Assembly (NCBI GenBank): GCA_964490075.1 | Contig: CAZBBK010000004.1 | Span: 1-64,000, forward strand | Source of the DNA: an uncultured Gemmatimonadota bacterium | GTDB lineage: Bacteria > GCA-2686955 | Direction of reading: 5' to 3' | DNA: 64,000 nucleotides | Shown: positions 1-64,000 of the stretch, piece by piece | Layout of the letters: each line of letters starts with the position of its first letter | Position numbering within the stretch: position 1 is the first letter of the stretch | Program-made: the position numbers and the translations under genes | Notes under the pieces: model-generated | Seen by the model: the letters and a program-made list of their open reading frames with translations, nothing else | Told to the model about the DNA's origin: nothing | Database searches by the model: none

Positions 1-53
1 AAGTGGGTCGCTTCTCACGAGCACAGGTGGGTCAATTCTGGCGAGCGCCTAAG
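1..53. mobile_element. Probable terminus of an IS21-family insertion sequence (transposase outside window)
   Basis: Two imperfect 20-bp direct repeats with 24-bp period (GTGGGTCGCTTCTCACGAGC 3-22; GTGGGTCAATTCTGGCGAGC 27-46) end in GCGCCTAAG. Tandem transposase-binding sites are typical of IS21 ends. The repeats abut a 5'-truncated gene. Confidence 0.65.
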
Positions 54-413
54 CCTATCGCGGCAGCCCACGGGGACGACGTGCCGTTCGTCGTGGACCC
101 CTTCTCCGGAGGCGGTGCCATCCCCCTGGAGGTCCTCCGGCTCGGGTGTGAGGTGTTCGCCAGTGACCTCAATCCCGTCGCTGCCTTCATCCTGAAGGTG
201 ATGGTGGAGGACATGCCACGCAGTGATCCGGACTTCGTGGATCGAGTGGAAGCGGCCGGCAAGCGCGTCCGTGAGATCGCGAAGCAGCGGATCGGCCAGT
301 TCTACCGGGCAGACGAAGACGGCGCGAAGCCTGTCGCCTACCTTTGGTCTCGGACCGTTCGGTGTGAATCGGCCAACTGCGGTGCAGAGATCCCGATCTA
401 CCGGTTGCCCTAG
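54..413 (+). pseudogene. Internal fragment of a DUF1156-family adenine DNA methylase
   Basis: SAM-binding motif VVDPFSGGGAIPLE...SDLNPVA and Zn-ribbon start AYLWSRTVRCESANCGAEIP. No native start, and the frame stops at 411-413. Confidence 0.8.
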
Positions 414-1681
414 CGCTCGAAGCCAAGTCCTACTACATCCGGCGCGCCGGCTCCGACGGCTTCCGCATCCACCACCAGCCCACACTCAAGAAGGTGGTGA
501 GCGATCGCCGAGCCTCCCTCGACGAGGAGACGGAGGTCCTGCCGACCCTGCGCTCGCTGGTGCAAAAGGAGTTCGAACGAGGCGCGAGTGTGCCGCTCCT
601 GCCGTTCCCGGCGGACGGGTCCGCGGTCGCGGACTCGCCCAAGCTCACGGTCCTGGTCACGGACCCCGACGTCGAGTGGACCGGCACCGGCGCCGTGCGG
701 GAGCAGATCGCCGAGTGGACGAAGCAGCGGGGCAAGTCGCCGCGTCTCTATCCGGGCTCGCTGGTGTGGTGCGGCCGGAAACCGGGGCGCGACCTGCGCG
801 AGAAGGTCGAGCTGCTGCTGGCGTGGAGGCGCGTCCAGAAGGAGATCAACGAGGGCGTCCTGGGCACCGAGTTCGATCGGTCCGATCGCGCGGACGTTCA
901 GGCCAAGGTGGTCGAGGCGGAAACCGACGCCAAGGACGAGGTCTGGGCCGGCTATCGCTTCATAATGGTCGCGGACAACGACGAGCCCGACGACCTGCGA
1001 GTCATCGACCTCGGCGCAGGTCATTCGAGCGGATCCGAGACCCTGTGCGGCCGCGTGATCGGGGCGCTCAAGTCCGAGGCCCTGCTGAACGAGTCCGTGG
1101 GCGCCGGCTACATCGACCGCAACTGGCCGCCCGCCCTCAAGGCGTCCGGCGCGTGGTCACTGCTGAGCCTGAGGCAGAGCTTCCTCGACGGGTCGCTGAC
1201 ACGCCTGCTCGATCCGGACAAGGTCCTGCGAACGAAGGTCGTCGAGTTCGTGGATAGCGGCGACTTCGGTCTCGCCTCCGGCAAGCAGCCGGACGGGACG
1301 TACGACAGGTTCTGGTACGAGGAGGCGGTCTCCAGCGACGAGGTAGCGTTCGAGGCGGACGTGTTCCTGCTCAAACGCGACAAGGCGAAGGCCCTCAAGG
1401 CTGGCGCTCCGCCGCCACCGGAACCACCCGAGCCACCGGGACCCGAGCCACCCGCGGGCCCCACCACGAGCACGGTTCGTGTCACCGGGAACATCCCGCC
1501 GGAGATCTGGAACCGGCTGGGTACCAAGCTGCTGCCGAAGCTCAGGAGCGGTGGCGCCGAGCTCGAGGTCGGCGTCGATTTCTCGGCGACGATCCGCTCC
1601 GACATGGCAGCGGGCCTGACGACCGAAATCCGCCAGATCCTCGAGGAGCTGGGAATCGCTGACAAGGTGAAGGTGGAGTAA
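414..1681 (+). pseudogene. C-terminal portion of a DUF499-family AAA+ ATPase (P-loop region missing)
   Basis: The frame is open from ~414 (ALEAKSYYIRRAGSDGFRIHHQPTLKKVVSDRRASL). It has a Pro-rich linker and the C-terminal GNIPPEIWNRLGTKLLPKLRSG typical of DUF499 proteins. There is no Walker A and no proper start. Confidence 0.7.
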
Positions 1682-1694
1682 GAAGTCCCTCGTG

Positions 1695-1940
1695 TGTTTC
1701 AGACCCGGCGATCGCCACAAGCGTGTTGCCATGTGGTGCGACGAGAATCCCGACGGTCGCTGGCGGCCTCTGGCTACGACAGGATCATCAATCGCGACAA
1801 GATGAGCCTCGACTCTTCTGGCCGCGGGACGAGTCCCTGGAGGATTCAGCCGATCTGCCCGATCCGCACATCTTGGCGCAGGAGATCGTGGATGATCTGG
1901 AGTCTGATCTGGATGAGATTCGAGAGGTGCTCGGAGATGC
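1695..1940 (+). pseudogene. hsdM: C-terminal remnant of type I restriction-modification methyltransferase HsdM with two frameshifts
   Basis: The HsdM tail is spread over three frames: CFRPGDRHKRVAMWCDENPDGRWR / YDRIINRDKMSLD / FWPRDESLEDSADLPDPHILAQEIVDDLE. Confidence 0.75.
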
Positions 1941-2024
1941 CAAGGGGTACCCGTGGCCTGACTGTCGTGGCCGGCGAGATCGCCGGCCGTCCGGTCCCTT
2001 TGAGGTCGGCCGTCAGTCCGACTC

Positions 2025-2561
2025 TCACCCCCGGACGATGTAGCCCCGTAGCTTGATGTAGGCACTCGCCAACCCGTCCACGCTGTCGATGTCGAATGCC
2101 CGGTACTCGATGCGGGGATCGAGTGGATTGACCGGCAGCCACGCGTACAAGGAGCCGAAGGTCTTCTCATCGAAGAGCTGGCCCTGGAGGTCGACGTGGC
2201 GGTGGGTATCAGCGACCCCCGCTTGACGGATCTCCCAGCTCACCGCCTCCCCCGGCTCCGCGTGTTCGTAGCGCGCGTCCACCTCGACATAGATCAGAAT
2301 CGTCCCGGCCGGCACGAGGCCCGCAAGATCGATCACCTCCCAATCGCTGCCTGGGTGGCGAACGTCCTGCCTCCAGACCAGAGTTTCGTCGACCGACAGG
2401 TCCATCCCCAATCCCGCAGCCACCGTCAAGGGTGTCGTACTGCGCGGCTCCTCGGTCTCCGCGGCGAGATCCGATCCGATCGCAACAGGCGACAATGCGA
2501 TCCCGAGCGCGCTGATCGCTGCCACGCCCAGACATCCAAGCCTCTTCATTCCTGAACTCAT
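2025..2561 (-). CDS. Hypothetical secreted protein
   Basis: GGAGGAG RBS before ATG 2561 and a signal-peptide-like N-terminus (KRLGCLGVAAISALGIAL). The mature part is beta-rich. Confidence 0.7.
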   Translation of the reverse strand: MSSGMKRLGCLGVAAISALGIALSPVAIGSDLAAETEEPRSTTPLTVAAGLGMDLSVDETLVWRQDVRHPGSDWEVIDLAGLVPAGTILIYVEVDARYEHAEPGEAVSWEIRQAGVADTHRHVDLQGQLFDEKTFGSLYAWLPVNPLDPRIEYRAFDIDSVDGLASAYIKLRGYIVRG

Positions 2562-2926
2562 GTCCAATTCTCCTCCCCCGGTCGGGGCTCATGCGCAGGC
2601 TCGCGAAACGCTCTTCTGCGCTGCCGCCAGCTGCGCGGATCTACCCCCGTATGTGCCGCACCGCCCCCTTTCTTGCCATCCAATCGCGGAACCGAGGTAG
2701 ACAGAGCCGATTCCCGCGTCGCCCGGCCTCGGCGACGAATTCGCTCTGGCCATGGCAAATTCCACCGTGCAAGAGCACATCTCCCGACAAGGGTCGGCCG
2801 CGCGCCGCGGGCCGGAGCAAGGCCAGTCCTCCGTGTGATGAGAGGCGCGCTATCATGCGCAACAGCCAAGTCGTACCCATCAAACGACCCGATCCCACTC
2901 CGCCGGGTGCGGAGAGAGAGGGGGCC

Positions 2927-3586
2927 ATGAGCGATCTCCCAGCAGAGGGTTCGGGCGGCGCTCGGGACACGCTCGAGAGAACCTACCTGCGCGTGGTGCT
3001 CTGGGCGCGGCGCCACTACGGGTGGATCAGCAAGATGCCGGGAACGATCTCCTCCGACGACCTCGTCCACGATGTCTTTCTGGCGATCGCCTCCGGCAGC
3101 AGGAGCTGGCCCGCCGAGTTCCCCCTGGAAGTCGTCGCGAAGCGTGACGTCAAAACCGATGTAATGGCGCTCTATCGGAAGTGGAGGGCCCGCGAGGACC
3201 GAGGGATCCGGTTGGTCTCGATCGATGGGCCGGGCTCGAATCACGGGCCCGCGGCACACGAAGCACCCGGAGGCGACAGCGCGAGGCGCTCCGCCAATGC
3301 CGATCTCGACCCTGACGCTCCGGAGCGCGCACGCCCGGACCCGCTGCTGCGTGCCGCGATCATCGACCTCGTCCGCGGAGACGACGACGCCGAGACGGCG
3401 GTGATCCACATGTTGGATGCAATCGACCAGGGAGCGCCCCCTCCTCGACCGCGAGACCTCGTGGTGGAGCTCGGCTGGGAGCTGGAGCGCGTGCGCAACG
3501 TCGTCAAGCGGATACGCCGCCGACTGGGACCCGCCCGCCTCTTTCTGCGTCCAGGCGACTCCACGGAGGAAGGGATGACACCATGA
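2927..3586 (+). CDS. ECF sigma-factor-like protein
   Basis: Region-2-like DDLVHDVFLAI and region-4-like HTH PRDLVVELGWELERVRNVVKRIRRRL. Purine-rich RBS before ATG 2927 (alternative start 2855). Confidence 0.65.
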   Translation: MSDLPAEGSGGARDTLERTYLRVVLWARRHYGWISKMPGTISSDDLVHDVFLAIASGSRSWPAEFPLEVVAKRDVKTDVMALYRKWRAREDRGIRLVSIDGPGSNHGPAAHEAPGGDSARRSANADLDPDAPERARPDPLLRAAIIDLVRGDDDAETAVIHMLDAIDQGAPPPRPRDLVVELGWELERVRNVVKRIRRRLGPARLFLRPGDSTEEGMTP

Positions 3587-4440
3587 CACAAGGACGCGAC
3601 CTTGCCCGCGAGTGGCTCTTGCGGCTCGTGGAGGAGCTGCAAGAGAAGGACCCCAGCGCTCCACGAGAATGCGCGCCCTCCGAAGGCGGCGTCGAATCGC
3701 TGGAGCAACTGCGGCAGCTCGTCGCGGCCGAAGGCGGGGTGCCTCCGGAGCTCCCATCGTGGGCCAGAAAAGCCCTCGAATCCGAGCTGCGGCGGCGCGG
3801 CCAGGCGCCGCGTGTGTTGCATCTCGTCAGAGTCGGAGAACCGTTCGAAGCAGACGCAGCACCGAATCGGGCAACCCGCGGCAAACTGGCCGCGTCCGCG
3901 TCGAGCGCCGCCTACGAACGTGTGGCGACATTGAGCACCTCGGACGGCTCCGCGACGGTCTGGATCGACCGCTACCGACCAGAGAATCACCTCCTCGCCC
4001 ACGTCGACGCAGATCCGGGATCCGGCCCCTATCTGCTCAGGCTCCACGAACCGGACATCGAGCTTCCCGTCGGACCGCGCGGACGAACACTCTTTCCCGA
4101 TGGAGTAGAGGTCGGTGACAAGACTCGTGTCGAACTGGTGCTGCCGACCGCCGTCCTGGAGCTCGAGCCCGCCAGCGCCGAGTCGGAGCCCGATCGAGAT
4201 CGGTGGATCCTGCGCGGCGCTTCGACGGAGGATCTCCAGGTGGAGATACTGCGCGACGGGGATCGATGGCGTCTGTCTCTGCGAGCACCGCGGTCCGAAG
4301 ACAGCGAGAGCGCGCTCCGCCTGCTGATCGAGTCACCCTCCGGCAAACAGTGGTTGGCCGAGCTGGACGGCGGAATGGCCGAGCTTCGGGATCTGGAGAT
4401 CGAGCCGGGCGCATCCGGTGCGATCTTCTCGATGGAATGA
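3583..4440 (+). CDS. Hypothetical protein, possible soluble anti-sigma factor
   Basis: ATGA overlaps with both neighbours. It has a helical N-terminus, a linker with KLAAS and a beta-rich C-terminal half. Function is inferred from position only. Confidence 0.6.
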   Translation: MTQGRDLAREWLLRLVEELQEKDPSAPRECAPSEGGVESLEQLRQLVAAEGGVPPELPSWARKALESELRRRGQAPRVLHLVRVGEPFEADAAPNRATRGKLAASASSAAYERVATLSTSDGSATVWIDRYRPENHLLAHVDADPGSGPYLLRLHEPDIELPVGPRGRTLFPDGVEVGDKTRVELVLPTAVLELEPASAESEPDRDRWILRGASTEDLQVEILRDGDRWRLSLRAPRSEDSESALRLLIESPSGKQWLAELDGGMAELRDLEIEPGASGAIFSME

Positions 4441-6236
4441 GGGCAAGCACGGACTTCGATCGCTGTCTGGCCGACGTCGGCCGGAAGCTGCGTCACCACA
4501 CGCCGCCGGCCGCTCTGCTCCTGCTGGCCGATGCCCTGGAGCGTGAGACCGAGCTCGCGCGCTCGCCCGTGCGCCAAGGCTATGCCCTGGAACGTCTCTT
4601 GCCCGAGCTCCTGGACGGCCTGGTGACGACGGATTGGGCGCGGCTTCCGGATGAGATCGCGACCACGACCGCCGACATCCTGGGCCGCTACTCCGCCTGC
4701 CAGCCCTTCCCCGCCGAGCGCTCGAAGCTCGACGCCATCGAGGCCAGCATCGAGGAGGGCAGAGTCCGGCGAATGACCGCTCTGGCCGGCGACGGTCCCT
4801 CCGATCGCGACCGACGCGGTCGCCCGGCTCATGGGACGGAGGTGCTGGTTCCGATGGTGGAGCGCCTCCCCGGTCGCGAGCTGGAGCGCGTGGTCGGGAT
4901 CGGGGCCAAGGTGGAGGCGGTGTTCCATTCTTCGGCCTCCACGCTGCTCGTGCCTCAGGCGGATGTCGATGAAGCTCACGCGACACTCGAGCGACTTCGC
5001 GAGCGATATCCTCGTCGCCACCTCGCCCTGATCGGAGTAGCTAGGGTCGAGTCGGCGTGGACCGACTCGCGGGTCACTCGCCGTGCCCCATTGCCTGGGC
5101 GCTGGGTGGTGTGGACGGTCTGTGCCCTCATCGCGGCTTTGTTGGCCGTGACCGCCGGGACCAGGCGCGCCCGGGGCGGCAGGGCCGTAGCCCAAGCCGC
5201 GCTGGAGGAGAATCGCATCGTGGCCCGCGCCGCCGACGGTTCGCCGACCTGGGCATGGCCTCTCCCCTTTCCCATCGATCCAACGATTCGAGGCCGCCTC
5301 GAAAGCGACCTCCTGCAAGTCGAGGATCTCGATGGGGACGAAGGGAAGGAGGTAGCTGCGTTGCTCCATGAGGCCGGCGACGCGGAAGGGATGTCGGCTG
5401 AGCTCGTAATCCTCGACGACGACGGAAGCCTCATCTCTCGCCGCACTCTCGGCCACGCTCTCGGAATCGGACGCTGGAAGAACGTGGCGGAGCGGAAGTA
5501 CCTGTCGCGCTTTCTGCGACTGGTCGAGCGAGCCGTGGAGCCTCCCCTCCTGCTGGCGGTAGTCACCCGGAACATCTACTACCCCTGCCAGCTCGTTCTG
5601 TCCGATGGATCCGGCGGAATCCAAGGCGTCTACTGGCATCCGGGCGTGCTGTACGTGGTGGAGACGGTCGACATCGACGGTGACGGCAACGAGGAGATTC
5701 TCGTCGCCGGAACCAACAATTCTGTCGCTCGCGCCGCCTGGGCCGTGCTCGATCCGGACGATCTGTGGGGTCAGGCACCGCCCTTCGATGCCTTCGAGGG
5801 AGTAGATGCCGCGCGGCACCGAGCCTACATCACATTTCCATCGACCCCGTGGGTGCAGGACGAGCTGCGCAACGCCATCGAAACGGTGCAGCTCAGTGGA
5901 CCTACCGGGTACCGAGCCGTTGTTCTCGAGGGCAAGCACCCGACCTTCCCATCCCTGAGGCCCACGGTGATCTACCACTTCAATCGTGTGCACGGCACAC
6001 TCGCATGGACCGCGCGTCAGCCTGGCGGAGACCTGCAGATCGTCGTGGCGCCTTCCGTTCCGGCGAATCGCCGTTACCAGGCCGCCGCGGACTGGCTGCG
6101 CCGGGAGGTATCGCGACCCTGCGCGTGGAACGGCCGGAAGTGGATTCCGCTCGGAATCGGCGCAATCCCGCCAGAGTTCGGGCCGGAGGACTGCGACGCC
6201 GATGCGCGCCCACTCCTCGCGGCTCCCGGCCTCTGA
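4437..6236 (+). CDS. Single-pass membrane protein with Lon_C-like cytoplasmic segment and extracellular FG-GAP/VCBS-like repeats
   Basis: ATG 4437 overlaps the upstream stop. TM helix WVVWTVCALIAALLAV. Ca-binding motifs DLDGDEGKE and DIDGDGNEEILVAG. VVGIGAKVEAVFHSSASTLLVP resembles the Lon catalytic-Lys region. Confidence 0.65.
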   Translation: MRASTDFDRCLADVGRKLRHHTPPAALLLLADALERETELARSPVRQGYALERLLPELLDGLVTTDWARLPDEIATTTADILGRYSACQPFPAERSKLDAIEASIEEGRVRRMTALAGDGPSDRDRRGRPAHGTEVLVPMVERLPGRELERVVGIGAKVEAVFHSSASTLLVPQADVDEAHATLERLRERYPRRHLALIGVARVESAWTDSRVTRRAPLPGRWVVWTVCALIAALLAVTAGTRRARGGRAVAQAALEENRIVARAADGSPTWAWPLPFPIDPTIRGRLESDLLQVEDLDGDEGKEVAALLHEAGDAEGMSAELVILDDDGSLISRRTLGHALGIGRWKNVAERKYLSRFLRLVERAVEPPLLLAVVTRNIYYPCQLVLSDGSGGIQGVYWHPGVLYVVETVDIDGDGNEEILVAGTNNSVARAAWAVLDPDDLWGQAPPFDAFEGVDAARHRAYITFPSTPWVQDELRNAIETVQLSGPTGYRAVVLEGKHPTFPSLRPTVIYHFNRVHGTLAWTARQPGGDLQIVVAPSVPANRRYQAAADWLRREVSRPCAWNGRKWIPLGIGAIPPEFGPEDCDADARPLLAAPGL

Positions 6237-6272
6237 GTCACGTCAGACGCCAACACCAGTCCCCCCGCTCCC

Positions 6273-7553
6273 TCAACCCACCCCAACCGCCCCCCGATGC
6301 GCCTCCAGAATCCGGTCGATCTCCGCGTCGCCATGCGCCGCCGACAGGAACCACGCTTCGTACCCCGAAGGCGGCAGGTAGATCCCGGCGCGCAGCATCG
6401 CCGCGTGGTAGCGCGCGAAACGCTCGTGATCGGCGTCCGCCGCCGACTCCAGGTCGGTCACCGCGGAATCGCCGAAGAAGAGCGTCAGCATCGATCCGAC
6501 CCGCTGCACCCTCGCTACGTCCCCCGCCCCCTCGGCCAGCCCCTGCTCCAGCCGCTCCCCGATCCGCTCCAGGTGCTCGTAGACCTCGCCGTCCAGGCGC
6601 TCGAGCGTCGCCGCTCCGGCCGCCATCGCCAGCGGATTCCCCGCCAAGGTCCCGGCCTGATACACCGGCCCGAGAGGCGCCACCCGATCCATCAGCTCCG
6701 CCGCCCCCCCATACGCCCCGACCGGCAGCCCGCCGCCGATCACTTTCCCCATCGTCGTCAGATCCGGCTCCACCCCGAAGCGTTCCTGCGCCCCGCCGGC
6801 CGCCACCCGAAACCCCGTCATCACCTCGTCGAAGACCAAGAGCGCCCCCGCCGCCCGTGTCGCCCCGCGCAGCCGCTCCAGGTAGCCCGGCGCCGGCGGC
6901 ACCACGCCCATGTTTCCCGCCACCGGCTCCAAGATGACGCACGCCACCTCGTGGTCACGCAGCGCCTGGTCCACCGCCGCCGCGTCGTTGAAGGGCACCA
7001 CCAGCGTCTGGGCCGCCAATGCCGCCGGCACCCCCGGCGAGTCGGGCATCCCCAGCGTCAGCGCCCCCGACCCCGCCGCCACCAGAAACGAGTCGCCGTG
7101 CCCGTGGTAATGCCCCGCCATCTTCACGATCTTCGACCGCCCGGTCACCGCCCGCGCCAGCCGGATCGCGCTCATCGTCGCCTCGGTGCCGCTGCATACG
7201 AAACGCACCTTCTCCACCGACGGCACCCGTGCCACCACCAGCCGCGCCAGCTCCAGCTCCTGCGCGCAGGGCGCCCCGAAACTCATCCCGCGCCCCGCCG
7301 TCCGCTGCACCGCCTCCACCACCTCGCGCCGCGCATGCCCCAGGATCAACGGTCCCCACGACCCCACCAGGTCGACATACTCGTTCCCGTCCACGTCCCA
7401 AATCCGCGCCCCCTCGCCGCGCGCCACGAAGGGAGGCGTCCCCCCCACCGCTCGAAAGGCCCGCACCGGGCTGTTGACTCCGCCGACCATGCACCCCCGT
7501 GCCTGCTCGAGGAGACGCTCCGACTGCTGCAGTGAAAAACGCTCGGAATGCAT
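6273..7553 (-). CDS. hemL: Glutamate-1-semialdehyde 2,1-aminomutase
   Basis: GGVNSPVRAF, SWGPLILGHA, SGTEATMSAIRLAR, FDEVMTGFR and the PLP-lysine motif MGKVIGGGLPVGAYGG. Start trimmed to ATG 7553. Confidence 0.97.
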   Translation of the reverse strand: MHSERFSLQQSERLLEQARGCMVGGVNSPVRAFRAVGGTPPFVARGEGARIWDVDGNEYVDLVGSWGPLILGHARREVVEAVQRTAGRGMSFGAPCAQELELARLVVARVPSVEKVRFVCSGTEATMSAIRLARAVTGRSKIVKMAGHYHGHGDSFLVAAGSGALTLGMPDSPGVPAALAAQTLVVPFNDAAAVDQALRDHEVACVILEPVAGNMGVVPPAPGYLERLRGATRAAGALLVFDEVMTGFRVAAGGAQERFGVEPDLTTMGKVIGGGLPVGAYGGAAELMDRVAPLGPVYQAGTLAGNPLAMAAGAATLERLDGEVYEHLERIGERLEQGLAEGAGDVARVQRVGSMLTLFFGDSAVTDLESAADADHERFARYHAAMLRAGIYLPPSGYEAWFLSAAHGDAEIDRILEAHRGAVGVG

Positions 7554-7561
7554 CGTGGACC

Positions 7562-9142
<1,581 letters not shown>

Positions 9143-9171
9143 CTACCGGCGAAGGCAATCGCCGGTTTGGA

Positions 9172-9357
9172 TCAGTTCATCTCACGAATGGCGCGTGCTC
9201 GCGCCTCGTGCGCCTTGATCCTACGACGCTCGCTCGGCTTCATGTAGTAGCTGGCGCGGCGTCCATCCTGGAGAATCCCTTCTTTCTTGCACTTGCGCTT
9301 GAAACGGCGCAGCGCGAACTCCAGAGACTCCTCGTCGCGAATCGTGACCGAGATCAT
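9172..9357 (-). CDS. rpsU: 30S ribosomal protein S21
   Basis: MISVTIRDEESLEFALRRFKRKCKKEGIL...YYMKPSERRR, with a GAGAGGGG RBS. Confidence 0.93.
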   Translation of the reverse strand: MISVTIRDEESLEFALRRFKRKCKKEGILQDGRRASYYMKPSERRRIKAHEARARAIREMN

Positions 9358-9420
9358 TCGGCCCCCTCTCCAAGTCTTCACAATTCGTTGATAATCAACG
9401 CACTACGTCACCGTAGCAGG

Positions 9421-9449
9421 AAGATATGGAGTGGGGAGGTGGGAGTCAA
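9421..9449 (-). promoter_or_regulatory. Sigma-70-type promoter of rpsU
   Basis: TTGACT-17 nt-TATCTT on the minus strand, ~65 nt upstream of the ATG. Confidence 0.7.
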
Positions 9450-9463
9450 GGGAGGGGGGCGCG

Positions 9464-9940
9464 CTAGCTTCCCCCAAACGCCGCCCGCGCCGCCGCCTCG
9501 ATCTCATCCTGGCTGAGATCGCGCAGGTGGGTCGCAAAGGCCCACTTGTGCCCGTAGGGGTCGACCACGACACCGTAACGATCGCCCCAGAACATATCCT
9601 GCGCCGGCATCGTCTCCTCGGCTCCGGCCGCAATCGCGCGCGCCATCGCCGCGTCCACATCCTCCACGTAGAGGGTGAGAGTGATCGGCGAGCCGCCCAG
9701 CGCGCGCGGGTGGCAGGACTTGCCGCCGAACTCCGGGAAATCGTCGCAGAGCATCAGCATCGAATCGCCGATTCGAATCGTCGCGTGCAGCAGCTTCTCG
9801 CCTCCCGGCACCGTCTGGCGGCCCAGCTCCTCGGCGCCCAGGGCGCGGCGGTAGAAGTCGATGGCCGCGGCGGCACCGTCGACCACCAGGTGCGGCGTCA
9901 CGGTCGAGAACCCCTCGGGGATCGCTTGCATTTCAGACAT
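9464..9940 (-). CDS. VOC/glyoxalase (PhnB-like) family protein
   Basis: IPEGFSTVTPHL, AAIDFYRRALGA, HATIRIGDS and DMFWGDRYGVVVDPYGHKW. AGGAGA RBS. Confidence 0.92.
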   Translation of the reverse strand: MSEMQAIPEGFSTVTPHLVVDGAAAAIDFYRRALGAEELGRQTVPGGEKLLHATIRIGDSMLMLCDDFPEFGGKSCHPRALGGSPITLTLYVEDVDAAMARAIAAGAEETMPAQDMFWGDRYGVVVDPYGHKWAFATHLRDLSQDEIEAAARAAFGGS

Positions 9941-10035
9941 GGTCTCTCCTGACTTTCGCGTTGACCTGATCGTGATGCGATGGAGGCCAGTATCGACCGG
10001 GGACGAAGATGCGACAGCCCGCCCCGAACGCCCGA

Positions 10036-10145
10036 TCACGTCACCGTGGCAACGACTCCGGCCTGGACGATCCGCCAGTCGCCACGACCTCGTCGAGAAT
10101 CGCCAGGCAGCGAGCCTTGAAGTCCGTGGCGGTGAGGGTCCTCAT
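10036..10145 (-). pseudogene. Collapsed type II toxin-antitoxin remnant (Phd/YefM antitoxin N-terminus, possible PIN toxin tail)
   Basis: ATG 10145 gives MRTLTATDFKARCLAILDEVVATG, which matches the Phd N-terminal pattern, then loses similarity and stops at 34 aa. An overlapping frame ends RIVQAGVVATVT*. Confidence 0.65.
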
Positions 10146-10169
10146 ATGACCGGTATTGATGACCGGTCA
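10146..10169. promoter_or_regulatory. Putative antitoxin operator
   Basis: Direct repeat ATGACCGGT (10146-10154, 10159-10167) and palindrome TGACCGGTCA (10160-10169) immediately upstream of the Phd-like ATG. Confidence 0.55.
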
Positions 10170-10199
10170 CACAAGGTCAAGGGCTGATCCGCCCCCCCC

Positions 10200-11447
10200 T
10201 CAATCCACAAAGGGAAAGTAGTCCACCCGTCCCGCCCCGAACTTGTTCGGATCGCCCAGATCGTCGGCGTAGAGACTCAGCAGATCGCGGATCTCGTGCG
10301 GTGTCAGCGACGGATCGTAGGCCTTGTAGCCGGCCGCCACACCGACCACCGCCGGGCAAGCCATCGAGGTGCCGCTCATCTCGCCGTAGTCCCTCGGCAG
10401 CAGGCCGAAGAGGTTCCACCAGGTGTTGTGATCGGGCAGCGTCGAGAAGACGGCGTCACCCGGAGCCGCGATCTCGACGTTGTCGGCGCCGTAAGACGAG
10501 AAGCCGGCCAGGTCGTTGCACTGCTTGTTCAGCGCCGAGACCCCCACCACCTCGGGCAGCGAGGCCGGGTAGACCTTGCGCTGATTGCCGGAGTTGCCGG
10601 CGGCCGCGATCACCAGCGTGCCTTCGGCGCTCACCTGCTGAATGGCGTCGTGCATCGAGGCGATGTAGCCGTTCCCGCCCAGGCTCATGTTGACGAAGTC
10701 GGCGCCGATGTCGCCGGCGTGGAAGATCGCGGCGACGATGTCGGAGGTCTTGCCGAGCCCGAACTGGGTCAGCGCCTTGAGGCCGACCAGGGTGACCTGA
10801 GCGTGGCCGGCGATCCCCTTGCCGTTGTTGGTCACCGCACCGATGATGCCGGCCAGGTGGGTGCCGTGGCCCATGTCGTCCTTGGGGCGGTTGTCGTTGT
10901 CGACGAAGTCCCAGTCCAGGTCACGATCGATGTTGGCCTTCAGGTCGACGTGCGAGAGGTCGATGCCGGTGTCGATGATCGCCACCAGCACCTCGGGACG
11001 CGGCGGAACGTGGTCCCAGGCCGCCTCGGCGTCGACGCAGGCGGGGCCATACTGCTTCCCGTAGTGCGGATCGTTCGGCGCGCCGGCGGCCACCGGCCCC
11101 GCCTCCGGCCGCGGGCGCGAGATCGGCTCGCCGGCGGCGATCCGGCCCATCCACTCCCCGAGCTCGGGGATCGCAAGAGTCTGGTCGGGCTCCACGTAGC
11201 GAGCCAGCGCCGCGATGCGCGAGTCGTGGAGCGCCCCACCCAGCTGCGACTCGGGGACCGACACCGTCAAGAAACGCCGCCCCGGTAACGCGCGCACCAG
11301 CGCGCCCTGGTGGGCGTCCTCGACGATGCTCCGAACCTGGTCGACCATGGCCGGCTCCAGGGTGCCGATGTTCAGGCGGACCGATTCACCGTAGGCGGCG
11401 GCGACGAACAGGGCAGAAAAGGCTGTGAGAGGAATCGAGCGATGCAC
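10200..11447 (-). CDS. Secreted S8 (subtilisin/thermitase-like) serine peptidase
   Basis: Catalytic motifs VAIIDTG, HGTHLAG, AAAGN and SGTSMACP. A signal peptide follows the inferred GTG start at 11447. Confidence 0.93.
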   Translation of the reverse strand: MHRSIPLTAFSALFVAAAYGESVRLNIGTLEPAMVDQVRSIVEDAHQGALVRALPGRRFLTVSVPESQLGGALHDSRIAALARYVEPDQTLAIPELGEWMGRIAAGEPISRPRPEAGPVAAGAPNDPHYGKQYGPACVDAEAAWDHVPPRPEVLVAIIDTGIDLSHVDLKANIDRDLDWDFVDNDNRPKDDMGHGTHLAGIIGAVTNNGKGIAGHAQVTLVGLKALTQFGLGKTSDIVAAIFHAGDIGADFVNMSLGGNGYIASMHDAIQQVSAEGTLVIAAAGNSGNQRKVYPASLPEVVGVSALNKQCNDLAGFSSYGADNVEIAAPGDAVFSTLPDHNTWWNLFGLLPRDYGEMSGTSMACPAVVGVAAGYKAYDPSLTPHEIRDLLSLYADDLGDPNKFGAGRVDYFPFVD

Positions 11448-11728
11448 GGGAGGCTCCGGGTGAGGACGGGGGGGCGAGGCGGGGCGCGCACGTATGGGAG
11501 CGCGGCGACCGCTTCGCGTGCAAGTTCGAGACCAACCGCGCTCGCTGCGCAACCCTTTGTCTGCCAACACAGTGCGCTCATCCCCCGGGATCCTGCGTGG
11601 GGCTTTTCCCCCTCCGCCGAGAGAGATGACGCACCTGCACAAGTGCATGCGCCCTAGACAATTCGCGAGACGCCTGCGCTACGATCCGTCTGCCTCCAGG
11701 CCTTCGGGCCGTGGAACGGAGACGATCG

Positions 11729-13804
<2,076 letters not shown>

Positions 13805-13816
13805 CGCGCCGGGGGG

Positions 13817-14566
13817 CTACCCCATCCCACGCTGGGCCGAGATCTCGTCGTAGGCCCGCTGCAGGTCCTGGAACTTGCGCTTGGCCAGCTCGACGAACTC
13901 CTCGGGCATCCCTTTGGCGATGACGCGGTCGGGGTGGTACTCCTTGGCCAGCTGCCGGTAGCGCTTGCGAATCGCCTCGTCCGAATCGTCCGGCGAGCAC
14001 CCCAGGATCCGGTAGTAGGGCGACACGTCCGGCACCACCCGGGCGCGCATGCGCAGATAGTCGTCGCGCCCGAAGCCGAAGATCGCGGCCGCCTCTTCGA
14101 TCATCCGCTCCTCGTTGGGGTGCAGCTCCCCGTCGGCCATCGACACCCGCAGCAGCAGATCGACCAGCATCTCCTTCACCGGCAGATCGTTCGCGAAGGC
14201 ATCGGCGAACTGCCGGGCAAACTCCTCGAAGTCGTGCTCCGACTCCTTCGCGCGCCGAAACACGCCGACCGCGAAGGCGCGCGTCTGATCGTCCAGCCGC
14301 AGCTGCTCGCGCATGAAGGCGTCGATCGCATCGATCTCGTGGCGCGTGACCCGGCCGTCGGCCTGTGCCAGCTTGGCCAGCATCGAGAAGGTGCTGGCGA
14401 AGAAGATGGTCTGACGGCGCTCGCCGTCGCTCAGCAGCGGCGCCGGCTCCCGGCGCCGGCCGCCGAACATCGCGTCGGCCGCCATCGCCCCCAGCACGGC
14501 ACCGAGCGGACCGCCGGTGATCGCGAATCCGATCGCTCCTCCGGCGAGAGTCTTGAACCAGCCCAT
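13817..14566 (-). CDS. djlA: DjlA-like co-chaperone (TerB + DnaJ domains)
   Basis: Gly-rich membrane anchor, TerB-like AKLAQADGRV, and a C-terminal J domain with HPD (KEYHPDRV). Confidence 0.9.
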   Translation of the reverse strand: MGWFKTLAGGAIGFAITGGPLGAVLGAMAADAMFGGRRREPAPLLSDGERRQTIFFASTFSMLAKLAQADGRVTRHEIDAIDAFMREQLRLDDQTRAFAVGVFRRAKESEHDFEEFARQFADAFANDLPVKEMLVDLLLRVSMADGELHPNEERMIEEAAAIFGFGRDDYLRMRARVVPDVSPYYRILGCSPDDSDEAIRKRYRQLAKEYHPDRVIAKGMPEEFVELAKRKFQDLQRAYDEISAQRGMG

Positions 14567-14701
14567 AGAGGCTCCTTTCGCAACAGCCGCTCAGTCTACT
14601 CCTCCTTGTCGCGAGGGCTTCAAGCCGGTTCCACATCGGCCGATCAGCGAGAGGGGGGCAGGAGTCGCGCGGCGTGCGGACGCGTCGCGGCGGAGTGCTA
14701 C

Positions 14702-15685
14702 TTGGCTCTGACATCAACAGATACCCGGCCGCCGCTGCCGATCCAGCTCTTCGCCCCGGGGCCGACCTGCGCGGCCTGGCTGGCCCTCGGCCTGCTCGTG
14801 CTCGCGCCGCACCTGGCCCAACCAGAGCTGCGCCGGGTGGCGGGACTGCTCCCCCTGCTCTACGCCGGCGCCCTGGTACACGCGGCGCTCGCGCTGCGCC
14901 TCTTCGCCGGCGGGGCACACGATCGATCGATCCCCTCGCGCCTGGCCCCGGCCGCCCTGGCGGCGCTGAGCGTGGGGGGAGGCATGGCGCTGATCGCACG
15001 AGCCACCGGCGAGGCGGAGCTGGTCGGACCCGCGGCCCTCCTGAGCGCTGCCCTCACCATCTCCTGGTCACTCCTGATCGCCGCCGATGCCGAGCGTGCC
15101 CGAGGTCTCGCGGGGCTGTGGATCACCACCAACGGCCTGGCGGCCGCGGGCGGGCTGGTGCTGGCCTCCCAGCGCGGCGGCGCCGCGGGTGTGCTCACCG
15201 CCCACGCCCTGGCGCATTCGATCCTCGCCGCGCTCCTCCTCTTTCACGCCTGGCGCGAAGAGCGCGCGCTCCGCTATCACCCGACCGCGGCGCGCCAGAC
15301 CCCGGAGAGCCTCCTGCCGGCCGCGCTCATCCTCGCCTGCACATTGCTCTGGAGCATCCGGCACGCCGCCCTGCCGGTCCCCTCCGTGCTGCCCGCCCGC
15401 TACGCCCTCGTTCCCTGCCTCGCCCTGGTGTTCCTGGTGGTCGCCCCGGTGGCCGCGTCGCTGGCCGGAATCGGCCGGCGTCGAGAGCGGCTCGCCGGCC
15501 TGGGTGCGCTCGTCGGCGCGGTCCTGGCCAGCCCGGCGATCGCCCTGGCCTGGTCGCTGGCCGGCGGCCTCTCGACCCACGGTCTGGCGGGCTGGGCCTT
15601 CTTCTTCGGGCTGCCCGCCATCGCGGCCGCCTTCGCGCTCTCGCTGGCCGGGCTTGGGCGGGGGCTGATCACTCGCCGAGGTTGA
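14702..15685 (+). CDS. Hypothetical polytopic membrane protein
   Basis: Many Ala/Leu-rich hydrophobic segments. TTG start inferred from a GGAG RBS; no family motif recognised. Confidence 0.55.
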   Translation: MALTSTDTRPPLPIQLFAPGPTCAAWLALGLLVLAPHLAQPELRRVAGLLPLLYAGALVHAALALRLFAGGAHDRSIPSRLAPAALAALSVGGGMALIARATGEAELVGPAALLSAALTISWSLLIAADAERARGLAGLWITTNGLAAAGGLVLASQRGGAAGVLTAHALAHSILAALLLFHAWREERALRYHPTAARQTPESLLPAALILACTLLWSIRHAALPVPSVLPARYALVPCLALVFLVVAPVAASLAGIGRRRERLAGLGALVGAVLASPAIALAWSLAGGLSTHGLAGWAFFFGLPAIAAAFALSLAGLGRGLITRRG

Positions 15686-15938
15686 CGCTCAAGCGCTCCA
15701 CCAAGGAATCGACGACCGCCTGGCGCTCGATCACCCAACGGCGGACGGAGGTGATATTCGGATACGCGATCTCGGCATCGAGATCGTAGGCGCCGGTATC
15801 GGTGAAGCGATAGACATTGAGCGAGCCCACCACGTGGCAGAGGATCAGGCAGGTCATCGCCAGTCGAAAGTGTCGCTTTTGGGAGAGCGCGGCCGCGATC
15901 AGTTGGACCCGACCCCGGGCCCGAGCCCCACCCTGCAC
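15669..15938 (-). CDS. Possible small membrane protein or gene fragment
   Basis: High-GC3 codon pattern and one hydrophobic stretch in the last ~65 codons. No clear RBS. Confidence 0.3.
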   Translation of the reverse strand: MQGGARARGRVQLIAAALSQKRHFRLAMTCLILCHVVGSLNVYRFTDTGAYDLDAEIAYPNITSVRRWVIERQAVVDSLVERLSVNLGE

Positions 15939-16168
15939 CCGATTCGGCCGAGTGATCGCACGGAGTCATCGAGCTTGACAGTCCGCGCACGGAGAGGGAC
16001 TCGGTTTGACGTTCTTGTCGCGCGGTCGACCCAAGTACTCGGAAAGAGCCGCCATATCCAAGGCCCGCCCGCATCGGAACGAGATCGACTCCCGATGGGA
16101 GAGCTTGAGCCCCTGGATTCCGGAGCCGCCGCCCAGTTCCTTGTGCCCCCTCCCCGCCCCCGTTTACC

Positions 16169-17335
16169 ATGAGCGCTTCTCTCTCGCCTCCGGAGCCCCC
16201 CACCATGCCCCAACCTTCCCCAAGCACCGAAAGCGCACCGTCCACGTCGTCCGAGCGATCCAAGGTCGCGGTCCTCTTCACGCGCCCCGAGAGCGTGGTC
16301 GAGGATATCGGGCGAGTCATGGAGATGGCCGGCCACCGGAGCGCCCTTCCGGTCGGCCCCAATGTCAATCTCAAGATCAACATCTCCTGGCATCACTACT
16401 ACCCGGCCTGCTCGACCACGCCCTGGCAGCTCGACGGCGTGATCTCGAGGCTGCTCGCCGACGGCTACCCGCGCGAGACCCTGGTGGCGTGCCAGAACGG
16501 CACCGTCGTCGTCGACCCCTACGTCGGCGCCAAGCGCAACAAGATCGACCCGGTGGTGGCCAAGCACGGGCTCGAGTACTCCTACCTCAACGAGCCGCAA
16601 GTCGAATGGGTGCGGGTCGAGCCCAAGACCAAACTGCACGTGCTGAACGAGGTCTATCCGGAAGGCGTGCGCATCCCCAAGAAGTTCTTCGGGGAGTCGA
16701 TCATCCACCTGCCGACGGCCAAGACCCATGTCTTCACCACCATGACCGGCGCCATGAAGAACGCCTTCGGCGGACTCCTGAACAACCGCCGCCACTGGAC
16801 CCATGCGGTCATCCACGAAACCCTGGTCGACCTGCTGGCGATCCAGAAGGAGATCCACTCCGGGGTATTCGCGGTGATGGACGGCACCATCGCCGGCGAC
16901 GGCCCGGGCCCCCGCTGCATGCAGCCCCATGTCAAGAACGTGCTGCTGGCCTCCTCCGACCAGGTCGCGATCGACTCGATCAGCGCCAAGCTGATGGGAT
17001 TCGACCCGATGAGCCTGAAGTTCATCCGCATGGCGCACGAGGATGGACTGGGCTGCGGCGATCCGGCCGAAATCGAGATCGTGGGAGAAGACATCAGCGG
17101 TGTGAATTGGTGTTTCGAGGGCAAGAAAGACACTTTTGCCTCGCGCGGCCAGAAGGCGATCTACCACGGCGGGCTGAAACCGCTGGAGCATCTGTTGCTG
17201 CGCACACCCCTGGTTCCCTGGTCCTATCTTGCGTCCCGTTTCTATCATGACGGCTTGTGGTTCCCGCTGATCGGCAAGCGCCGCGTCGCCGCGATCATGA
17301 AAACCGAGTGGGGCCGGCTCTTCCAGTCCTATTGA
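16169..17335 (+). CDS. DUF362 domain-containing protein
   Basis: LKINISW, STTPWQLDGV, LPTAKTHVFTTMTGAMKNAFG, MDGTIAGDGPGP and SSDQVAID. Confidence 0.9.
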   Translation: MSASLSPPEPPTMPQPSPSTESAPSTSSERSKVAVLFTRPESVVEDIGRVMEMAGHRSALPVGPNVNLKINISWHHYYPACSTTPWQLDGVISRLLADGYPRETLVACQNGTVVVDPYVGAKRNKIDPVVAKHGLEYSYLNEPQVEWVRVEPKTKLHVLNEVYPEGVRIPKKFFGESIIHLPTAKTHVFTTMTGAMKNAFGGLLNNRRHWTHAVIHETLVDLLAIQKEIHSGVFAVMDGTIAGDGPGPRCMQPHVKNVLLASSDQVAIDSISAKLMGFDPMSLKFIRMAHEDGLGCGDPAEIEIVGEDISGVNWCFEGKKDTFASRGQKAIYHGGLKPLEHLLLRTPLVPWSYLASRFYHDGLWFPLIGKRRVAAIMKTEWGRLFQSY

Positions 17336-17354
17336 GCCCCGGAATCGTCGACCA

Positions 17355-18251
17355 ATGATCCGTGCCGTCCTCGCCAGCATGCGTCCCAAGCAGTGGACCA
17401 AGAACGGCGTGGTCTTCGCGGGACTGATCTTCTCGCGCAATCTCGACCAGAGCGAGCACGTGTTGCGCGCCACCGCCGCGGTCTTGATCTTCTGCCTGCT
17501 CTCGGGCTCGGTCTATCTGATCAACGACATCAAAGACATCGACAAGGACCGGCGCCACCCCGCCAAGTGCAAACGTCCCTTGCCCTCCGGCGCGCTGAGC
17601 GTGCCTCGGGCGTGGGGCGCGGCGATCCTGCTGGCGGCCGGATCGCTGATCGGCGGATTCCTGTTGCAACCAGCGTTCGCGGTCGTGGCCGCCGCCTACT
17701 TCTTGCTGGTCGGCGCCTACTCCTTCGGCTTGAAGAACATCGTCGTGGTCGACGTATTCGCGATCGCGCTCGGTTTCGTGCTGCGCGCGGTGGCCGGAGT
17801 CGAAGTGCTGGCCCTCGGCAGCGCCTCGGTGGCGATCTCTCCCTGGCTCTTGATCTGTACCTTCCTGCTCGCCACCTTTCTCGCGCTGGCCAAGCGTCGC
17901 AACGAAATCTCGAGCATGGAACGGGCCGGTAAAGACGCCGCCGCGCACCGCGCGGTGCTGGGCGAGTACACCCTGCCGCTGCTCGACCAGATGACCGCGG
18001 CGATCAGCTCCGCGACCATTGTCGCCTACGCGCTCTACACTTTCGACGAGCGCACGGTCGAGACTTTTGGCTCGCCCTGGCTCGCGGTGACCACCCCCTT
18101 CGTCATGTACGGCATCTTCCGCTACCTGTACCTGGTGCATCGACGCCATCTCGGCGGCAGCCCCGAGATGATCTTCCTCACCGATCGCGGAATTCTGGCC
18201 TGCGTGGTGCTCTGGATCTGCACCGCGGGCGCGATCATCTACCTCCTCTAG
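17355..18251 (+). CDS. UbiA-family decaprenyl-phosphate phosphoribosyltransferase-like protein
   Basis: MRPKQWTKN, YLINDIKDIDKDRRHPAKCKRPLPSG, LALAKRRNE and YGIFRYLYL. Confidence 0.92.
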   Translation: MIRAVLASMRPKQWTKNGVVFAGLIFSRNLDQSEHVLRATAAVLIFCLLSGSVYLINDIKDIDKDRRHPAKCKRPLPSGALSVPRAWGAAILLAAGSLIGGFLLQPAFAVVAAAYFLLVGAYSFGLKNIVVVDVFAIALGFVLRAVAGVEVLALGSASVAISPWLLICTFLLATFLALAKRRNEISSMERAGKDAAAHRAVLGEYTLPLLDQMTAAISSATIVAYALYTFDERTVETFGSPWLAVTTPFVMYGIFRYLYLVHRRHLGGSPEMIFLTDRGILACVVLWICTAGAIIYLL

Positions 18252-18257
18252 ACCACC

Positions 18258-18854
18258 ATGGACCCGATCGACTTCCGAAGCATCTCGAAAGAAGACGAGT
18301 CACAGCTTCGCGCCGCCTGCGTGGAGGGGCTGCGCTCCGGCGATGCGCGCCGCGTCTTCGACGCGGTGCAGGCGATCAAGTGGTTCCGCCGCGACGACGA
18401 CCTGCTCGAGGTTTTGATGGAGCTCCTCGAGTCCCCCTCCAAGGCGATGCGCGGCATGGCCCTGGAGGGACTCGGCAACCTGGACCACGAAGGAGCGCTC
18501 GGCTCCCTCACGCTCTTCGTCGAGAGCCGGCACGACGCCGACGAGGCGGCCGCAGCCATCACCGCCATCGGACGTGTCGGAAACGAGGCCACGGTCCTCT
18601 TTCTGGAGCGCGTGATCTGGGACGAGGCCTCCTTTGCCATGGAGGTCCGCGAACGGGCCGTCGAGGCCTTGAGCGATCTCGCGTCGCGCAAGATCGAGAC
18701 CGCCGTACGAGTGCTCGAAGCGGCCTACGCGTCCGAGGAGCTGGAACCAACACTGGTCGACGCCGGCCGCGCCGCGTTGCGTGCGCTCGGTGCCGACGAG
18801 TGGGACGACCGGGGCTTCATGACCATCGACGCGGAGCTGGAGCCGGACAACTGA
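18258..18854 (+). CDS. HEAT-repeat protein
   Basis: Repeats MRGMALEGLG, AAAAITAIGRVG and VRERAVEALSDL. Confidence 0.75.
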   Translation: MDPIDFRSISKEDESQLRAACVEGLRSGDARRVFDAVQAIKWFRRDDDLLEVLMELLESPSKAMRGMALEGLGNLDHEGALGSLTLFVESRHDADEAAAAITAIGRVGNEATVLFLERVIWDEASFAMEVRERAVEALSDLASRKIETAVRVLEAAYASEELEPTLVDAGRAALRALGADEWDDRGFMTIDAELEPDN

Positions 18855-19444
18855 GCCGACTCCCGAGCGATGCGCAGCTGGCCGAGCTCTTCGAGTCGCT
18901 GCGCCGCAGCCATTTCCCGGGCGGTCTGCCGGACGCGGTGGTCGAATGGTCGAGCCGCATGCGCCGCTCCGCCGGCCTCTGCTATCCGCGGCGGCGCCTG
19001 ATCCGGCTCTCCACCCACTACCTGCGCCGCCACCCCTCCGACCTGGTGCCGGTGCTGCTGCACGAGATGATCCACCTGGTGCACCCGCGCCACGACCGCC
19101 CTTTCAAGACCGAGGCCCACAGGGTCGGGGCGCTGCTGCACGCCCGTGCCCCGGAGGGCGACGAGCCTTCCCCTCCCTGGCGGTGGTTGGCGCTCTGCCC
19201 GCGCTGCGGCTCCGGCTCACCGTACCGATTGCGCGCACGGCTGGTCTGCGGACGCTGCCGCGACGTCTTGGGTCGCAGGCCGCGGCTGGAGTTCCACCCC
19301 TTGCCCGGAGCCCCCTCGACGGCCGACCAGCTCGAGCAGGCCATCGCCGCCCTCGGGGATCGGCGCGGCCGCCGCGCGGAGCGGCTGCGGCGCCGGATCA
19401 GCCGAAGGGCGCGGCCGTCCCGAGCACTCGACGCCGCACCTTGA
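18851..19444 (+). CDS. SprT-like zinc metalloprotease with Zn ribbon
   Basis: WSSRMRRSAG, LLHEMIH, HDRPF and CPRC...CGRC. Start inferred at a CTG overlapping the upstream TGA. Confidence 0.85.
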   Translation: MSRLPSDAQLAELFESLRRSHFPGGLPDAVVEWSSRMRRSAGLCYPRRRLIRLSTHYLRRHPSDLVPVLLHEMIHLVHPRHDRPFKTEAHRVGALLHARAPEGDEPSPPWRWLALCPRCGSGSPYRLRARLVCGRCRDVLGRRPRLEFHPLPGAPSTADQLEQAIAALGDRRGRRAERLRRRISRRARPSRALDAAP

Positions 19445-20246
19445 AGCGCTCCTCCTGGCGCTGCAGCACCAGGTAGTCCAGGCGCAAGAAGAGCTGCTCC
19501 CCCCCCTTGCTCTCGGTGACCACGCGCACGTCGACGCCGAAAGCGCCGGGGCCGATGCGGTGGACCGACTTGATGCGGTAAGAACGGATGCGATCGCCGC
19601 GCCCCAGCTCTTCGGGCGTAAACCCCTGTCGGATCTCCGCGATCAGCATCAGGTAGGCGCCATGACCGTCTCCACGGACCAGGTAGTCGAGAAACGAGCG
19701 CGCCGCCCGGAACACCCGAAGCTCCTCCCCCAGCTGCCCGGTCCATCGCAGGCGCGCCAGCTCCAGCACCGGATCTTCCGAAGGAACGCTCGACAGGAAG
19801 CGCAGCACGTGAATCGGCGAGATCTCGCCGAGCGTGTCGAAGGCCCGCGAGCGGAGCTTCCCCGGCCTGGCGGGATCGCGCGCCAGCGCGTCCAGCCGCG
19901 GGATGGCGGCCGGCGCTCCACTCTCGCGCGCGAGCTCGATCGCCTGCTCCAGAACCAGGGCCGAAGTGTCGGTGAGCGCCTCCGCGATCAGAGCCTCGCG
20001 CTCCTCCGGCGCCGCCGAGCGCAGCGCCTGAAGGCGCTCCTCGGGGCCTGAGGGAGCGGGGCTCGCGCTTTCGTCTCCGGTTTCGGGCGCGACCGCGGGC
20101 GCAACTTCCTGTGCGATCGTGGCCGCCTCGGCTCCAGCGCTCGCCGCGCCTTCCTGGGCGACCGCCCCCGTCATACACACGGCCCACACCCCCGGCACCG
20201 CCAGCGCCGTCCCCAAAGTGTTCAGTCGCATTCGCTTCTTGGCCAT
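19398..20246 (-). CDS. Hypothetical exported protein with HEAT-like repeats
   Basis: Signal-like N-terminus, Ala/Pro linker and HEAT-like helices (AIPRLDALA, LRSRAFDTLGEI). Lies 30 bp downstream of the selenoprotein gene. Confidence 0.6.
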   Translation of the reverse strand: MAKKRMRLNTLGTALAVPGVWAVCMTGAVAQEGAASAGAEAATIAQEVAPAVAPETGDESASPAPSGPEERLQALRSAAPEEREALIAEALTDTSALVLEQAIELARESGAPAAIPRLDALARDPARPGKLRSRAFDTLGEISPIHVLRFLSSVPSEDPVLELARLRWTGQLGEELRVFRAARSFLDYLVRGDGHGAYLMLIAEIRQGFTPEELGRGDRIRSYRIKSVHRIGPGAFGVDVRVVTESKGGEQLFLRLDYLVLQRQEERFKVRRRVLGTAAPFG

Positions 20247-20275
20247 ATCATAGACTCGGCCGAACGCCGGAACGC

Positions 20276-20503
20276 TCAACCCCCTTGCGCGCGCAAGAGC
20301 GCGACGATGTGCTCTTCGGCCGGGAACTCGCCGGTCCGGTACTTGGAGTAGATGATCTTGCCGTCGACCGCGACATCGAAGATCCCCTGGCCCGCCTCGA
20401 TGAGCTCGGCCTCGATGCCGGTCGCACGGGCGATCGTGGCCCCCAAACTGGAGGCGCGTGGAAGGTAGTTTCATTGACCGCAGTAGGTGATCGTGACGTG
20501 CAT
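20276..20503 (-). CDS. SelW/SelT/Rdx-family selenoprotein (CxxU), 75 aa
   Basis: GAGAGG RBS, then MHVTITYCGQ-UGA-NYLPRASSLGATIARATGIEAELIEAGQGIFDVAVDGKIIYSKYRTGEFPAEEHIVALLRAQGG*. Rdx motifs occur on both sides of the in-frame TGA at 20471-20473. Confidence 0.9.
20439..20455 (-). promoter_or_regulatory. Bacterial SECIS-like hairpin
   Basis: GCCUCC-AGUUU-GGGGGC stem-loop beginning 16 nt after the UGA, with GU in the apical loop. Confidence 0.7.
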
Positions 20504-20546
20504 GGTGTGACCTCTCGGATAGCGGCTCGGAAGGTGATCTCGGATC

Positions 20547-21269
20547 TTGGATTCTAGCCCCCCTCGCTCGGCGCGAGGAACTTTCGTCGTGGGCGACGTG
20601 CACGGCTGCGCGGCCGAGCTCGAGGAGCTGCTGCGCGTGGCCGGCTACGACCGGAACCGCCACCGCTGCATTCAGGTCGGCGACCTCTACACCCGCGGCC
20701 CCGATCCGATGGGGGTGTGGAACCTGGTTCGGCGCCACGAAATCGAGTGCGTTGTGGGCAACCACGAACGCCACCTGCTGAAGCTGCTGCCGAGCGACGC
20801 CGGCAAGAAGGGTCGGGATCGGGCGCCGCTGCGCAACGGCTTCTTGGCCGACCCCCACTTCGGCGGACGCCTCGAGGAAGTGCTCACCGAGCTTCGGGCC
20901 TTGCCGCTCTGGATCCGCTCGACGCCAGGTGCTCCCGCGCATCCCTGGGTCGTGGTCCACGCGGGAGTCGACCCCTTCACCGGCTTTTCGCCGCAGTGCA
21001 AGCCGAAGACCCTGACCACCATCCGCCTGTGGCCACCGGCGGGCAACCCCTCCCGCCACTGGCACGATTTCTATCGCGGCGAGGAGCTGGTGATCTTCGG
21101 CCACGATGCGATCGGCGGCCTGGTCGAGCGCCGCGACCGGGACGGCAGAGCGCGGGCCATCGGGCTCGACAGCGGCTGCGTCTATGGAGGACGCCTCACC
21201 GGCTACTGGATCGAGCGCGACTGCCTGGTCTCGGTTCCAGCCCGTCACGCCTGGTGGCCGGTGCGTTAG
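20547..21269 (+). CDS. Calcineurin-like metallophosphoesterase (ApaH/PrpA-like)
   Basis: GDVHG, GDLYTRG, GNHE, VHAG, FGH and LDSGCVYGGRLT. Confidence 0.93.
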   Translation: MDSSPPRSARGTFVVGDVHGCAAELEELLRVAGYDRNRHRCIQVGDLYTRGPDPMGVWNLVRRHEIECVVGNHERHLLKLLPSDAGKKGRDRAPLRNGFLADPHFGGRLEEVLTELRALPLWIRSTPGAPAHPWVVVHAGVDPFTGFSPQCKPKTLTTIRLWPPAGNPSRHWHDFYRGEELVIFGHDAIGGLVERRDRDGRARAIGLDSGCVYGGRLTGYWIERDCLVSVPARHAWWPVR

Positions 21270-21330
21270 TGCCCCACTCCGCCAAATACGGCGGCCGAAT
21301 GCCACCGCATTTGCGGAGTGGGGCACTCGA

Positions 21331-22596
21331 TCAAATCACCGTTCCGGGCGGCACCACCGTGTTCTTCGGGATCACCACCACGCCATCGCGCACCACGTGG
21401 GTATCGGACTCGAAGTCGGGTCGATCGTCTCCGCCGCGAATGATGCAGCCGTCGCCGATCTGAGCGTTCTTGTCGATGATGGCGGAATCGATCTCGCAGT
21501 CGCGCCCGATCCCGTAGGAAACTTCGCGCGGCGGGCGCTCGGCCGGAAAGAAGTCCATTCCCAGCAGCACCGAGTTCTGGATCCTGGCTCCGGAGCGCAC
21601 GATGGAGCGGATCCCCACCACCGAGCTGGTGATGTCTGCCCGCATGATGCGGCAGCCTTCGCCGACCAGAGCGTTGTCGATGCGCGAATCGAACACCTTC
21701 GACGCCGGCAGGAAGCGCCGACTGGTGTAGACCGGCCGGCGCAGATCGAAGAAGTCGAAGGGCGCATTCGCAGAGGCCAACGACACATTGGTCTTGTGGA
21801 AGGCACCGATGGTTCCGATGTCTTCCCAGTAACCCTCGAAGGGATACGCGGCGATCTCCATCTCCGAGAGCACCCCCTCGAAGATGTCTTTGCCGAAATC
21901 GAGCTTGGCCTCGTCCTGCAAGATCGCCACCAGCGCCTCTCGATCAAAGGCGTAGATCCCCATCGACGCCAGGTAGACCTCCTCGCCCGGATCGGAAATC
22001 CCCAGCACCGAGAGCGACGCCGCGGGCACTCGAAAGCGCTCCAGCACGGCGGGATCTTGCGGCTTCTCCACGAACTCCCGCACCAGGCCGCCGCGGCCGA
22101 CCCGGACCAGCCCGAAGCGCGAAGTGTCGGCCCGACCGACGGGGATCACCGACAAGGTAATGTCCGCCTTGGTTTCGCGGTGGTAGCCGATCAGGTGCTC
22201 GGCGCGCATGCGGTAGAGCTGATCCCCGGAGAGAACCAGAATCTGTCTGTAGTTGGATCGATCGATGCGCCGCAGGTTCTTGCGAATCGCGTCGGCCGTG
22301 CCCTGGTACCAGGCATCCGACTCAGGCGTCTGCTCGGCGGCCAGGATCTCCACGAAGCCGGGCATGAAGCCATCGAATCGGTAGGCGCGGTGGATGTGCG
22401 TGACCAGCGAGGCGGAGTTGAACTGCGTCAACACGAAAATCTGCCGCAGCCCCGAGTTGATGCAGTTGGCGATCGGAATGTCGATCAGACGGTACTTGCC
22501 GCAGAGGGGGACGGCTGGCTTGCATCGATCGCGGGTCAGGGGATACAGGCGGGTGCCCCGACCGCCGCCCAGAATCACTGCAAGTACGTCGTCCAT
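21331..22596 (-). CDS. glgC: Glucose-1-phosphate adenylyltransferase
   Basis: ILGGGRGTRLYPLT, KPAVP, WYQGTADA, LSGDQLY, FVEKP and YWEDIGTI. GGAGG RBS. Confidence 0.97.
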   Translation of the reverse strand: MDDVLAVILGGGRGTRLYPLTRDRCKPAVPLCGKYRLIDIPIANCINSGLRQIFVLTQFNSASLVTHIHRAYRFDGFMPGFVEILAAEQTPESDAWYQGTADAIRKNLRRIDRSNYRQILVLSGDQLYRMRAEHLIGYHRETKADITLSVIPVGRADTSRFGLVRVGRGGLVREFVEKPQDPAVLERFRVPAASLSVLGISDPGEEVYLASMGIYAFDREALVAILQDEAKLDFGKDIFEGVLSEMEIAAYPFEGYWEDIGTIGAFHKTNVSLASANAPFDFFDLRRPVYTSRRFLPASKVFDSRIDNALVGEGCRIMRADITSSVVGIRSIVRSGARIQNSVLLGMDFFPAERPPREVSYGIGRDCEIDSAIIDKNAQIGDGCIIRGGDDRPDFESDTHVVRDGVVVIPKNTVVPPGTVI

Positions 22597-22840
22597 CGCG
22601 CCTCCATGTCGCCGAGATCGAAGGGGAGAACGCGTCCTGTCGCTCGGCGCCGGCTTCGAGCAGTATCGGCGCCAGCATAGCGCGATCGCACAGGGGCAGG
22701 ATCGAATTCCTCCGCCCAGCGGCGGCGATTCACGGGAGAAATGCGGGCTGGCGTCCATCACGCGGGGAATCTACCCTTGCCACGCCTTGGCGAATCGCCG
22801 CCAGCCATCGCCGACGCCGCCCCACCTCGCGAGGACTCTC

Positions 22841-23797
22841 TTGGTCAGTCGCTCAGAGCGCATCCGCCTGGGACTTTTTCTGGTCGTGGCAACATCTCTC
22901 CTGGTCGCCGCGCTCGCGATCCTGTCGGGTGCCCGGTTCCTCGAAGACCGCGACCAGTACACGGTCCGCTTCACCGGCGCGTCGGTCGCCGGCCTGGAGA
23001 TCGGAGCCGACGTGCGCTACCAGGGCGTGCGGGTCGGGCGCGTGCAAGACATCACCATCGACACATCCGATCTGCAGACCGTGATCGTCAGCCTGTCGCT
23101 ACGCTCGGGCACGCCGATTCGGGTCGACACCGAGGCGACCTTGCAGTTCCAGGGAATCACCGGTCTCAAGATGATCGAGCTGCGAGCCGGAGATCCGCTC
23201 AGTCCGGCCCTGGAGTCCGGCAGCACCATTCCCGCCAGCACCACCCTGGTGGAGCGCATGGGGGAGCGCGCCGAGCGCATCGCCGACCGATTGGAGCTGG
23301 TGCTCGAGGGGCTCGCCGGGGTGGTCGATGCCGACAATCGCGGCACCATGGAATCGTTGCTGCTGACTCTGCACGAAGCCGCCGACAGCCTGGGCCGGGC
23401 AAGCGGCCGCTTCCGGCACCTGGTGGATCGCACCGAAGGTCTGACCACCAGCACCCAAGGTCTGATCGCACACGCCGACTCGATCCTGCGCAGCACCGAC
23501 CTGACGCAGACCCTCTCGAACCTGGCCTCCGCCAGCCGCGACCTCGACGCCGCCAACCTCGATTCCCTGGCCGGCGTCGCCACCACCGCGCTCTCCGAGG
23601 CCGAGCGCGCCTTCACCCATCTCGACCTGGTTCTGGTGCAGAGCCGCGAAGACATCTTGCGATCGACCGAGAGCCTGCGCGAAGGAGCCGACCACATGAA
23701 CGAGTTCGCGCGCCTGATCGCCGAAGACCCCTCGCGAATCCTGCGCGGGACCAGCGAGTTGGAGATCGACGCACCCTGGGAGGAGGAACCGAGATGA
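22841..23797 (+). CDS. mlaD: MCE/MlaD-family protein with long helical C-terminus
   Basis: N-terminal TM, SVAGLEIGADVRYQGVRVGRV and QGITG. TTG start with GAGGA RBS. Confidence 0.9.
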   Translation: MVSRSERIRLGLFLVVATSLLVAALAILSGARFLEDRDQYTVRFTGASVAGLEIGADVRYQGVRVGRVQDITIDTSDLQTVIVSLSLRSGTPIRVDTEATLQFQGITGLKMIELRAGDPLSPALESGSTIPASTTLVERMGERAERIADRLELVLEGLAGVVDADNRGTMESLLLTLHEAADSLGRASGRFRHLVDRTEGLTTSTQGLIAHADSILRSTDLTQTLSNLASASRDLDAANLDSLAGVATTALSEAERAFTHLDLVLVQSREDILRSTESLREGADHMNEFARLIAEDPSRILRGTSELEIDAPWEEEPR

Positions 23798-24528
23798 GTC
23801 TGCGCCGCTTCTTCCCCATCCTCTGCCTGCCGGTCTTGCTGGGGAGCTGCCTGGGCTTGAGCGTCTCGCAGGCGACACCATCTCTGTACTTGATCGACCA
23901 TCCCATGTCGCTGCTCCCGGAGGTGCCCGACGAAGTCGACCCGCTGCCCTACCGGGTGCGCATCCGCGATGTCGAGTTCCCGCGCGTACTGGACCGCAAT
24001 CGCATCGTCTATCGGCACTCTCCCAATCGTCTCAACTACTACCGCTATCACCAGTGGGCGGTGCCCCCTCGCACCATGGTGAGCGACGTACTGGCAAGGC
24101 ACGTGGCGGCGGCCGGAGTCTTCGAAGAAGTGAGGCGCCAGTTCACCGAGAAACAACCCGATCTGGAGATCCGCGGCGCCCTGCACGCTCTGGAGCGCCT
24201 CGAAGGTGGCGAGTTCGGCGCCGCGCACCTGGCCATGAACCTGCGGCTGATGCGGCGCACCGACGCCAAGGAGCTCGCCTACCACGAGTTCGACCGCGAG
24301 GCACGCCTGCACACCGCGTCGATGACCTTCTTCGCGCAGACCATCTCGAGGCTGCTCGCCGAGGAGACCGCGATCTTCTTGCAGCGAATCTGGGAGCGCT
24401 TCGGCGTGGACTGCGAACTGCCCGGTGTCGCCCCTCCCGTCCCCGGGGCGGAGCGCGACGACAGCGGCTATCGAATCATCCCCTTGCCTCGAAGCCGTCG
24501 GATCGAGGAGCAGGAAGACACACCATGA
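23794..24528 (+). CDS. PqiC-like ABC transport auxiliary lipoprotein
   Basis: Lipobox LGSC, LDRNRIVYR and YRYHQWAVPP. ATGA coupling. Confidence 0.85.
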   Translation: MSLRRFFPILCLPVLLGSCLGLSVSQATPSLYLIDHPMSLLPEVPDEVDPLPYRVRIRDVEFPRVLDRNRIVYRHSPNRLNYYRYHQWAVPPRTMVSDVLARHVAAAGVFEEVRRQFTEKQPDLEIRGALHALERLEGGEFGAAHLAMNLRLMRRTDAKELAYHEFDREARLHTASMTFFAQTISRLLAEETAIFLQRIWERFGVDCELPGVAPPVPGAERDDSGYRIIPLPRSRRIEEQEDTP

Positions 24529-26102
24529 GCGGCCAGCTGCTGCTTTCGGCGTTGCTCGCGGGCGCGGCTCTCGGCGTCCAGCCCGCCGACCTGAACGTCG
24601 GATCCGACACCTGGGACACCCCCGATCCGCTGGCGCAGATCGAGCGCGAAGCGTTGGTCATTCCCTGGGGCGCGGGCACGGTCTTCCTTCCGGCGATGAC
24701 CGACCCCGACTACGAGCCATCCTATGCGGTCTATCGCGACGAGCAGTTGGTGCAGGTGCGGCGCACCGGGCGCAGCGCCGTGCTCGAACCCGGTCGCTAC
24801 GAAGTCCGCTGGGGCTCGGGCGACCTCACCCAGCGTCTGCGGCGAGAGGTCGAGGTCAAACGCGGGCATGTCAGCGTGATCGAGCCCGAGTGGTCGGCCC
24901 TGGTCGTCGAGGTGATCGACGAAACCCGCACCACCGTGGGCTACAGCTACGAGGTGGTGCGCCTGCCGGGCTACGCCTCGTACGGAGTCGGAAGATCGGC
25001 CGAAGAGGCTCTCGGCGAGCACCAGCTGACCTGGATCCTGCCGCCCGGCCTCTACAAGATCCTGCCGGTGGGCGAGGACTACAGCACCATCGTCAACTTC
25101 GCCACCGTGCGCCTGATTCCCGGCGAGCTCACCCAGATGAGCGTCGTGATCAACGAGATCACCGGCGATTTTCTGGGAGCGGGAACCCTCGCGCTGGCCC
25201 GCAGCCAGCGCGGGCGGGCGTCGCGCACCTATGCCGCCGGTCATGCCAACCTGCTCTTCGACCACCAGCGCGGCGGCGCCGAAGGTGTCTCTCGCCAAGA
25301 CCTGTCGTTCAGCGGCACGGCAGAGCTGCGCCACGTCTACGAAGGCGATCGCTACTCTCTTCTGATCAGAGGGCTGGGCGAAGAGGGCCTGAGCCGCGTG
25401 CCCGAGCTCGGCTGGCGAATCATCACCGACCGCTTCCTGGCGCGCGGTGTGTTGATACGCGAGCTCCGGCCGCGGGTCGGTCTCTACGCCCGTCTGCTGC
25501 TGGAGAACAAGGTCTTCTCGGGCCGCGTATACCTGGACGATCCCGCCGAGTTCCTCAAGATCGATCGCGACATGCAGCTGGTCGACTACGGCCGCGACGA
25601 TGAGATCGAGATTTCTCCGGCGGGCCTGCCGGTCACGCTGCAAGAGGGCTTGGGTGTCAACCTGATCGCACTCAAGAGCGAGCGTTCGAGTCTCTTCCTG
25701 CGCACCGGATACGGATTTCGGCAGACCATCAACCGCTCGGTCTTCGCCACCGAAGAGCCCACGCAGGCGCTGCTCGACGCGGTCGGTGCCGACACTCTGC
25801 TGGCCGATCCACAGAGCGCGAATCTGTACACCGAGCTGGAATCGGCCAGCCTCTACGGACTCGAAGAGTCGCTGGTGTTCGAAGCCCGGCTGGGGCGCAG
25901 GATCATTCTCGGCGCCGAGGCCGATCTACTGATTCCCCAGGGCGGAGGAAAGAACGTCGTCGATGCCGAAGGGACGGTGAACTTCCGCCTGGGAAAAGGG
26001 ATCTCGCTCTACTACTCGCTGCGCTATCTCGACGACGCGGCGATCGCCGAAGAGGCGCTGATCGACGGCACGGCGCGGCTGCGGTTCTCCTATGTCTTCT
26101 GA
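24525..26102 (+). CDS. Hypothetical exported protein, probable outer-membrane beta-barrel C-terminus
   Basis: Signal peptide, two PGxY Ig/PEGA-like units, amphipathic beta strands and terminal LRFSYVF. ATGA coupling. Confidence 0.65.
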   Translation: MSGQLLLSALLAGAALGVQPADLNVGSDTWDTPDPLAQIEREALVIPWGAGTVFLPAMTDPDYEPSYAVYRDEQLVQVRRTGRSAVLEPGRYEVRWGSGDLTQRLRREVEVKRGHVSVIEPEWSALVVEVIDETRTTVGYSYEVVRLPGYASYGVGRSAEEALGEHQLTWILPPGLYKILPVGEDYSTIVNFATVRLIPGELTQMSVVINEITGDFLGAGTLALARSQRGRASRTYAAGHANLLFDHQRGGAEGVSRQDLSFSGTAELRHVYEGDRYSLLIRGLGEEGLSRVPELGWRIITDRFLARGVLIRELRPRVGLYARLLLENKVFSGRVYLDDPAEFLKIDRDMQLVDYGRDDEIEISPAGLPVTLQEGLGVNLIALKSERSSLFLRTGYGFRQTINRSVFATEEPTQALLDAVGADTLLADPQSANLYTELESASLYGLEESLVFEARLGRRIILGAEADLLIPQGGGKNVVDAEGTVNFRLGKGISLYYSLRYLDDAAIAEEALIDGTARLRFSYVF

Positions 26103-27222
26103 TGCGCCGACCGAGGCGTGGGCCCGGATCGACACATCCGGAGTGACGCTCGGCGGAACGCTGACCAAAGAGACCGTTCCGCGCCTCTTCTCACAGCTCG
26201 AGCGGCAGGCGCCGAGCGTCTCCGCGGCGCTCGACCTGGCCCAGGTCACCGAGCTCGATTCCGCCGGGATCGCATTCGTGCTCGAGCTCGCCGCTCGGCT
26301 CGATTCGCCGCCCGACCACGACCCCGCGTTCGGTCTCGAAGAGCCGCATAGAGGCCGTTTGCTCGCCTTCCAGGCAGCTCCCCCCGCCGGCTTCGTGTCG
26401 AGCGCTCCGTCGCCGCCCGACTCGTCGATCTGGAACCGCTGGCTGGAGTCGCTCGGCCGGCACGGCCTGCGTCATGTCGCGGAAGCCCGCGATTTCCTGT
26501 TCTTGACTTCCAACGTCTTCACCTTCGGCTGCGCGGCGTTGCTGGGGCGAGGGCGAGCCAGGAAGGGCACCTTTTCCCGAGTCGCCGTGGCAATGGGCGT
26601 CGATGCAATGCCGGTGGTGCTGCTCATCGCCTTTCTGGTCGGCCTGGTCATGGCCCTGCAAGCCGCTGCCCAGCTGCGGCGTTTCGGCGCCAACATCTAC
26701 ATCGTCGACCTGGTCGGCATCTCCATGACGCGCGAAATGGGCGCCCTGATGACTGCCATCGTGCTGGCCGGACGCAGCGGATCGGCGATCGCAGCCGAGG
26801 TGGCCACGATGGTGGTCACCGAAGAGACCGACGCCCTGCGCAGCCTGGGGCTCGACCCCATCCGCTTCGTCGTTGTGCCGAGGTTTCTGGCGCTGATGTT
26901 GGTGACACCTTTGTTGACCTTCCTTGCGACCGGCATCGGCATCTTCGGCGGTTTCGTCGCCGCGATCGGCTACCTCGATCTGGCTCCTCAGGTCTTCGCC
27001 ACCGAGCTGATCGCCGCCGTCGAGCCGCGCGACCTGGTCGCCAGCCTGGCGAAGAGCGTCGTCTTCGCCTGGGTGATCGCGCTCCTCGGCAGCCACCAGG
27101 GATTCAAAGTGAAAGGTGGAGCCGAAGGGGTCGGCCGCGCCACCACGGCCGCGGTGGTGACATCGATCTTCGCGGTGATCATCGTCGATGCCGCCGCGGG
27201 AATGCTGCTCTATTTCGAATGA
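26092..27222 (+). CDS. mlaE: MlaE-family permease with N-terminal STAS domain
   Basis: LDLAQVTELDSAG, REMGALMTAIVLAGRSGS and GGAEGVGRATT. Confidence 0.93.
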   Translation: MSSDAPTEAWARIDTSGVTLGGTLTKETVPRLFSQLERQAPSVSAALDLAQVTELDSAGIAFVLELAARLDSPPDHDPAFGLEEPHRGRLLAFQAAPPAGFVSSAPSPPDSSIWNRWLESLGRHGLRHVAEARDFLFLTSNVFTFGCAALLGRGRARKGTFSRVAVAMGVDAMPVVLLIAFLVGLVMALQAAAQLRRFGANIYIVDLVGISMTREMGALMTAIVLAGRSGSAIAAEVATMVVTEETDALRSLGLDPIRFVVVPRFLALMLVTPLLTFLATGIGIFGGFVAAIGYLDLAPQVFATELIAAVEPRDLVASLAKSVVFAWVIALLGSHQGFKVKGGAEGVGRATTAAVVTSIFAVIIVDAAAGMLLYFE

Positions 27223-27232
27223 GGAGCCGCGC

Positions 27233-27982
27233 GTGAGCCAGGGGCGATGCCTGCTGTCGGTGAGCGGTCTCGAGGCCGGCTACGGCTCCATGCGCGTACT
27301 CGAGTCGATCTCGTTCGAGGTCGAGCGCGGCGAAATCGTGGCGATCCTCGGCGGCAGCGGATCGGGCAAGTCGACCCTGCTCAAAAATATGTTGCGGCTG
27401 GAGCAGCCGATCGGTGGACGGGTGGTGTTCCAGGGCACCGAGATCTCGACCCTCGACGAGTCCGAGCTCAACCGGGCTCGCCTGGGCATCGGCTTTCTGT
27501 TTCAAAACGGCGCGCTGCTGGGATCCCTTTCGGTCGCGGAAAATGTCGCCATGCCCCTGGAGATGCACAGCGACCTGCCGCCCCCGGTGATCGAGCGCCT
27601 GGTGCGGCTGCGCCTGCGGCAGGTCGGACTGGAAGGGGCCGACTCCCGCCTTCCCGCCGAGCTGTCGGGTGGCATGCGCAAACGCGCTGCCCTGGCCCGC
27701 GCGCTGATCCTCGATCCGCCCCTCTTGATCTGCGACGAGCCCTCCGCCGGCCTCGATCCGGTCAGCGCGCGCCGGCTCGACGACCTCTTGCTGCGGCTGC
27801 GCGACGACCTCGACACCACCCTGATCGTCGTCACCCACGAGGTCGACAGCATCCGCCGCATCGCCGACCGTCTGCTCTTTCTGGAGCGGGGGCGCGTGCT
27901 ATTCGAGGGAAGCGTCGATGAGGCGCGGCGCAGCGAGATCGATTCGGTGCGGGCCTTCTTCGCCGCGTCCGGCGGCGGCTGA
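27233..27982 (+). CDS. mlaF: MlaF-family ABC ATP-binding protein
   Basis: GGSGSGKS, LSGGMRKRAALARA and CDEPSAGLDP. Confidence 0.94.
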   Translation: MSQGRCLLSVSGLEAGYGSMRVLESISFEVERGEIVAILGGSGSGKSTLLKNMLRLEQPIGGRVVFQGTEISTLDESELNRARLGIGFLFQNGALLGSLSVAENVAMPLEMHSDLPPPVIERLVRLRLRQVGLEGADSRLPAELSGGMRKRAALARALILDPPLLICDEPSAGLDPVSARRLDDLLLRLRDDLDTTLIVVTHEVDSIRRIADRLLFLERGRVLFEGSVDEARRSEIDSVRAFFAASGGG

Positions 27983-28048
27983 GCGCCGCGAGGCGTGGTA
28001 TCGTGCGCTCTCCGCGAAAGGCACCCTGAGCCTCGCGAAAAGCCCAAC

Positions 28049-29350
28049 ATGATCCAGAAGGTCGCCGAATACGGAATCGTTGGTGCCGGAGGCGCCGGCT
28101 TCCCGACAGCCAAGAAGCTCGAGGGCAGGGCCGAGGCCGTCCTGGTCAACGCCGCCGAGTGCGAGCCCTTGCTCCACAAGGACAAAGAGATCCTGCAGCA
28201 CCACGCGGGCGAGGTCCTCGCTGGGCTCGAAGTGGCGATGCGCTGCGTGGGGGCCACGCGCGGCGTCATCGGCATCAAGGAGAAGTACGGGCACGTGATC
28301 GACGCCCTCACCCCCGCCTTGCCCGCCGGCGTCGAGATATTCCCCCTGCGCGACACCTACCCCGCCGGCGACGAGTTCATGCTCGTCTACGACATCCTGG
28401 GCAAGGTGATCGCGCCCGGAGGGCTTCCGCTGGATGTCGGAGCGCTGGTCAGCAACGTCGAGACCCTGGCCAACATCGGCTTCGCGCGGCCGGTCACGCA
28501 CAAGTACCTGACCGTCGGCGGAGCCGTGCGGAGCCCGATCTCGCTCCGAGTGCCGGTCGGAACGCCGCTCAGGCTGCTGGTCGAGGCCGGCGGCGGCGCC
28601 GCGGTCGACGACTGGGCGGCGCTGCTCAATGGCGCCATGATGGGCCAGCTGGTCGATGACCTGGATCGGCCGGTCACCAAGACCACCGGCGGGCTGATCG
28701 TACTGCCGGCCGATCACCCGCTGATCGCCCGCTACCGGCGCGGCGCGCGCGCGGTGGACCGCATCGGCCGCGCCGCCTGCGACCAGTGCAGCTTCTGCAC
28801 CGAGCTCTGCCCACGCTACCTGCTCGGCCACCCGATCGAGCCTCATAAAGCGATGCGCGCCCTGGGCTTCGCCCCGGACAAGGACGCCTGGATCGCCGGC
28901 AGCACCTATTGCTGTGAATGTAATCTCTGCAGCCTCTACTCGTGCCCCGAAGATCTCGATCCGCGCGATGTCTGCGTCAGTCAGAAACCGCTGGCGCGGG
29001 AGCGCGGGCTCGGCTGGCGCGGCGCGCCGCAGGAGATCGAGGCTCACCCCCTGATCGACGGCCGCAGAGTCCCCATGCAGAGGTTGATTCGCAGGCTCGG
29101 ACTGGCCGAGTTCCACAACGTGGGACCGCTGCGCCCCGAGCCGCTGGCGGTCGATTCGGTGACGCTGCCCTTGCGCCAGCACATAGGCGCACCCGCCGAG
29201 CCTTGCGTGCGCGATGGGCAGATCGTGCGCGAAGGCGACCTGGTCGCCGCCCCGCCCGCGGACCAGCTCGGCGCCCGGATCCACGCCAGCATCTCCGGCG
29301 TCGTCAGCGTGGCGGAAGAGAGCGTGATGATCGACGGAACGGACCGCTAA
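28049..29350 (+). CDS. pduS: PduS-like flavo-FeS oxidoreductase (RnfC-related)
   Basis: GAGGAGFPT, NAAECEP, YPAGDE, SLBB, two 4Fe-4S motifs (CDQCSFCTELCP; CCECNLCSLYSCP) and C-terminal LPLRQHIGAPA. Confidence 0.87.
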   Translation: MIQKVAEYGIVGAGGAGFPTAKKLEGRAEAVLVNAAECEPLLHKDKEILQHHAGEVLAGLEVAMRCVGATRGVIGIKEKYGHVIDALTPALPAGVEIFPLRDTYPAGDEFMLVYDILGKVIAPGGLPLDVGALVSNVETLANIGFARPVTHKYLTVGGAVRSPISLRVPVGTPLRLLVEAGGGAAVDDWAALLNGAMMGQLVDDLDRPVTKTTGGLIVLPADHPLIARYRRGARAVDRIGRAACDQCSFCTELCPRYLLGHPIEPHKAMRALGFAPDKDAWIAGSTYCCECNLCSLYSCPEDLDPRDVCVSQKPLARERGLGWRGAPQEIEAHPLIDGRRVPMQRLIRRLGLAEFHNVGPLRPEPLAVDSVTLPLRQHIGAPAEPCVRDGQIVREGDLVAAPPADQLGARIHASISGVVSVAEESVMIDGTDR

Positions 29351-29920
29351 GTGCCTCCTCGAAACCAGCTAAACGCGATCGGACTGATCGAATCCTCCAG
29401 CATCGGCATCGGCTTCTTGGCCGAGGACGAAATGCTCAAGGCCGCCGCCGTCGAGCTCCTGGTGGCGCGCACGATCTGCTCCGGCAAGTACCTCGTGGTG
29501 GTCGGCGGCGATGTCGCGGCGGTCAGCGCCAGCGTAGAAGCCGGAGCGGCCACCGCCCACGGTGCCTTGATCGAAGAGCGCATCATCCCCCGGATCCATC
29601 CCGACGTCTTCCCCGCCATCTCGATGGCCGTCGAGATCGAGCCCGCGGAGCTGCGCGCGCTGGGCATCATCGAGACCTTCTCGGCCTCGAGCATCGTAGA
29701 GGTGGCCGACGCGGCGGCCAAGGCGGCCGACGTAAAGCTGCTGCGCATCCACCTGGCAATGGCGCTCGGCGGCAAGGGATTCGTGCTCCTCTCCGGCGAG
29801 GTGGCGGCCGCGGAGGCAGCCGTCGCGGCGGGAACGGAGGTCGCGGCGAGCGAAGGGATCCTGGTCAGCCGGGTGGTGATCCCGGCGCCATCGCCCGAGC
29901 TGCTGCGCGAGCTGATCTGA
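29351..29920 (+). CDS. pduT: PduT-like tandem-domain BMC shell protein
   Basis: Two BMC domains (AIGLIE...MLKAAAVEL; ALGIIETFS...AAKAADV). TICSGKY keeps the FeS-ligating Cys position. Confidence 0.88.
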   Translation: MPPRNQLNAIGLIESSSIGIGFLAEDEMLKAAAVELLVARTICSGKYLVVVGGDVAAVSASVEAGAATAHGALIEERIIPRIHPDVFPAISMAVEIEPAELRALGIIETFSASSIVEVADAAAKAADVKLLRIHLAMALGGKGFVLLSGEVAAAEAAVAAGTEVAASEGILVSRVVIPAPSPELLRELI

Positions 29921-30008
29921 CCCGGTCGCAAGAAGCGGTTACTCTTGCGTACCCTCCCGCCAACGCGCCAGCGCATGGGACGAGCCGGTCTGCCACGTAC
30001 GCACATCC

Positions 30009-33000
30009 ATGATCTCTTCTTTGTTCGGTGACCGCTTTCGCGGACTGTCTCTGATCGGAAGCGGAGCGACCGCGGATGTCTACCGGGTCGAAGACCTGCA
30101 GCACGACGGCCGGGCCTTCGCCCTGAAGCACTTGGTGCGGAACCCGCGGGGCGACCGGGCTCGGGCTCCCGAGTTCCGACTGCTGGCCACTCTGAACCAC
30201 CCGAATCTGGCTCGCGTTTGCGATTTCGGGCGCGCATCCGACGGCCACGCCTGGTTCACCATGGACCTCGTCCAGGGCCGGCCGATCGACCAGGTGGCTC
30301 GCGACCTGCCGCTCGCCGGCCTGCTGCGCCTCTTCGTCGGCGCGCTGCGAGCGCTGCGACACATCCACGCCCGCGGCTTCGTCCATTTCGACGTCAAGCC
30401 TTCCAACCTGCTGGTCGAGGAGCACCGCGACCGCGAGCCGCGCGTGAAGGTCGTCGACCTGGGTCTGGCCGGCCCGATCGGCGCTGGCCGAACCAGCCAT
30501 GCACGCGGCAGCGTCGGTTACGTGGCGCCCGAGCTGATTCGCGGCGGCGTGGCCGACGAGCGCGCCGATCTCTACTCGCTCGGGGCGGTGCTCTACGAGG
30601 CGATCGTCGGCCGACCTCCTTTCGCAGGGCCCGGGCCCGCCGCCGTGCTGCGCGCGCACCTGGAGACGCGCCCGGCTTTTCCGGACACCGCCGAAGACCT
30701 CCCGGGCCCCCTTCGAGACCTCGTGCTGCGGATGCTCTCCAAGGATCCAAGGATGCGTCCCTCGGGCGCACTCGCGGCCTTGATCGAGATCGCCGGCATC
30801 GGCGAGCGCGACGCCGAGGCCGAGACCGATCCCTCGCTCCATCTGCATGAGCCGGTCTACCTCTGGCGCGACGAGCCGCGCCATGAGATCGGAGCGCGCC
30901 TGGGGGCGATCGCGGAGCGCGAGGCCGCGGGCCCGATCCTGGTGACCGGAACGCCGGGAGTGGGCAAGTCGAGCTTACTGAGGGAGATCGCCTCGGACGC
31001 GAGCCTGATGGGGCTGAGGGTCTTCCTCGCGACGGCACGATCGGGCGATCTGTCTCCTCATGGGCTCTTCGTCGCTGCTTTTCGCGACCGCAGGTCCACA
31101 GCCTTCGGACCGCTGTCCGGGGAAGGCTCCGTGGGTCCCGAGGTAGAGCAGGAGATGGCGCGGATCGCCGACCACGAACGCTACGGATCGAAGGCGCCCA
31201 GGCAGCTTCACGAGCGCCTCGCACGCTTCCTGCGTCGGATCGCGGAGCAGGCTCCCACGGCCCTCGTCCTGCAGAACCTCGACCGGGCCGACGCCGAGAC
31301 CATCGACCTGGTGGCCCACCTGATCGAGGCCACCGCCGAGAGCGCGATCGTCCTGGTGGCATCGGTCAACTCGCCGGACGACGCTCCCGCGCTCTGGTCG
31401 TCGGCCGCCGGCCGCAAAGGCCCCGCGGGCTTCCTGCACATCCCGCTCCGGCCTTTCGATCGCACCGAGACTCTGGCCTTTCTGGGCGAGATGATCGCCG
31501 TGGAGCCCGAGCAGGTCCCGGCGCGCTTCGCCGACTCGCTGCTGGAAGCCACCGACGGCCTGCCGCTCTTCGTTCGCGAGTCGGTCCGCAACGCGGCCGC
31601 CGAGATGTCCGGCCCCTGGCCGGAGGGACTCTTCCGCAGCAACGTGGCCAGACTCCCCGCGTCGCTGGAAGCCGTGGTTCTGGCCAGGCTCGGGCGCATT
31701 CCGCCGCGGACCCGCAAGCTGCTCCGATTCATGAGCGTGCTGAACGCTCCCCTGAGCGCAGCGGAGATCGGCGCCGCCACCGACTCCGACCAGTCGGCCG
31801 AGGACCTGGTGCTGCTGGCAGCGGCGGGACTGGTTCGCCAGACCGGCGAGGGCCTCGCCATCCGCAGTGGCGCCATACGCAGCACCCTCTACCGGCGCAC
31901 CCGGCCGAGTGAAAGGCGCCAGTTCCACGCCCGCGTCGCACGGATCCTGGAGCCGGCCCTCGATTCCGACGGGCCGATCGGCGATCTCGCGCACCACGCA
32001 CTGCGCGGCGGCATGCTTGATCTGGCGGTGCGCGCCAGTCTGCGCGCCGCGGAGCAATCGCTCCAGGCCCATGCCCCTGGACGCGCCGCCGAGCAGATCG
32101 AAGCGGTCTGGGCCGAGCTCGACGAAGAGCGCCCCGCCGAGCGCCGCCGCGCCCTCGCCCTGCTCGCCGAAGCACGAATCGCGCGCGACGAGTATCAGGA
32201 GGCGACGACCGTGCTGGAGAGCCTGGTGCGCGAGTCGCGACGAATCCAGGACCGCGAAGGGGAGAGCAAGGCGCTCTGGTCGCTCAGCCAGCTGGCGCGC
32301 TGGCAGGGCGGCGCCGACGAGGCACTGCGGCTGATCGGCGAAGCGGAGCGCGCCGCGACGCACGGAGCCACCTTGACGCGCCGCGGCGCGATCGCCAGCG
32401 AGCGAGCCGAGATCGAGAAGTCGCAAGGTCGCTTCGATGAAGCCGCGACCCACCTGGAGGATTCGGCGGAGCTCTTTCGAGAGGCCGAGGACTGGCGTGG
32501 GTTGGCGCGCACCTGGCTGATTCGGGGCGACCTGGCCTTCATGCAGCACGATTCGGCGCGCGCGCGCGACCACTATCAGCGCGCCCTGTCGATCTCCGAT
32601 TCCGTCTGCCTGGCTCTGCAGGCGAGCGCCTGGAACCGGCTCGGCATGGCGCGCGCCGAGCTCAGCGGAGGTGCCGAGGCATTGCAGGCCTTCGCGCGCG
32701 CACTGGAGCTCTTCCAGCAGATCGGCGACCGCGAGGGAGAGGCATCGGCGCTCAACAACTGGGGCCTGGCGGAGCGCAACGGCGGTCACGTCGAGCGCGC
32801 GATCGAGCTGCTCGAGCGGGCTCTCGCGGCCTACCAGGCCGCCGGAGCCACACCCCCCATCGCCTGGGTGCTGCGGAACATCGCGGCCTACCGCCTGGAG
32901 CAGGGCAACGCCTTCGAGGCCCTGGAGCTATTGGAGCGCAGTCGGGCTCTGCCCCTGCCGGAGCGCTGGCAAGCGATCAGTCTGCGCGCCGACGCCCACC

Positions 33001-33665
33001 TCAGGCTGATGCGCCTCGACGACGCGGCGCGAGCATTCGAAGCCGCCATCGCCCTCGATCCCGACGACGAGGGTCGGACCCTGCACGGGAAGATCGGCCT
33101 GGCATTGGTCCGAGCCTCGCGCGCCGGCGGCGACCCATCGGCCGAATCCCGGGGAGTCGAGCGCCGGCTGGCGCACCTGAGCGACGACGTCGACGAGCGC
33201 CTGGCGGGGTTGATTCTGGCCTACGCGCTGGAGGTCCACGAGATCGCGGGCGACCGGGCGCGAATCCGGCGCGCCGCCCTGCGCTTGTGCCGAATCGAGG
33301 AAGCCGAGCACTCGATCAACAACCTGATCGCGTCGCGCTGGCGCTGCTGGCTGACTCTCGACGCAGGAGACGTCGACACCGCCCTGAGACAGACCAGAGA
33401 GGTGATTCGGCGCGCCCAGCGACTAGGATTCAAAGAGGAGAATCGGGACGCCAGACGGATCTACGCCCGCGCTCTGCTACGATCCAACAGGCCTCGCAAG
33501 GCCGCGGCGGTGCTCTACGCCGCCATGGAATCGCTGAAGCAGGATTGGCAGGCGTTGGGGACCCAGTCCGGAAAGGGCTTTTTGACGGCGCCCCGCAGGA
33601 GGGCGCTGCGGCGAGAGCTCAAAACGGCGCTATCCGCGGTGCGCGGTGAAGCCAAAGTCAGCTAA
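30009..33665 (+). CDS. Ser/Thr protein kinase - AAA ATPase - TPR multidomain protein
   Basis: IGSGATADVY, ALK, HFDVKPSN, VDLG, GYVAPE, Walker A GTPGVGKS and C-terminal TPRs. Confidence 0.92.
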   Translation: MISSLFGDRFRGLSLIGSGATADVYRVEDLQHDGRAFALKHLVRNPRGDRARAPEFRLLATLNHPNLARVCDFGRASDGHAWFTMDLVQGRPIDQVARDLPLAGLLRLFVGALRALRHIHARGFVHFDVKPSNLLVEEHRDREPRVKVVDLGLAGPIGAGRTSHARGSVGYVAPELIRGGVADERADLYSLGAVLYEAIVGRPPFAGPGPAAVLRAHLETRPAFPDTAEDLPGPLRDLVLRMLSKDPRMRPSGALAALIEIAGIGERDAEAETDPSLHLHEPVYLWRDEPRHEIGARLGAIAEREAAGPILVTGTPGVGKSSLLREIASDASLMGLRVFLATARSGDLSPHGLFVAAFRDRRSTAFGPLSGEGSVGPEVEQEMARIADHERYGSKAPRQLHERLARFLRRIAEQAPTALVLQNLDRADAETIDLVAHLIEATAESAIVLVASVNSPDDAPALWSSAAGRKGPAGFLHIPLRPFDRTETLAFLGEMIAVEPEQVPARFADSLLEATDGLPLFVRESVRNAAAEMSGPWPEGLFRSNVARLPASLEAVVLARLGRIPPRTRKLLRFMSVLNAPLSAAEIGAATDSDQSAEDLVLLAAAGLVRQTGEGLAIRSGAIRSTLYRRTRPSERRQFHARVARILEPALDSDGPIGDLAHHALRGGMLDLAVRASLRAAEQSLQAHAPGRAAEQIEAVWAELDEERPAERRRALALLAEARIARDEYQEATTVLESLVRESRRIQDREGESKALWSLSQLARWQGGADEALRLIGEAERAATHGATLTRRGAIASERAEIEKSQGRFDEAATHLEDSAELFREAEDWRGLARTWLIRGDLAFMQHDSARARDHYQRALSISDSVCLALQASAWNRLGMARAELSGGAEALQAFARALELFQQIGDREGEASALNNWGLAERNGGHVERAIELLERALAAYQAAGATPPIAWVLRNIAAYRLEQGNAFEALELLERSRALPLPERWQAISLRADAHLRLMRLDDAARAFEAAIALDPDDEGRTLHGKIGLALVRASRAGGDPSAESRGVERRLAHLSDDVDERLAGLILAYALEVHEIAGDRARIRRAALRLCRIEEAEHSINNLIASRWRCWLTLDAGDVDTALRQTREVIRRAQRLGFKEENRDARRIYARALLRSNRPRKAAAVLYAAMESLKQDWQALGTQSGKGFLTAPRRRALRRELKTALSAVRGEAKVS

Positions 33666-33689
33666 GGGTCGCCGACCCTGGACGATCCG

Positions 33690-35804
33690 ATGTCCCAAGA
33701 ACCAGACACTCACTTCTTCGACGACCTAGACGAAGTCGACGCGCTGATCGGCGAAGGCCGGCGGGCGCGAGTTCTCGACCGACTCCTGGGCATCTTGCGC
33801 AAGATGGTGTCGACGCGCGACTTCGACGCGCTCTTGACGTACGTCATGGACCAGGTCATCGAGCTGACCGGGGCCGAGCGCGGCTTTCTGATGCTGCCCG
33901 ATCCCCAGGGTGCCCTCAAGGTCCGCGTCGCCCACAATCTGCTGCGCCAGGATATCGAGAAGCCCGAGTTTCAGATCAGCCACACGGTGATCGACAACGT
34001 GCTGAAGCAGCAGCGGCTGGTGCGCATCGACGACGCCACGTCCGATCGCGAGCTCGGCAACGCGCCCAGCGTCGTCGAGCTGCACCTGCGCTCGATCATG
34101 GTCGCGCCCCTTCGAAGCCCCGAAGGCGGCGTTCATGGTGTGGTCTACGTCGACCACCGAAGCGCGGCGGAGCGATTCGCTCCGGAGCACGAGGAGGTGC
34201 TGGAGCTATTCACCGAGCAGGCCGCATCGGTCATCGAAAACGCCCGCCTGAGCGACGAATTGCGCCGCCGGGAGAAGGAGATCCGGGCCCTCAACAGCCA
34301 ACTCGAAGAGCTGGTGACCGAGCGCACCGAAGAGCTGCGCCGCACCCAGGAGCTTCACAGCCAGGTGGTCGAGCAGACCTCGGTATCGGTCAACACCTTC
34401 GAGCTGGACGGAAGGGTGTCGACCTGGAATGCGGCATCGGAGCAGCTTTTCGGCGTGTCTGCCGCCGAAGCGATCGGCAAGAAAGAGATCTGGAGCTCGT
34501 TGCGCCCGGTCGGAACCGATGCGGGGCCCGAGAGCTTCGTCTCGCGCACTGTCGCCGAGGGCAGCGTCAAGGGGGAGTACGCGGTGGCGCGGCCCGACGG
34601 CAGCACCAAACGGTTGCTGATGGAGTCGAACCTCCTGCACGCGCCCGGAGGCGAACCCGCGGGCGTGGTCGCCGTCGCGATCGACGTCACCGAGCTCAGG
34701 CGTGTCGAGCGGATGCTGGTCCGGCGCAACGATCTGACCGATCTGGGCATGGTCGCCGCCGGCGTCGCGCACGACTTCAACAACCTCCTGGCGGTGATTC
34801 TGGGCAGGGCTCAGGTCGCGCAGGTGGCCTCGCGCGAGCCCGGCATCCAGGGCGACCTGGGCATCATCGAGAAGGCCGCGAAGGACGGCACCGAGGCGGT
34901 CGACCGAATTCGATCCTTCATCGAGCGACGCACCGATCCGATTCAAACCTCGTTGGTGGTCGCCGACCTGATCGCCGATGTGGTGGCGATGACCCGCACC
35001 CGCTGGAAGATCGATGCGGCCGCCGCGGGGCGGACCTATAACGTCATCACATCCGTCGAACCGGAGGTGCCGGAGATCCGCGGCAACATCTCCCAGCTGC
35101 GGCAGGCCCTCATCAACCTGGTGCTGAACGCACTCGATGCGATGCCCGCGGGCGGCGACCTCGAGATCGACGCCCGGGTCAGTGCCGCAACGGTTCAGAT
35201 CGACGTTCGAGACAGCGGAACCGGCATCCCGCCCGATGCCCTGGAGCACATCTTCGAGCCTTTCTTCTCTACCAAGGGTGAGCAGGGGACTGGTCTCGGA
35301 CTGTCGACCTCATCGGGGATCATCCGTGGTCACGGCGGCACGCTGGAGGTCGAGTCGGAGATGGGCCGGGGCACGGTGTTTCGAATCGTGCTGCCGGCGC
35401 TGGCGCGACCGGAGGGCGAAGCGCCCGCGCCTGTCGAAAGCGCGCGGCGACTGGGCGCGCTGGTGATTGACGACGACCCGGCCATGCGTGCGGTCCTGGT
35501 TCGAATGCTGCAGCTTCACGGCTGCGAGGTCGCGCAGGTCGATTCGGGCAAAGATGCCCTCGCGCACTTCGAGCCCGGCGCCCACCGGGTGGTCTTCGTC
35601 GCTCTCGAGCGCACCGGCAAATCCACCTCGGCGCTGGTGGCCGAGGTCAAGAGCCGCAGCCCCGACACTGTGGTCGTGCTGACGGCCGGTTGGTCTCGTG
35701 AGGAGCCGCGGGAGCTTCCCGAGCACGCCGATCTGTTGCTCACCAAGCCCTTCAAGATCCCCGATGTGCGGGTGCTCCTGGAGCGGATCGAGGAAAGCGC
35801 TTGA
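33690..35804 (+). CDS. Hybrid sensor histidine kinase (GAF-PAS-HisKA-HATPase-receiver-like)
   Basis: GAERGFLML GAF, a PAS domain, AHDFNNLL, NLVLNALDAM, DSGTGI, GTGLGL and a receiver-like tail. Confidence 0.93.
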   Translation: MSQEPDTHFFDDLDEVDALIGEGRRARVLDRLLGILRKMVSTRDFDALLTYVMDQVIELTGAERGFLMLPDPQGALKVRVAHNLLRQDIEKPEFQISHTVIDNVLKQQRLVRIDDATSDRELGNAPSVVELHLRSIMVAPLRSPEGGVHGVVYVDHRSAAERFAPEHEEVLELFTEQAASVIENARLSDELRRREKEIRALNSQLEELVTERTEELRRTQELHSQVVEQTSVSVNTFELDGRVSTWNAASEQLFGVSAAEAIGKKEIWSSLRPVGTDAGPESFVSRTVAEGSVKGEYAVARPDGSTKRLLMESNLLHAPGGEPAGVVAVAIDVTELRRVERMLVRRNDLTDLGMVAAGVAHDFNNLLAVILGRAQVAQVASREPGIQGDLGIIEKAAKDGTEAVDRIRSFIERRTDPIQTSLVVADLIADVVAMTRTRWKIDAAAAGRTYNVITSVEPEVPEIRGNISQLRQALINLVLNALDAMPAGGDLEIDARVSAATVQIDVRDSGTGIPPDALEHIFEPFFSTKGEQGTGLGLSTSSGIIRGHGGTLEVESEMGRGTVFRIVLPALARPEGEAPAPVESARRLGALVIDDDPAMRAVLVRMLQLHGCEVAQVDSGKDALAHFEPGAHRVVFVALERTGKSTSALVAEVKSRSPDTVVVLTAGWSREEPRELPEHADLLLTKPFKIPDVRVLLERIEESA

Positions 35805-35819
35805 TCGAGGCTCGCGCCA

Positions 35820-38297
35820 TCAATCCAACACCTCGACCTCGTCGCGGCTCACCGTCCGCAGGATCCCACCCAGCTGCTCCATCATCCCGGCCTCGCCTCG
35901 GTACACGTCCTTGAGCTGCTTCAGCAGGTCCTTCGCTCGCCGGAAGGCACTCACCAAATCGCCGCTCACATCCGACGCGCTGTCCACCAGCAGCATGATT
36001 TCCAACAGACTTCGGCCCTCCACCCACAGATGCCCCAGGCAGAGCAGCTCTGGCGAGAAGCTGGTGCGCACCCCATTCAGGCGTTCCGCCTCGACGACCA
36101 CGTACGAACGTCTGATCTTGAGCACTCTGCGAGTCAGCGATCGCAGCTCCCCCGGGACCCTCGCCCGTAGGGTCGCCCGGCGAGGAAAATCCGAGCAGAC
36201 CGCGGCCAGCAGGCCGAAGAGCGCCGCGTCGTCGAGCCCTTCGAAGAGGTTCGCCAACAACATTTCGGTAACGAATATCTCCTCGATATGGATGTGCTTC
36301 AGGATCTCGCCACCCGCCAGCAGCTGATTGTCCTGTCCGAGATACCCCACCTCTTGGAGAAAGTGTACCTTCTCGAAGAGCCCTTGATAGAGTCTACGTC
36401 GCTCCCGTCGCAAGCGCCTGTCGAGGGTCCCGAGACGCTTCTCCAGCTTCGCTGAGCGTCCAGCCCGGGAGTCGGATGGGTGGCCGCCGTGAAGATGCCG
36501 CTGATGAGCGGATCGGATGTTGCTCAGCTCCAACAGGTCACTCTTGATGGCTCGGCGCAACTTGCGGACCCGGGCCGCTCGGTGGCGGGGTGTTTCGTTG
36601 AGCTCCTCCGCCACCAGCCTCAGCAGCGCATCGGGATCCTCGATCGAGTCGACCACCGCCTGCCATCTCGGCGACGTTCCCAGCCACTCCCTGCGCCCAT
36701 GGATGTGCTCGGATATTCGTTGGAAGACCTTGCGTTCCTGCCGCTTGAGCTCTTGAGTATCGTCCAGATAGCCATCGGCGTCTTCGCCGCTGTCGAGCGC
36801 TGCGTCTCGAACAGCCGAATCGTCGGTGCGCGCCCCGTTGACCGCGGATAGCTGTTCTTTGACGCCGTCGATCTTGCGGGCAATCTCATCGAGCGCCTTG
36901 CGGTGATGGAAGTTGCGATACGACTTGTTGACGATATCCTGGATCTCCATCATCTCGTAGGCGTCGAGCAGATTGACGATGGAGTTGAACGACAGGTTGA
37001 ATGCGGAATGAACGGACTCGTACCTGCCCTTCGCATAGCGGTCGAAAGAGCGTGTATTCTGATCGAAGTCGGCGAATTCCTGACTGACGATGACGTGGCC
37101 GACCTCGTCCATTCCGCGGCGCCCGGATCGCCCCGCCTTCTGCATGAACTGCTGAACGGTCAGTGGCTGCATGCGTTGACCGTTGAACTTCTGTATGCCG
37201 TCGAAGACCACGGTCTTGACCGGCATGTTGATGCCCAGGGCGAAGGTCGAAGTGCAGTACAAGACCTTGATGAGCTGCTCTTCGTAGAGCTCCTCGACCA
37301 GCGCCTTCAACATCACATTCAGACCGGCATGGTGATAGGCGACGCCGTTCAGATACAGCTCGCGGTCGCGCATCAGCTCGGCGGGCCACTCGGAGCAGCG
37401 CTCTTCCAGCACCTGGTCGGCACGCCGGCGCTCCTCCTCAGATAGCAGCGACTCTCGCAAGCCGTCGGAGAGCTGGCGGGCAAAGGTCTCGGTCAGGCGT
37501 CGGAAGAAGACGAAGTAGAGGCAGGGAAGAAGATCAGGAGTGATGGCCGCAACGATCTGATCGTGGCGTGTGCGGTCTTGATGCCGGCGCCCGCGGCCCC
37601 TGTCGCGCCGCGCACGGGCAGGAAGCGATGATCTGTGACGGCGAGCACGTTCCTCGAATTGACGCCGCGTGACCATGCCGGTGTTGCGATTGAAAAGGTG
37701 GATCTTCAGCGGCACGGCTCTTTTCGTTTCACGCACCACTTCGATCCGCTCTTCGCGCACGAATTCCAACCAGGCGGCAAAGTCCTCGGCGTTGGGAATG
37801 GTCGCCGAAAGACCGAGGATCCGCACCTGCTTGGGCAGGTAGATCAGGATCTCCTCCCAGACCGTTCCGCGCTCGGGATCGGCGAGGAAATGAATCTCGT
37901 CGAAGATCACATGGGAGAGGTCGAGCAGGCGCTCGCGATCCTGGAGCAGCATGTTGCGGAGGATCTCCGTCGTCATGATGCACACAGGGGCCGTGTGGTT
38001 GATGACCAGGTCCCCGGTGACCAGTCCAATCCGTTGCTGATCGCAGATCTTGGTGTAGTCGCGGTACTTCTGATTCGACAGCGCCTTGATCGGGGCGGTG
38101 TAGATCGCCCGCTTCGATTCCGCCAGGCACTTGGCGACGACGAAGTCGGCGACTACGGTCTTCCCGGTGCCGGTGGGGGCCGAGACCAGGACCGATCGTC
38201 CCTGGTCGATGGCGTCGATGGCATCCCGTTGGAAGCGATCGAGGGGAAAGCCTGGAGCGAAGGTCGTGGCGTCGTACGCCTTGGTCTTTGTTGTCAC
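35820..38297 (-). CDS. Ski2/HelY-like DEAD/DEAH-box helicase
   Basis: APTGTGKT, PIKALSNQK, DEIH, LSAT, HHAG and QKAGRSGRRG. GTG start overlaps the upstream TGA. Confidence 0.93.
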   Translation of the reverse strand: MTTKTKAYDATTFAPGFPLDRFQRDAIDAIDQGRSVLVSAPTGTGKTVVADFVVAKCLAESKRAIYTAPIKALSNQKYRDYTKICDQQRIGLVTGDLVINHTAPVCIMTTEILRNMLLQDRERLLDLSHVIFDEIHFLADPERGTVWEEILIYLPKQVRILGLSATIPNAEDFAAWLEFVREERIEVVRETKRAVPLKIHLFNRNTGMVTRRQFEERARRHRSSLPARARRDRGRGRRHQDRTRHDQIVAAITPDLLPCLYFVFFRRLTETFARQLSDGLRESLLSEEERRRADQVLEERCSEWPAELMRDRELYLNGVAYHHAGLNVMLKALVEELYEEQLIKVLYCTSTFALGINMPVKTVVFDGIQKFNGQRMQPLTVQQFMQKAGRSGRRGMDEVGHVIVSQEFADFDQNTRSFDRYAKGRYESVHSAFNLSFNSIVNLLDAYEMMEIQDIVNKSYRNFHHRKALDEIARKIDGVKEQLSAVNGARTDDSAVRDAALDSGEDADGYLDDTQELKRQERKVFQRISEHIHGRREWLGTSPRWQAVVDSIEDPDALLRLVAEELNETPRHRAARVRKLRRAIKSDLLELSNIRSAHQRHLHGGHPSDSRAGRSAKLEKRLGTLDRRLRRERRRLYQGLFEKVHFLQEVGYLGQDNQLLAGGEILKHIHIEEIFVTEMLLANLFEGLDDAALFGLLAAVCSDFPRRATLRARVPGELRSLTRRVLKIRRSYVVVEAERLNGVRTSFSPELLCLGHLWVEGRSLLEIMLLVDSASDVSGDLVSAFRRAKDLLKQLKDVYRGEAGMMEQLGGILRTVSRDEVEVLD

Positions 38298-40210
38298 TGT
38301 TGCCCGGATGTCTGGTGCGTCCTGCCGGCAAACGCGGAGAGCCGCCTGACGAGGCCGCGGGCCACGGAGCGGGGCGTTCTGCCGGTCGTGTGGGGATGAG
38401 TTCCGACCCGGACCCGCGGGATCGGAGTGCTGGCCACCTGCGACCAGGTACGCAGAAAGCGGAGCACGGCCGCTGGTACGTAGGTGGTGCCCATGGGGTG
38501 CGGATGCAGCCCCCAATCGGAATCGTAGTAGATGGCCTCGGAGTATCCCTCCAGCGAACGCTCGACCTCGATCGGCGCAAAGGCCTCGGTGGCCATCCTG
38601 CGCCACAGCGCGCTGCCGGTGTTGGCATGAAGCAGCGCGTAGGCCCTGGCGGCCAGGACCGTCTCCCAGGGAGCGATCCGGGGCTTGAAGGAGACCTGCA
38701 GTGGATCGACCGACGGAAAATCCCGCTCCCACCACCGTTGCCAGGTCGCCAGGTAGATCGCGGCACGGTCCGCCAGTTCGGGATCGGCTCCTTCGAGTCC
38801 CATCTCGTGACCGAGCAGATTGGCTTCGATCACCGGCACCGCGGAGATTCCGTCGTATTCCTCGAGCCGATTGTCGCGAAGGTAGCCACCCATGGTGATG
38901 CTCTCCGAAAGCGCGTCGGAGATCCAGACCAGTGCCCGCTCGGCGGCCGCCCGCGAGGCCGTTCCCGCCGGCCCCGAAAGAGCCGCCGAGGCACGCATCA
39001 GAGCCAGGGCCCCCTCCGCCGTGGCGCCCACCGATGCGCTCCCCCAGCCCGATTCCAGCTCCATCGATGGCAGCTCGGCCGCCATCACCCGGTAGGTCCG
39101 GCCCCAGGAGCCGTCGGCGTACTGAACCGATCGCAGCCAGGTGGCCCCCGCCATCACCAAGGGCGTCAGGCTGCTCTGATCGCGCCGGTGCGCGATCAGG
39201 CGCTCGGCGGCCGCGCCCACGATCGTCGCTTGTCCGCCGGGGTAGCCCGCCAGCCCGGTGCCCAGGTGAGTGAAGAACTGAACGGTCTTGCTGCCCCATG
39301 GCCGCTGAAACGTGTTGTGCCAGACGCGTCCGCCCCCCACATTCTCGGAGGCTCGCGGATCGGCGAAAGTCCGCACGGCCGCCGCGTCCATGCGCCGCGC
39401 CGGACGCCCCCCGGCGCGCTCGAAGGCCGGAAGATCGGCCATCAACGTGTGAAAGGTCGGCAGTCCGTAGTAGCCGGAGTTGAAGCCGCGCCCGTCCCTG
39501 CGGCGCCACTCCAGGAAGAGCCCGGTCTTGCGGTCGAAGCACTGGTAGAGGGCGCCGAGAGCCTCCCGCGCGTGTGTCTCGATGTCGATCGGGCGTTCGC
39601 GCGGCACCGCGATCTCGTTCAGGTAGCGCAGCACGAGCGCGTCGAGCGACTGAGCATCGATTCCTTGCACCTCGACGGCGGACAGCCGCGCCGGCGGAGT
39701 GAGAGGCGGTGCCGGCTCGAGGGGCTCGAGATTCCAGGCATCGTAGTCCTCGGGCTTCTTCCTCAGCACTCGCCACTCCGGCACCAGGCCCAGCTCGAGC
39801 CGCCGCCGATCTTCGCTGAGTCTCCACGCGAGCGGGAAAGGAGGCGATCGGCCCACCAGCGGCGGGAAGACCAGTCCCTGCGCCCGACCGTCCCGCTCCA
39901 TGGCCATCAAGGGCATTCCGGTGTAGAGGGCGGGGATCGCGGTCGTGCCATCCTCCAGGGGCTGAGGCTCGATGCGGAACCAGCAGAACTGCGGGAAGCG
40001 GCTCAGGGTGGTCAGCTCTTCGGGCAGGCTGTGATCGAAGCGGCCGGCGTAGAAGAGCCCGCCGACCATGATCTTGTCGGGCGGCACCGCGCACTCCAGC
40101 GCCGCCAAGGGCGTCCACGCCTGCTGGCGAAACGCCCCGCTCACTGACAGCGCGACCGGCTCGAGGCCGATCTCGCGCTGCTCTGCGTCGACCAGTTGGA
40201 AGAGAGCCAA
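38294..40210 (-). CDS. Hypothetical protein with probable alpha/alpha-barrel C-terminal half
   Basis: Long ORF with good codon pattern. QW-like motif WLRSVQYADGSW and repeated helical units. Confidence 0.65.
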   Translation of the reverse strand: MALFQLVDAEQREIGLEPVALSVSGAFRQQAWTPLAALECAVPPDKIMVGGLFYAGRFDHSLPEELTTLSRFPQFCWFRIEPQPLEDGTTAIPALYTGMPLMAMERDGRAQGLVFPPLVGRSPPFPLAWRLSEDRRRLELGLVPEWRVLRKKPEDYDAWNLEPLEPAPPLTPPARLSAVEVQGIDAQSLDALVLRYLNEIAVPRERPIDIETHAREALGALYQCFDRKTGLFLEWRRRDGRGFNSGYYGLPTFHTLMADLPAFERAGGRPARRMDAAAVRTFADPRASENVGGGRVWHNTFQRPWGSKTVQFFTHLGTGLAGYPGGQATIVGAAAERLIAHRRDQSSLTPLVMAGATWLRSVQYADGSWGRTYRVMAAELPSMELESGWGSASVGATAEGALALMRASAALSGPAGTASRAAAERALVWISDALSESITMGGYLRDNRLEEYDGISAVPVIEANLLGHEMGLEGADPELADRAAIYLATWQRWWERDFPSVDPLQVSFKPRIAPWETVLAARAYALLHANTGSALWRRMATEAFAPIEVERSLEGYSEAIYYDSDWGLHPHPMGTTYVPAAVLRFLRTWSQVASTPIPRVRVGTHPHTTGRTPRSVARGLVRRLSAFAGRTHQTSGQQ

Positions 40211-40252
40211 GAATCGAGTCCGATATGGCAGGTGTCGAATCCTGCCGCGGGA

Positions 40253-43138
40253 CTACTTCACCAGAATCATGCGCCGCGTAAGAGTCTGATCGTCGGTGTC
40301 GAGTCGGTAGAAGTAGACCCCGCTCGCCACCGGCTGCCCGCGGAGGTTCCGTCCGTTCCAGCGCACGGCGTGGCGACCCGCTTTGGCTTCACCATCGACC
40401 AGAGTGGCGACCCGATTGCCGCGCGCGTCGTACACTGCGAGCTGGATCGTCGCTCGTCGGGGCAGGGCAAAGCGAATGATGGTCGAAGGGTTGAAGGGGT
40501 TGGGATGGTTTTGGCTCAGCTCCAGCTTTCGGACCGGACCCGGGATCCGGCCGTCGTCGCCGGCCACGCTCAGGAGCCCGTCGAGGTAGTCCAGGACCGC
40601 CTCCATCACCGCGCCGCGATCGACCGCGCCCGGAAAGTCGTCATGCACGCCTTCCAGGCCGAAGCCCGCGACCACGGCCCGGGCCGCACCGCTGTCCCAT
40701 GTCACCAGGGCCCGTTCGCTGTCACTTCCGCCGTAGAGAGCCGCCGCGACGCCGCCCGACAACAGATCCTGCGAGATCTGGTTCACCGGCGGCTCCATCC
40801 CCGTGGTGAAGATCTCTCCTTCGATGGCGTTCCCCAGCGCCGTACCGTCGACCGGATCGACGAAATGCTCGATCGTGTTGCCCTCGTGCCCGATCCCGAG
40901 ATGAAGAGCGAGCGCGCCGCCGTCGATCGACTCGATAATGTTCTGGCCGCTCGAGAACAGCTTGCCGCCGGCGTTCAGAAAAGCGACGGCCGAGTCTTGC
41001 TCCGCCGCGGAGAATATCGCGCTCTCGGCATCGCCCGAAAACCACACCACCTTGGAGCTGGTCGGCATCGCCGCGGTCGCGCCCTCGGCGCCGCCCTGCC
41101 CCACGCGATCCCAGTAGTTGTAGGACCGGCCGGCGCTGTCGATCGCCGCCAGGAAGTACTCGGCGTAGTCCTCTGCGTCCCCGTCGGCGTCCACCAACAG
41201 AACGTCGGCCGCGGACACGGTCGCGCTCAGATCGGAGACCTGGGCCGAATCGACGCCCACGCTCGTCACCTGGTAGAACATCTCCGGCGGCGCCGGTTCC
41301 ACGATGACTCGGTAGCTACCGATCTTCGCGGCTTGCGAGAACGATCCGTCCGGCTCGGTCTGGATCGCCGCCACCAGTGAATCGTTGCTCTCGTCGTAGA
41401 TCGAGATCGACGCGTCGATGCCGGCGCCGATCGAGTTGCTGAGAGTTCCGGAGATGGTCCCGAGGGGCAGCTCTCGCAATGCCACGTCATGGGTAAGCGT
41501 GCCGCCGCCCGGAATCGTCACCAGCGTGGTGTCCGGATGGTAGCCCCAGAGAGTGGTGGCGACCGTGTAGTCACCGGCCAGGGTGTGAAACTGGTAGTCC
41601 CCATTCTGCTCCGGTGACCGCGCCAGCTTGGCCTCGATCATGGCCACGTTGGCCTCCGGCAGAGGCGATCCCGAGCCGTGGTCGGTGATCGTGCCCTCCA
41701 GGTAGCCATCGAGATCGAACTCGTCGAAGAGGTAGTTGGCGGCGGCCTCGAGATCGATGATCCCGCGCCCGTACGAGTTGTCGTCGCTGCCGGGATTGAC
41801 CGGATGTCGAGCCGTGCGATACAAAAGCGTCTTCAGCTCCTGCGGCGGCAGCTCCGGCATGATCTGTCGCAGCAAAGCGATCGCGCCGCCCACGTGCGGG
41901 CACGACATCGACGTTCCCGAGAAGGACGCGTAATTGTCGTTGGGGATCGTGGAACGAACGCTGGCGCCAGGCGCGACTACGTCGGGCTTGAACTTCAGTG
42001 AATCGGCGACGTTGCACTTGGTCGGCCCCCGACTCGAGAAGTTTGCTATCCCCTCCGAGCTGTTGGTAGCCCCGACGGCGAGACAGTTCACATGGGTGGT
42101 GGCCCGATTCGCCGGCGAGCCGATCGTCTCCGACCACGGCCCGTCGTTTCCGGCGCTGAACGCGGCCACGGGTCCCGCCGCCTCCATGTTGTCGATGGCG
42201 CTCCAGTAATAGCTCGAGCAGCCGTAGCTGCCGCCCCAGGAGTTGCTCACCGCGTCCGGCACATCGTCGGTAGTCTGCGGATCTCCATCTGGATCGGCGC
42301 ACCACTGGAAGGCGGTGGTGATGGAGACCCCGGGCGTGGTCAGTTGGACTCGAGCGGCGATCCACTTCGCCGCCGGCGCCACGCCAACGGTGTCGCCCGG
42401 GACGCTCCCCACCATGGATCCCATGGTATGGGTGCCGTGCGAATCATGGTCGAAGGGAAAATCCGACGCATCCTCGGCCTTCCAGGCGTGCCACCATTGG
42501 ACGCCTTCCTCGTTGCCGCGCCACTTCTCCACCAGTGCGACATGGGCCCCATCCACGCCGGTGTCCAGGTTGGCAACGATCGACCCCTGCCCGAAGATCC
42601 CCATCTCCCAGAGCGTCGTCGCTTCGATCTGCTCGAGCCCCCATTCTCTGGATTCATCGCCGAGCTTCCGGGCACCGAAGTCCCTCTCCACCGGCTCGTG
42701 GAGCCAGACTCGATTGTGGTAGATCACCGCGCCGTCGAAGATCTCGATCAGCCTCGCGATGGCGCTGGGGCTGGCCTGCATCTCGATCGCGTTGCTGATC
42801 CACAGCGGCCTGACGCCGGTGATCTCGCCCATCGCCTCTTCTTCCGCGAGCAGGGGAAGGAAACCCGACTGGGCCGCCCTGGCATGATCTCGCAGCGCGA
42901 CGATCAGGTCGCTGTGCCGCTCCGGGAAGCTCCGCCCGGCCGCCCGCATTCGTGCGTCGAGCGCCTTGGCATCGAGCTGTTCGGCCAACTGCACGTGCAC
43001 GGAAACGAAGTCGCCGGGGGCCCTTCGGGCGAGCAATGCGTCCAGAGAGGGATCGAGAATCGCGGCTCCGGCCGCGGCTCCGGCCGAAGCCACGGCGGCG
43101 GCCGGGAGGAAGACGAGGGCCTTGGGGACAGCACCCAT
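40253..43138 (-). CDS. Secreted S8 peptidase with carboxypeptidase-regulatory-like repeats and FlgD-Ig/T9SS-like C-terminal domain
   Basis: NLDTG, HGTHTMG, FSAGN, SGTSMSCP and SQNHPNPFNPST...VASGVYFYRL. Confidence 0.92.
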   Translation of the reverse strand: MGAVPKALVFLPAAAVASAGAAAGAAILDPSLDALLARRAPGDFVSVHVQLAEQLDAKALDARMRAAGRSFPERHSDLIVALRDHARAAQSGFLPLLAEEEAMGEITGVRPLWISNAIEMQASPSAIARLIEIFDGAVIYHNRVWLHEPVERDFGARKLGDESREWGLEQIEATTLWEMGIFGQGSIVANLDTGVDGAHVALVEKWRGNEEGVQWWHAWKAEDASDFPFDHDSHGTHTMGSMVGSVPGDTVGVAPAAKWIAARVQLTTPGVSITTAFQWCADPDGDPQTTDDVPDAVSNSWGGSYGCSSYYWSAIDNMEAAGPVAAFSAGNDGPWSETIGSPANRATTHVNCLAVGATNSSEGIANFSSRGPTKCNVADSLKFKPDVVAPGASVRSTIPNDNYASFSGTSMSCPHVGGAIALLRQIMPELPPQELKTLLYRTARHPVNPGSDDNSYGRGIIDLEAAANYLFDEFDLDGYLEGTITDHGSGSPLPEANVAMIEAKLARSPEQNGDYQFHTLAGDYTVATTLWGYHPDTTLVTIPGGGTLTHDVALRELPLGTISGTLSNSIGAGIDASISIYDESNDSLVAAIQTEPDGSFSQAAKIGSYRVIVEPAPPEMFYQVTSVGVDSAQVSDLSATVSAADVLLVDADGDAEDYAEYFLAAIDSAGRSYNYWDRVGQGGAEGATAAMPTSSKVVWFSGDAESAIFSAAEQDSAVAFLNAGGKLFSSGQNIIESIDGGALALHLGIGHEGNTIEHFVDPVDGTALGNAIEGEIFTTGMEPPVNQISQDLLSGGVAAALYGGSDSERALVTWDSGAARAVVAGFGLEGVHDDFPGAVDRGAVMEAVLDYLDGLLSVAGDDGRIPGPVRKLELSQNHPNPFNPSTIIRFALPRRATIQLAVYDARGNRVATLVDGEAKAGRHAVRWNGRNLRGQPVASGVYFYRLDTDDQTLTRRMILVK

Positions 43139-43325
43139 GGGCGACTTCTCCATAAGAGGAAAGCAGGGACTCGAGCGGTCGCGTCCGCCCGGACGAAAGA
43201 CCGGAGCTCGCGAATCCTTTACTATAGGGCCCTGGTGAGGCGGCTGCAAGTTCCTGCGCGACACCATGATCCGCAACTCACTTCGGAACCGAGCCGGGCA
43301 GATCTCGCTCTCGACCGGCGACTCC

Positions 43326-44621
43326 ATGAGAAAGGCGCACACTTTGGGACCTCTCCCCGGACTGCTTGCGAGGGGCTTCCTGGCACTCTCGATGGCGATC
43401 GCCCCCTTCAGCGCCTCGGCGGGCCGGATGCTGGTCCCCATGGACGCGACCCAGCGCAACCACCTGAAGGCGTACGGAGTCGCCTGGCTCGCTCTGGCAC
43501 AGGGAGATGATGCGCGCTGGCTACTCGGCTACCGAGGAGGCTCCTTTCTGCTCGAGTCGAGACCAGAGATCGAGGCCCAGGCCCGACTGCGCGGCGTCAC
43601 CACCATCCCACTCACGGCGGCCGAATCGATCGCTCTCGTGGAGTCGATCGAAGGCTCCGACAACGAGGTGATCCTGCTGGAGAAGGCACCCCAGGTCGCC
43701 GTCTACACCCCGCCGCACAAGCGCCCCTGGGACGACGCGGTCACTTTGGCCCTGACCTACGCGGAGATCCCCTACGCGACAGTCTGGGACGACGAAGTAC
43801 TGGCCGGTGGACTGGATCGCTACGACTGGCTGCATCTGCACCACGAGGACTTCACCGGACAGCTCGGGAAGTTCCACTCCAGCCACGCGGGCTCCGCGTG
43901 GTACCGGGAGGACAAGGATCGGCAGATCGCGACCGCCGACCGCCTGGGGTTCGACTCGGTCCCCCTCCTCAAGAAGGCGGTGGCGCGCGCCATCCGCGGC
44001 TACGTGGAAGGTGGCGGCTTCTTGTTCGCCATGTGCTCGGCGACCGAGACCCTCGACGTCGCCCTGGCCGCGCTCGAGGTGGACATCACCGCTGCTCTCT
44101 TCGACGGTTCCCCGCCCAGGGCGTCGGCCAACGAGCAGCTCGATTTCGACCAGACCTTCGCCTTTACCGGCTTTCGCGTGGAAACCAATCCACAGGTAAA
44201 CTCGATCTCGAACGTCGATGTAGAGCAGGTCAATCACCCCGCCCTGAAGAAGAAGACCGCGGATTTCCGGCTCTTCGATTTCGCTCCTCGCCACGACCCC
44301 GTTCCCGCCATGCTGGTGCAAAACCATGTCTCTCGAATTCGCGGATTCTACGGACAGACCACGAGTTTCTATCGAGACCGAATCAAGAGCTCGGTGATCA
44401 TCCTTGCCGATGCCCCCGGCACCGATCGAGTCCGCTACCTACACGGCAACCGCGGCGCCGGCACCTTCACCTTCCTCGGCGGCCACGATCCGGAGGACCC
44501 CCAGCATCTGGTTCACGACAGGGCCACCGATCTCGATCTCCATCCCCAGAGTCCCGGCTACCGCCTGATTCTCAACAATGTTCTATTTCCCGCCGCCCGC
44601 AAGAAGAAGCTCAAGACATGA
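43326..44621 (+). CDS. Conserved exported protein of an FCB family (often auto-labelled asparagine synthetase B)
   Basis: LVPMDATQRNHLKAYG, PWDDAVTLALTYAEIPY, DWLHLHHEDFTGQ, GGFLFAMCSAT and GGHDPED, with a signal-like N-terminus. Confidence 0.75.
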   Translation: MRKAHTLGPLPGLLARGFLALSMAIAPFSASAGRMLVPMDATQRNHLKAYGVAWLALAQGDDARWLLGYRGGSFLLESRPEIEAQARLRGVTTIPLTAAESIALVESIEGSDNEVILLEKAPQVAVYTPPHKRPWDDAVTLALTYAEIPYATVWDDEVLAGGLDRYDWLHLHHEDFTGQLGKFHSSHAGSAWYREDKDRQIATADRLGFDSVPLLKKAVARAIRGYVEGGGFLFAMCSATETLDVALAALEVDITAALFDGSPPRASANEQLDFDQTFAFTGFRVETNPQVNSISNVDVEQVNHPALKKKTADFRLFDFAPRHDPVPAMLVQNHVSRIRGFYGQTTSFYRDRIKSSVIILADAPGTDRVRYLHGNRGAGTFTFLGGHDPEDPQHLVHDRATDLDLHPQSPGYRLILNNVLFPAARKKKLKT

Positions 44622-44623
44622 AG

Positions 44624-44659
44624 AAGCGGCTCGCGCCTGGAATCGGGCGGGAGCCGCTT
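44624..44659. terminator. Hairpin between convergent genes
   Basis: AAGCGGCTC...GAGCCGCTT inverted repeat 3 nt after the stop at 44621. Confidence 0.6.
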
Positions 44660-44685
44660 GCCATCGGTCGAGAGCTGTATCGACA

Positions 44686-45063
44686 TCAGTCATAGAGGTG
44701 GTAGTGGATGCCGAAGTCGTCGGACTCGAAGAAGTCGTCGCCCAGGTAGCGACAATTCTGATGGCGCCAGTCGTAGTAGTAGGCGGGATGGTCCTGGTGG
44801 CAGGCGTAGGCGTCGTGCCGATGCCGATGGACCTGGTAGCGAACGACTACGGGCCGGCGAACGTGCACGCGACGAGCGGGAACGGTGACTCGAACCGGTC
44901 CGACCTTCACCGAAGCGCGCACCGCGGGGCGTGCGGGCTTGCGGACGACACAGACCTTGGCCTTGTGCCTGTGGCCGCCATGCGCGAAAGCGCTGGGGGC
45001 AGCGACGAAGGTCGCGGCGAGGGCGGTGAGGATGACTCGTTGGGTCAGGCGCGAGATGCTCAT
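44686..45063 (-). CDS. Small His/Arg-rich secreted protein
   Basis: AGGAG RBS and a signal peptide ending AFA. The mature part has His clusters and an aromatic C-terminus. Confidence 0.7.
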   Translation of the reverse strand: MSISRLTQRVILTALAATFVAAPSAFAHGGHRHKAKVCVVRKPARPAVRASVKVGPVRVTVPARRVHVRRPVVVRYQVHRHRHDAYACHQDHPAYYYDWRHQNCRYLGDDFFESDDFGIHYHLYD

Positions 45064-45111
45064 TTTCGGTCTCCTGTGAGGTGGCTGGAACGGGTGGCAG
45101 TGGAGACCATT

Positions 45112-45128
45112 AGCAACACGTGTGCCAA
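45112..45128 (-). promoter_or_regulatory. Sigma-54 (-24/-12) promoter
   Basis: TTGGCAC-ACGTG-TTGCT, an exact consensus with correct spacing, ~50 nt upstream of ATG 45063. Confidence 0.8.
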
Positions 45129-45307
45129 TTGGAGATGTTGTTGTTCTGGAACGCGTTATGACTGGCGACAAGAGCCGCCCGTACTGTCGAGAGCGCGCCG
45201 CTGTCCTCCCTGGTGCACACGGGAGGACTCCGCGCTAGGCTCTTCGATGCCGATATGGGCCGCCTGCCGCGCAGAGATTCCGGCGCGCCGAATACGAGGA
45301 CACCCCC

Positions 45308-46843
45308 ATGGCACAGCCGATCTTGACCGCCAAGGAGATGCAGCAGCTCGACCGCTGGGCCATCGAGGAGCGCGGCATCCCCTCGCTGACTCTGATGGAA
45401 AACGCCGGGCTTGCGATCACCGATGCCCTGCTCTCCCATTATCCCCGAGTCCGGCGCGTGCTCTCGGTGGTCGGCAAAGGCAACAACGGCGGGGACGGAC
45501 TGGTCGTGGGCCGGCTGCTTCGCGCCCGGGGCAGAGAGGCCAAGGTCTTCTTGGTCAGCCCGGAAGAGGACATCTCGGGCGACGCCAAGGTCAACCTGCG
45601 GCGCGCCCGTGACGCCGGGGTTCCGGTGCTCGGCCCCGGCGGCGGCGCGGGGGCGCTGGCAACGGCGCTGCAAGAGGCCGAGCTGGTGGTCGACGCGCTC
45701 TTCGGCACCGGGCTGAAGGGCGCGCCCAGGGGCGCGATCAGAGAGGCGATTTTGGCGATCTGCGATGCCGCCCGGCCGGTGCTGGCTGTCGACGGACCCT
45801 CGGGTGTGGAGGGCGACACGGGACGCGCTCCAGGAGAGGCGGTGCAGGCCGACCACACCGTCGCGCTGGCCCAGCTCAAGGTCGGCCATCTGCTGCAACC
45901 CGGTCGCTCGCTGGCGGGCGAGATCCTGGTCGCCGACATCGGCATCCCGAAGCAGGGAGCTCCATGCTTCCCAGCGCGCAGACGGATCGGGCCCCTCGAC
46001 GTCGGCGCTCGATGGCCGGCTCGCGCCCCCGACTGCCACAAGGGGAAGGTCGGCCGGCTGCTGGTCGTGGCGGGATCGCGGGGAATGCTGGGTGCGGCCT
46101 GCCTCAGCGCCGAGTCGGCGCTGCGCACCGGCGCCGGGTACGTCGTCCTCGCCGCCCCCGAGGAGTTGATCGACCCGCTGGCCGCCAAGCTCCTCGAGGT
46201 GGTGCTGAAGCCCCTGCCCCAGACCGATGCGGGCGTGCTCGCCCCGCGGGCGCTGCCCGCCGCGGTCGAACTGGCCGAACGGGCTGACGCCATCGCGCTA
46301 GGGCCAGGGCTGGGAGCCGCCGAACGATTCCTCGAGCTCTTTCTGGCCGAGCGTCCCGACCGCCCCTGCGTCCTCGACGCCGACGGGCTGCGCGCGGCGC
46401 GACCTGGACTGCTGCGCCCGGAATGCGACGTGGTGACGCCACACGCCGGTGAGCTCGCGCGGCTGCTCGGACTCGAGCGAGCCGCGGTGGAAGACGATCC
46501 CCTCGCCGCCGCGTCGCGCGCTCCTGGCGAGCTGGGGATCTCGGTTCTGCTGAAGGGGAGCCCGACCATCGTCGGCACCACGGCGGGCGAGCTGATCTTC
46601 TCGGACACCGGCAACCCGTGCATGGCCACAGCCGGATCCGGCGATGTGCTCACGGGAGTGATCGGCGCGCTCGCCGCCGCGGGCGTGGGGGTCACCGAAG
46701 CCGCCTGGATGGGGGCATGGCTCCACGGGCACGCCGGAGACCGCGCGGCCGAGCGCCTGGGAATCGGCATGCTGGCGCGCGACCTGCGAGACGAGCTTCC
46801 CTTCGCGATCCGCGAAATCGACGAGTCGCGCCGTGGCCGATGA
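45308..46843 (+). CDS. nnr: Bifunctional NAD(P)H-hydrate epimerase/dehydratase
   Basis: LMENAG, GKGNNGGDG, DALFGTG, HKG...AGS, TPHAGE and ATAGSGDVL. Confidence 0.95.
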   Translation: MAQPILTAKEMQQLDRWAIEERGIPSLTLMENAGLAITDALLSHYPRVRRVLSVVGKGNNGGDGLVVGRLLRARGREAKVFLVSPEEDISGDAKVNLRRARDAGVPVLGPGGGAGALATALQEAELVVDALFGTGLKGAPRGAIREAILAICDAARPVLAVDGPSGVEGDTGRAPGEAVQADHTVALAQLKVGHLLQPGRSLAGEILVADIGIPKQGAPCFPARRRIGPLDVGARWPARAPDCHKGKVGRLLVVAGSRGMLGAACLSAESALRTGAGYVVLAAPEELIDPLAAKLLEVVLKPLPQTDAGVLAPRALPAAVELAERADAIALGPGLGAAERFLELFLAERPDRPCVLDADGLRAARPGLLRPECDVVTPHAGELARLLGLERAAVEDDPLAAASRAPGELGISVLLKGSPTIVGTTAGELIFSDTGNPCMATAGSGDVLTGVIGALAAAGVGVTEAAWMGAWLHGHAGDRAAERLGIGMLARDLRDELPFAIREIDESRRGR

Positions 46844-47867
46844 GCGGGTGCGGGATCTGGGGGAGCTCGCTCTGCTCGATCGAGTGCTGCCCCGGCTGCA
46901 CACCAGGCGCAAGACGACGCTGCGAGGTCCCGGAGGTGACGCGGCGATCCTGGCGCAGGAGGGTGGGCAGCTGGCGCTTTCGACCGATGCCGCGGTCGAA
47001 GGCGTGCACTTCGATCTGAGCTTCATGTCGCTCGCCGACGCCGGCTGGCGGGCCACCGTCGGGGCGCTGGGAGATCTCGCCGCGGTCGGCGCGGAGCCGC
47101 GAGCGGTGCTCTTGAGCTGCGGCCTCCGTGACGACTTGGCGGTGTCCCAAGTCGATGAGCTCTTCCAGAACCTGGACTCCCTGGGGGAGCGCGAAGGATT
47201 CGACCTGGTGGGTGGGGATGTCGTGGCGTCGCCGCGCACGATCTTCCTCGACATCGCGGTGGTGGGGCATCGCCCGCTCGGCGTGAACGTCGACCGCGCC
47301 GGATCGCGACCCGGGGATCTCCTGGTGGTGACCGGCGAGCTCGGAGGGGCCATGGCAGGTCTGGCCTCGTTGCGCAGACGCGGTTCGCGCCCGCATTCAA
47401 CAAGCCCGTGCGAGCTGCAGTATCTGCGTCCGAAGAGCCGAATCCGCGAGGGCAGAGACCTGGCGCGATCGAAGGTGCACGCGATGACCGACGTCTCCGA
47501 CGGTCTCGCGGCCGAGCTGGTGTCGTTCGCCCGCGTCGAGCCCGGGTTGATCTTCGTCGTGGACCGGAACCAGATCCCGATCTCGGAAGGCGTCGAAGCC
47601 GAGGCGACGAGGACCAGAGCCAGCGCCGTGGAGCTGGCACTGGCGGGCGGTGAGGACTCCGAGCTTCTTCTAACCGTCTCCCCGGGGGACTATGCTGCGC
47701 TGAAACAGGAATTCGAGGTGCTCCACCCCGCGACCTCACTGACGGTGATCGGCGAGATCCTCCCGGCATCCCACCAGGCTCCGGCCCCGCACAGGGCCTG
47801 GACCCGGACCTCCGAGGGAGCGCTGAGCGGGCTGCCGGTGTTCGGTTTCGAACACTTCGGACGCTGA
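46833..47867 (+). CDS. thiL: Thiamine-monophosphate kinase
   Basis: VEGVHF, DLAAVGA, LVGGD, DVSDGL, GGEDSEL and terminal FEHF. Confidence 0.92.
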   Translation: MADERVRDLGELALLDRVLPRLHTRRKTTLRGPGGDAAILAQEGGQLALSTDAAVEGVHFDLSFMSLADAGWRATVGALGDLAAVGAEPRAVLLSCGLRDDLAVSQVDELFQNLDSLGEREGFDLVGGDVVASPRTIFLDIAVVGHRPLGVNVDRAGSRPGDLLVVTGELGGAMAGLASLRRRGSRPHSTSPCELQYLRPKSRIREGRDLARSKVHAMTDVSDGLAAELVSFARVEPGLIFVVDRNQIPISEGVEAEATRTRASAVELALAGGEDSELLLTVSPGDYAALKQEFEVLHPATSLTVIGEILPASHQAPAPHRAWTRTSEGALSGLPVFGFEHFGR

Positions 47868-47981
47868 CGCCGGCGCATGGTCGATGGGAGAGCACCCCGC
47901 GCACTGCCCACGAGAAGAGGGCCACCCCTCGATTCCGCCCGGTGTTCGATCGCGGTCGCCGGCGGGAAAGGAAAAACCGCT

Positions 47982-48980
47982 GTGAGCTACAAAGCGGAGT
48001 ACATCTGGATCGACGGCACCCAACCGACTTCCAAGCTCAGATCGAAAACCAGGATCCTCCCGCAGGGCACGGAGCCTCCGATCTGGGGTTTCGATGGATC
48101 GAGCACCAACCAGGCGCCCGGCAGCAGCTCCGACTGTGTTCTGCGTCCGGTCTTCACCTGCCCCGACCCGCTGCGCGGCGCACCCCACAAGCTGGTGCTC
48201 TGCGAGGTCCTCCACGCCGATATGTCTCCCCATCCCAGCAACACCAGAACGGCTTGCCTGGAAGCGGCGCGGCGCTACTCCGAGCACGAGCCGATGTTCG
48301 GGATCGAGCAGGAGTACACTTTCTTCCAGGGGAACCGGCCCCTCGGCTGGCCCGAGACAGGATTCCCCGCCCCTCAGGGCGGCTACTACTGCGGCGTCGG
48401 CGCCGACGAGATCTTCGGTCGCGACATCGTCGAAGACCACACCGATGCCTGCATGAACGCGAATCTGGCCATCGCCGGGATCAACGCCGAGGTGATGATC
48501 GGCCAGTGGGAGTATCAGATCGGTCCCCTCGAACCGGTCGAGGTCTCGGACCAGATCTGGATGTCTCGCTGGCTGCTCTACCGCATCGCCGAGGACTACA
48601 ACGTGACCGCGACTCTGAATCCCAAGCCGGTGCAGGGTGACTGGAACGGAGCCGGGGCGCACACCAATTTCTCGACCCGCGAAATGCGCGAATCGTACGA
48701 CGCGATCACTCGCGCATGCGAGGCGCTGGGGCGACGCAAGGACCTCCACATCGAAAACTATGGAGCGGGAATCAGGAACCGCCTGACCGGCGAGCACGAA
48801 ACCCAGCGTTGGGACGAGTTCAGCTACGGAGTGTCGGACCGAGGCGCTTCGATCCGCATTCCCTGGCATTGTGCGGTAGACAAGAAGGGATACCTGGAGG
48901 ATCGCCGCCCGAATGCCAACATGGACCCCTACATCGTCACCCGACTGCTCATCGAAACCTGTTGCGGAGCGTTCGAGTAG
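47982..48980 (+). CDS. glnII: Glutamine synthetase type II
   Basis: KAEYIWIDG, WGFDGSST, GIEQEY, GINAEV, DWNGAGAHTN, RLTGEHET and YLEDRRP. Length ~330 aa. Confidence 0.95.
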   Translation: MSYKAEYIWIDGTQPTSKLRSKTRILPQGTEPPIWGFDGSSTNQAPGSSSDCVLRPVFTCPDPLRGAPHKLVLCEVLHADMSPHPSNTRTACLEAARRYSEHEPMFGIEQEYTFFQGNRPLGWPETGFPAPQGGYYCGVGADEIFGRDIVEDHTDACMNANLAIAGINAEVMIGQWEYQIGPLEPVEVSDQIWMSRWLLYRIAEDYNVTATLNPKPVQGDWNGAGAHTNFSTREMRESYDAITRACEALGRRKDLHIENYGAGIRNRLTGEHETQRWDEFSYGVSDRGASIRIPWHCAVDKKGYLEDRRPNANMDPYIVTRLLIETCCGAFE

Positions 48981-48997
48981 CGCGAGGAAGGCGCCGT

Positions 48998-50515
48998 TTG
49001 GGACCGCGCAGGAATAACTTCCCGTTTTGGCGCCCAGCGCTGGCGGTGTGGGTCGCCACCGTCTCGGGGACGGCGGCACAAGCGACGGGCGGGCTCGCCG
49101 AGTTTCTGCGGCTGGCGATGGAGCGCAGTCCAGAGCTGGCCAAGATCGAGCAGGCATATCGAGCCGCCCGCGCCGCCGCCGACCTGGAACGGAGCGCCCT
49201 GGGTCCACGTCTGGATTGGTCGGCCACCGGCCCGAGCTACGCCACGCTGGAGCGGCGCCAGACCCTCTTCGAAGGTGCCGACTACGTGAGAACCGAGTCC
49301 ACCGTGCTGGGCTACGGCTCGGCGCTTTCCTATCACCAGCGAACCCCGTGGGGCGGGGCGCTGCGGATGGGCGGCGGTTGGATCCAGACAGACCTGGACC
49401 AGACCACGACACTCCCCGCCGACCTCGCCATCGGCGACGAATTCGACCGCAACTTCGAGGTCGACACGCGCAATCTCGATGGAAACGTGCGGGTTACGAT
49501 TCAGCAGCCCCTGTTCGCAGGCAACGAGTACCGGCTCAGGCGGTCTCGCGCCAGAGTCTTGGAGCGTGAGGCGGAGCTCTCGCTCGACCTCCAGCGCGGC
49601 CGGGCACAGCTGCGGCTCGCCGCCGATTACCTCTCCTATCAAACCCGACATGCCGAGCTCGCCGGCCGAACTCTGCGCCGTGACCTTGCCGAATCACGGC
49701 TCGCCGCAATCGAAAACGAGGTTCGCAACGGGGGAGCGGCGCTGCTGGAAGCGCAGCAGGCGCGGCTCGCCCTGGGGCGAGAGGAGGTGAAGGTGCGAAA
49801 GGCGCTCGCCAACCTGAAAGAGGCGGAAGACGTTCTTCGAGTCGCACTGAGTGTGCCGGCCGGTCTCCCTCTGCCGATCGCACCCGATACGATTCCAGCG
49901 ATCCAAACCGACCCGCCGGCGATCGCGGCCGGCGACGGAGACTCGGGCCGTCGCCCCGATCTTGCCCTGCTGCAAGAGCGAATCGAAGCGCAACGCCTCA
50001 ACGAGGAGGAGACCGTCGAACGCCTCGGTTTCAAGCTCGAGATGATCGGCAGCCTTGCTTTCACGGGATTCGGAGCCGATCTCGATGCCGCCACGGAGAG
50101 CTGGGGCCTCAACGAGATCGAGCTCGGCATTGGGGCCACCTTTCCGATCTTCGATGGCGGGCTCAGGCACGCGACGCTGGATGGGTTGCGGGCCGAGCGG
50201 GCGTCGCGAGAGATCGAGCTGGACCTCGCGCGGCGAAAAGCGACCATGGAGATCCCGGCGTTTCGGCGCAAGCTCGAGACCTCGCTTGCCCTCCTGGAGC
50301 TGAGCGCGGGAAATCTGACTCTCGCCGAACAGAACGCGCGCATCGCGCGAGAGCAGGCAGCCGAGGGCTTCATGCCCGCGGATGAGCTGCACGAGTTCGA
50401 GCTGGGGGTGGTCGATTTGAGGGCGGAGGCCGTGGCGGCGCGTGCACGTGCCACGTTGGCCAGCTTGGAGCTGCAGCACGCGCTGGGTCGCAGCCCCCTG
50501 GAGGTGTTGCGGTGA
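48998..50515 (+). CDS. TolC-family outer-membrane efflux protein
   Basis: Two OEP-like repeats ending IQQPLF and ATFPIFDGG, with RPDL and coiled helices. TTG start inferred. Confidence 0.82.
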   Translation: MGPRRNNFPFWRPALAVWVATVSGTAAQATGGLAEFLRLAMERSPELAKIEQAYRAARAAADLERSALGPRLDWSATGPSYATLERRQTLFEGADYVRTESTVLGYGSALSYHQRTPWGGALRMGGGWIQTDLDQTTTLPADLAIGDEFDRNFEVDTRNLDGNVRVTIQQPLFAGNEYRLRRSRARVLEREAELSLDLQRGRAQLRLAADYLSYQTRHAELAGRTLRRDLAESRLAAIENEVRNGGAALLEAQQARLALGREEVKVRKALANLKEAEDVLRVALSVPAGLPLPIAPDTIPAIQTDPPAIAAGDGDSGRRPDLALLQERIEAQRLNEEETVERLGFKLEMIGSLAFTGFGADLDAATESWGLNEIELGIGATFPIFDGGLRHATLDGLRAERASREIELDLARRKATMEIPAFRRKLETSLALLELSAGNLTLAEQNARIAREQAAEGFMPADELHEFELGVVDLRAEAVAARARATLASLELQHALGRSPLEVLR

Positions 50516-51405
50516 GCCGAGATCGGGCGGAGCGGAAGGGCTTCGTGTTCATCGGCGCCGGCGCCGTGGGAACCGCGATGGCGGTGCTGCTCCGCGATGA
50601 GGGCATGACCATCCGCGCGGTGGCGAGTCGCCGCGAGCTCTCGGCCCGGCGCGCGGCAGCCATCCTCGGCGGCGCGCAGGTCGTGGAAGACCCGATCGAG
50701 GCTGCCCGGCTGGGCCGCAACGTCTTCATCACCACGCCCGACGAGACGATCGCCGAGCTCGCCGAGCGCCTCGCGAAAGCCAAGGCGGTGGGCCCGGGGT
50801 GTCGGGTCGTGCACATGAGCGGCGCGTTCGGGCTCGAGCCTCTGGAACCGCTCAAGGCAACGGGGGCGCTGATCGGGGCGTTTCATCCCCTGCAGGTCTT
50901 CGCATCGTGGGAGCGCGGCCGTGAGCTGATCCCGGGCTCGACGATCGGGATCGAGGCTCCGGACGAAGAGACCCGCACTTACCTCTTCGGCCTCGCCGCG
51001 CGCGTCGGAGCAAGGCCGATGGCGATTCCCACCAACGCCAGGGCGCTCTACCACGCGGGAGCGGTGTGCGCATCCAACTACCTGGTCGCGGTCATGTCGA
51101 CCGCCGTGGAGCTATTGAGCGCAGCCGGGCTCGATTCGGACAAGGCGTTGGACATGCTCTTGCCCCTGGCGCGAGGCGCCATGGAGTCGATCACGACGGA
51201 GGGCGACGCGGTCCGGGCGCTCACTGGGCCGATCGTGCGCGGGGAGGTCGAAGTCGTCCGCTCGCACATCAACGCCATCAGCGCGGCGGTGCCGGAGGCG
51301 ATTCCCTTGTACAATGAGCTGGGGCGGAGAGCTTTGGCGCTCGCGAGACGCCGCAGAGAGCTCCGTCGCGACCGCGAGGCGGAACTCGAGGAGCTGCTGA
51401 GTTGA
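50512..51405 (+). CDS. Rossmann-like/DUF2520 protein (PanG-like oxidoreductase)
   Basis: IGAGAVG, HMSGA, FHPLQVF, YHAGAVCASN and LTGPIVRG. Confidence 0.9.
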   Translation: MSRDRAERKGFVFIGAGAVGTAMAVLLRDEGMTIRAVASRRELSARRAAAILGGAQVVEDPIEAARLGRNVFITTPDETIAELAERLAKAKAVGPGCRVVHMSGAFGLEPLEPLKATGALIGAFHPLQVFASWERGRELIPGSTIGIEAPDEETRTYLFGLAARVGARPMAIPTNARALYHAGAVCASNYLVAVMSTAVELLSAAGLDSDKALDMLLPLARGAMESITTEGDAVRALTGPIVRGEVEVVRSHINAISAAVPEAIPLYNELGRRALALARRRRELRRDREAELEELLS

Positions 51406-54400
51406 CCGGCACGCAACGCAAGACCGCGCCCTACACCTTGGCCGCCACGCTGGCTGCCCTCGGAATCGGCACACTCGCCCCTCGAGCAGCCCGAGCACAG
51501 GAAGCGACTTCCGCAGACAGCGTCGCCGCGAGCTGGCGACCGGAAATCGAGAGCGAAGGCGCGCGGACGCTCTCGGAGCTCTCCGATGCGCTCCGTGCGC
51601 TGCGCACGGGACAGGCGGATGCCGGGGGAGAGAGGTCGCACGAAGCGCTGCCCGATGAGCTCGATCTGCGCGCCGAGCTGCAGGCATCAGCCGGCGACGT
51701 CGACGGCGCCATCGAAACTCAGCTGCGGGCCATCGAGTTGCTCGGCGAATCGATCGACCGCCTCCTGACCCTCGGGCGTCTCGAGGCCACGCGCGGCAAC
51801 CACAAGCTCGCGGCCGACTACTTCATGCGCGCTTGCACGCAACGCGGGGACACCGGTGATGGAGCCGCGGTGGAGCAGAGCTTGCGGCCCTTCGATGTGG
51901 ACCGAGCCAGGCGCCTGGTCGCCAAGGTCCGGGAAAGCGATCCCGACGATCCTGCCTTGCGCGCCCTGCAGATCGAGGTCTTGCTGCGCGCCGCTCTGCC
52001 GTGGGAGGCGGCGGCGGTGGCTAGCTCCGGTGTGCATCCAGACGCCGCTCCGGAGCGCCACCTCGATCTCGCTCTGACCTGGAGGGCCACCGGCCGAGCC
52101 GATTCTTGTCGCTTCGCGCTGCTTCCGGTCGCGGGGCTTCCCGAGACCGATCTGATGCTCGCGCTGCTGGAGCTCGATGCCGGTCGGGCTCCGGAATCGA
52201 CCGACTTCGACCTCTCCAAACGCGTCGACTGGGCACCTCCGGCCGCCTGGGAGGCGGTGCCGCTGTACCTGGCATCGCTGGATGCGGCACCCCGGCGCCT
52301 ACTCCACGATCATCAACAGTTCGCCGAGAAGTGGCCCGACGACCCCGGAGGGCGGGTCGGTGTCGCGCTGGCGCTCATCTGCGCCGATCTGGGCAACAGC
52401 CTGACGAACGAGGTCATCGGCGGCATGGGACCCTACGGGGATCTCGTGCGGGCGGTCGAGGCGCTGCACTGGCGTGCCTACAAGACCGCGTGGCGCGAGC
52501 TGTCGCGGTGGGTGAACGCCAAGAGAAGCGTCTCCCCGGGGCAGGGCCGCACCGAGCAGCTGAGCCCCTTCTTGAATCCCACCTTGCTGGCGCGCTTTTT
52601 GGCGCGGCGCTTCGCCGCCGACCTGGAAGCGCTGAGAATCCTCGCGCGAGGATTCGAGGATGCCGGCGAGTGGGCGGCCGAGGACATCTTCCTCCGGGGG
52701 CTCGACTTCACGCGCCGATCCCTGGAGCGCAGGGCCAGGGCCCGATGGCACCTGAGAAGATTCGAAAGCGGTGCGGCGCTGGACGTGCTGGGGGCGTCGC
52801 CACGGCTCCTGGCCCGGGACGCCGCCTCGCTTCGCGGCCGCGCCTGGCTTCAGCTGGGAGATCCCGAGCGTGCTCTGGATGCACTGGAACGGCCGGGCGC
52901 GGAGCTGGATCCGCTGTCGACCCGGGTTCGACTGCGGGCCATGACGGCCCTGGGAATGAACGAAGAGGCGCAGCGCGCCGCAGCAAAGCTGGGACTGTGC
53001 CGCGACAACGCGGCGCTCGAGGCCGGATTGGCCTGCGCGGAGCTCATCGACGAGCGAGGCGAACAGACCCGGGCGGTGCAGTTCGCGCGGCAGCTGGTGG
53101 CGCGTCAGCCCGATGCAGCCGAGCCGCTGCTCTTCTTGAGTCGTCTCGAGCGCAAGGCGGCCTCGCCGAGGCGAGCCTTGCTGGCCGCGGATCGTGCCCT
53201 CGCGATCGCCCCGCAGAGCACCAGAGTACACTTTGCTCGGGGAAGGGCCCTGGAGCAGCTGAGCCCGCAGCCCCGAGAACCCTCTGGGCCGCTCCAGGCG
53301 CACGAACGGGAGGCTCTGGCTGCATTCCGTGCCGCCTGCGAGCTGGCTCCAGATTTCAAAGAGGCGCGTCTAGCGCTAGCCCGCCGGCTCGGCCCGGCTC
53401 GACCCCATGAGGTCAGTCTATTGCTCTATGGCATCGCCGAGACCGGAACGTCGGAGGACCTGATGCTCAGGGGGCAGGCGGAGGCCGCGCTGGGGCACGA
53501 TGAATCCGCCCTCGCCGTCTACGCGATCGTCGAAGCGCGCGGTGAGCTGACCGAGGAGGCGCGACGGAGCTACGCGGAGCTGCTGCGACAGACCGGAGAG
53601 AAGTACGACGCGATCAGGGTCATCACGCCGCTGCTGCAAGACAAGGAAGAGTGGCAGGCCCGGCAAACCGCGGCTGCCGATCTGCTGGCGCTCGGAAGAA
53701 CCGACCAGGCGCTGGTGCTCCTGGAAGAGGCGATCGAAGCGGCGCCGGATCGATTCGCGCTGCGTGAGGACTACGTCGAGGCGCTGAGCTCCGCCGGCAA
53801 TACACGGGCCGCCCTGCGCGCGGCGCTCGCTCTCGGAGAGGCATTCCCGGATTCTGCGCACGCGTGGGTGCTTTGCCTGAAAGTCGCGGAGGCGGCCGAC
53901 GATCGCGAGATGATCGTAACCGCGGCCAAGGAGCTGGTGCAGCTGTCTCCGGGAAGTCCGGATCGCGCCTACTGGGAGGGCTGGATTCGGGTCTCGCGAG
54001 GCGAGCTGCTCGCGGCTCGCAGGGAGCTGGGCAACGCCAAGCGAAACGGTGTACCGAAGAGACGCCTCGGGCGCCTGGCAACAGCGATCGAGGATCGTGC
54101 GGAAGCCGCCGGTGTGGGCGGAGACCGAAGCACGCGCACGGCGCGGGGATTCCTGGCCCAAGCCGACACGGTGGGCGCACTGGTGGTGCTGGAATCGGCC
54201 CTGGCAGCCAAGCCGGGAGACGAGGCCACCAGGATCTTGCTGGGAGAGATCCACGCCAACCGCAAGGACGGAGCGCTGGCGCTAGCGGCGATCGCGCCCT
54301 TGATCGAGGAGTCGGTCATCGACGTCGATCCGCGCGCCCTCAGAGTCGCCGGTCTGGCTCACAATCTGCTCGGGAACTTGGTCGAGGCCGAAATCGCTTT

Positions 54401-54584
54401 CGAGCTGGCGATCGCCAGAGGCATCATCGATCCTGAGGTGCACTTTCGCCTGGCGCTGCTGCGGGTGATGCGCGGCGATATGGGCGCCGCCGCGGAGGAT
54501 CTGGGCGGCTTCGTGGACGAGTCTCCCGAAAGCCCCTATGCCGACCAGGCGCTCGACCTGTACCTGCGCTTGGGCGGGGAGTAG
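51402..54584 (+). CDS. Large exported TPR-repeat protein
   Basis: Signal peptide ending ARA-Q and numerous TPR-like units. TTGA coupling. Confidence 0.8.
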   Translation: MTGTQRKTAPYTLAATLAALGIGTLAPRAARAQEATSADSVAASWRPEIESEGARTLSELSDALRALRTGQADAGGERSHEALPDELDLRAELQASAGDVDGAIETQLRAIELLGESIDRLLTLGRLEATRGNHKLAADYFMRACTQRGDTGDGAAVEQSLRPFDVDRARRLVAKVRESDPDDPALRALQIEVLLRAALPWEAAAVASSGVHPDAAPERHLDLALTWRATGRADSCRFALLPVAGLPETDLMLALLELDAGRAPESTDFDLSKRVDWAPPAAWEAVPLYLASLDAAPRRLLHDHQQFAEKWPDDPGGRVGVALALICADLGNSLTNEVIGGMGPYGDLVRAVEALHWRAYKTAWRELSRWVNAKRSVSPGQGRTEQLSPFLNPTLLARFLARRFAADLEALRILARGFEDAGEWAAEDIFLRGLDFTRRSLERRARARWHLRRFESGAALDVLGASPRLLARDAASLRGRAWLQLGDPERALDALERPGAELDPLSTRVRLRAMTALGMNEEAQRAAAKLGLCRDNAALEAGLACAELIDERGEQTRAVQFARQLVARQPDAAEPLLFLSRLERKAASPRRALLAADRALAIAPQSTRVHFARGRALEQLSPQPREPSGPLQAHEREALAAFRAACELAPDFKEARLALARRLGPARPHEVSLLLYGIAETGTSEDLMLRGQAEAALGHDESALAVYAIVEARGELTEEARRSYAELLRQTGEKYDAIRVITPLLQDKEEWQARQTAAADLLALGRTDQALVLLEEAIEAAPDRFALREDYVEALSSAGNTRAALRAALALGEAFPDSAHAWVLCLKVAEAADDREMIVTAAKELVQLSPGSPDRAYWEGWIRVSRGELLAARRELGNAKRNGVPKRRLGRLATAIEDRAEAAGVGGDRSTRTARGFLAQADTVGALVVLESALAAKPGDEATRILLGEIHANRKDGALALAAIAPLIEESVIDVDPRALRVAGLAHNLLGNLVEAEIAFELAIARGIIDPEVHFRLALLRVMRGDMGAAAEDLGGFVDESPESPYADQALDLYLRLGGE

Positions 54585-54604
54585 TCGGCGGAAAGGACGG
54601 CAGG

Positions 54605-55021
54605 CTACCGGGACTCAGGCCCGTAGTAATCGGCGAAGTTCCTGGCTGTTTCGTACACTCTCACGCGATGCAACAGCGCCGGGCCTACGCGATTCTGGAG
54701 ACGGCGCCATATGGCCACCGTCAGGTTCTCAGCGGTCGACACCTTCCCGTCCAAGAGCCCCGTGTCGATATCGAGATGACGATGGTCGACCTGGTCCAAC
54801 ACCTCTTCTTGCATCACTTGTTTGAGGTCTCTCAAGTTGATGACCATTCCGGTCGCCGGGTCGCCTTCGCCCTTCACCGTCACCTCCAGCACATAATTGT
54901 GGCCGTGGCCGCTGGGATGAGAGCAGGGGCCGAAGAGATCGTGGTTCTCTTCGTCGCTCAACTCTGGACAGAAGAGCCGATGCGCGGCGGAGAACTCCGC
55001 TCGCCGAGTCACGTATAGCAT
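54605..55021 (-). CDS. queD: 6-carboxytetrahydropterin synthase (PTPS family)
   Basis: FSAAHRL, HGHNY, GMVIN, DHRHL, STAEN and VYET. Confidence 0.92.
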   Translation of the reverse strand: MLYVTRRAEFSAAHRLFCPELSDEENHDLFGPCSHPSGHGHNYVLEVTVKGEGDPATGMVINLRDLKQVMQEEVLDQVDHRHLDIDTGLLDGKVSTAENLTVAIWRRLQNRVGPALLHRVRVYETARNFADYYGPESR

Positions 55022-55037
55022 GGGGGAGCGCCGTCTC

Positions 55038-56309
55038 CTATCCCGCGGCGCTGCGTCGCCGGCTGGCCCTGCTCGGCGCTACTCGAACCGAGACGCGCGC
55101 GGGCACCGAGCGATCCTGCGACTTCTCCACCGCCAGCATCACTTCTCCGGTGCCTCTCTTGAAGGCCACGCGCATTCTACCTTCCGGCTCGAGGCCGAGC
55201 ACCAATCCGCTCCCGAACATCGGATGGTAGATGCGATCCCCCTCGACGTAGCTCATCGCCGGATCATAACGCTTCACTCTCAGCGGGGATTCTGAGCCGC
55301 CGATCGCGGGGTCGTCCTCGCTGAGATCGAGGATCCTGGCATCGAGACGCCTCAGTTCCTCCTTGTAGCTCTCTTTCTCGGCCACCAGGCGTTGGATGTC
55401 TTCGCGCCACGGCCATTTCTTCTCCCTGGGCAGGGCTCGATTGATCGACTTCAGCTTGTGGCTGTAGATCGTGATGTAGTGCTCCCAGCGCAGGATCTCC
55501 TCTCGGGCGGCGTCGGCATTCGCGTCGCGCAGGTGCAGCTTGACTCTCTGCTTCTGTCGTTTTACCAGGCGGGTCACAACCAGCTTGAGTGTTGCGCCGA
55601 AGCCACCATGAAGTCGTTTGGACAAGTTGATCAACGATCGATCGATCGTCTGAGGTCGCAAATCGCCGGCGTCGAAGTAGACCGCGATCTTCTCGACCAG
55701 CGCATCCGAATCGAGATCCAAGGTCCTGGCTCGGGCCCGAGTCTGGAAGACGCCATCCCAGCGATCCGCATTGAGCTTCCTCAGCAGGTCGTCGTCCCGG
55801 TATCCCCTCTCTCTGAGCTGTTCCAGTAGAAGCAGGAGCTTCGCGCACGGGAAGCTCTCGATCTGTCCGTTGAAATAGGCCTTGAACGTTCTGGGGTTTG
55901 TCCCGAGAGCGCGCGCGGCCCTGCTGCGACTCCGGAAGCTCTCCCCGTGCAGATCGAGCAGCATTCGAATCGATGCGTCGATCTTGCACATCACGTGGTC
56001 GGTCTGTCGAAGATCCGAAGGGCGTGCCCGGGCGGCCAACTCCTTGAGCGACGCTCCTTCCAGTCGGCGCCGGATCTCCTCTTCGGGGTACCGAAGGCGA
56101 ACGACTTCCGCCATGCGGCGGAAGACATAGAGCGCCATGTTCGAGTTCCCCGCCACGTACTTTGCCAGCGTGTCCTTCGATACTCTGATAAATGAAGCTG
56201 CCCGTTCGTAGTTCGGGAAGAGGGCGAGATAGAGGTCGATCATCCCCCGTACTTGTCGATCGATCTCGACGACCTGTCGAGCCTCATCGCAGATCTTGCT
56301 GACGGCCAT
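55038..56309 (-). CDS. Hypothetical protein with tandem HTH-like repeats and a C-terminal PcrA/UvrD-type Tudor-like domain
   Basis: Two alignable ~75-aa units and the C-terminal GDRIYHPMFGSGLV...MRVAF. GGAG RBS. Confidence 0.7.
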   Translation of the reverse strand: MAVSKICDEARQVVEIDRQVRGMIDLYLALFPNYERAASFIRVSKDTLAKYVAGNSNMALYVFRRMAEVVRLRYPEEEIRRRLEGASLKELAARARPSDLRQTDHVMCKIDASIRMLLDLHGESFRSRSRAARALGTNPRTFKAYFNGQIESFPCAKLLLLLEQLRERGYRDDDLLRKLNADRWDGVFQTRARARTLDLDSDALVEKIAVYFDAGDLRPQTIDRSLINLSKRLHGGFGATLKLVVTRLVKRQKQRVKLHLRDANADAAREEILRWEHYITIYSHKLKSINRALPREKKWPWREDIQRLVAEKESYKEELRRLDARILDLSEDDPAIGGSESPLRVKRYDPAMSYVEGDRIYHPMFGSGLVLGLEPEGRMRVAFKRGTGEVMLAVEKSQDRSVPARVSVRVAPSRASRRRSAAG

Positions 56310-56422
56310 GCCGCACTCCATCGAGGTCCGCCGCGCCGGCATTGTGTTGACTGATACTCTCAACACTAGTCAGCGGAATCGCGCGAATCAACCCAAAGGC
56401 TGAAAAAGCTGAAGCGCGAGGA

Positions 56423-56590
56423 CTAGATGTCCTTATCGGCGCCGAGGGATGCGGTGACCGGGACGATCATGCCGGCATGGCGGCGGCGGAAGCGCGCCGC
56501 GCACTGCGAGATGAAGTCGTCATAGGAGCGGGCGTAGAGCCGGCACCAACGCTTCATGACTCGGGCCTGGTACTGGAGATAGGCCTCCAT
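56423..56590 (-). CDS. Small hypothetical protein, 55 aa
   Basis: GAGGGAG RBS 6 nt before ATG. Translation MEAYLQYQARVMKRWCRLYARSYDDFISQCAARFRRRHAGMIVPVTASLGADKDI*, with high GC3. Confidence 0.6.
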   Translation of the reverse strand: MEAYLQYQARVMKRWCRLYARSYDDFISQCAARFRRRHAGMIVPVTASLGADKDI

Positions 56591-56620
56591 GATCGACTCC
56601 CTCGGACTCGGGTTGAGAAC

Positions 56621-56828
56621 GGGGCTCTTCAGTCCGCCGAAGTGACTTGCAAGAAATGTGCCCTACGGGCGGGAGCTGCTCCGACTGCCCGCTGGCGCGC
56701 AGGCTCTCCCCGATCGCTCCCCCGAACAGCGAGGATCTCGATCGTATCTCGTTGCAGACAAAACGGTTATGACCCGAAGCGAGGCATAGCTCCGGCGCGC
56801 TCCCCCTCGGGCCGCGTCCTGGAGCCCC
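56621..56828. ncRNA. Candidate structured RNA (~208 nt)
   Basis: Complementary ends GGGGCTC..CAG / CTG.GAGCCCC and several internal stems in an intergenic region. Family not recognised. Confidence 0.3.
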
Positions 56829-56994
56829 CGGAAACACACAATCGGGCATCGAGGCAGCCCGACCGACAGTGTGCAAAACGCGCCAGCTGTACTCATTCTT
56901 GACACCCTCCCGCGGTGCCCGCGCCCGTCTCTACCGATTCCTGCCCCGGTGCCGGTCGCGCCACCGGGGCGTACGAGCGTGACCCGAGAGGGCC

Positions 56995-57022
56995 GCACGA
57001 CCGCCCTTGCGAGCGGTCGTGC
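56995..57022. terminator. Hairpin just downstream of the histone-like gene
   Basis: Perfect 10-bp stem GCACGACCGC/GCGGTCGTGC 9 nt after the stop. No U tract. Confidence 0.5.
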
Positions 57023-57030
57023 GTGCTCCC

Positions 57031-57588
57031 TTACTTCTTCTTGAGCTGCATCGAAAGCACGATCGGCTTGGCAACATCCTTCTGGAGTGCGGCCACCGCG
57101 ACCTTCAGTGCATTCACCGCCGCGACGACCTGGGCCAGGTCTGCGGTCTTCCCGAGAGCCCGGGGCTTGCGTACGGCGCGCTTGGCGACCTTCTTCGGAG
57201 CCGCCTTCTTGACGGCCTTCTTCACCGTCTTCTTGGCGGCCTTCTTGACGGCCTTCTTCACCGTCTTCTTGGCCGCCTTCTTCGGAGCGGCCTTTTTCGG
57301 TGTGGCCTTCTTGGCAGCAGCGGCCTTGGGGCGGCCGGGCTTGCGGCGCACAGGGCCGGCAGCCTTCGGGCGCGGCGTCACCTTCTTGCCGACCTTCTTC
57401 AGCCCCGCCTCACGCATGCCCTGAAAGACCTTCACGCAGGATTCGGCGAAGACAGTCCGCTTCCCCATCTTCTGGGTCTTGAACTTGGCGGGATCGCTCT
57501 TTACGTACTTATGAAGCTGCGCTCGATTGATCCCAGTCAAGCGAGACATCTCGGACAAGTTGTACCAAGCATCCTTGGCAGCAGCCAT
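57031..57588 (-). CDS. Putative nucleoid-associated protein: HTH + AT-hook-like motif + histone H1-like Lys/Ala repeats + coiled coil
   Basis: AGGAGG RBS. YNLSEMSRLTGINRAQLHKYV HTH, RRKPGRPK, KKAAPKK/KKTVKK repeats and heptad LAQVVAAVNALKVAVAALQKDV. Confidence 0.85.
   Translation of the reverse strand: MAAAKDAWYNLSEMSRLTGINRAQLHKYVKSDPAKFKTQKMGKRTVFAESCVKVFQGMREAGLKKVGKKVTPRPKAAGPVRRKPGRPKAAAAKKATPKKAAPKKAAKKTVKKAVKKAAKKTVKKAVKKAAPKKVAKRAVRKPRALGKTADLAQVVAAVNALKVAVAALQKDVAKPIVLSMQLKKK
57203..57274. repeat. 36-bp tandem duplication within the histone-like tail
   Basis: GCCTTCTTGACGGCCTTCTTCACCGTCTTCTTGGC occurs twice with a period of 36. Confidence 0.9.
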
Positions 57589-58121
57589 TGTGGATTCCTC
57601 CTGAGTTCTAGGCGGATATAGGTCCGCCCGATATTCGTGGCGAAACGCTCTGGCGACACCTCTTCGAACGCGACCTTCTTTCGCGCCGATCCAGTGGTTC
57701 CAACGCAGAACGAGCACCGTTCCGTGGGTCGCTCATCGATCCGCGCGCTTTTCGGGACTTGCGGCTGATGAGATCTACCACTTCCGGGCTCGAGTCGCTG
57801 GCTGATCGAGTCGAAATCCGGCCTCGCAGTGAAACGACGTCGCGTGGCGCTTCCTGTTCAGACACTTCCGCACGGCACCTCCGATCTTCCGGAATCGCGA
57901 TCCAGGCAACGATTCGTACCCCGTCGCCGGGAAGACCAAATCGGATGATTGGAGACCTTTGCAGCGAGCTCGAATCGCCTCCGATACGCCACGATCGGCT
58001 GATCGAGCTCGGTTGACCATCTACTCGTGACCGTGACGCGAGTAACATTGGCGGGCAACATATGACAATTTCACATCGGCGTCTACCCTTATCGTTGCCA
58101 GAATTTGATTATCATACTGCT

Positions 58122-58718
58122 ATGAAACTCACAGCAGAAACCAGAGGGCCGAACCGCAACGCGTGCATCAGAGCCTGGCGCCATGTCCTACTGCTGTGCG
58201 TCGGCGCGATCGTGTGGACCGCCTGTGGCGACAGCGAAGAGAAGCGTTTCAGCTGTGATGCCGGGCTATGGCACGTGGTGCAGACCCGTCAGCTCTGTCT
58301 GCAGGCGGAGGAGGTCATCGTCGATGAGTGCCGCGAGCTCGACGATCCCGTCGCCGCGGTCGAGGAATTCGCGGCACCGGAGGGCTTCCCGGAGGAATGT
58401 GCTCCGCTTGCAGCTGACGGAATACTGACCGTGGACTGTCGGATCGAAGCCGATCTGGACAGCTTGGCGGCGTCGATCGATCCGGAATTGGCGGAGCAGT
58501 ATCTGGGAGATACGGATCTAACCGGCTGCACTGGTGTCTTTTCGCTGACCGGAGATGGTACCTATTCAGAGACCGCGTTTGAATATCACGCCCTCACATG
58601 GATGAGGTGCAAGGGCAACTGCTCGGCCGACGCTTTCGAGATCTGCCTACTCTTGCAGCTCACGGTGGGCAGTCAGATTTGCCCGTCGCGTCACGTGTTG
58701 ACGGGTGAATTGCACTAG
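58122..58718 (+). CDS. Cysteine-rich lipoprotein
   Basis: Lipobox-like WTAC-GD after a hydrophobic stretch, with 10 further Cys in the mature part. Confidence 0.65.
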   Translation: MKLTAETRGPNRNACIRAWRHVLLLCVGAIVWTACGDSEEKRFSCDAGLWHVVQTRQLCLQAEEVIVDECRELDDPVAAVEEFAAPEGFPEECAPLAADGILTVDCRIEADLDSLAASIDPELAEQYLGDTDLTGCTGVFSLTGDGTYSETAFEYHALTWMRCKGNCSADAFEICLLLQLTVGSQICPSRHVLTGELH

Positions 58719-58732
58719 CCAATTGCGCCCGG

Positions 58733-60295
58733 TCAGTAGGCCCCGCGGGCGAAGAGCACCGCAGGAATCGTCGCCATCAGGATCTCGATGTCAAAGAGCA
58801 GCGAGCGATTCTCGAGGTAGTACAGATCGAGCAGGACCATCTCCTCGAAGCCGATCGCACTGCGTCCCGAGATCTGCCACAGCCCCGTCATGCCCTGTCT
58901 TCCACGCAAGCGGTGGCGCTGCCAATCCTCGTACCCGGCTACCTCGCCGGGCAAAGCGGGTCGTGGCCCGACCAAGCTCATTTCACCGCTCAACACATTC
59001 AGTAGCTGCGGGAGCTCATCCAGCGAGGTCTTGCGCAGGATCCTCCCCACCCGTGTCACGCGAGGATCTCTGCGTATCTTGAAGATCAGCCCGCCGGCTT
59101 CGTTGCTCGCTTCCAAAGAATCCCGCAGGTGCTCGGCCTCGGCAACCATGGTCCGGAACTTGAACATGTCGAAGCCTCGGCCGGCGGCGGTGACTCTGGC
59201 CTGACGAAACAGTGCCGGCCCTCTCGAGTCGAGTCGAATCGCCAAGGCAATGAGAGCGGCGATCGGGCTGACCAGCATCAACAGAAACAACGAACCCAGA
59301 AAATCCCCTCCCCGCTTGAGGAGATCGTGCATCCACTCCCTGGCGCCCGGCGGGTCCACGACCAGCGAGACTCCCGTGAGGTCGTGAACCCGAGTTCGCT
59401 CCAAGAGACGGTCGGTGTGATCTGAAAGATAGCGCAGGTTCAATCCCGCCGACCGACATCGATCGACCAGCTCTACGTGCCTTGGGTCGTTCGCGTTCCA
59501 TTCCAGAGTGAACACCAAATCGAGCTGATGATCGACGGCGATCTCGGCCAAATCGCGAGTGGTTCCCAGAGAGGTCGGGGCTTCGTCACTCGGGATCCGG
59601 GTCCTGAATGGATCCTCGTCGGCGATGATCCCGACGATCTCGTAGCCGAGCTCCGGAGCTCTGGCGAATCGACGGAACACCTGCGACGCGGTCTGCTCCG
59701 TCCCGAGGACCGCCGCGCGCCGAACTCCGATCCCCTTCTTGCTGAGCAGCACATGGAGGCGGTGCATGCCGATTCGACCGAGAAAAAGCGCGAAGGGCAC
59801 GAGCGCCGTGATTGTCAGTACCAGGAGTCTGTTGCCGTCGACCAGGCGCAGCGAGAGGAGCACGCTCGCGGTCAGCAGCGAGTAGATGAAGACGCAGCGA
59901 GCCACAGTCTCGACTTGACGCTGAAACGAGAGCCTGGTCACCACGCGATAACCGCCCAGGTAGACCATGCAGAGGAAGAGCGTGACCAACGATCCGAACA
60001 TGCCGAGCTGCACGGGACGAGGCAACGCCCACGGAGGTGTTGCGGTCTGAAAGCGCAGGTCGTAAGCCGCCAACAGAGCGATCGATACCGAGAGCATGTC
60101 GACGACGATCACGAGCGGCACCCACAGATCCGCCAGGCGGCTCCATTGGCGCCGTCCGAGGTGTTCCGTGAGAACCCGAGCTCCCTCCCGCGGTTGGGCA
60201 TCGGGGGCGGCGGGGGACTGGATGAATGCTACCTTTGTCTGAAGTAGTCGATGGTCGCGCGCAATCCGTCCTCGAGCTCCACTTTGGGCTCCCAA
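58733..60295 (-). CDS. Polyprenyl glycosylphosphotransferase (WcaJ/WbaP-like priming sugar transferase); start uncertain
   Basis: [55 protein letters not shown] and N-terminal TMs. Confidence 0.93.
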
Positions 60296-61158
60296 TCGAG
60301 AACGCGGCGAGCCTTGGTGATATCAGGCTGTCTGACCTTCGGATCATCGACCGGTAGCGCCTTGTTTTTAATGTTTTCGGGGATCCCCGCCGCCTTCGCG
60401 ATCGCCTTGGCGAACTCCGCGATCGTCATCTCTCGGGGATTGCCGATATTGACCGGATCTCGCTCGTCCGAGAGCAGCAGTCGATAGATTCCCTCGACCA
60501 GATCCGAGACATAGCAGAAGCTGCGTGTTTGAGACCCATCTCCGTAGACGGTCATCGGCTCGCCATCGAGCACCTGGTTGATGAAGTTGGGCACCACCCG
60601 ACCGTCCCTGGCGCGCATGCGCGGGCCATAGGTATTGAAGATGCGGGCGATTCGGGTCTCGACTCCGTGGTAACGCTGGTAGGCCATGGTCAGCGCTTCG
60701 GCGAAGCGTTTCGCCTCGTCGTAGACCCCGCGTGGACCGATCGGATTGACGTTGCCCCAGTAGTCCTCGGTCTGTGGATGAACCAGGGGATCTCCGTACA
60801 CCTCGGAGGTCGAGGCGAGCAATACGCGCGCGCCCTTCGCGCGCGCCAGCCCCAGCACCTTGTGGGTCCCCAACGCGCCCACCTTCATGGTCTGGATCGG
60901 AAATTCGAGGTAGTCGATCGGCGAGGCTGGAGAGGCGAAGTGCAGAACGTAGTGAATCCTCCCGCCGACCTCCAAGTACTGGGTCACGTCGTGCTCGACG
61001 AAACGGAAACGGTCGTTGTCCTGCAGGTGCTCGATGTTGCGCCGAGACCCGGTGATGAAGTTGTCCATGCCGATGACCGAATGGCCTCGATTCAGGAACA
61101 GGTCGGTAAGATGCGAGCCGATGAAGCCGGCGGCGCCGGTGATCAAGACAGTCGCCAT
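60229..61158 (-). CDS. UDP-glucuronate decarboxylase-like extended SDR
   Basis: [33 protein letters not shown] and IFNTYGPRM. Confidence 0.94.
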
Positions 61159-61225
61159 GGGGGACTCCAGCACGGGTGCTACCCGATGTCAAAACAAGGG
61201 GGCTGTTGCGTATCGGTCATCTCGA

Positions 61226-62071
61226 TCAGCGACCGCAGGCAACCAGCTCATTGCGGACGTAGTCCGCCAACGCACCACGCCAGTTTCGCATCGGATCCCG
61301 ATTCATCAGATTCAGCTTGTGGTTGACGGCGCTCTCGTTGGCTCCGCGTTTCGCGGGAAGCGGAAAGGCATCCGAGGACACCGGCTCGATCACGACGTCG
61401 TCTCGCCCGAGGACCTTGGCGATCTCCAGCGCCATGGTGTGGCGGGAGCAGGAGCCTCCTCCGTTGACCATGTGGTAGGTGCCGAAGAGGCCGGTCTCGA
61501 TGTGGCCCAGAATCCCCGCCGCCAGGTCTTTGGCGTAGGTCGGACTGCCGATCTTGTCGTTCACGGCGATCAGCCGATCTCTTTGCTTCATGAGATCGAA
61601 CATCTTGCCAACGAACTTGTGGTCTTTCTCTCCGCCGCCCAGCATCCAGCCGGCCCGGAAGATGTAATGGCGGCTGCAGATCTCGCGCACGATCCTCTCG
61701 CCTTCGGCTTTGCTGGCGCCGTAGGTGTTCACCGGATCGGTGTCATCGAACTCGTTGTAGGGGTCGTCCTTCTTGCCATTGAAGATCTGCGTGGTGCTGA
61801 TATAGGTGAGAATCGCTCCGACTTGCTTGGCGGCCGTCGCGACATGCAGCGTTCCAATGGTGTTGGTCCGGTAGCAGTCCTCTACATGTGATTCGGCGCC
61901 ATCGACATCGGTCCAGGCAGCCAGGTGGAGCACGTGCTCCGGCCGGTGTTGACGAAAGGTGTCTCGGACACAGTCGAAGTTGGTGACATCCATCTCCGGG
62001 ATGTCGGTCTTGAACACGGTGTCGGGGAAGTAGCCACCCAACATGCCGTTGGCTCCGGTGGCGAGAATCAT
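61226..62071 (-). CDS. rmlD: dTDP-4-dehydrorhamnose reductase-like SDR
   Basis: TGANGMLG, AAWTDVDGAE, YGASKAEGE and DKIGSPT. Confidence 0.85.
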   Translation of the reverse strand: MILATGANGMLGGYFPDTVFKTDIPEMDVTNFDCVRDTFRQHRPEHVLHLAAWTDVDGAESHVEDCYRTNTIGTLHVATAAKQVGAILTYISTTQIFNGKKDDPYNEFDDTDPVNTYGASKAEGERIVREICSRHYIFRAGWMLGGGEKDHKFVGKMFDLMKQRDRLIAVNDKIGSPTYAKDLAAGILGHIETGLFGTYHMVNGGGSCSRHTMALEIAKVLGRDDVVIEPVSSDAFPLPAKRGANESAVNHKLNLMNRDPMRNWRGALADYVRNELVACGR

Positions 62072-62165
62072 GCGAAAGCTCCCTGGCGTGGGGAAGAGGT
62101 GTCTGGCGGCGCGGGAGTATAGGCGCGCTTCGGCCCCACGATCCAGGAGCCTGTGGCGCGCCGCT

Positions 62166-63473
62166 TCAGTGGGCCGCCTTGGGGACCGGCACGCGCAGCG
62201 CACGACCGGTCGCCAGAGCATCATAAGCTCGAATCAAGACCGCCGCTGACTGCTGCCACGACAGCCGCTCGATGAGGCGCTCTCTGCCGATCCTGCCCAT
62301 TCTCGCCCGGCGCGGCTCGTCGTCCAGGAGCTCGATCAGGCGATCGCCGAAATCACCGCAGTCGTTGTCGCGCGCGTATAGGGCGGCCTCGCCGGCCGAT
62401 CTCTGGGTTTCGATCAACCCGAAGGAGACGATGGGCTTGGCCATCGCCATGTACTCCAGGATCTTGTTCATCGTCGATACGTTGTTGAGCGGGTTGACCG
62501 GATCCGGGGCTACGCAGACGTCGGCCGTGGAAAGCCAACGACGCAGCTCGGCGTCGGGAATGCGGCCGGTGAAAGAGACGACACCCTGGAGATCCAGCTC
62601 GACGACCAGGGCCTGGAGATCTTCGATCGAGTCCCCTCCGCCGATCAGCACAAAACGCAGGTCACTCCTGCCACGAACGTGAACCACGTGATGCGCGGAA
62701 CGAATCAGGTAGTCCACTCCGTCTTGCGGCGCCATCGTCCCCAGATAGCAGACCAGGTGCGATTGCCCGGCCCGTAACGACTCGTCCGGCGGTTCGGGAC
62801 GGAACTCCCTGACGTCGGGAGCACTGCGCACGACGAACACGCGGTCCGGGTCGCACCCCCCCCGCTCGATCGCTGTCTTCCGATACGATTCATTGGTGGC
62901 GATGACGACGTCGGAAGTCCGATAGGTCCAACGCTCGAGCAGCTGTAGAGCGCGAAACAGGAACCCGCTCGATCGACCGAATCGGCTGGTGAATGTTTCC
63001 GGGCAAAGATCGTGCTGGTCATAGACGAAGCGGACCCCGAACGGCCGAAAGATCCAGCCGATCATGAAGAACAGATCCGGGGGATTGCAGGCATGGATGG
63101 CATCAAAGCGATCGCGAGCGAAGATGATCAGGGCATAGAGCAGGGTCATCAAGATGGCCCACGGGTACTCCCACAGGTAGCCGAGTGCGCCCTTGGTCGG
63201 CAGCAAGGGCAGAGGATAGCGATAGATCCTCACGCCGCTGTTCACTTCGTAGGTCTTGCGATCCACGACCTTGGGACAGATCACGCTGACCGAATGCCCG
63301 GCCTGCACCAACGAGCGTGCCTCGTTCCAGACCCGGCGATCGAAAGGAACCGAGAGGTTCTCCACCAGAATCAAGACGCGTTTTGGATGCTCGGCGCGGG
63401 GGGGTTCGATGCCTGGTTGCGAGGCAGGCTGTGTCGAGCTTGCAGTGCTTCTAGTTGAGGTATCCAAGGGCAC
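62166..63473 (-). CDS. Glycosyltransferase family 4
   Basis: VENLSVPFDRRVWNEA, HACNPPD, DQHDLCPE and NKILEYMAMAKPIV. GTG start with GGAGG inferred. Confidence 0.92.
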   Translation of the reverse strand: MPLDTSTRSTASSTQPASQPGIEPPRAEHPKRVLILVENLSVPFDRRVWNEARSLVQAGHSVSVICPKVVDRKTYEVNSGVRIYRYPLPLLPTKGALGYLWEYPWAILMTLLYALIIFARDRFDAIHACNPPDLFFMIGWIFRPFGVRFVYDQHDLCPETFTSRFGRSSGFLFRALQLLERWTYRTSDVVIATNESYRKTAIERGGCDPDRVFVVRSAPDVREFRPEPPDESLRAGQSHLVCYLGTMAPQDGVDYLIRSAHHVVHVRGRSDLRFVLIGGGDSIEDLQALVVELDLQGVVSFTGRIPDAELRRWLSTADVCVAPDPVNPLNNVSTMNKILEYMAMAKPIVSFGLIETQRSAGEAALYARDNDCGDFGDRLIELLDDEPRRARMGRIGRERLIERLSWQQSAAVLIRAYDALATGRALRVPVPKAAH

Positions 63474-64000
63474 GGATCGCCTCCAGGGATCGGCGCTCGG
63501 CATCGTCCGTCTCGCCACCGGCGAGTTGCGGCAGGGGAGACGGTTGGCGACGCCGGCGGATCGGCCGCCTTTGCATGCCATCGGCACGCAGCAAGATTTC
63601 GAGACCTTCGACACGATGCGCCGGCTCCAGCGGCAGATCCAGCAAGTGCAGAATCAACGGAGCGATGTCTCGCGTCGAAACGCCCCGGACATGCCCCGTC
63701 CGCAGCCCCGGAGCGAGTGCCGCGAACACACCCTCCTGGCCGAGCTCGCGCCGCAGGGCGGGCAAGGGGCGCCCGTGAAGGCCGCGAATACCGCGGTCGA
63801 TCACGTAGTGACGAAGAGACCTGGCCCGGCCACCGAATCCGCGCACCTGGGCGGTGTCCAGCTCCGCCAGGGTCAGCTCGACGGGACCGAACAGTTCCAG
63901 CCGCTTCGCCGCGGCGTCAACGCGGCACGAGCGAAAGAGCGGACGGCCGTCGCGAAGAGCGAGCGAAGTCAACTTGTCGCTTGCCGCCTGTGGTGCAGCG
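63451..64000 (-). CDS. C-terminus of an alkaline phosphatase/sulfatase-superfamily protein (5' part outside window)
   Basis: GVFAALAPGL...DIAPLILHLLDLP...EG and terminal IRALGYL. Confidence 0.7.
   Translation of the reverse strand, partial: AAPQAASDKLTSLALRDGRPLFRSCRVDAAAKRLELFGPVELTLAELDTAQVRGFGGRARSLRHYVIDRGIRGLHGRPLPALRRELGQEGVFAALAPGLRTGHVRGVSTRDIAPLILHLLDLPLEPAHRVEGLEILLRADGMQRRPIRRRRQPSPLPQLAGGETDDAERRSLEAIRALGYLN

Follow-up and report, generated by a model that had tools for sequence, protein, structure and literature searches.

Genes and features of the locus

The window, a stretch of 64,000 nucleotides from an uncultured Gemmatimonadota bacterium (contig CAZBBK010000004.1), begins at a contig end. 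Close to this end it carries a cassette of three genes, ORF1 to ORF3, which is preceded by the remains of two defence genes. The positions in the window are:

3..413, + strand: fragment of a DUF1156/HmaB-type defence methyltransferase (NCBIfam NF042963, E 2.7e-17; PADLOC HmaB, E 7.1e-18)
494..1681, + strand: C-terminal fragment of an HmaC-type AAA+ ATPase (PADLOC HmaC, E 5.5e-14)
2927..3586, + strand: ORF1, 219 aa, putative, very divergent ECF-like sigma factor (profile and fold comparisons)
2954-3211, + strand: sigma-2-like helical domain of ORF1, ~aa 10-95
3341-3526, + strand: sigma-4-like HTH of ORF1, ~aa 139-200
3583..4440, + strand: ORF2, 285 aa, soluble protein in anti-sigma position
3907-4428, + strand: C-terminal domain of ORF2, ~aa 109-282, weakly related to the zf-HC2 partner family (hhalign)
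4437..6236, + strand: ORF3, 599 aa, member of a Lon-like/TM/FG-GAP-propeller family with the catalytic-Ser half deleted (family HMM)

In agreement with the preliminary description of this DNA, the three genes are chained by ATGA start/stop overlaps at 3583-3586 and 4437-4440, and they form one translationally coupled operon. All three show a coding-type GC periodicity, with values at codon positions 1/2/3 of 0.72/0.52/0.79 for ORF1, 0.76/0.51/0.73 for ORF2 and 0.74/0.51/0.78 for ORF3. The extension upstream of ORF1 (2591-2926; 0.62/0.69/0.69) lacks this periodicity, which favours the ATG at 2927 as the start of ORF1. The open frames as such are weak evidence, since the G+C content is 67% and the antisense strand of ORF3 also carries an ORF of 654 aa.

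The defence-gene debris that had been described directly upstream was found as well, in the form of two partial matches. Region 3-413 covers only positions 184-287 of the 960 positions of NF042963, its 5' end lying off the contig start, and region 494-1681 covers only positions 514-815 of the 941 positions of the HmaC profile, with the N-terminal half absent. Both fragments are context and lie outside the cassette. Downstream of the cassette hemL-like, guaB-like and S21-like ORFs follow, housekeeping genes by names read off their translations only.

ORF1 had been credited with features of sigma regions 2 and 4. Profile and fold comparisons support this; neither Pfam, NCBIfam and PADLOC nor a single-sequence PDB search for sigma features returned a match. 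Against a leave-one-out HMM of its family ORF1 scores 42.7 bits (E 5.6e-12), whereas the highest-scoring of 2000 shuffled sequences reaches 5.9 bits, and the invariant residues of the family are kept. PF04542 is present in five of the 21 family members found, three are called sigma-70 family by JGI, and four of seven close members give a sub-threshold match to the Pfam domain Sigma70_r2 (best E 0.0015). An hhalign comparison with bona fide ECF sigma factors reached a probability of 75% (E 2.5e-5) over 134 columns, with both sigma regions covered, and in the PDB the family profile matches sigma factors, the best being 3mzy (positions 46-203, E 9.2e-4). The AF2 model is of middling quality (mean pLDDT 64.7; 54-78 over aa 139-200), and a disordered linker lies between the sigma-2-like and the sigma-4-like part. 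The fold search gave sigma factors as best matches, with VIA placing aa 1-97 on sigma-2 domains, but the matches are modest, as the Foldseek E-values are at least 0.03 and the VIA Z of 6.6 is below the level decisive for helical bundles. On the profile evidence ORF1 is a predicted divergent sigma factor, with a lineage-specific sigma family as its nearest kin.

Neither ORF1 nor ORF2 contains a hydrophobic TM helix (Kyte-Doolittle, 19-residue windows). ORF2 has no Pfam match, zf-HC2 included, and has lost the zinc-finger motif: its N-terminal ~95 residues are helical and without H-x3-C-x2-C, the entire protein has a single Cys (aa 30), and the first His does not occur before aa 79. In a motif alignment with the soluble zf-HC2 partners of related Lon-like genes, the L-A-A linker (aa 102-104) and the S-x-D-G block (aa 118-123) are kept (3886-3951). 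A homologue in G003, encoded directly upstream of the Lon-like gene, is 40% identical to ORF2 over aa 98-283. The apparent relation to the zf-HC2 partner family is weak. Comparison by hhalign with the partners of G004, G070 and G379 gave E 5.5e-4 over 153 collinear columns at a probability of only 30%, comparison with 15 partners gave E 0.024, and both zf-HC2 partner HMMs missed ORF2 at E<0.01.

ORF3 has lost the serine-bearing half of its Lon-like domain

ORF3 matches a 50-member HMM of its family with E 1.7e-108 and is divided as follows:

4437..4844, + strand: N-terminal cytoplasmic helical domain, aa 1-136 (homologue alignment; profile match 4437-4871)
4845..4892, + strand: junction at which the Ser-bearing Lon-like half is missing relative to all homologues
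4893..5081, + strand: retained C-terminal Lon-like half, aa 153-215, with Lys158
5091..5165, + strand: single TM helix, ~aa 219-243 (Kyte-Doolittle)
5166..6233, + strand: extracytoplasmic FG-GAP-type beta-propeller (FG-GAP_3 match and family members)

The preliminary description had recognised a segment like the C-terminus of Lon protease, followed by one TM helix and FG-GAP motifs. The helix is evident from 19-residue windows with a Kyte-Doolittle value >=1.6, which start at aa 219-225 only (maximum 2.15), and the propeller contains a D-x-D-G-D-G-type motif (aa 408-425, 5658-5711) and a sub-threshold FG-GAP_3 match (aa 412-425, E 0.015). Concerning the Lon-like segment, the Lys-bearing half is indeed present, but the lack of the Ser-bearing half had been overlooked. 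The family profile aligns with ORF3 over positions 1-136 and 219-666, and positions 137-218, among them the Ser motif, are absent; ORF3 has hence lost ~82 residues including the nucleophilic Ser. Lys158 occupies the column of the catalytic Lys, which is invariant in 50 of 50 family members and aligns with the LonB Lys in the family profile. The N-terminal domain is common to the G003 and P0005 homologues, with 29% identity to G003 (32 of 111 aligned residues), and the retained Lon half is the part of ORF3 that is best conserved in comparison to G003 (40%, 25 of 63 residues), with Lys158, Ser165 and Pro173 kept.

The Ser that is absent from ORF3 is present in all 49 aligned homologues. When the survey was extended to 152 aligned sequences, namely the 151 best matches and ORF3, it was found in 145, which corresponds to 145 of the 146 matches that have the domain. 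It is missing from seven sequences: ORF3 itself, a fragment of 250 aa, four proteins that lack the whole domain, and P0119, a naturally 'dead' member with Pro in place of the Ser and Asn in place of the Lys. Dead members account for two of the 147 sequences that retain at least part of the Lon-like domain. The junction at 4845-4892 is bridged with 0 differences by contigs from four metagenome runs (X1, 3825-6170; X2, 4427-5044; X3, 4769-5291; X4, 4833-4992), and no second copy of an ORF3-type gene was found in the genome, which is 95.3% complete. ORF3 lacks the Ser segment, and therefore the locus cannot signal by ORF3-catalysed proteolysis.

The ORF3 family and its gene neighbourhoods

The family of ORF3 is large, widespread in bacteria and unnamed, and as predicted from sequence it combines a cytoplasmic Lon-like Ser-Lys protease domain with a TM helix and an FG-GAP propeller. 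At a cut-off of E<=1e-3 the family profile retrieved 3930 representatives; 2427 remain at E<=1e-10, and at E<=1e-30 the number is 552 representative clusters. An S16-like domain in the homologues of ORF3, which had been anticipated, is supported by PDB matches of the family profile to LonB (1z0e, E 3.8e-7, the best) and LonC (4fwd, E 1.2e-5); its G-D-S and Lys motifs align with those of LonB. Among 50 members, Pfam detects FG-GAP_3 in 34, Beta-prop_CGLA in 17 and Lon_C in 11 (at E<=0.01 for the latter); in the four close homologues of ORF3, Lon_C is either below the gathering score or not matched. The automatic names of family members, where seen, are 'hypothetical protein', and literature searches returned no description of the family as a sigma/anti-sigma-linked membrane Lon-like sensor. 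We infer the protease activity of the family, its substrate and its mode of activation.

Gene neighbourhoods were surveyed at 29 loci of the family. A soluble zf-HC2 partner family adjoins the Lon-like gene in 16 of them, an ECF sigma factor is adjacent in seven, and a protein of 360 aa in 14; at another seven loci none of the three was detected, and five of these abut a contig end. [quoted passage not shown] The order sigma, zf-HC2, Lon-like is found in G004 (twice) and in G326:C170, the order Lon-like, sigma, zf-HC2 in G070 and G379, and in all four genomes the sigma gene overlaps or abuts the zf-HC2/Lon-like pair. The Lon-like gene recurs beside genes for an ECF sigma factor and a zf-HC2 anti-sigma factor in several unrelated lineages, a triad of the kind pointed out in the preliminary description. 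In the f260 lineage the middle gene encodes the 360-aa protein, which is not sigma-like (hhalign E 0.12) and has no PDB match. In G358 a sigma factor and a membrane zf-HC2 anti-sigma factor are encoded upstream of the Lon-like gene; as this pair is not conserved in the relatives of G358, the adjacency may be fortuitous.

Interpretation of the cassette and of its family

The suggestion that a Lon-like sensor acts on a sigma/anti-sigma pair is plausible for the family, because of the adjacency of zf-HC2 partners, ECF sigma factors and the 360-aa protein; it is not supported for the locus studied here, where the Ser segment is missing and ORF2 has no zinc finger. Intact modules would consist of a single-pass membrane Lon-like sensor beside a dedicated soluble zf-HC2-type protein, the third gene encoding an ECF sigma factor in several lineages and the 360-aa protein in another. 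In such members, the propeller may sense an envelope or extracellular cue, which would activate the cytoplasmic Lon-like domain; this would in turn free the sigma factor by cleaving the zf-HC2 partner, for which the conserved L-A-A linker is a possible site. With a confidence that falls somewhat short of even, we propose that the family may constitute a new class of signalling proteases with a single transmembrane pass, in which an FG-GAP propeller controls a Lon-type Ser-Lys domain that cleaves a soluble zf-HC2 anti-sigma factor, perhaps at L-A-A, and frees an ECF sigma factor or the 360-aa regulator; the cassette described here would then be a natural protease-dead derivative.

That the family does not regulate sigma factors at all, but comprises envelope or quality-control proteases or processors of secreted substrates with incidental sigma and zf-HC2 neighbours, appears quite improbable. 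Such a function would account for the adjacency of a sigma factor in only seven of the loci, for the non-sigma-like middle gene of the f260 lineage and for the unconserved sigma factor upstream in G358. It is difficult to reconcile with a partner that carries the class I anti-sigma hallmark, recurs at 16 loci across families and gene orders and is recognised between lineages by HMM, and with the tight arrangement of ECF sigma genes and this pair in four genomes.

The cassette itself is best explained as a strongly diverged, degenerate copy of the conserved module, probably a decaying or neutralised remnant beside defence debris in a variable region. Some features argue against decay: all three frames are open with coupling and codon periodicity kept, the retained Lon half preserves Lys158 and its similarity to G003, and in ORF1 the residues that are invariant in its family are preserved. 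The coupled, intact frames and the high conservation of the Lon half, together with P0119 as a second naturally dead member, would also suit a functional pseudo-protease, which may bind ORF2 via the N-terminal domain and the Lys half and regulate ORF1 by signal-dependent sequestration and release instead of cleavage. A compact alpha/beta domain that lacks ~82 residues from its middle is, however, unlikely to leave a folded half, and dead members are rare in the family; we therefore regard such a function as unlikely, if still worth considering. Far less probable is the original proposal of an active Lon-like protease which, on an extracellular signal, cleaves ORF2 and frees ORF1 in a CRISPR-independent analogue of CalpL-CalpT-CalpS, serving in anti-phage or contact sensing. 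Gene order and overlaps, the intact modules of the same order in G004 and the adjoining Hma fragments fit such a cascade, but it is contradicted by the missing Ser-bearing half with no other copy in the genome and by the missing zinc-finger motif of ORF2. For an anti-phage role nothing was found beyond the Hma adjacency: ten neighbour proteins at other loci gave no PADLOC match better than E 7e-5, and the downstream neighbours of the cassette are, by their translations, housekeeping genes.

The analogy to CalpL-CalpT-CalpS extends to the three-part logic only: a Lon-type Ser-Lys protease fused to a sensor domain, an ECF-like sigma factor and, as the substrate, a soluble anti-sigma-like protein. 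According to a preprint (bioRxiv 10.1101/2024.05.08.593097), CalpL cleaves CalpT, a protein of MazF-like plus DUF2080 architecture; in CalpL an N-terminal domain is combined with SAVED and with a Lon domain whose catalytic dyad is S152/K193 or S154/K195. SAVED and cyclic-nucleotide sensing belong to CalpL, whereas the module described here has an extracytoplasmic propeller behind a TM helix; its partner is of the zf-HC2 type, and the Ser of the dyad, present in CalpL, is missing from ORF3. Neither SAVED nor MazF/DUF2080-type domains gave a Pfam match in ORF2, ORF3 or the 50 family members, and the 60 PDB sequences to which the family profile matched do not include CalpL. The proteolytic domain of Lon (MEROPS S16; Archaeoglobus fulgidus LonB 1z0e, LonC 4fwd) aligns with the family, and the alignment includes the Ser motif, G-D-S, as well as the catalytic Lys. 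Unlike Lon proteases, the family has no AAA+ module; its domain is joined to a TM helix and to a propeller of the FG-GAP type, and ORF3 retains the Lys half only.

ECF sigma factors are among the most abundant signal-transduction devices of bacteria, and to our knowledge few ways are known by which they are freed from their anti-sigma factors. RseA and RsiW are class I (zf-HC2/ZAS) anti-sigma factors of ECF sigma factors and are cut by site-1 and site-2 proteases; known class I anti-sigma factors are mostly membrane-spanning and their cutters periplasmic or intramembrane. The proposed module resembles them in that an ECF sigma factor would be held by a zf-HC2 anti-sigma factor which signal-dependent proteolysis removes, but its partner is soluble and the candidate protease domain is cytoplasmic and located on the sensor itself. 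If the proposal is correct, it would provide a way of activating ECF sigma factors that differs from site-1/site-2 proteolysis, from partner switching and from phosphorylation, and add a mechanistic class parallel to the CRISPR-linked CalpL yet wired to the cell envelope. A term search over passages of the ECF re-classification paper (PMC7826278) did not find FG-GAP, S16, propeller or serine protease. If the proposal holds, cleavage of the partner should depend on Ser and Lys, and the cut should fall at the conserved linker. The ORF3 copy matters mainly as a pointer to the family, which deserves study, and as a natural dead variant.

The extracytoplasmic domain of ORF3 is shared, behind one TM helix, with the likewise uncharacterised Acidobacteriota HTH-TM-propeller proteins L014 and L015 (26-28% identity, E 5e-13 and 8e-13), in which a small DNA-binding HTH forms the cytoplasmic part, where the ORF3 family has its Lon-like domain.

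Coding evidence and surroundings of the cassette

The source genome of the window (5.7 Mb, 95% complete, 136 contigs, with the window at the start of contig C4) belongs to a GTDB phylum with only 5 genomes in the collection, and its few relatives are deposited uncultured Gemmatimonadota MAGs. DNA near-identical to the window is present in four runs of a single marine-metagenome study. The ATGA start/stop overlaps that join the three cassette genes are located exactly where the preliminary description placed them.

Genes of the cassette
ORF1: 2927-3586, plus strand, 219 aa, sigma-like protein
ORF2: 3583-4440, plus strand, 285 aa, candidate partner protein
ORF3: 4437-6236, plus strand, 599 aa, Lon-like sensor protein

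GC periodicity is of the coding type in all three genes: GC is close to 0.51 at codon position 2 and reaches 0.73-0.79 at position 3, the latter below the GC3 of the nearby guaB-like gene (0.88). Where the longest possible ORF1 frame extends further 5' (2591-2926), such periodicity is missing. A 654-aa open frame runs antisense to ORF3 (4029-5993, minus strand). Its GC periodicity of 0.71/0.55/0.74 is not coding-like, so ORF length alone means little at this G+C content.

The defence-gene debris reported upstream of the cassette is real and consists of two partial matches to Hma anti-phage system profiles, one to the DUF1156/HmaB methylase at profile positions 184-287 of 960 only, the other to HmaC at positions 514-815 of 941 only. 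The downstream genes, which we take to be housekeeping from names read off their translations, are hemL-like, guaB-like and S21-like. Divergent from ORF1 over a 359-bp spacer lies a 180-aa ORF (2025-2567, minus strand) with a signal-peptide-like N-terminus, no family match and a single weak match in genome G002 that contains a stop; it is not kept with the cassette elsewhere. A promoter and terminator scan of window positions 1600-6600 gave nothing exceeding shuffles, and an Rfam search of the window returned 0 families.

The Lon-like family and the deletion in ORF3

Searched singly against Pfam, NCBIfam and PADLOC, none of the three proteins gave a match over threshold, nor did ORF1 and ORF3 as single sequences against the PDB; the only Pfam match of ORF3 alone is a sub-threshold one to FG-GAP_3. 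Homologues of ORF3 were found by genome search in G003, a genome of a sister genus (33% identity), and in two copies in G004, from another family of the same class. These proteins have 675-766 aa, and G-x-S and Lys motifs are found in their cytoplasmic part. A five-sequence family profile matched solved Lon proteolytic domains, namely A. fulgidus LonB (1z0e, E 3.8e-7), LonC (4fwd, E 1.2e-5) and mitochondrial and bacterial LonA (1e-4 to 1e-3), with the family Ser and Lys motifs falling on the catalytic dyad. Among 50 scanned members, Pfam assigned FG-GAP_3 to 34, FG-GAP to 18, Beta-prop_CGLA to 17 and Lon_C to 11, in agreement with the FG-GAP motifs first noticed in gene 3. The Lon structure matches and the propeller matches together define the family architecture. 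Its cytoplasmic part consists of an N-terminal region and a Lon-like Ser-Lys domain, and a single TM helix connects this part with the extracytoplasmic propeller. When 1.84 billion representatives were searched with the profile, 3930 proteins matched at E<=1e-3, of which 2427 reached E<=1e-10 and 552 reached E<=1e-30; the majority have 750-790 aa. A word-based search with the G003 protein found 2 proteins, two scans of metagenome contigs found no relative, and the Atlas neighbours of one G004 member lie in clusters that are all named 'hypothetical protein'.

ORF3 aligns to positions 1-136 and 219-666 of the family profile. The 82 positions that are absent hold the Ser motif, followed by a T-G-x-x-D-x-x-G block. 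In the 50-sequence alignment the Ser is present in 49/49 homologues and the Lys in 50/50 sequences; in the 151 best hits taken together with ORF3, Ser was found in 145 and Lys in 146, the exceptions being ORF3, one 250-aa fragment, four propeller-only matches and a member in which Ser is exchanged for Pro and Lys for Asn. The Lon part that remains in ORF3 (aa 153-215) keeps the invariant Lys and is the region most similar to the G003 protein (40% identity, compared with 29% in the N-terminal domain and 33% in the extracytoplasmic domain). The Lon-like segment of the preliminary description is therefore present with respect to its Lys part, but the Ser-motif segment is missing.

At the junction, separately assembled contigs from four runs span 4845-4892 with 0 differences and no alternative joint; the runs all stem from one study, and one of the runs may be the source of the window DNA. 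A second copy of ORF3 was not found in the 95% complete source genome. As judged from its sequence, ORF3 cannot be a Ser-Lys protease. The deletion of the Ser segment excludes the proteolytic step for the window's copy, and with it the earlier proposal that gene 3 cleaves an anti-sigma factor at this locus. We rate the window's copy as a degenerate member of the module.

A 22-nt direct repeat (19/22 identical) links 3472-3493, in the sigma-4 part of ORF1, with 4871-4892, exactly at the ORF3 deletion junction. It is probably a chance match, because this 67% G+C DNA holds 39 repeat families of the kind within 7 kb; the other repeats detected by the scan were likewise short and probably due to chance.

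The member with both exchanges, P0119 (760 aa), is a second natural 'dead' variant; apart from it, none of the 151 best hits has a disabled dyad while the rest of the domain is complete. Elsewhere in the family, genome G418 carries two Lon-like genes in tandem (L084 4950-9519), and in-frame stops or a division into two ORFs interrupt the Lon-like gene in G376 (L037), G379 (L044) and one G532 locus (L093), so both duplication and decay are seen. Two Acidobacteriota MAGs encode proteins of 433 and 440 aa (L014 5713-7014 and L015 5281-6603, respectively) in which an N-terminal helix-turn-helix and one TM helix precede an extracytoplasmic domain of the ORF3 type; these suggest that the propeller is a portable sensor module, joined to varied cytoplasmic outputs.

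ORF1 as a probable divergent sigma factor and ORF2 as a possible partner

A word-based search with ORF1 returned no homologue beyond ORF1 itself, and BLASTP against one G004 sigma factor was not significant overall. A paralogue with 33% identity (E 2.2e-6) is encoded on contig C68 of the source genome and belongs to a lineage-specific family in G001-G003. The family profile retrieved 21 proteins, of which 5 carry PF04542 and 3 have JGI names that place them in the sigma-70 or sigma-24 family. A leave-one-out family HMM detected ORF1 with 42.7 bits (E 5.6e-12), whereas none of 2000 shuffles exceeded 5.9 bits. Against the PDB, 7 of the 8 matches of the profile were sigma factors (3mzy 9.2e-4, M. 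tuberculosis SigH 0.008, CnrH 0.03, RpoE 0.045), and hhalign aligned the family with five bona fide ECF sigma factors of Lon-like loci across sigma-2 and sigma-4 (probability 75%, E 2.5e-5).

An AF2 model from a 4-row alignment was unusable (pLDDT 45.6); with 27 rows, pLDDT values of 74-91 (aa 10-95) and 54-78 (aa 139-200) were obtained, with a disordered linker in between. No Foldseek match reached E<=1e-3, yet of the 48 matches listed almost all were sigma factors. The best rows of a wide VIA search were sigma-2 domains (rmsd 3.1-3.8 A over 76-94 residues) with Z 6.6, which is under the level decisive for helical bundles. The sigma features read from gene 1 thus lack a Pfam, NCBIfam or PADLOC match but reappear in the profile and fold comparisons. 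Taken together, the family HMM, PDB, hhalign and fold matches make it quite probable that ORF1 belongs to the ECF-like sigma factors as a very divergent member.

Each member of the ORF1-like family is followed by a gene for a 176-197-aa TPR-like protein, whose start often overlaps (C68 = L003 1357-2603; L049, L050, L052, L056). These two genes may form a lineage-specific sigma/anti-sigma pair. On C68 and in G002 and G003 the pair adjoins a gene for a large beta-helix repeat protein.

ORF2 is soluble, has no Pfam match and contains one Cys, without an H-x3-C-x2-C motif. Its sole clear homologue was found in G003: encoded directly upstream of the Lon-like gene and truncated at the contig end, it shares 40% identity with ORF2 over aa 98-283. 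The genes at the same position in G004 encode soluble zf-HC2 proteins of 286 and 288 aa, near the length of ORF2, with Pfam zf-HC2 scores of 25.2 and 19.3 bits (cut-off 22.2). BLASTP of ORF2 against one of these anti-sigma factors was not significant overall. With hhalign, ORF2 plus its G003 homologue gave E 5.5e-4 (probability 30%, 153 collinear columns) against four zf-HC2 partners, E 0.024 against 15 partners and E 0.2 against the two G004 partners alone. The ESM Atlas returned unnamed clusters only (best score 0.89, under the lead threshold).

Between their zinc-finger and C-terminal domains, the soluble partners share a near-invariant L-A-A linker and, ~10 residues later, an (R/x)-F-x-S-x-D-G block; this segment may serve for cleavage or recognition. 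In the joint alignment ORF2 keeps the linker and then the S-x-D-G block (aa 102-123, 3886-3951). From these sequence comparisons we lean slightly towards reading ORF2 as a distant relative within the partner family whose zinc finger was lost. Complex prediction for ORF1 (alignment A7) with ORF2 aa 1-100 scored 0.00 twice, with no controls, and speaks neither for nor against binding.

Conservation of the module and a possible mechanism

To describe the gene neighbourhood, 29 loci with a Lon-like gene from 24 genomes were surveyed. They were drawn from a 401-genome sample (12 genomes matching at E<=1e-20), the phylum of G173 and the phylum of G358 (16/201 genomes at E<=1e-40; 14/42 in one family); L087 and L095, which have no complete ORF, were excluded.

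Neighbours of the Lon-like gene at the 29 loci
zf-HC2 partner family: 16/29 (G004 twice, G326:C170, G379, G070, 11 f260/f279 loci)
ORF2-type partner: 2/29 (window, G003)
Sigma factor: 7/29 (window, G004 twice, G358, G326:C170, G379, G070)
360-aa protein without family match, not sigma-like by hhalign: 14/29 (all of the f260/f279 lineage)
No neighbour detected: 7/29 (5 at a contig end, one broken gene, one without upstream flank)

Of the triad in the preliminary description, partner and sigma genes recur beside the Lon-like gene at some of these loci. The partner HMMs of different lineages detect each other (1.2e-6 to 3.8e-9 one way, 2e-8 to 4e-3 the other way). In G004 and G326 the sigma gene comes first, then the partner and the Lon-like gene; in G070 and G379 the Lon-like gene precedes the sigma and then the partner gene. 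These differing orders argue for a functional link and against inherited synteny. A caution comes from G358, whose relatives do not conserve the pair of sigma and anti-sigma genes that lies upstream there. Overall, the comparisons show the domain architecture of the family, a near-universally retained Ser-Lys dyad, a dedicated soluble zf-HC2 neighbour and frequent ECF sigma neighbours.

In such a module, the propeller would sense an extracytoplasmic cue, upon which the Lon-like domain would become active and cleave the cytoplasmic partner, and this cleavage would release the sigma factor. The analogy to CalpL-CalpT-CalpS drawn earlier holds for the logic, whereas the sensor, the partner type and the sequence differ (bioRxiv 10.1101/2024.05.08.593097). 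We rate the module as a variant among the known cases of regulated proteolysis of anti-sigma factors and Lon-type signalling proteases. In the literature searched, which comprised articles without their supplements, no Lon-like/TM/propeller protein was found described together with a sigma/anti-sigma pair; likewise, a term search in passages of the ECF re-classification paper (PMC7826278) gave no description of the module, whereas that paper's supplements are the likely place of ECF context tables.

An anti-phage role had also been suggested. Beyond the upstream Hma fragments nothing points to defence, and among 10 neighbour proteins from other Lon-like loci there was no PADLOC match better than E 7e-5.

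Loci of the f260/f279 lineage, from the phylum of G358, have a conserved gene for the ~360-aa protein downstream of the Lon-like/TM/propeller gene, and then one for a zf-HC2 partner of ~215-222 aa (for example L083 5261-9395; also L081, L082, L084, L085, L088-L091, L093 and L096). Neither Pfam nor the PDB gave a match for the 360-aa protein, and hhalign did not show it to be sigma-like; it may be an output regulator that replaces the sigma factor.
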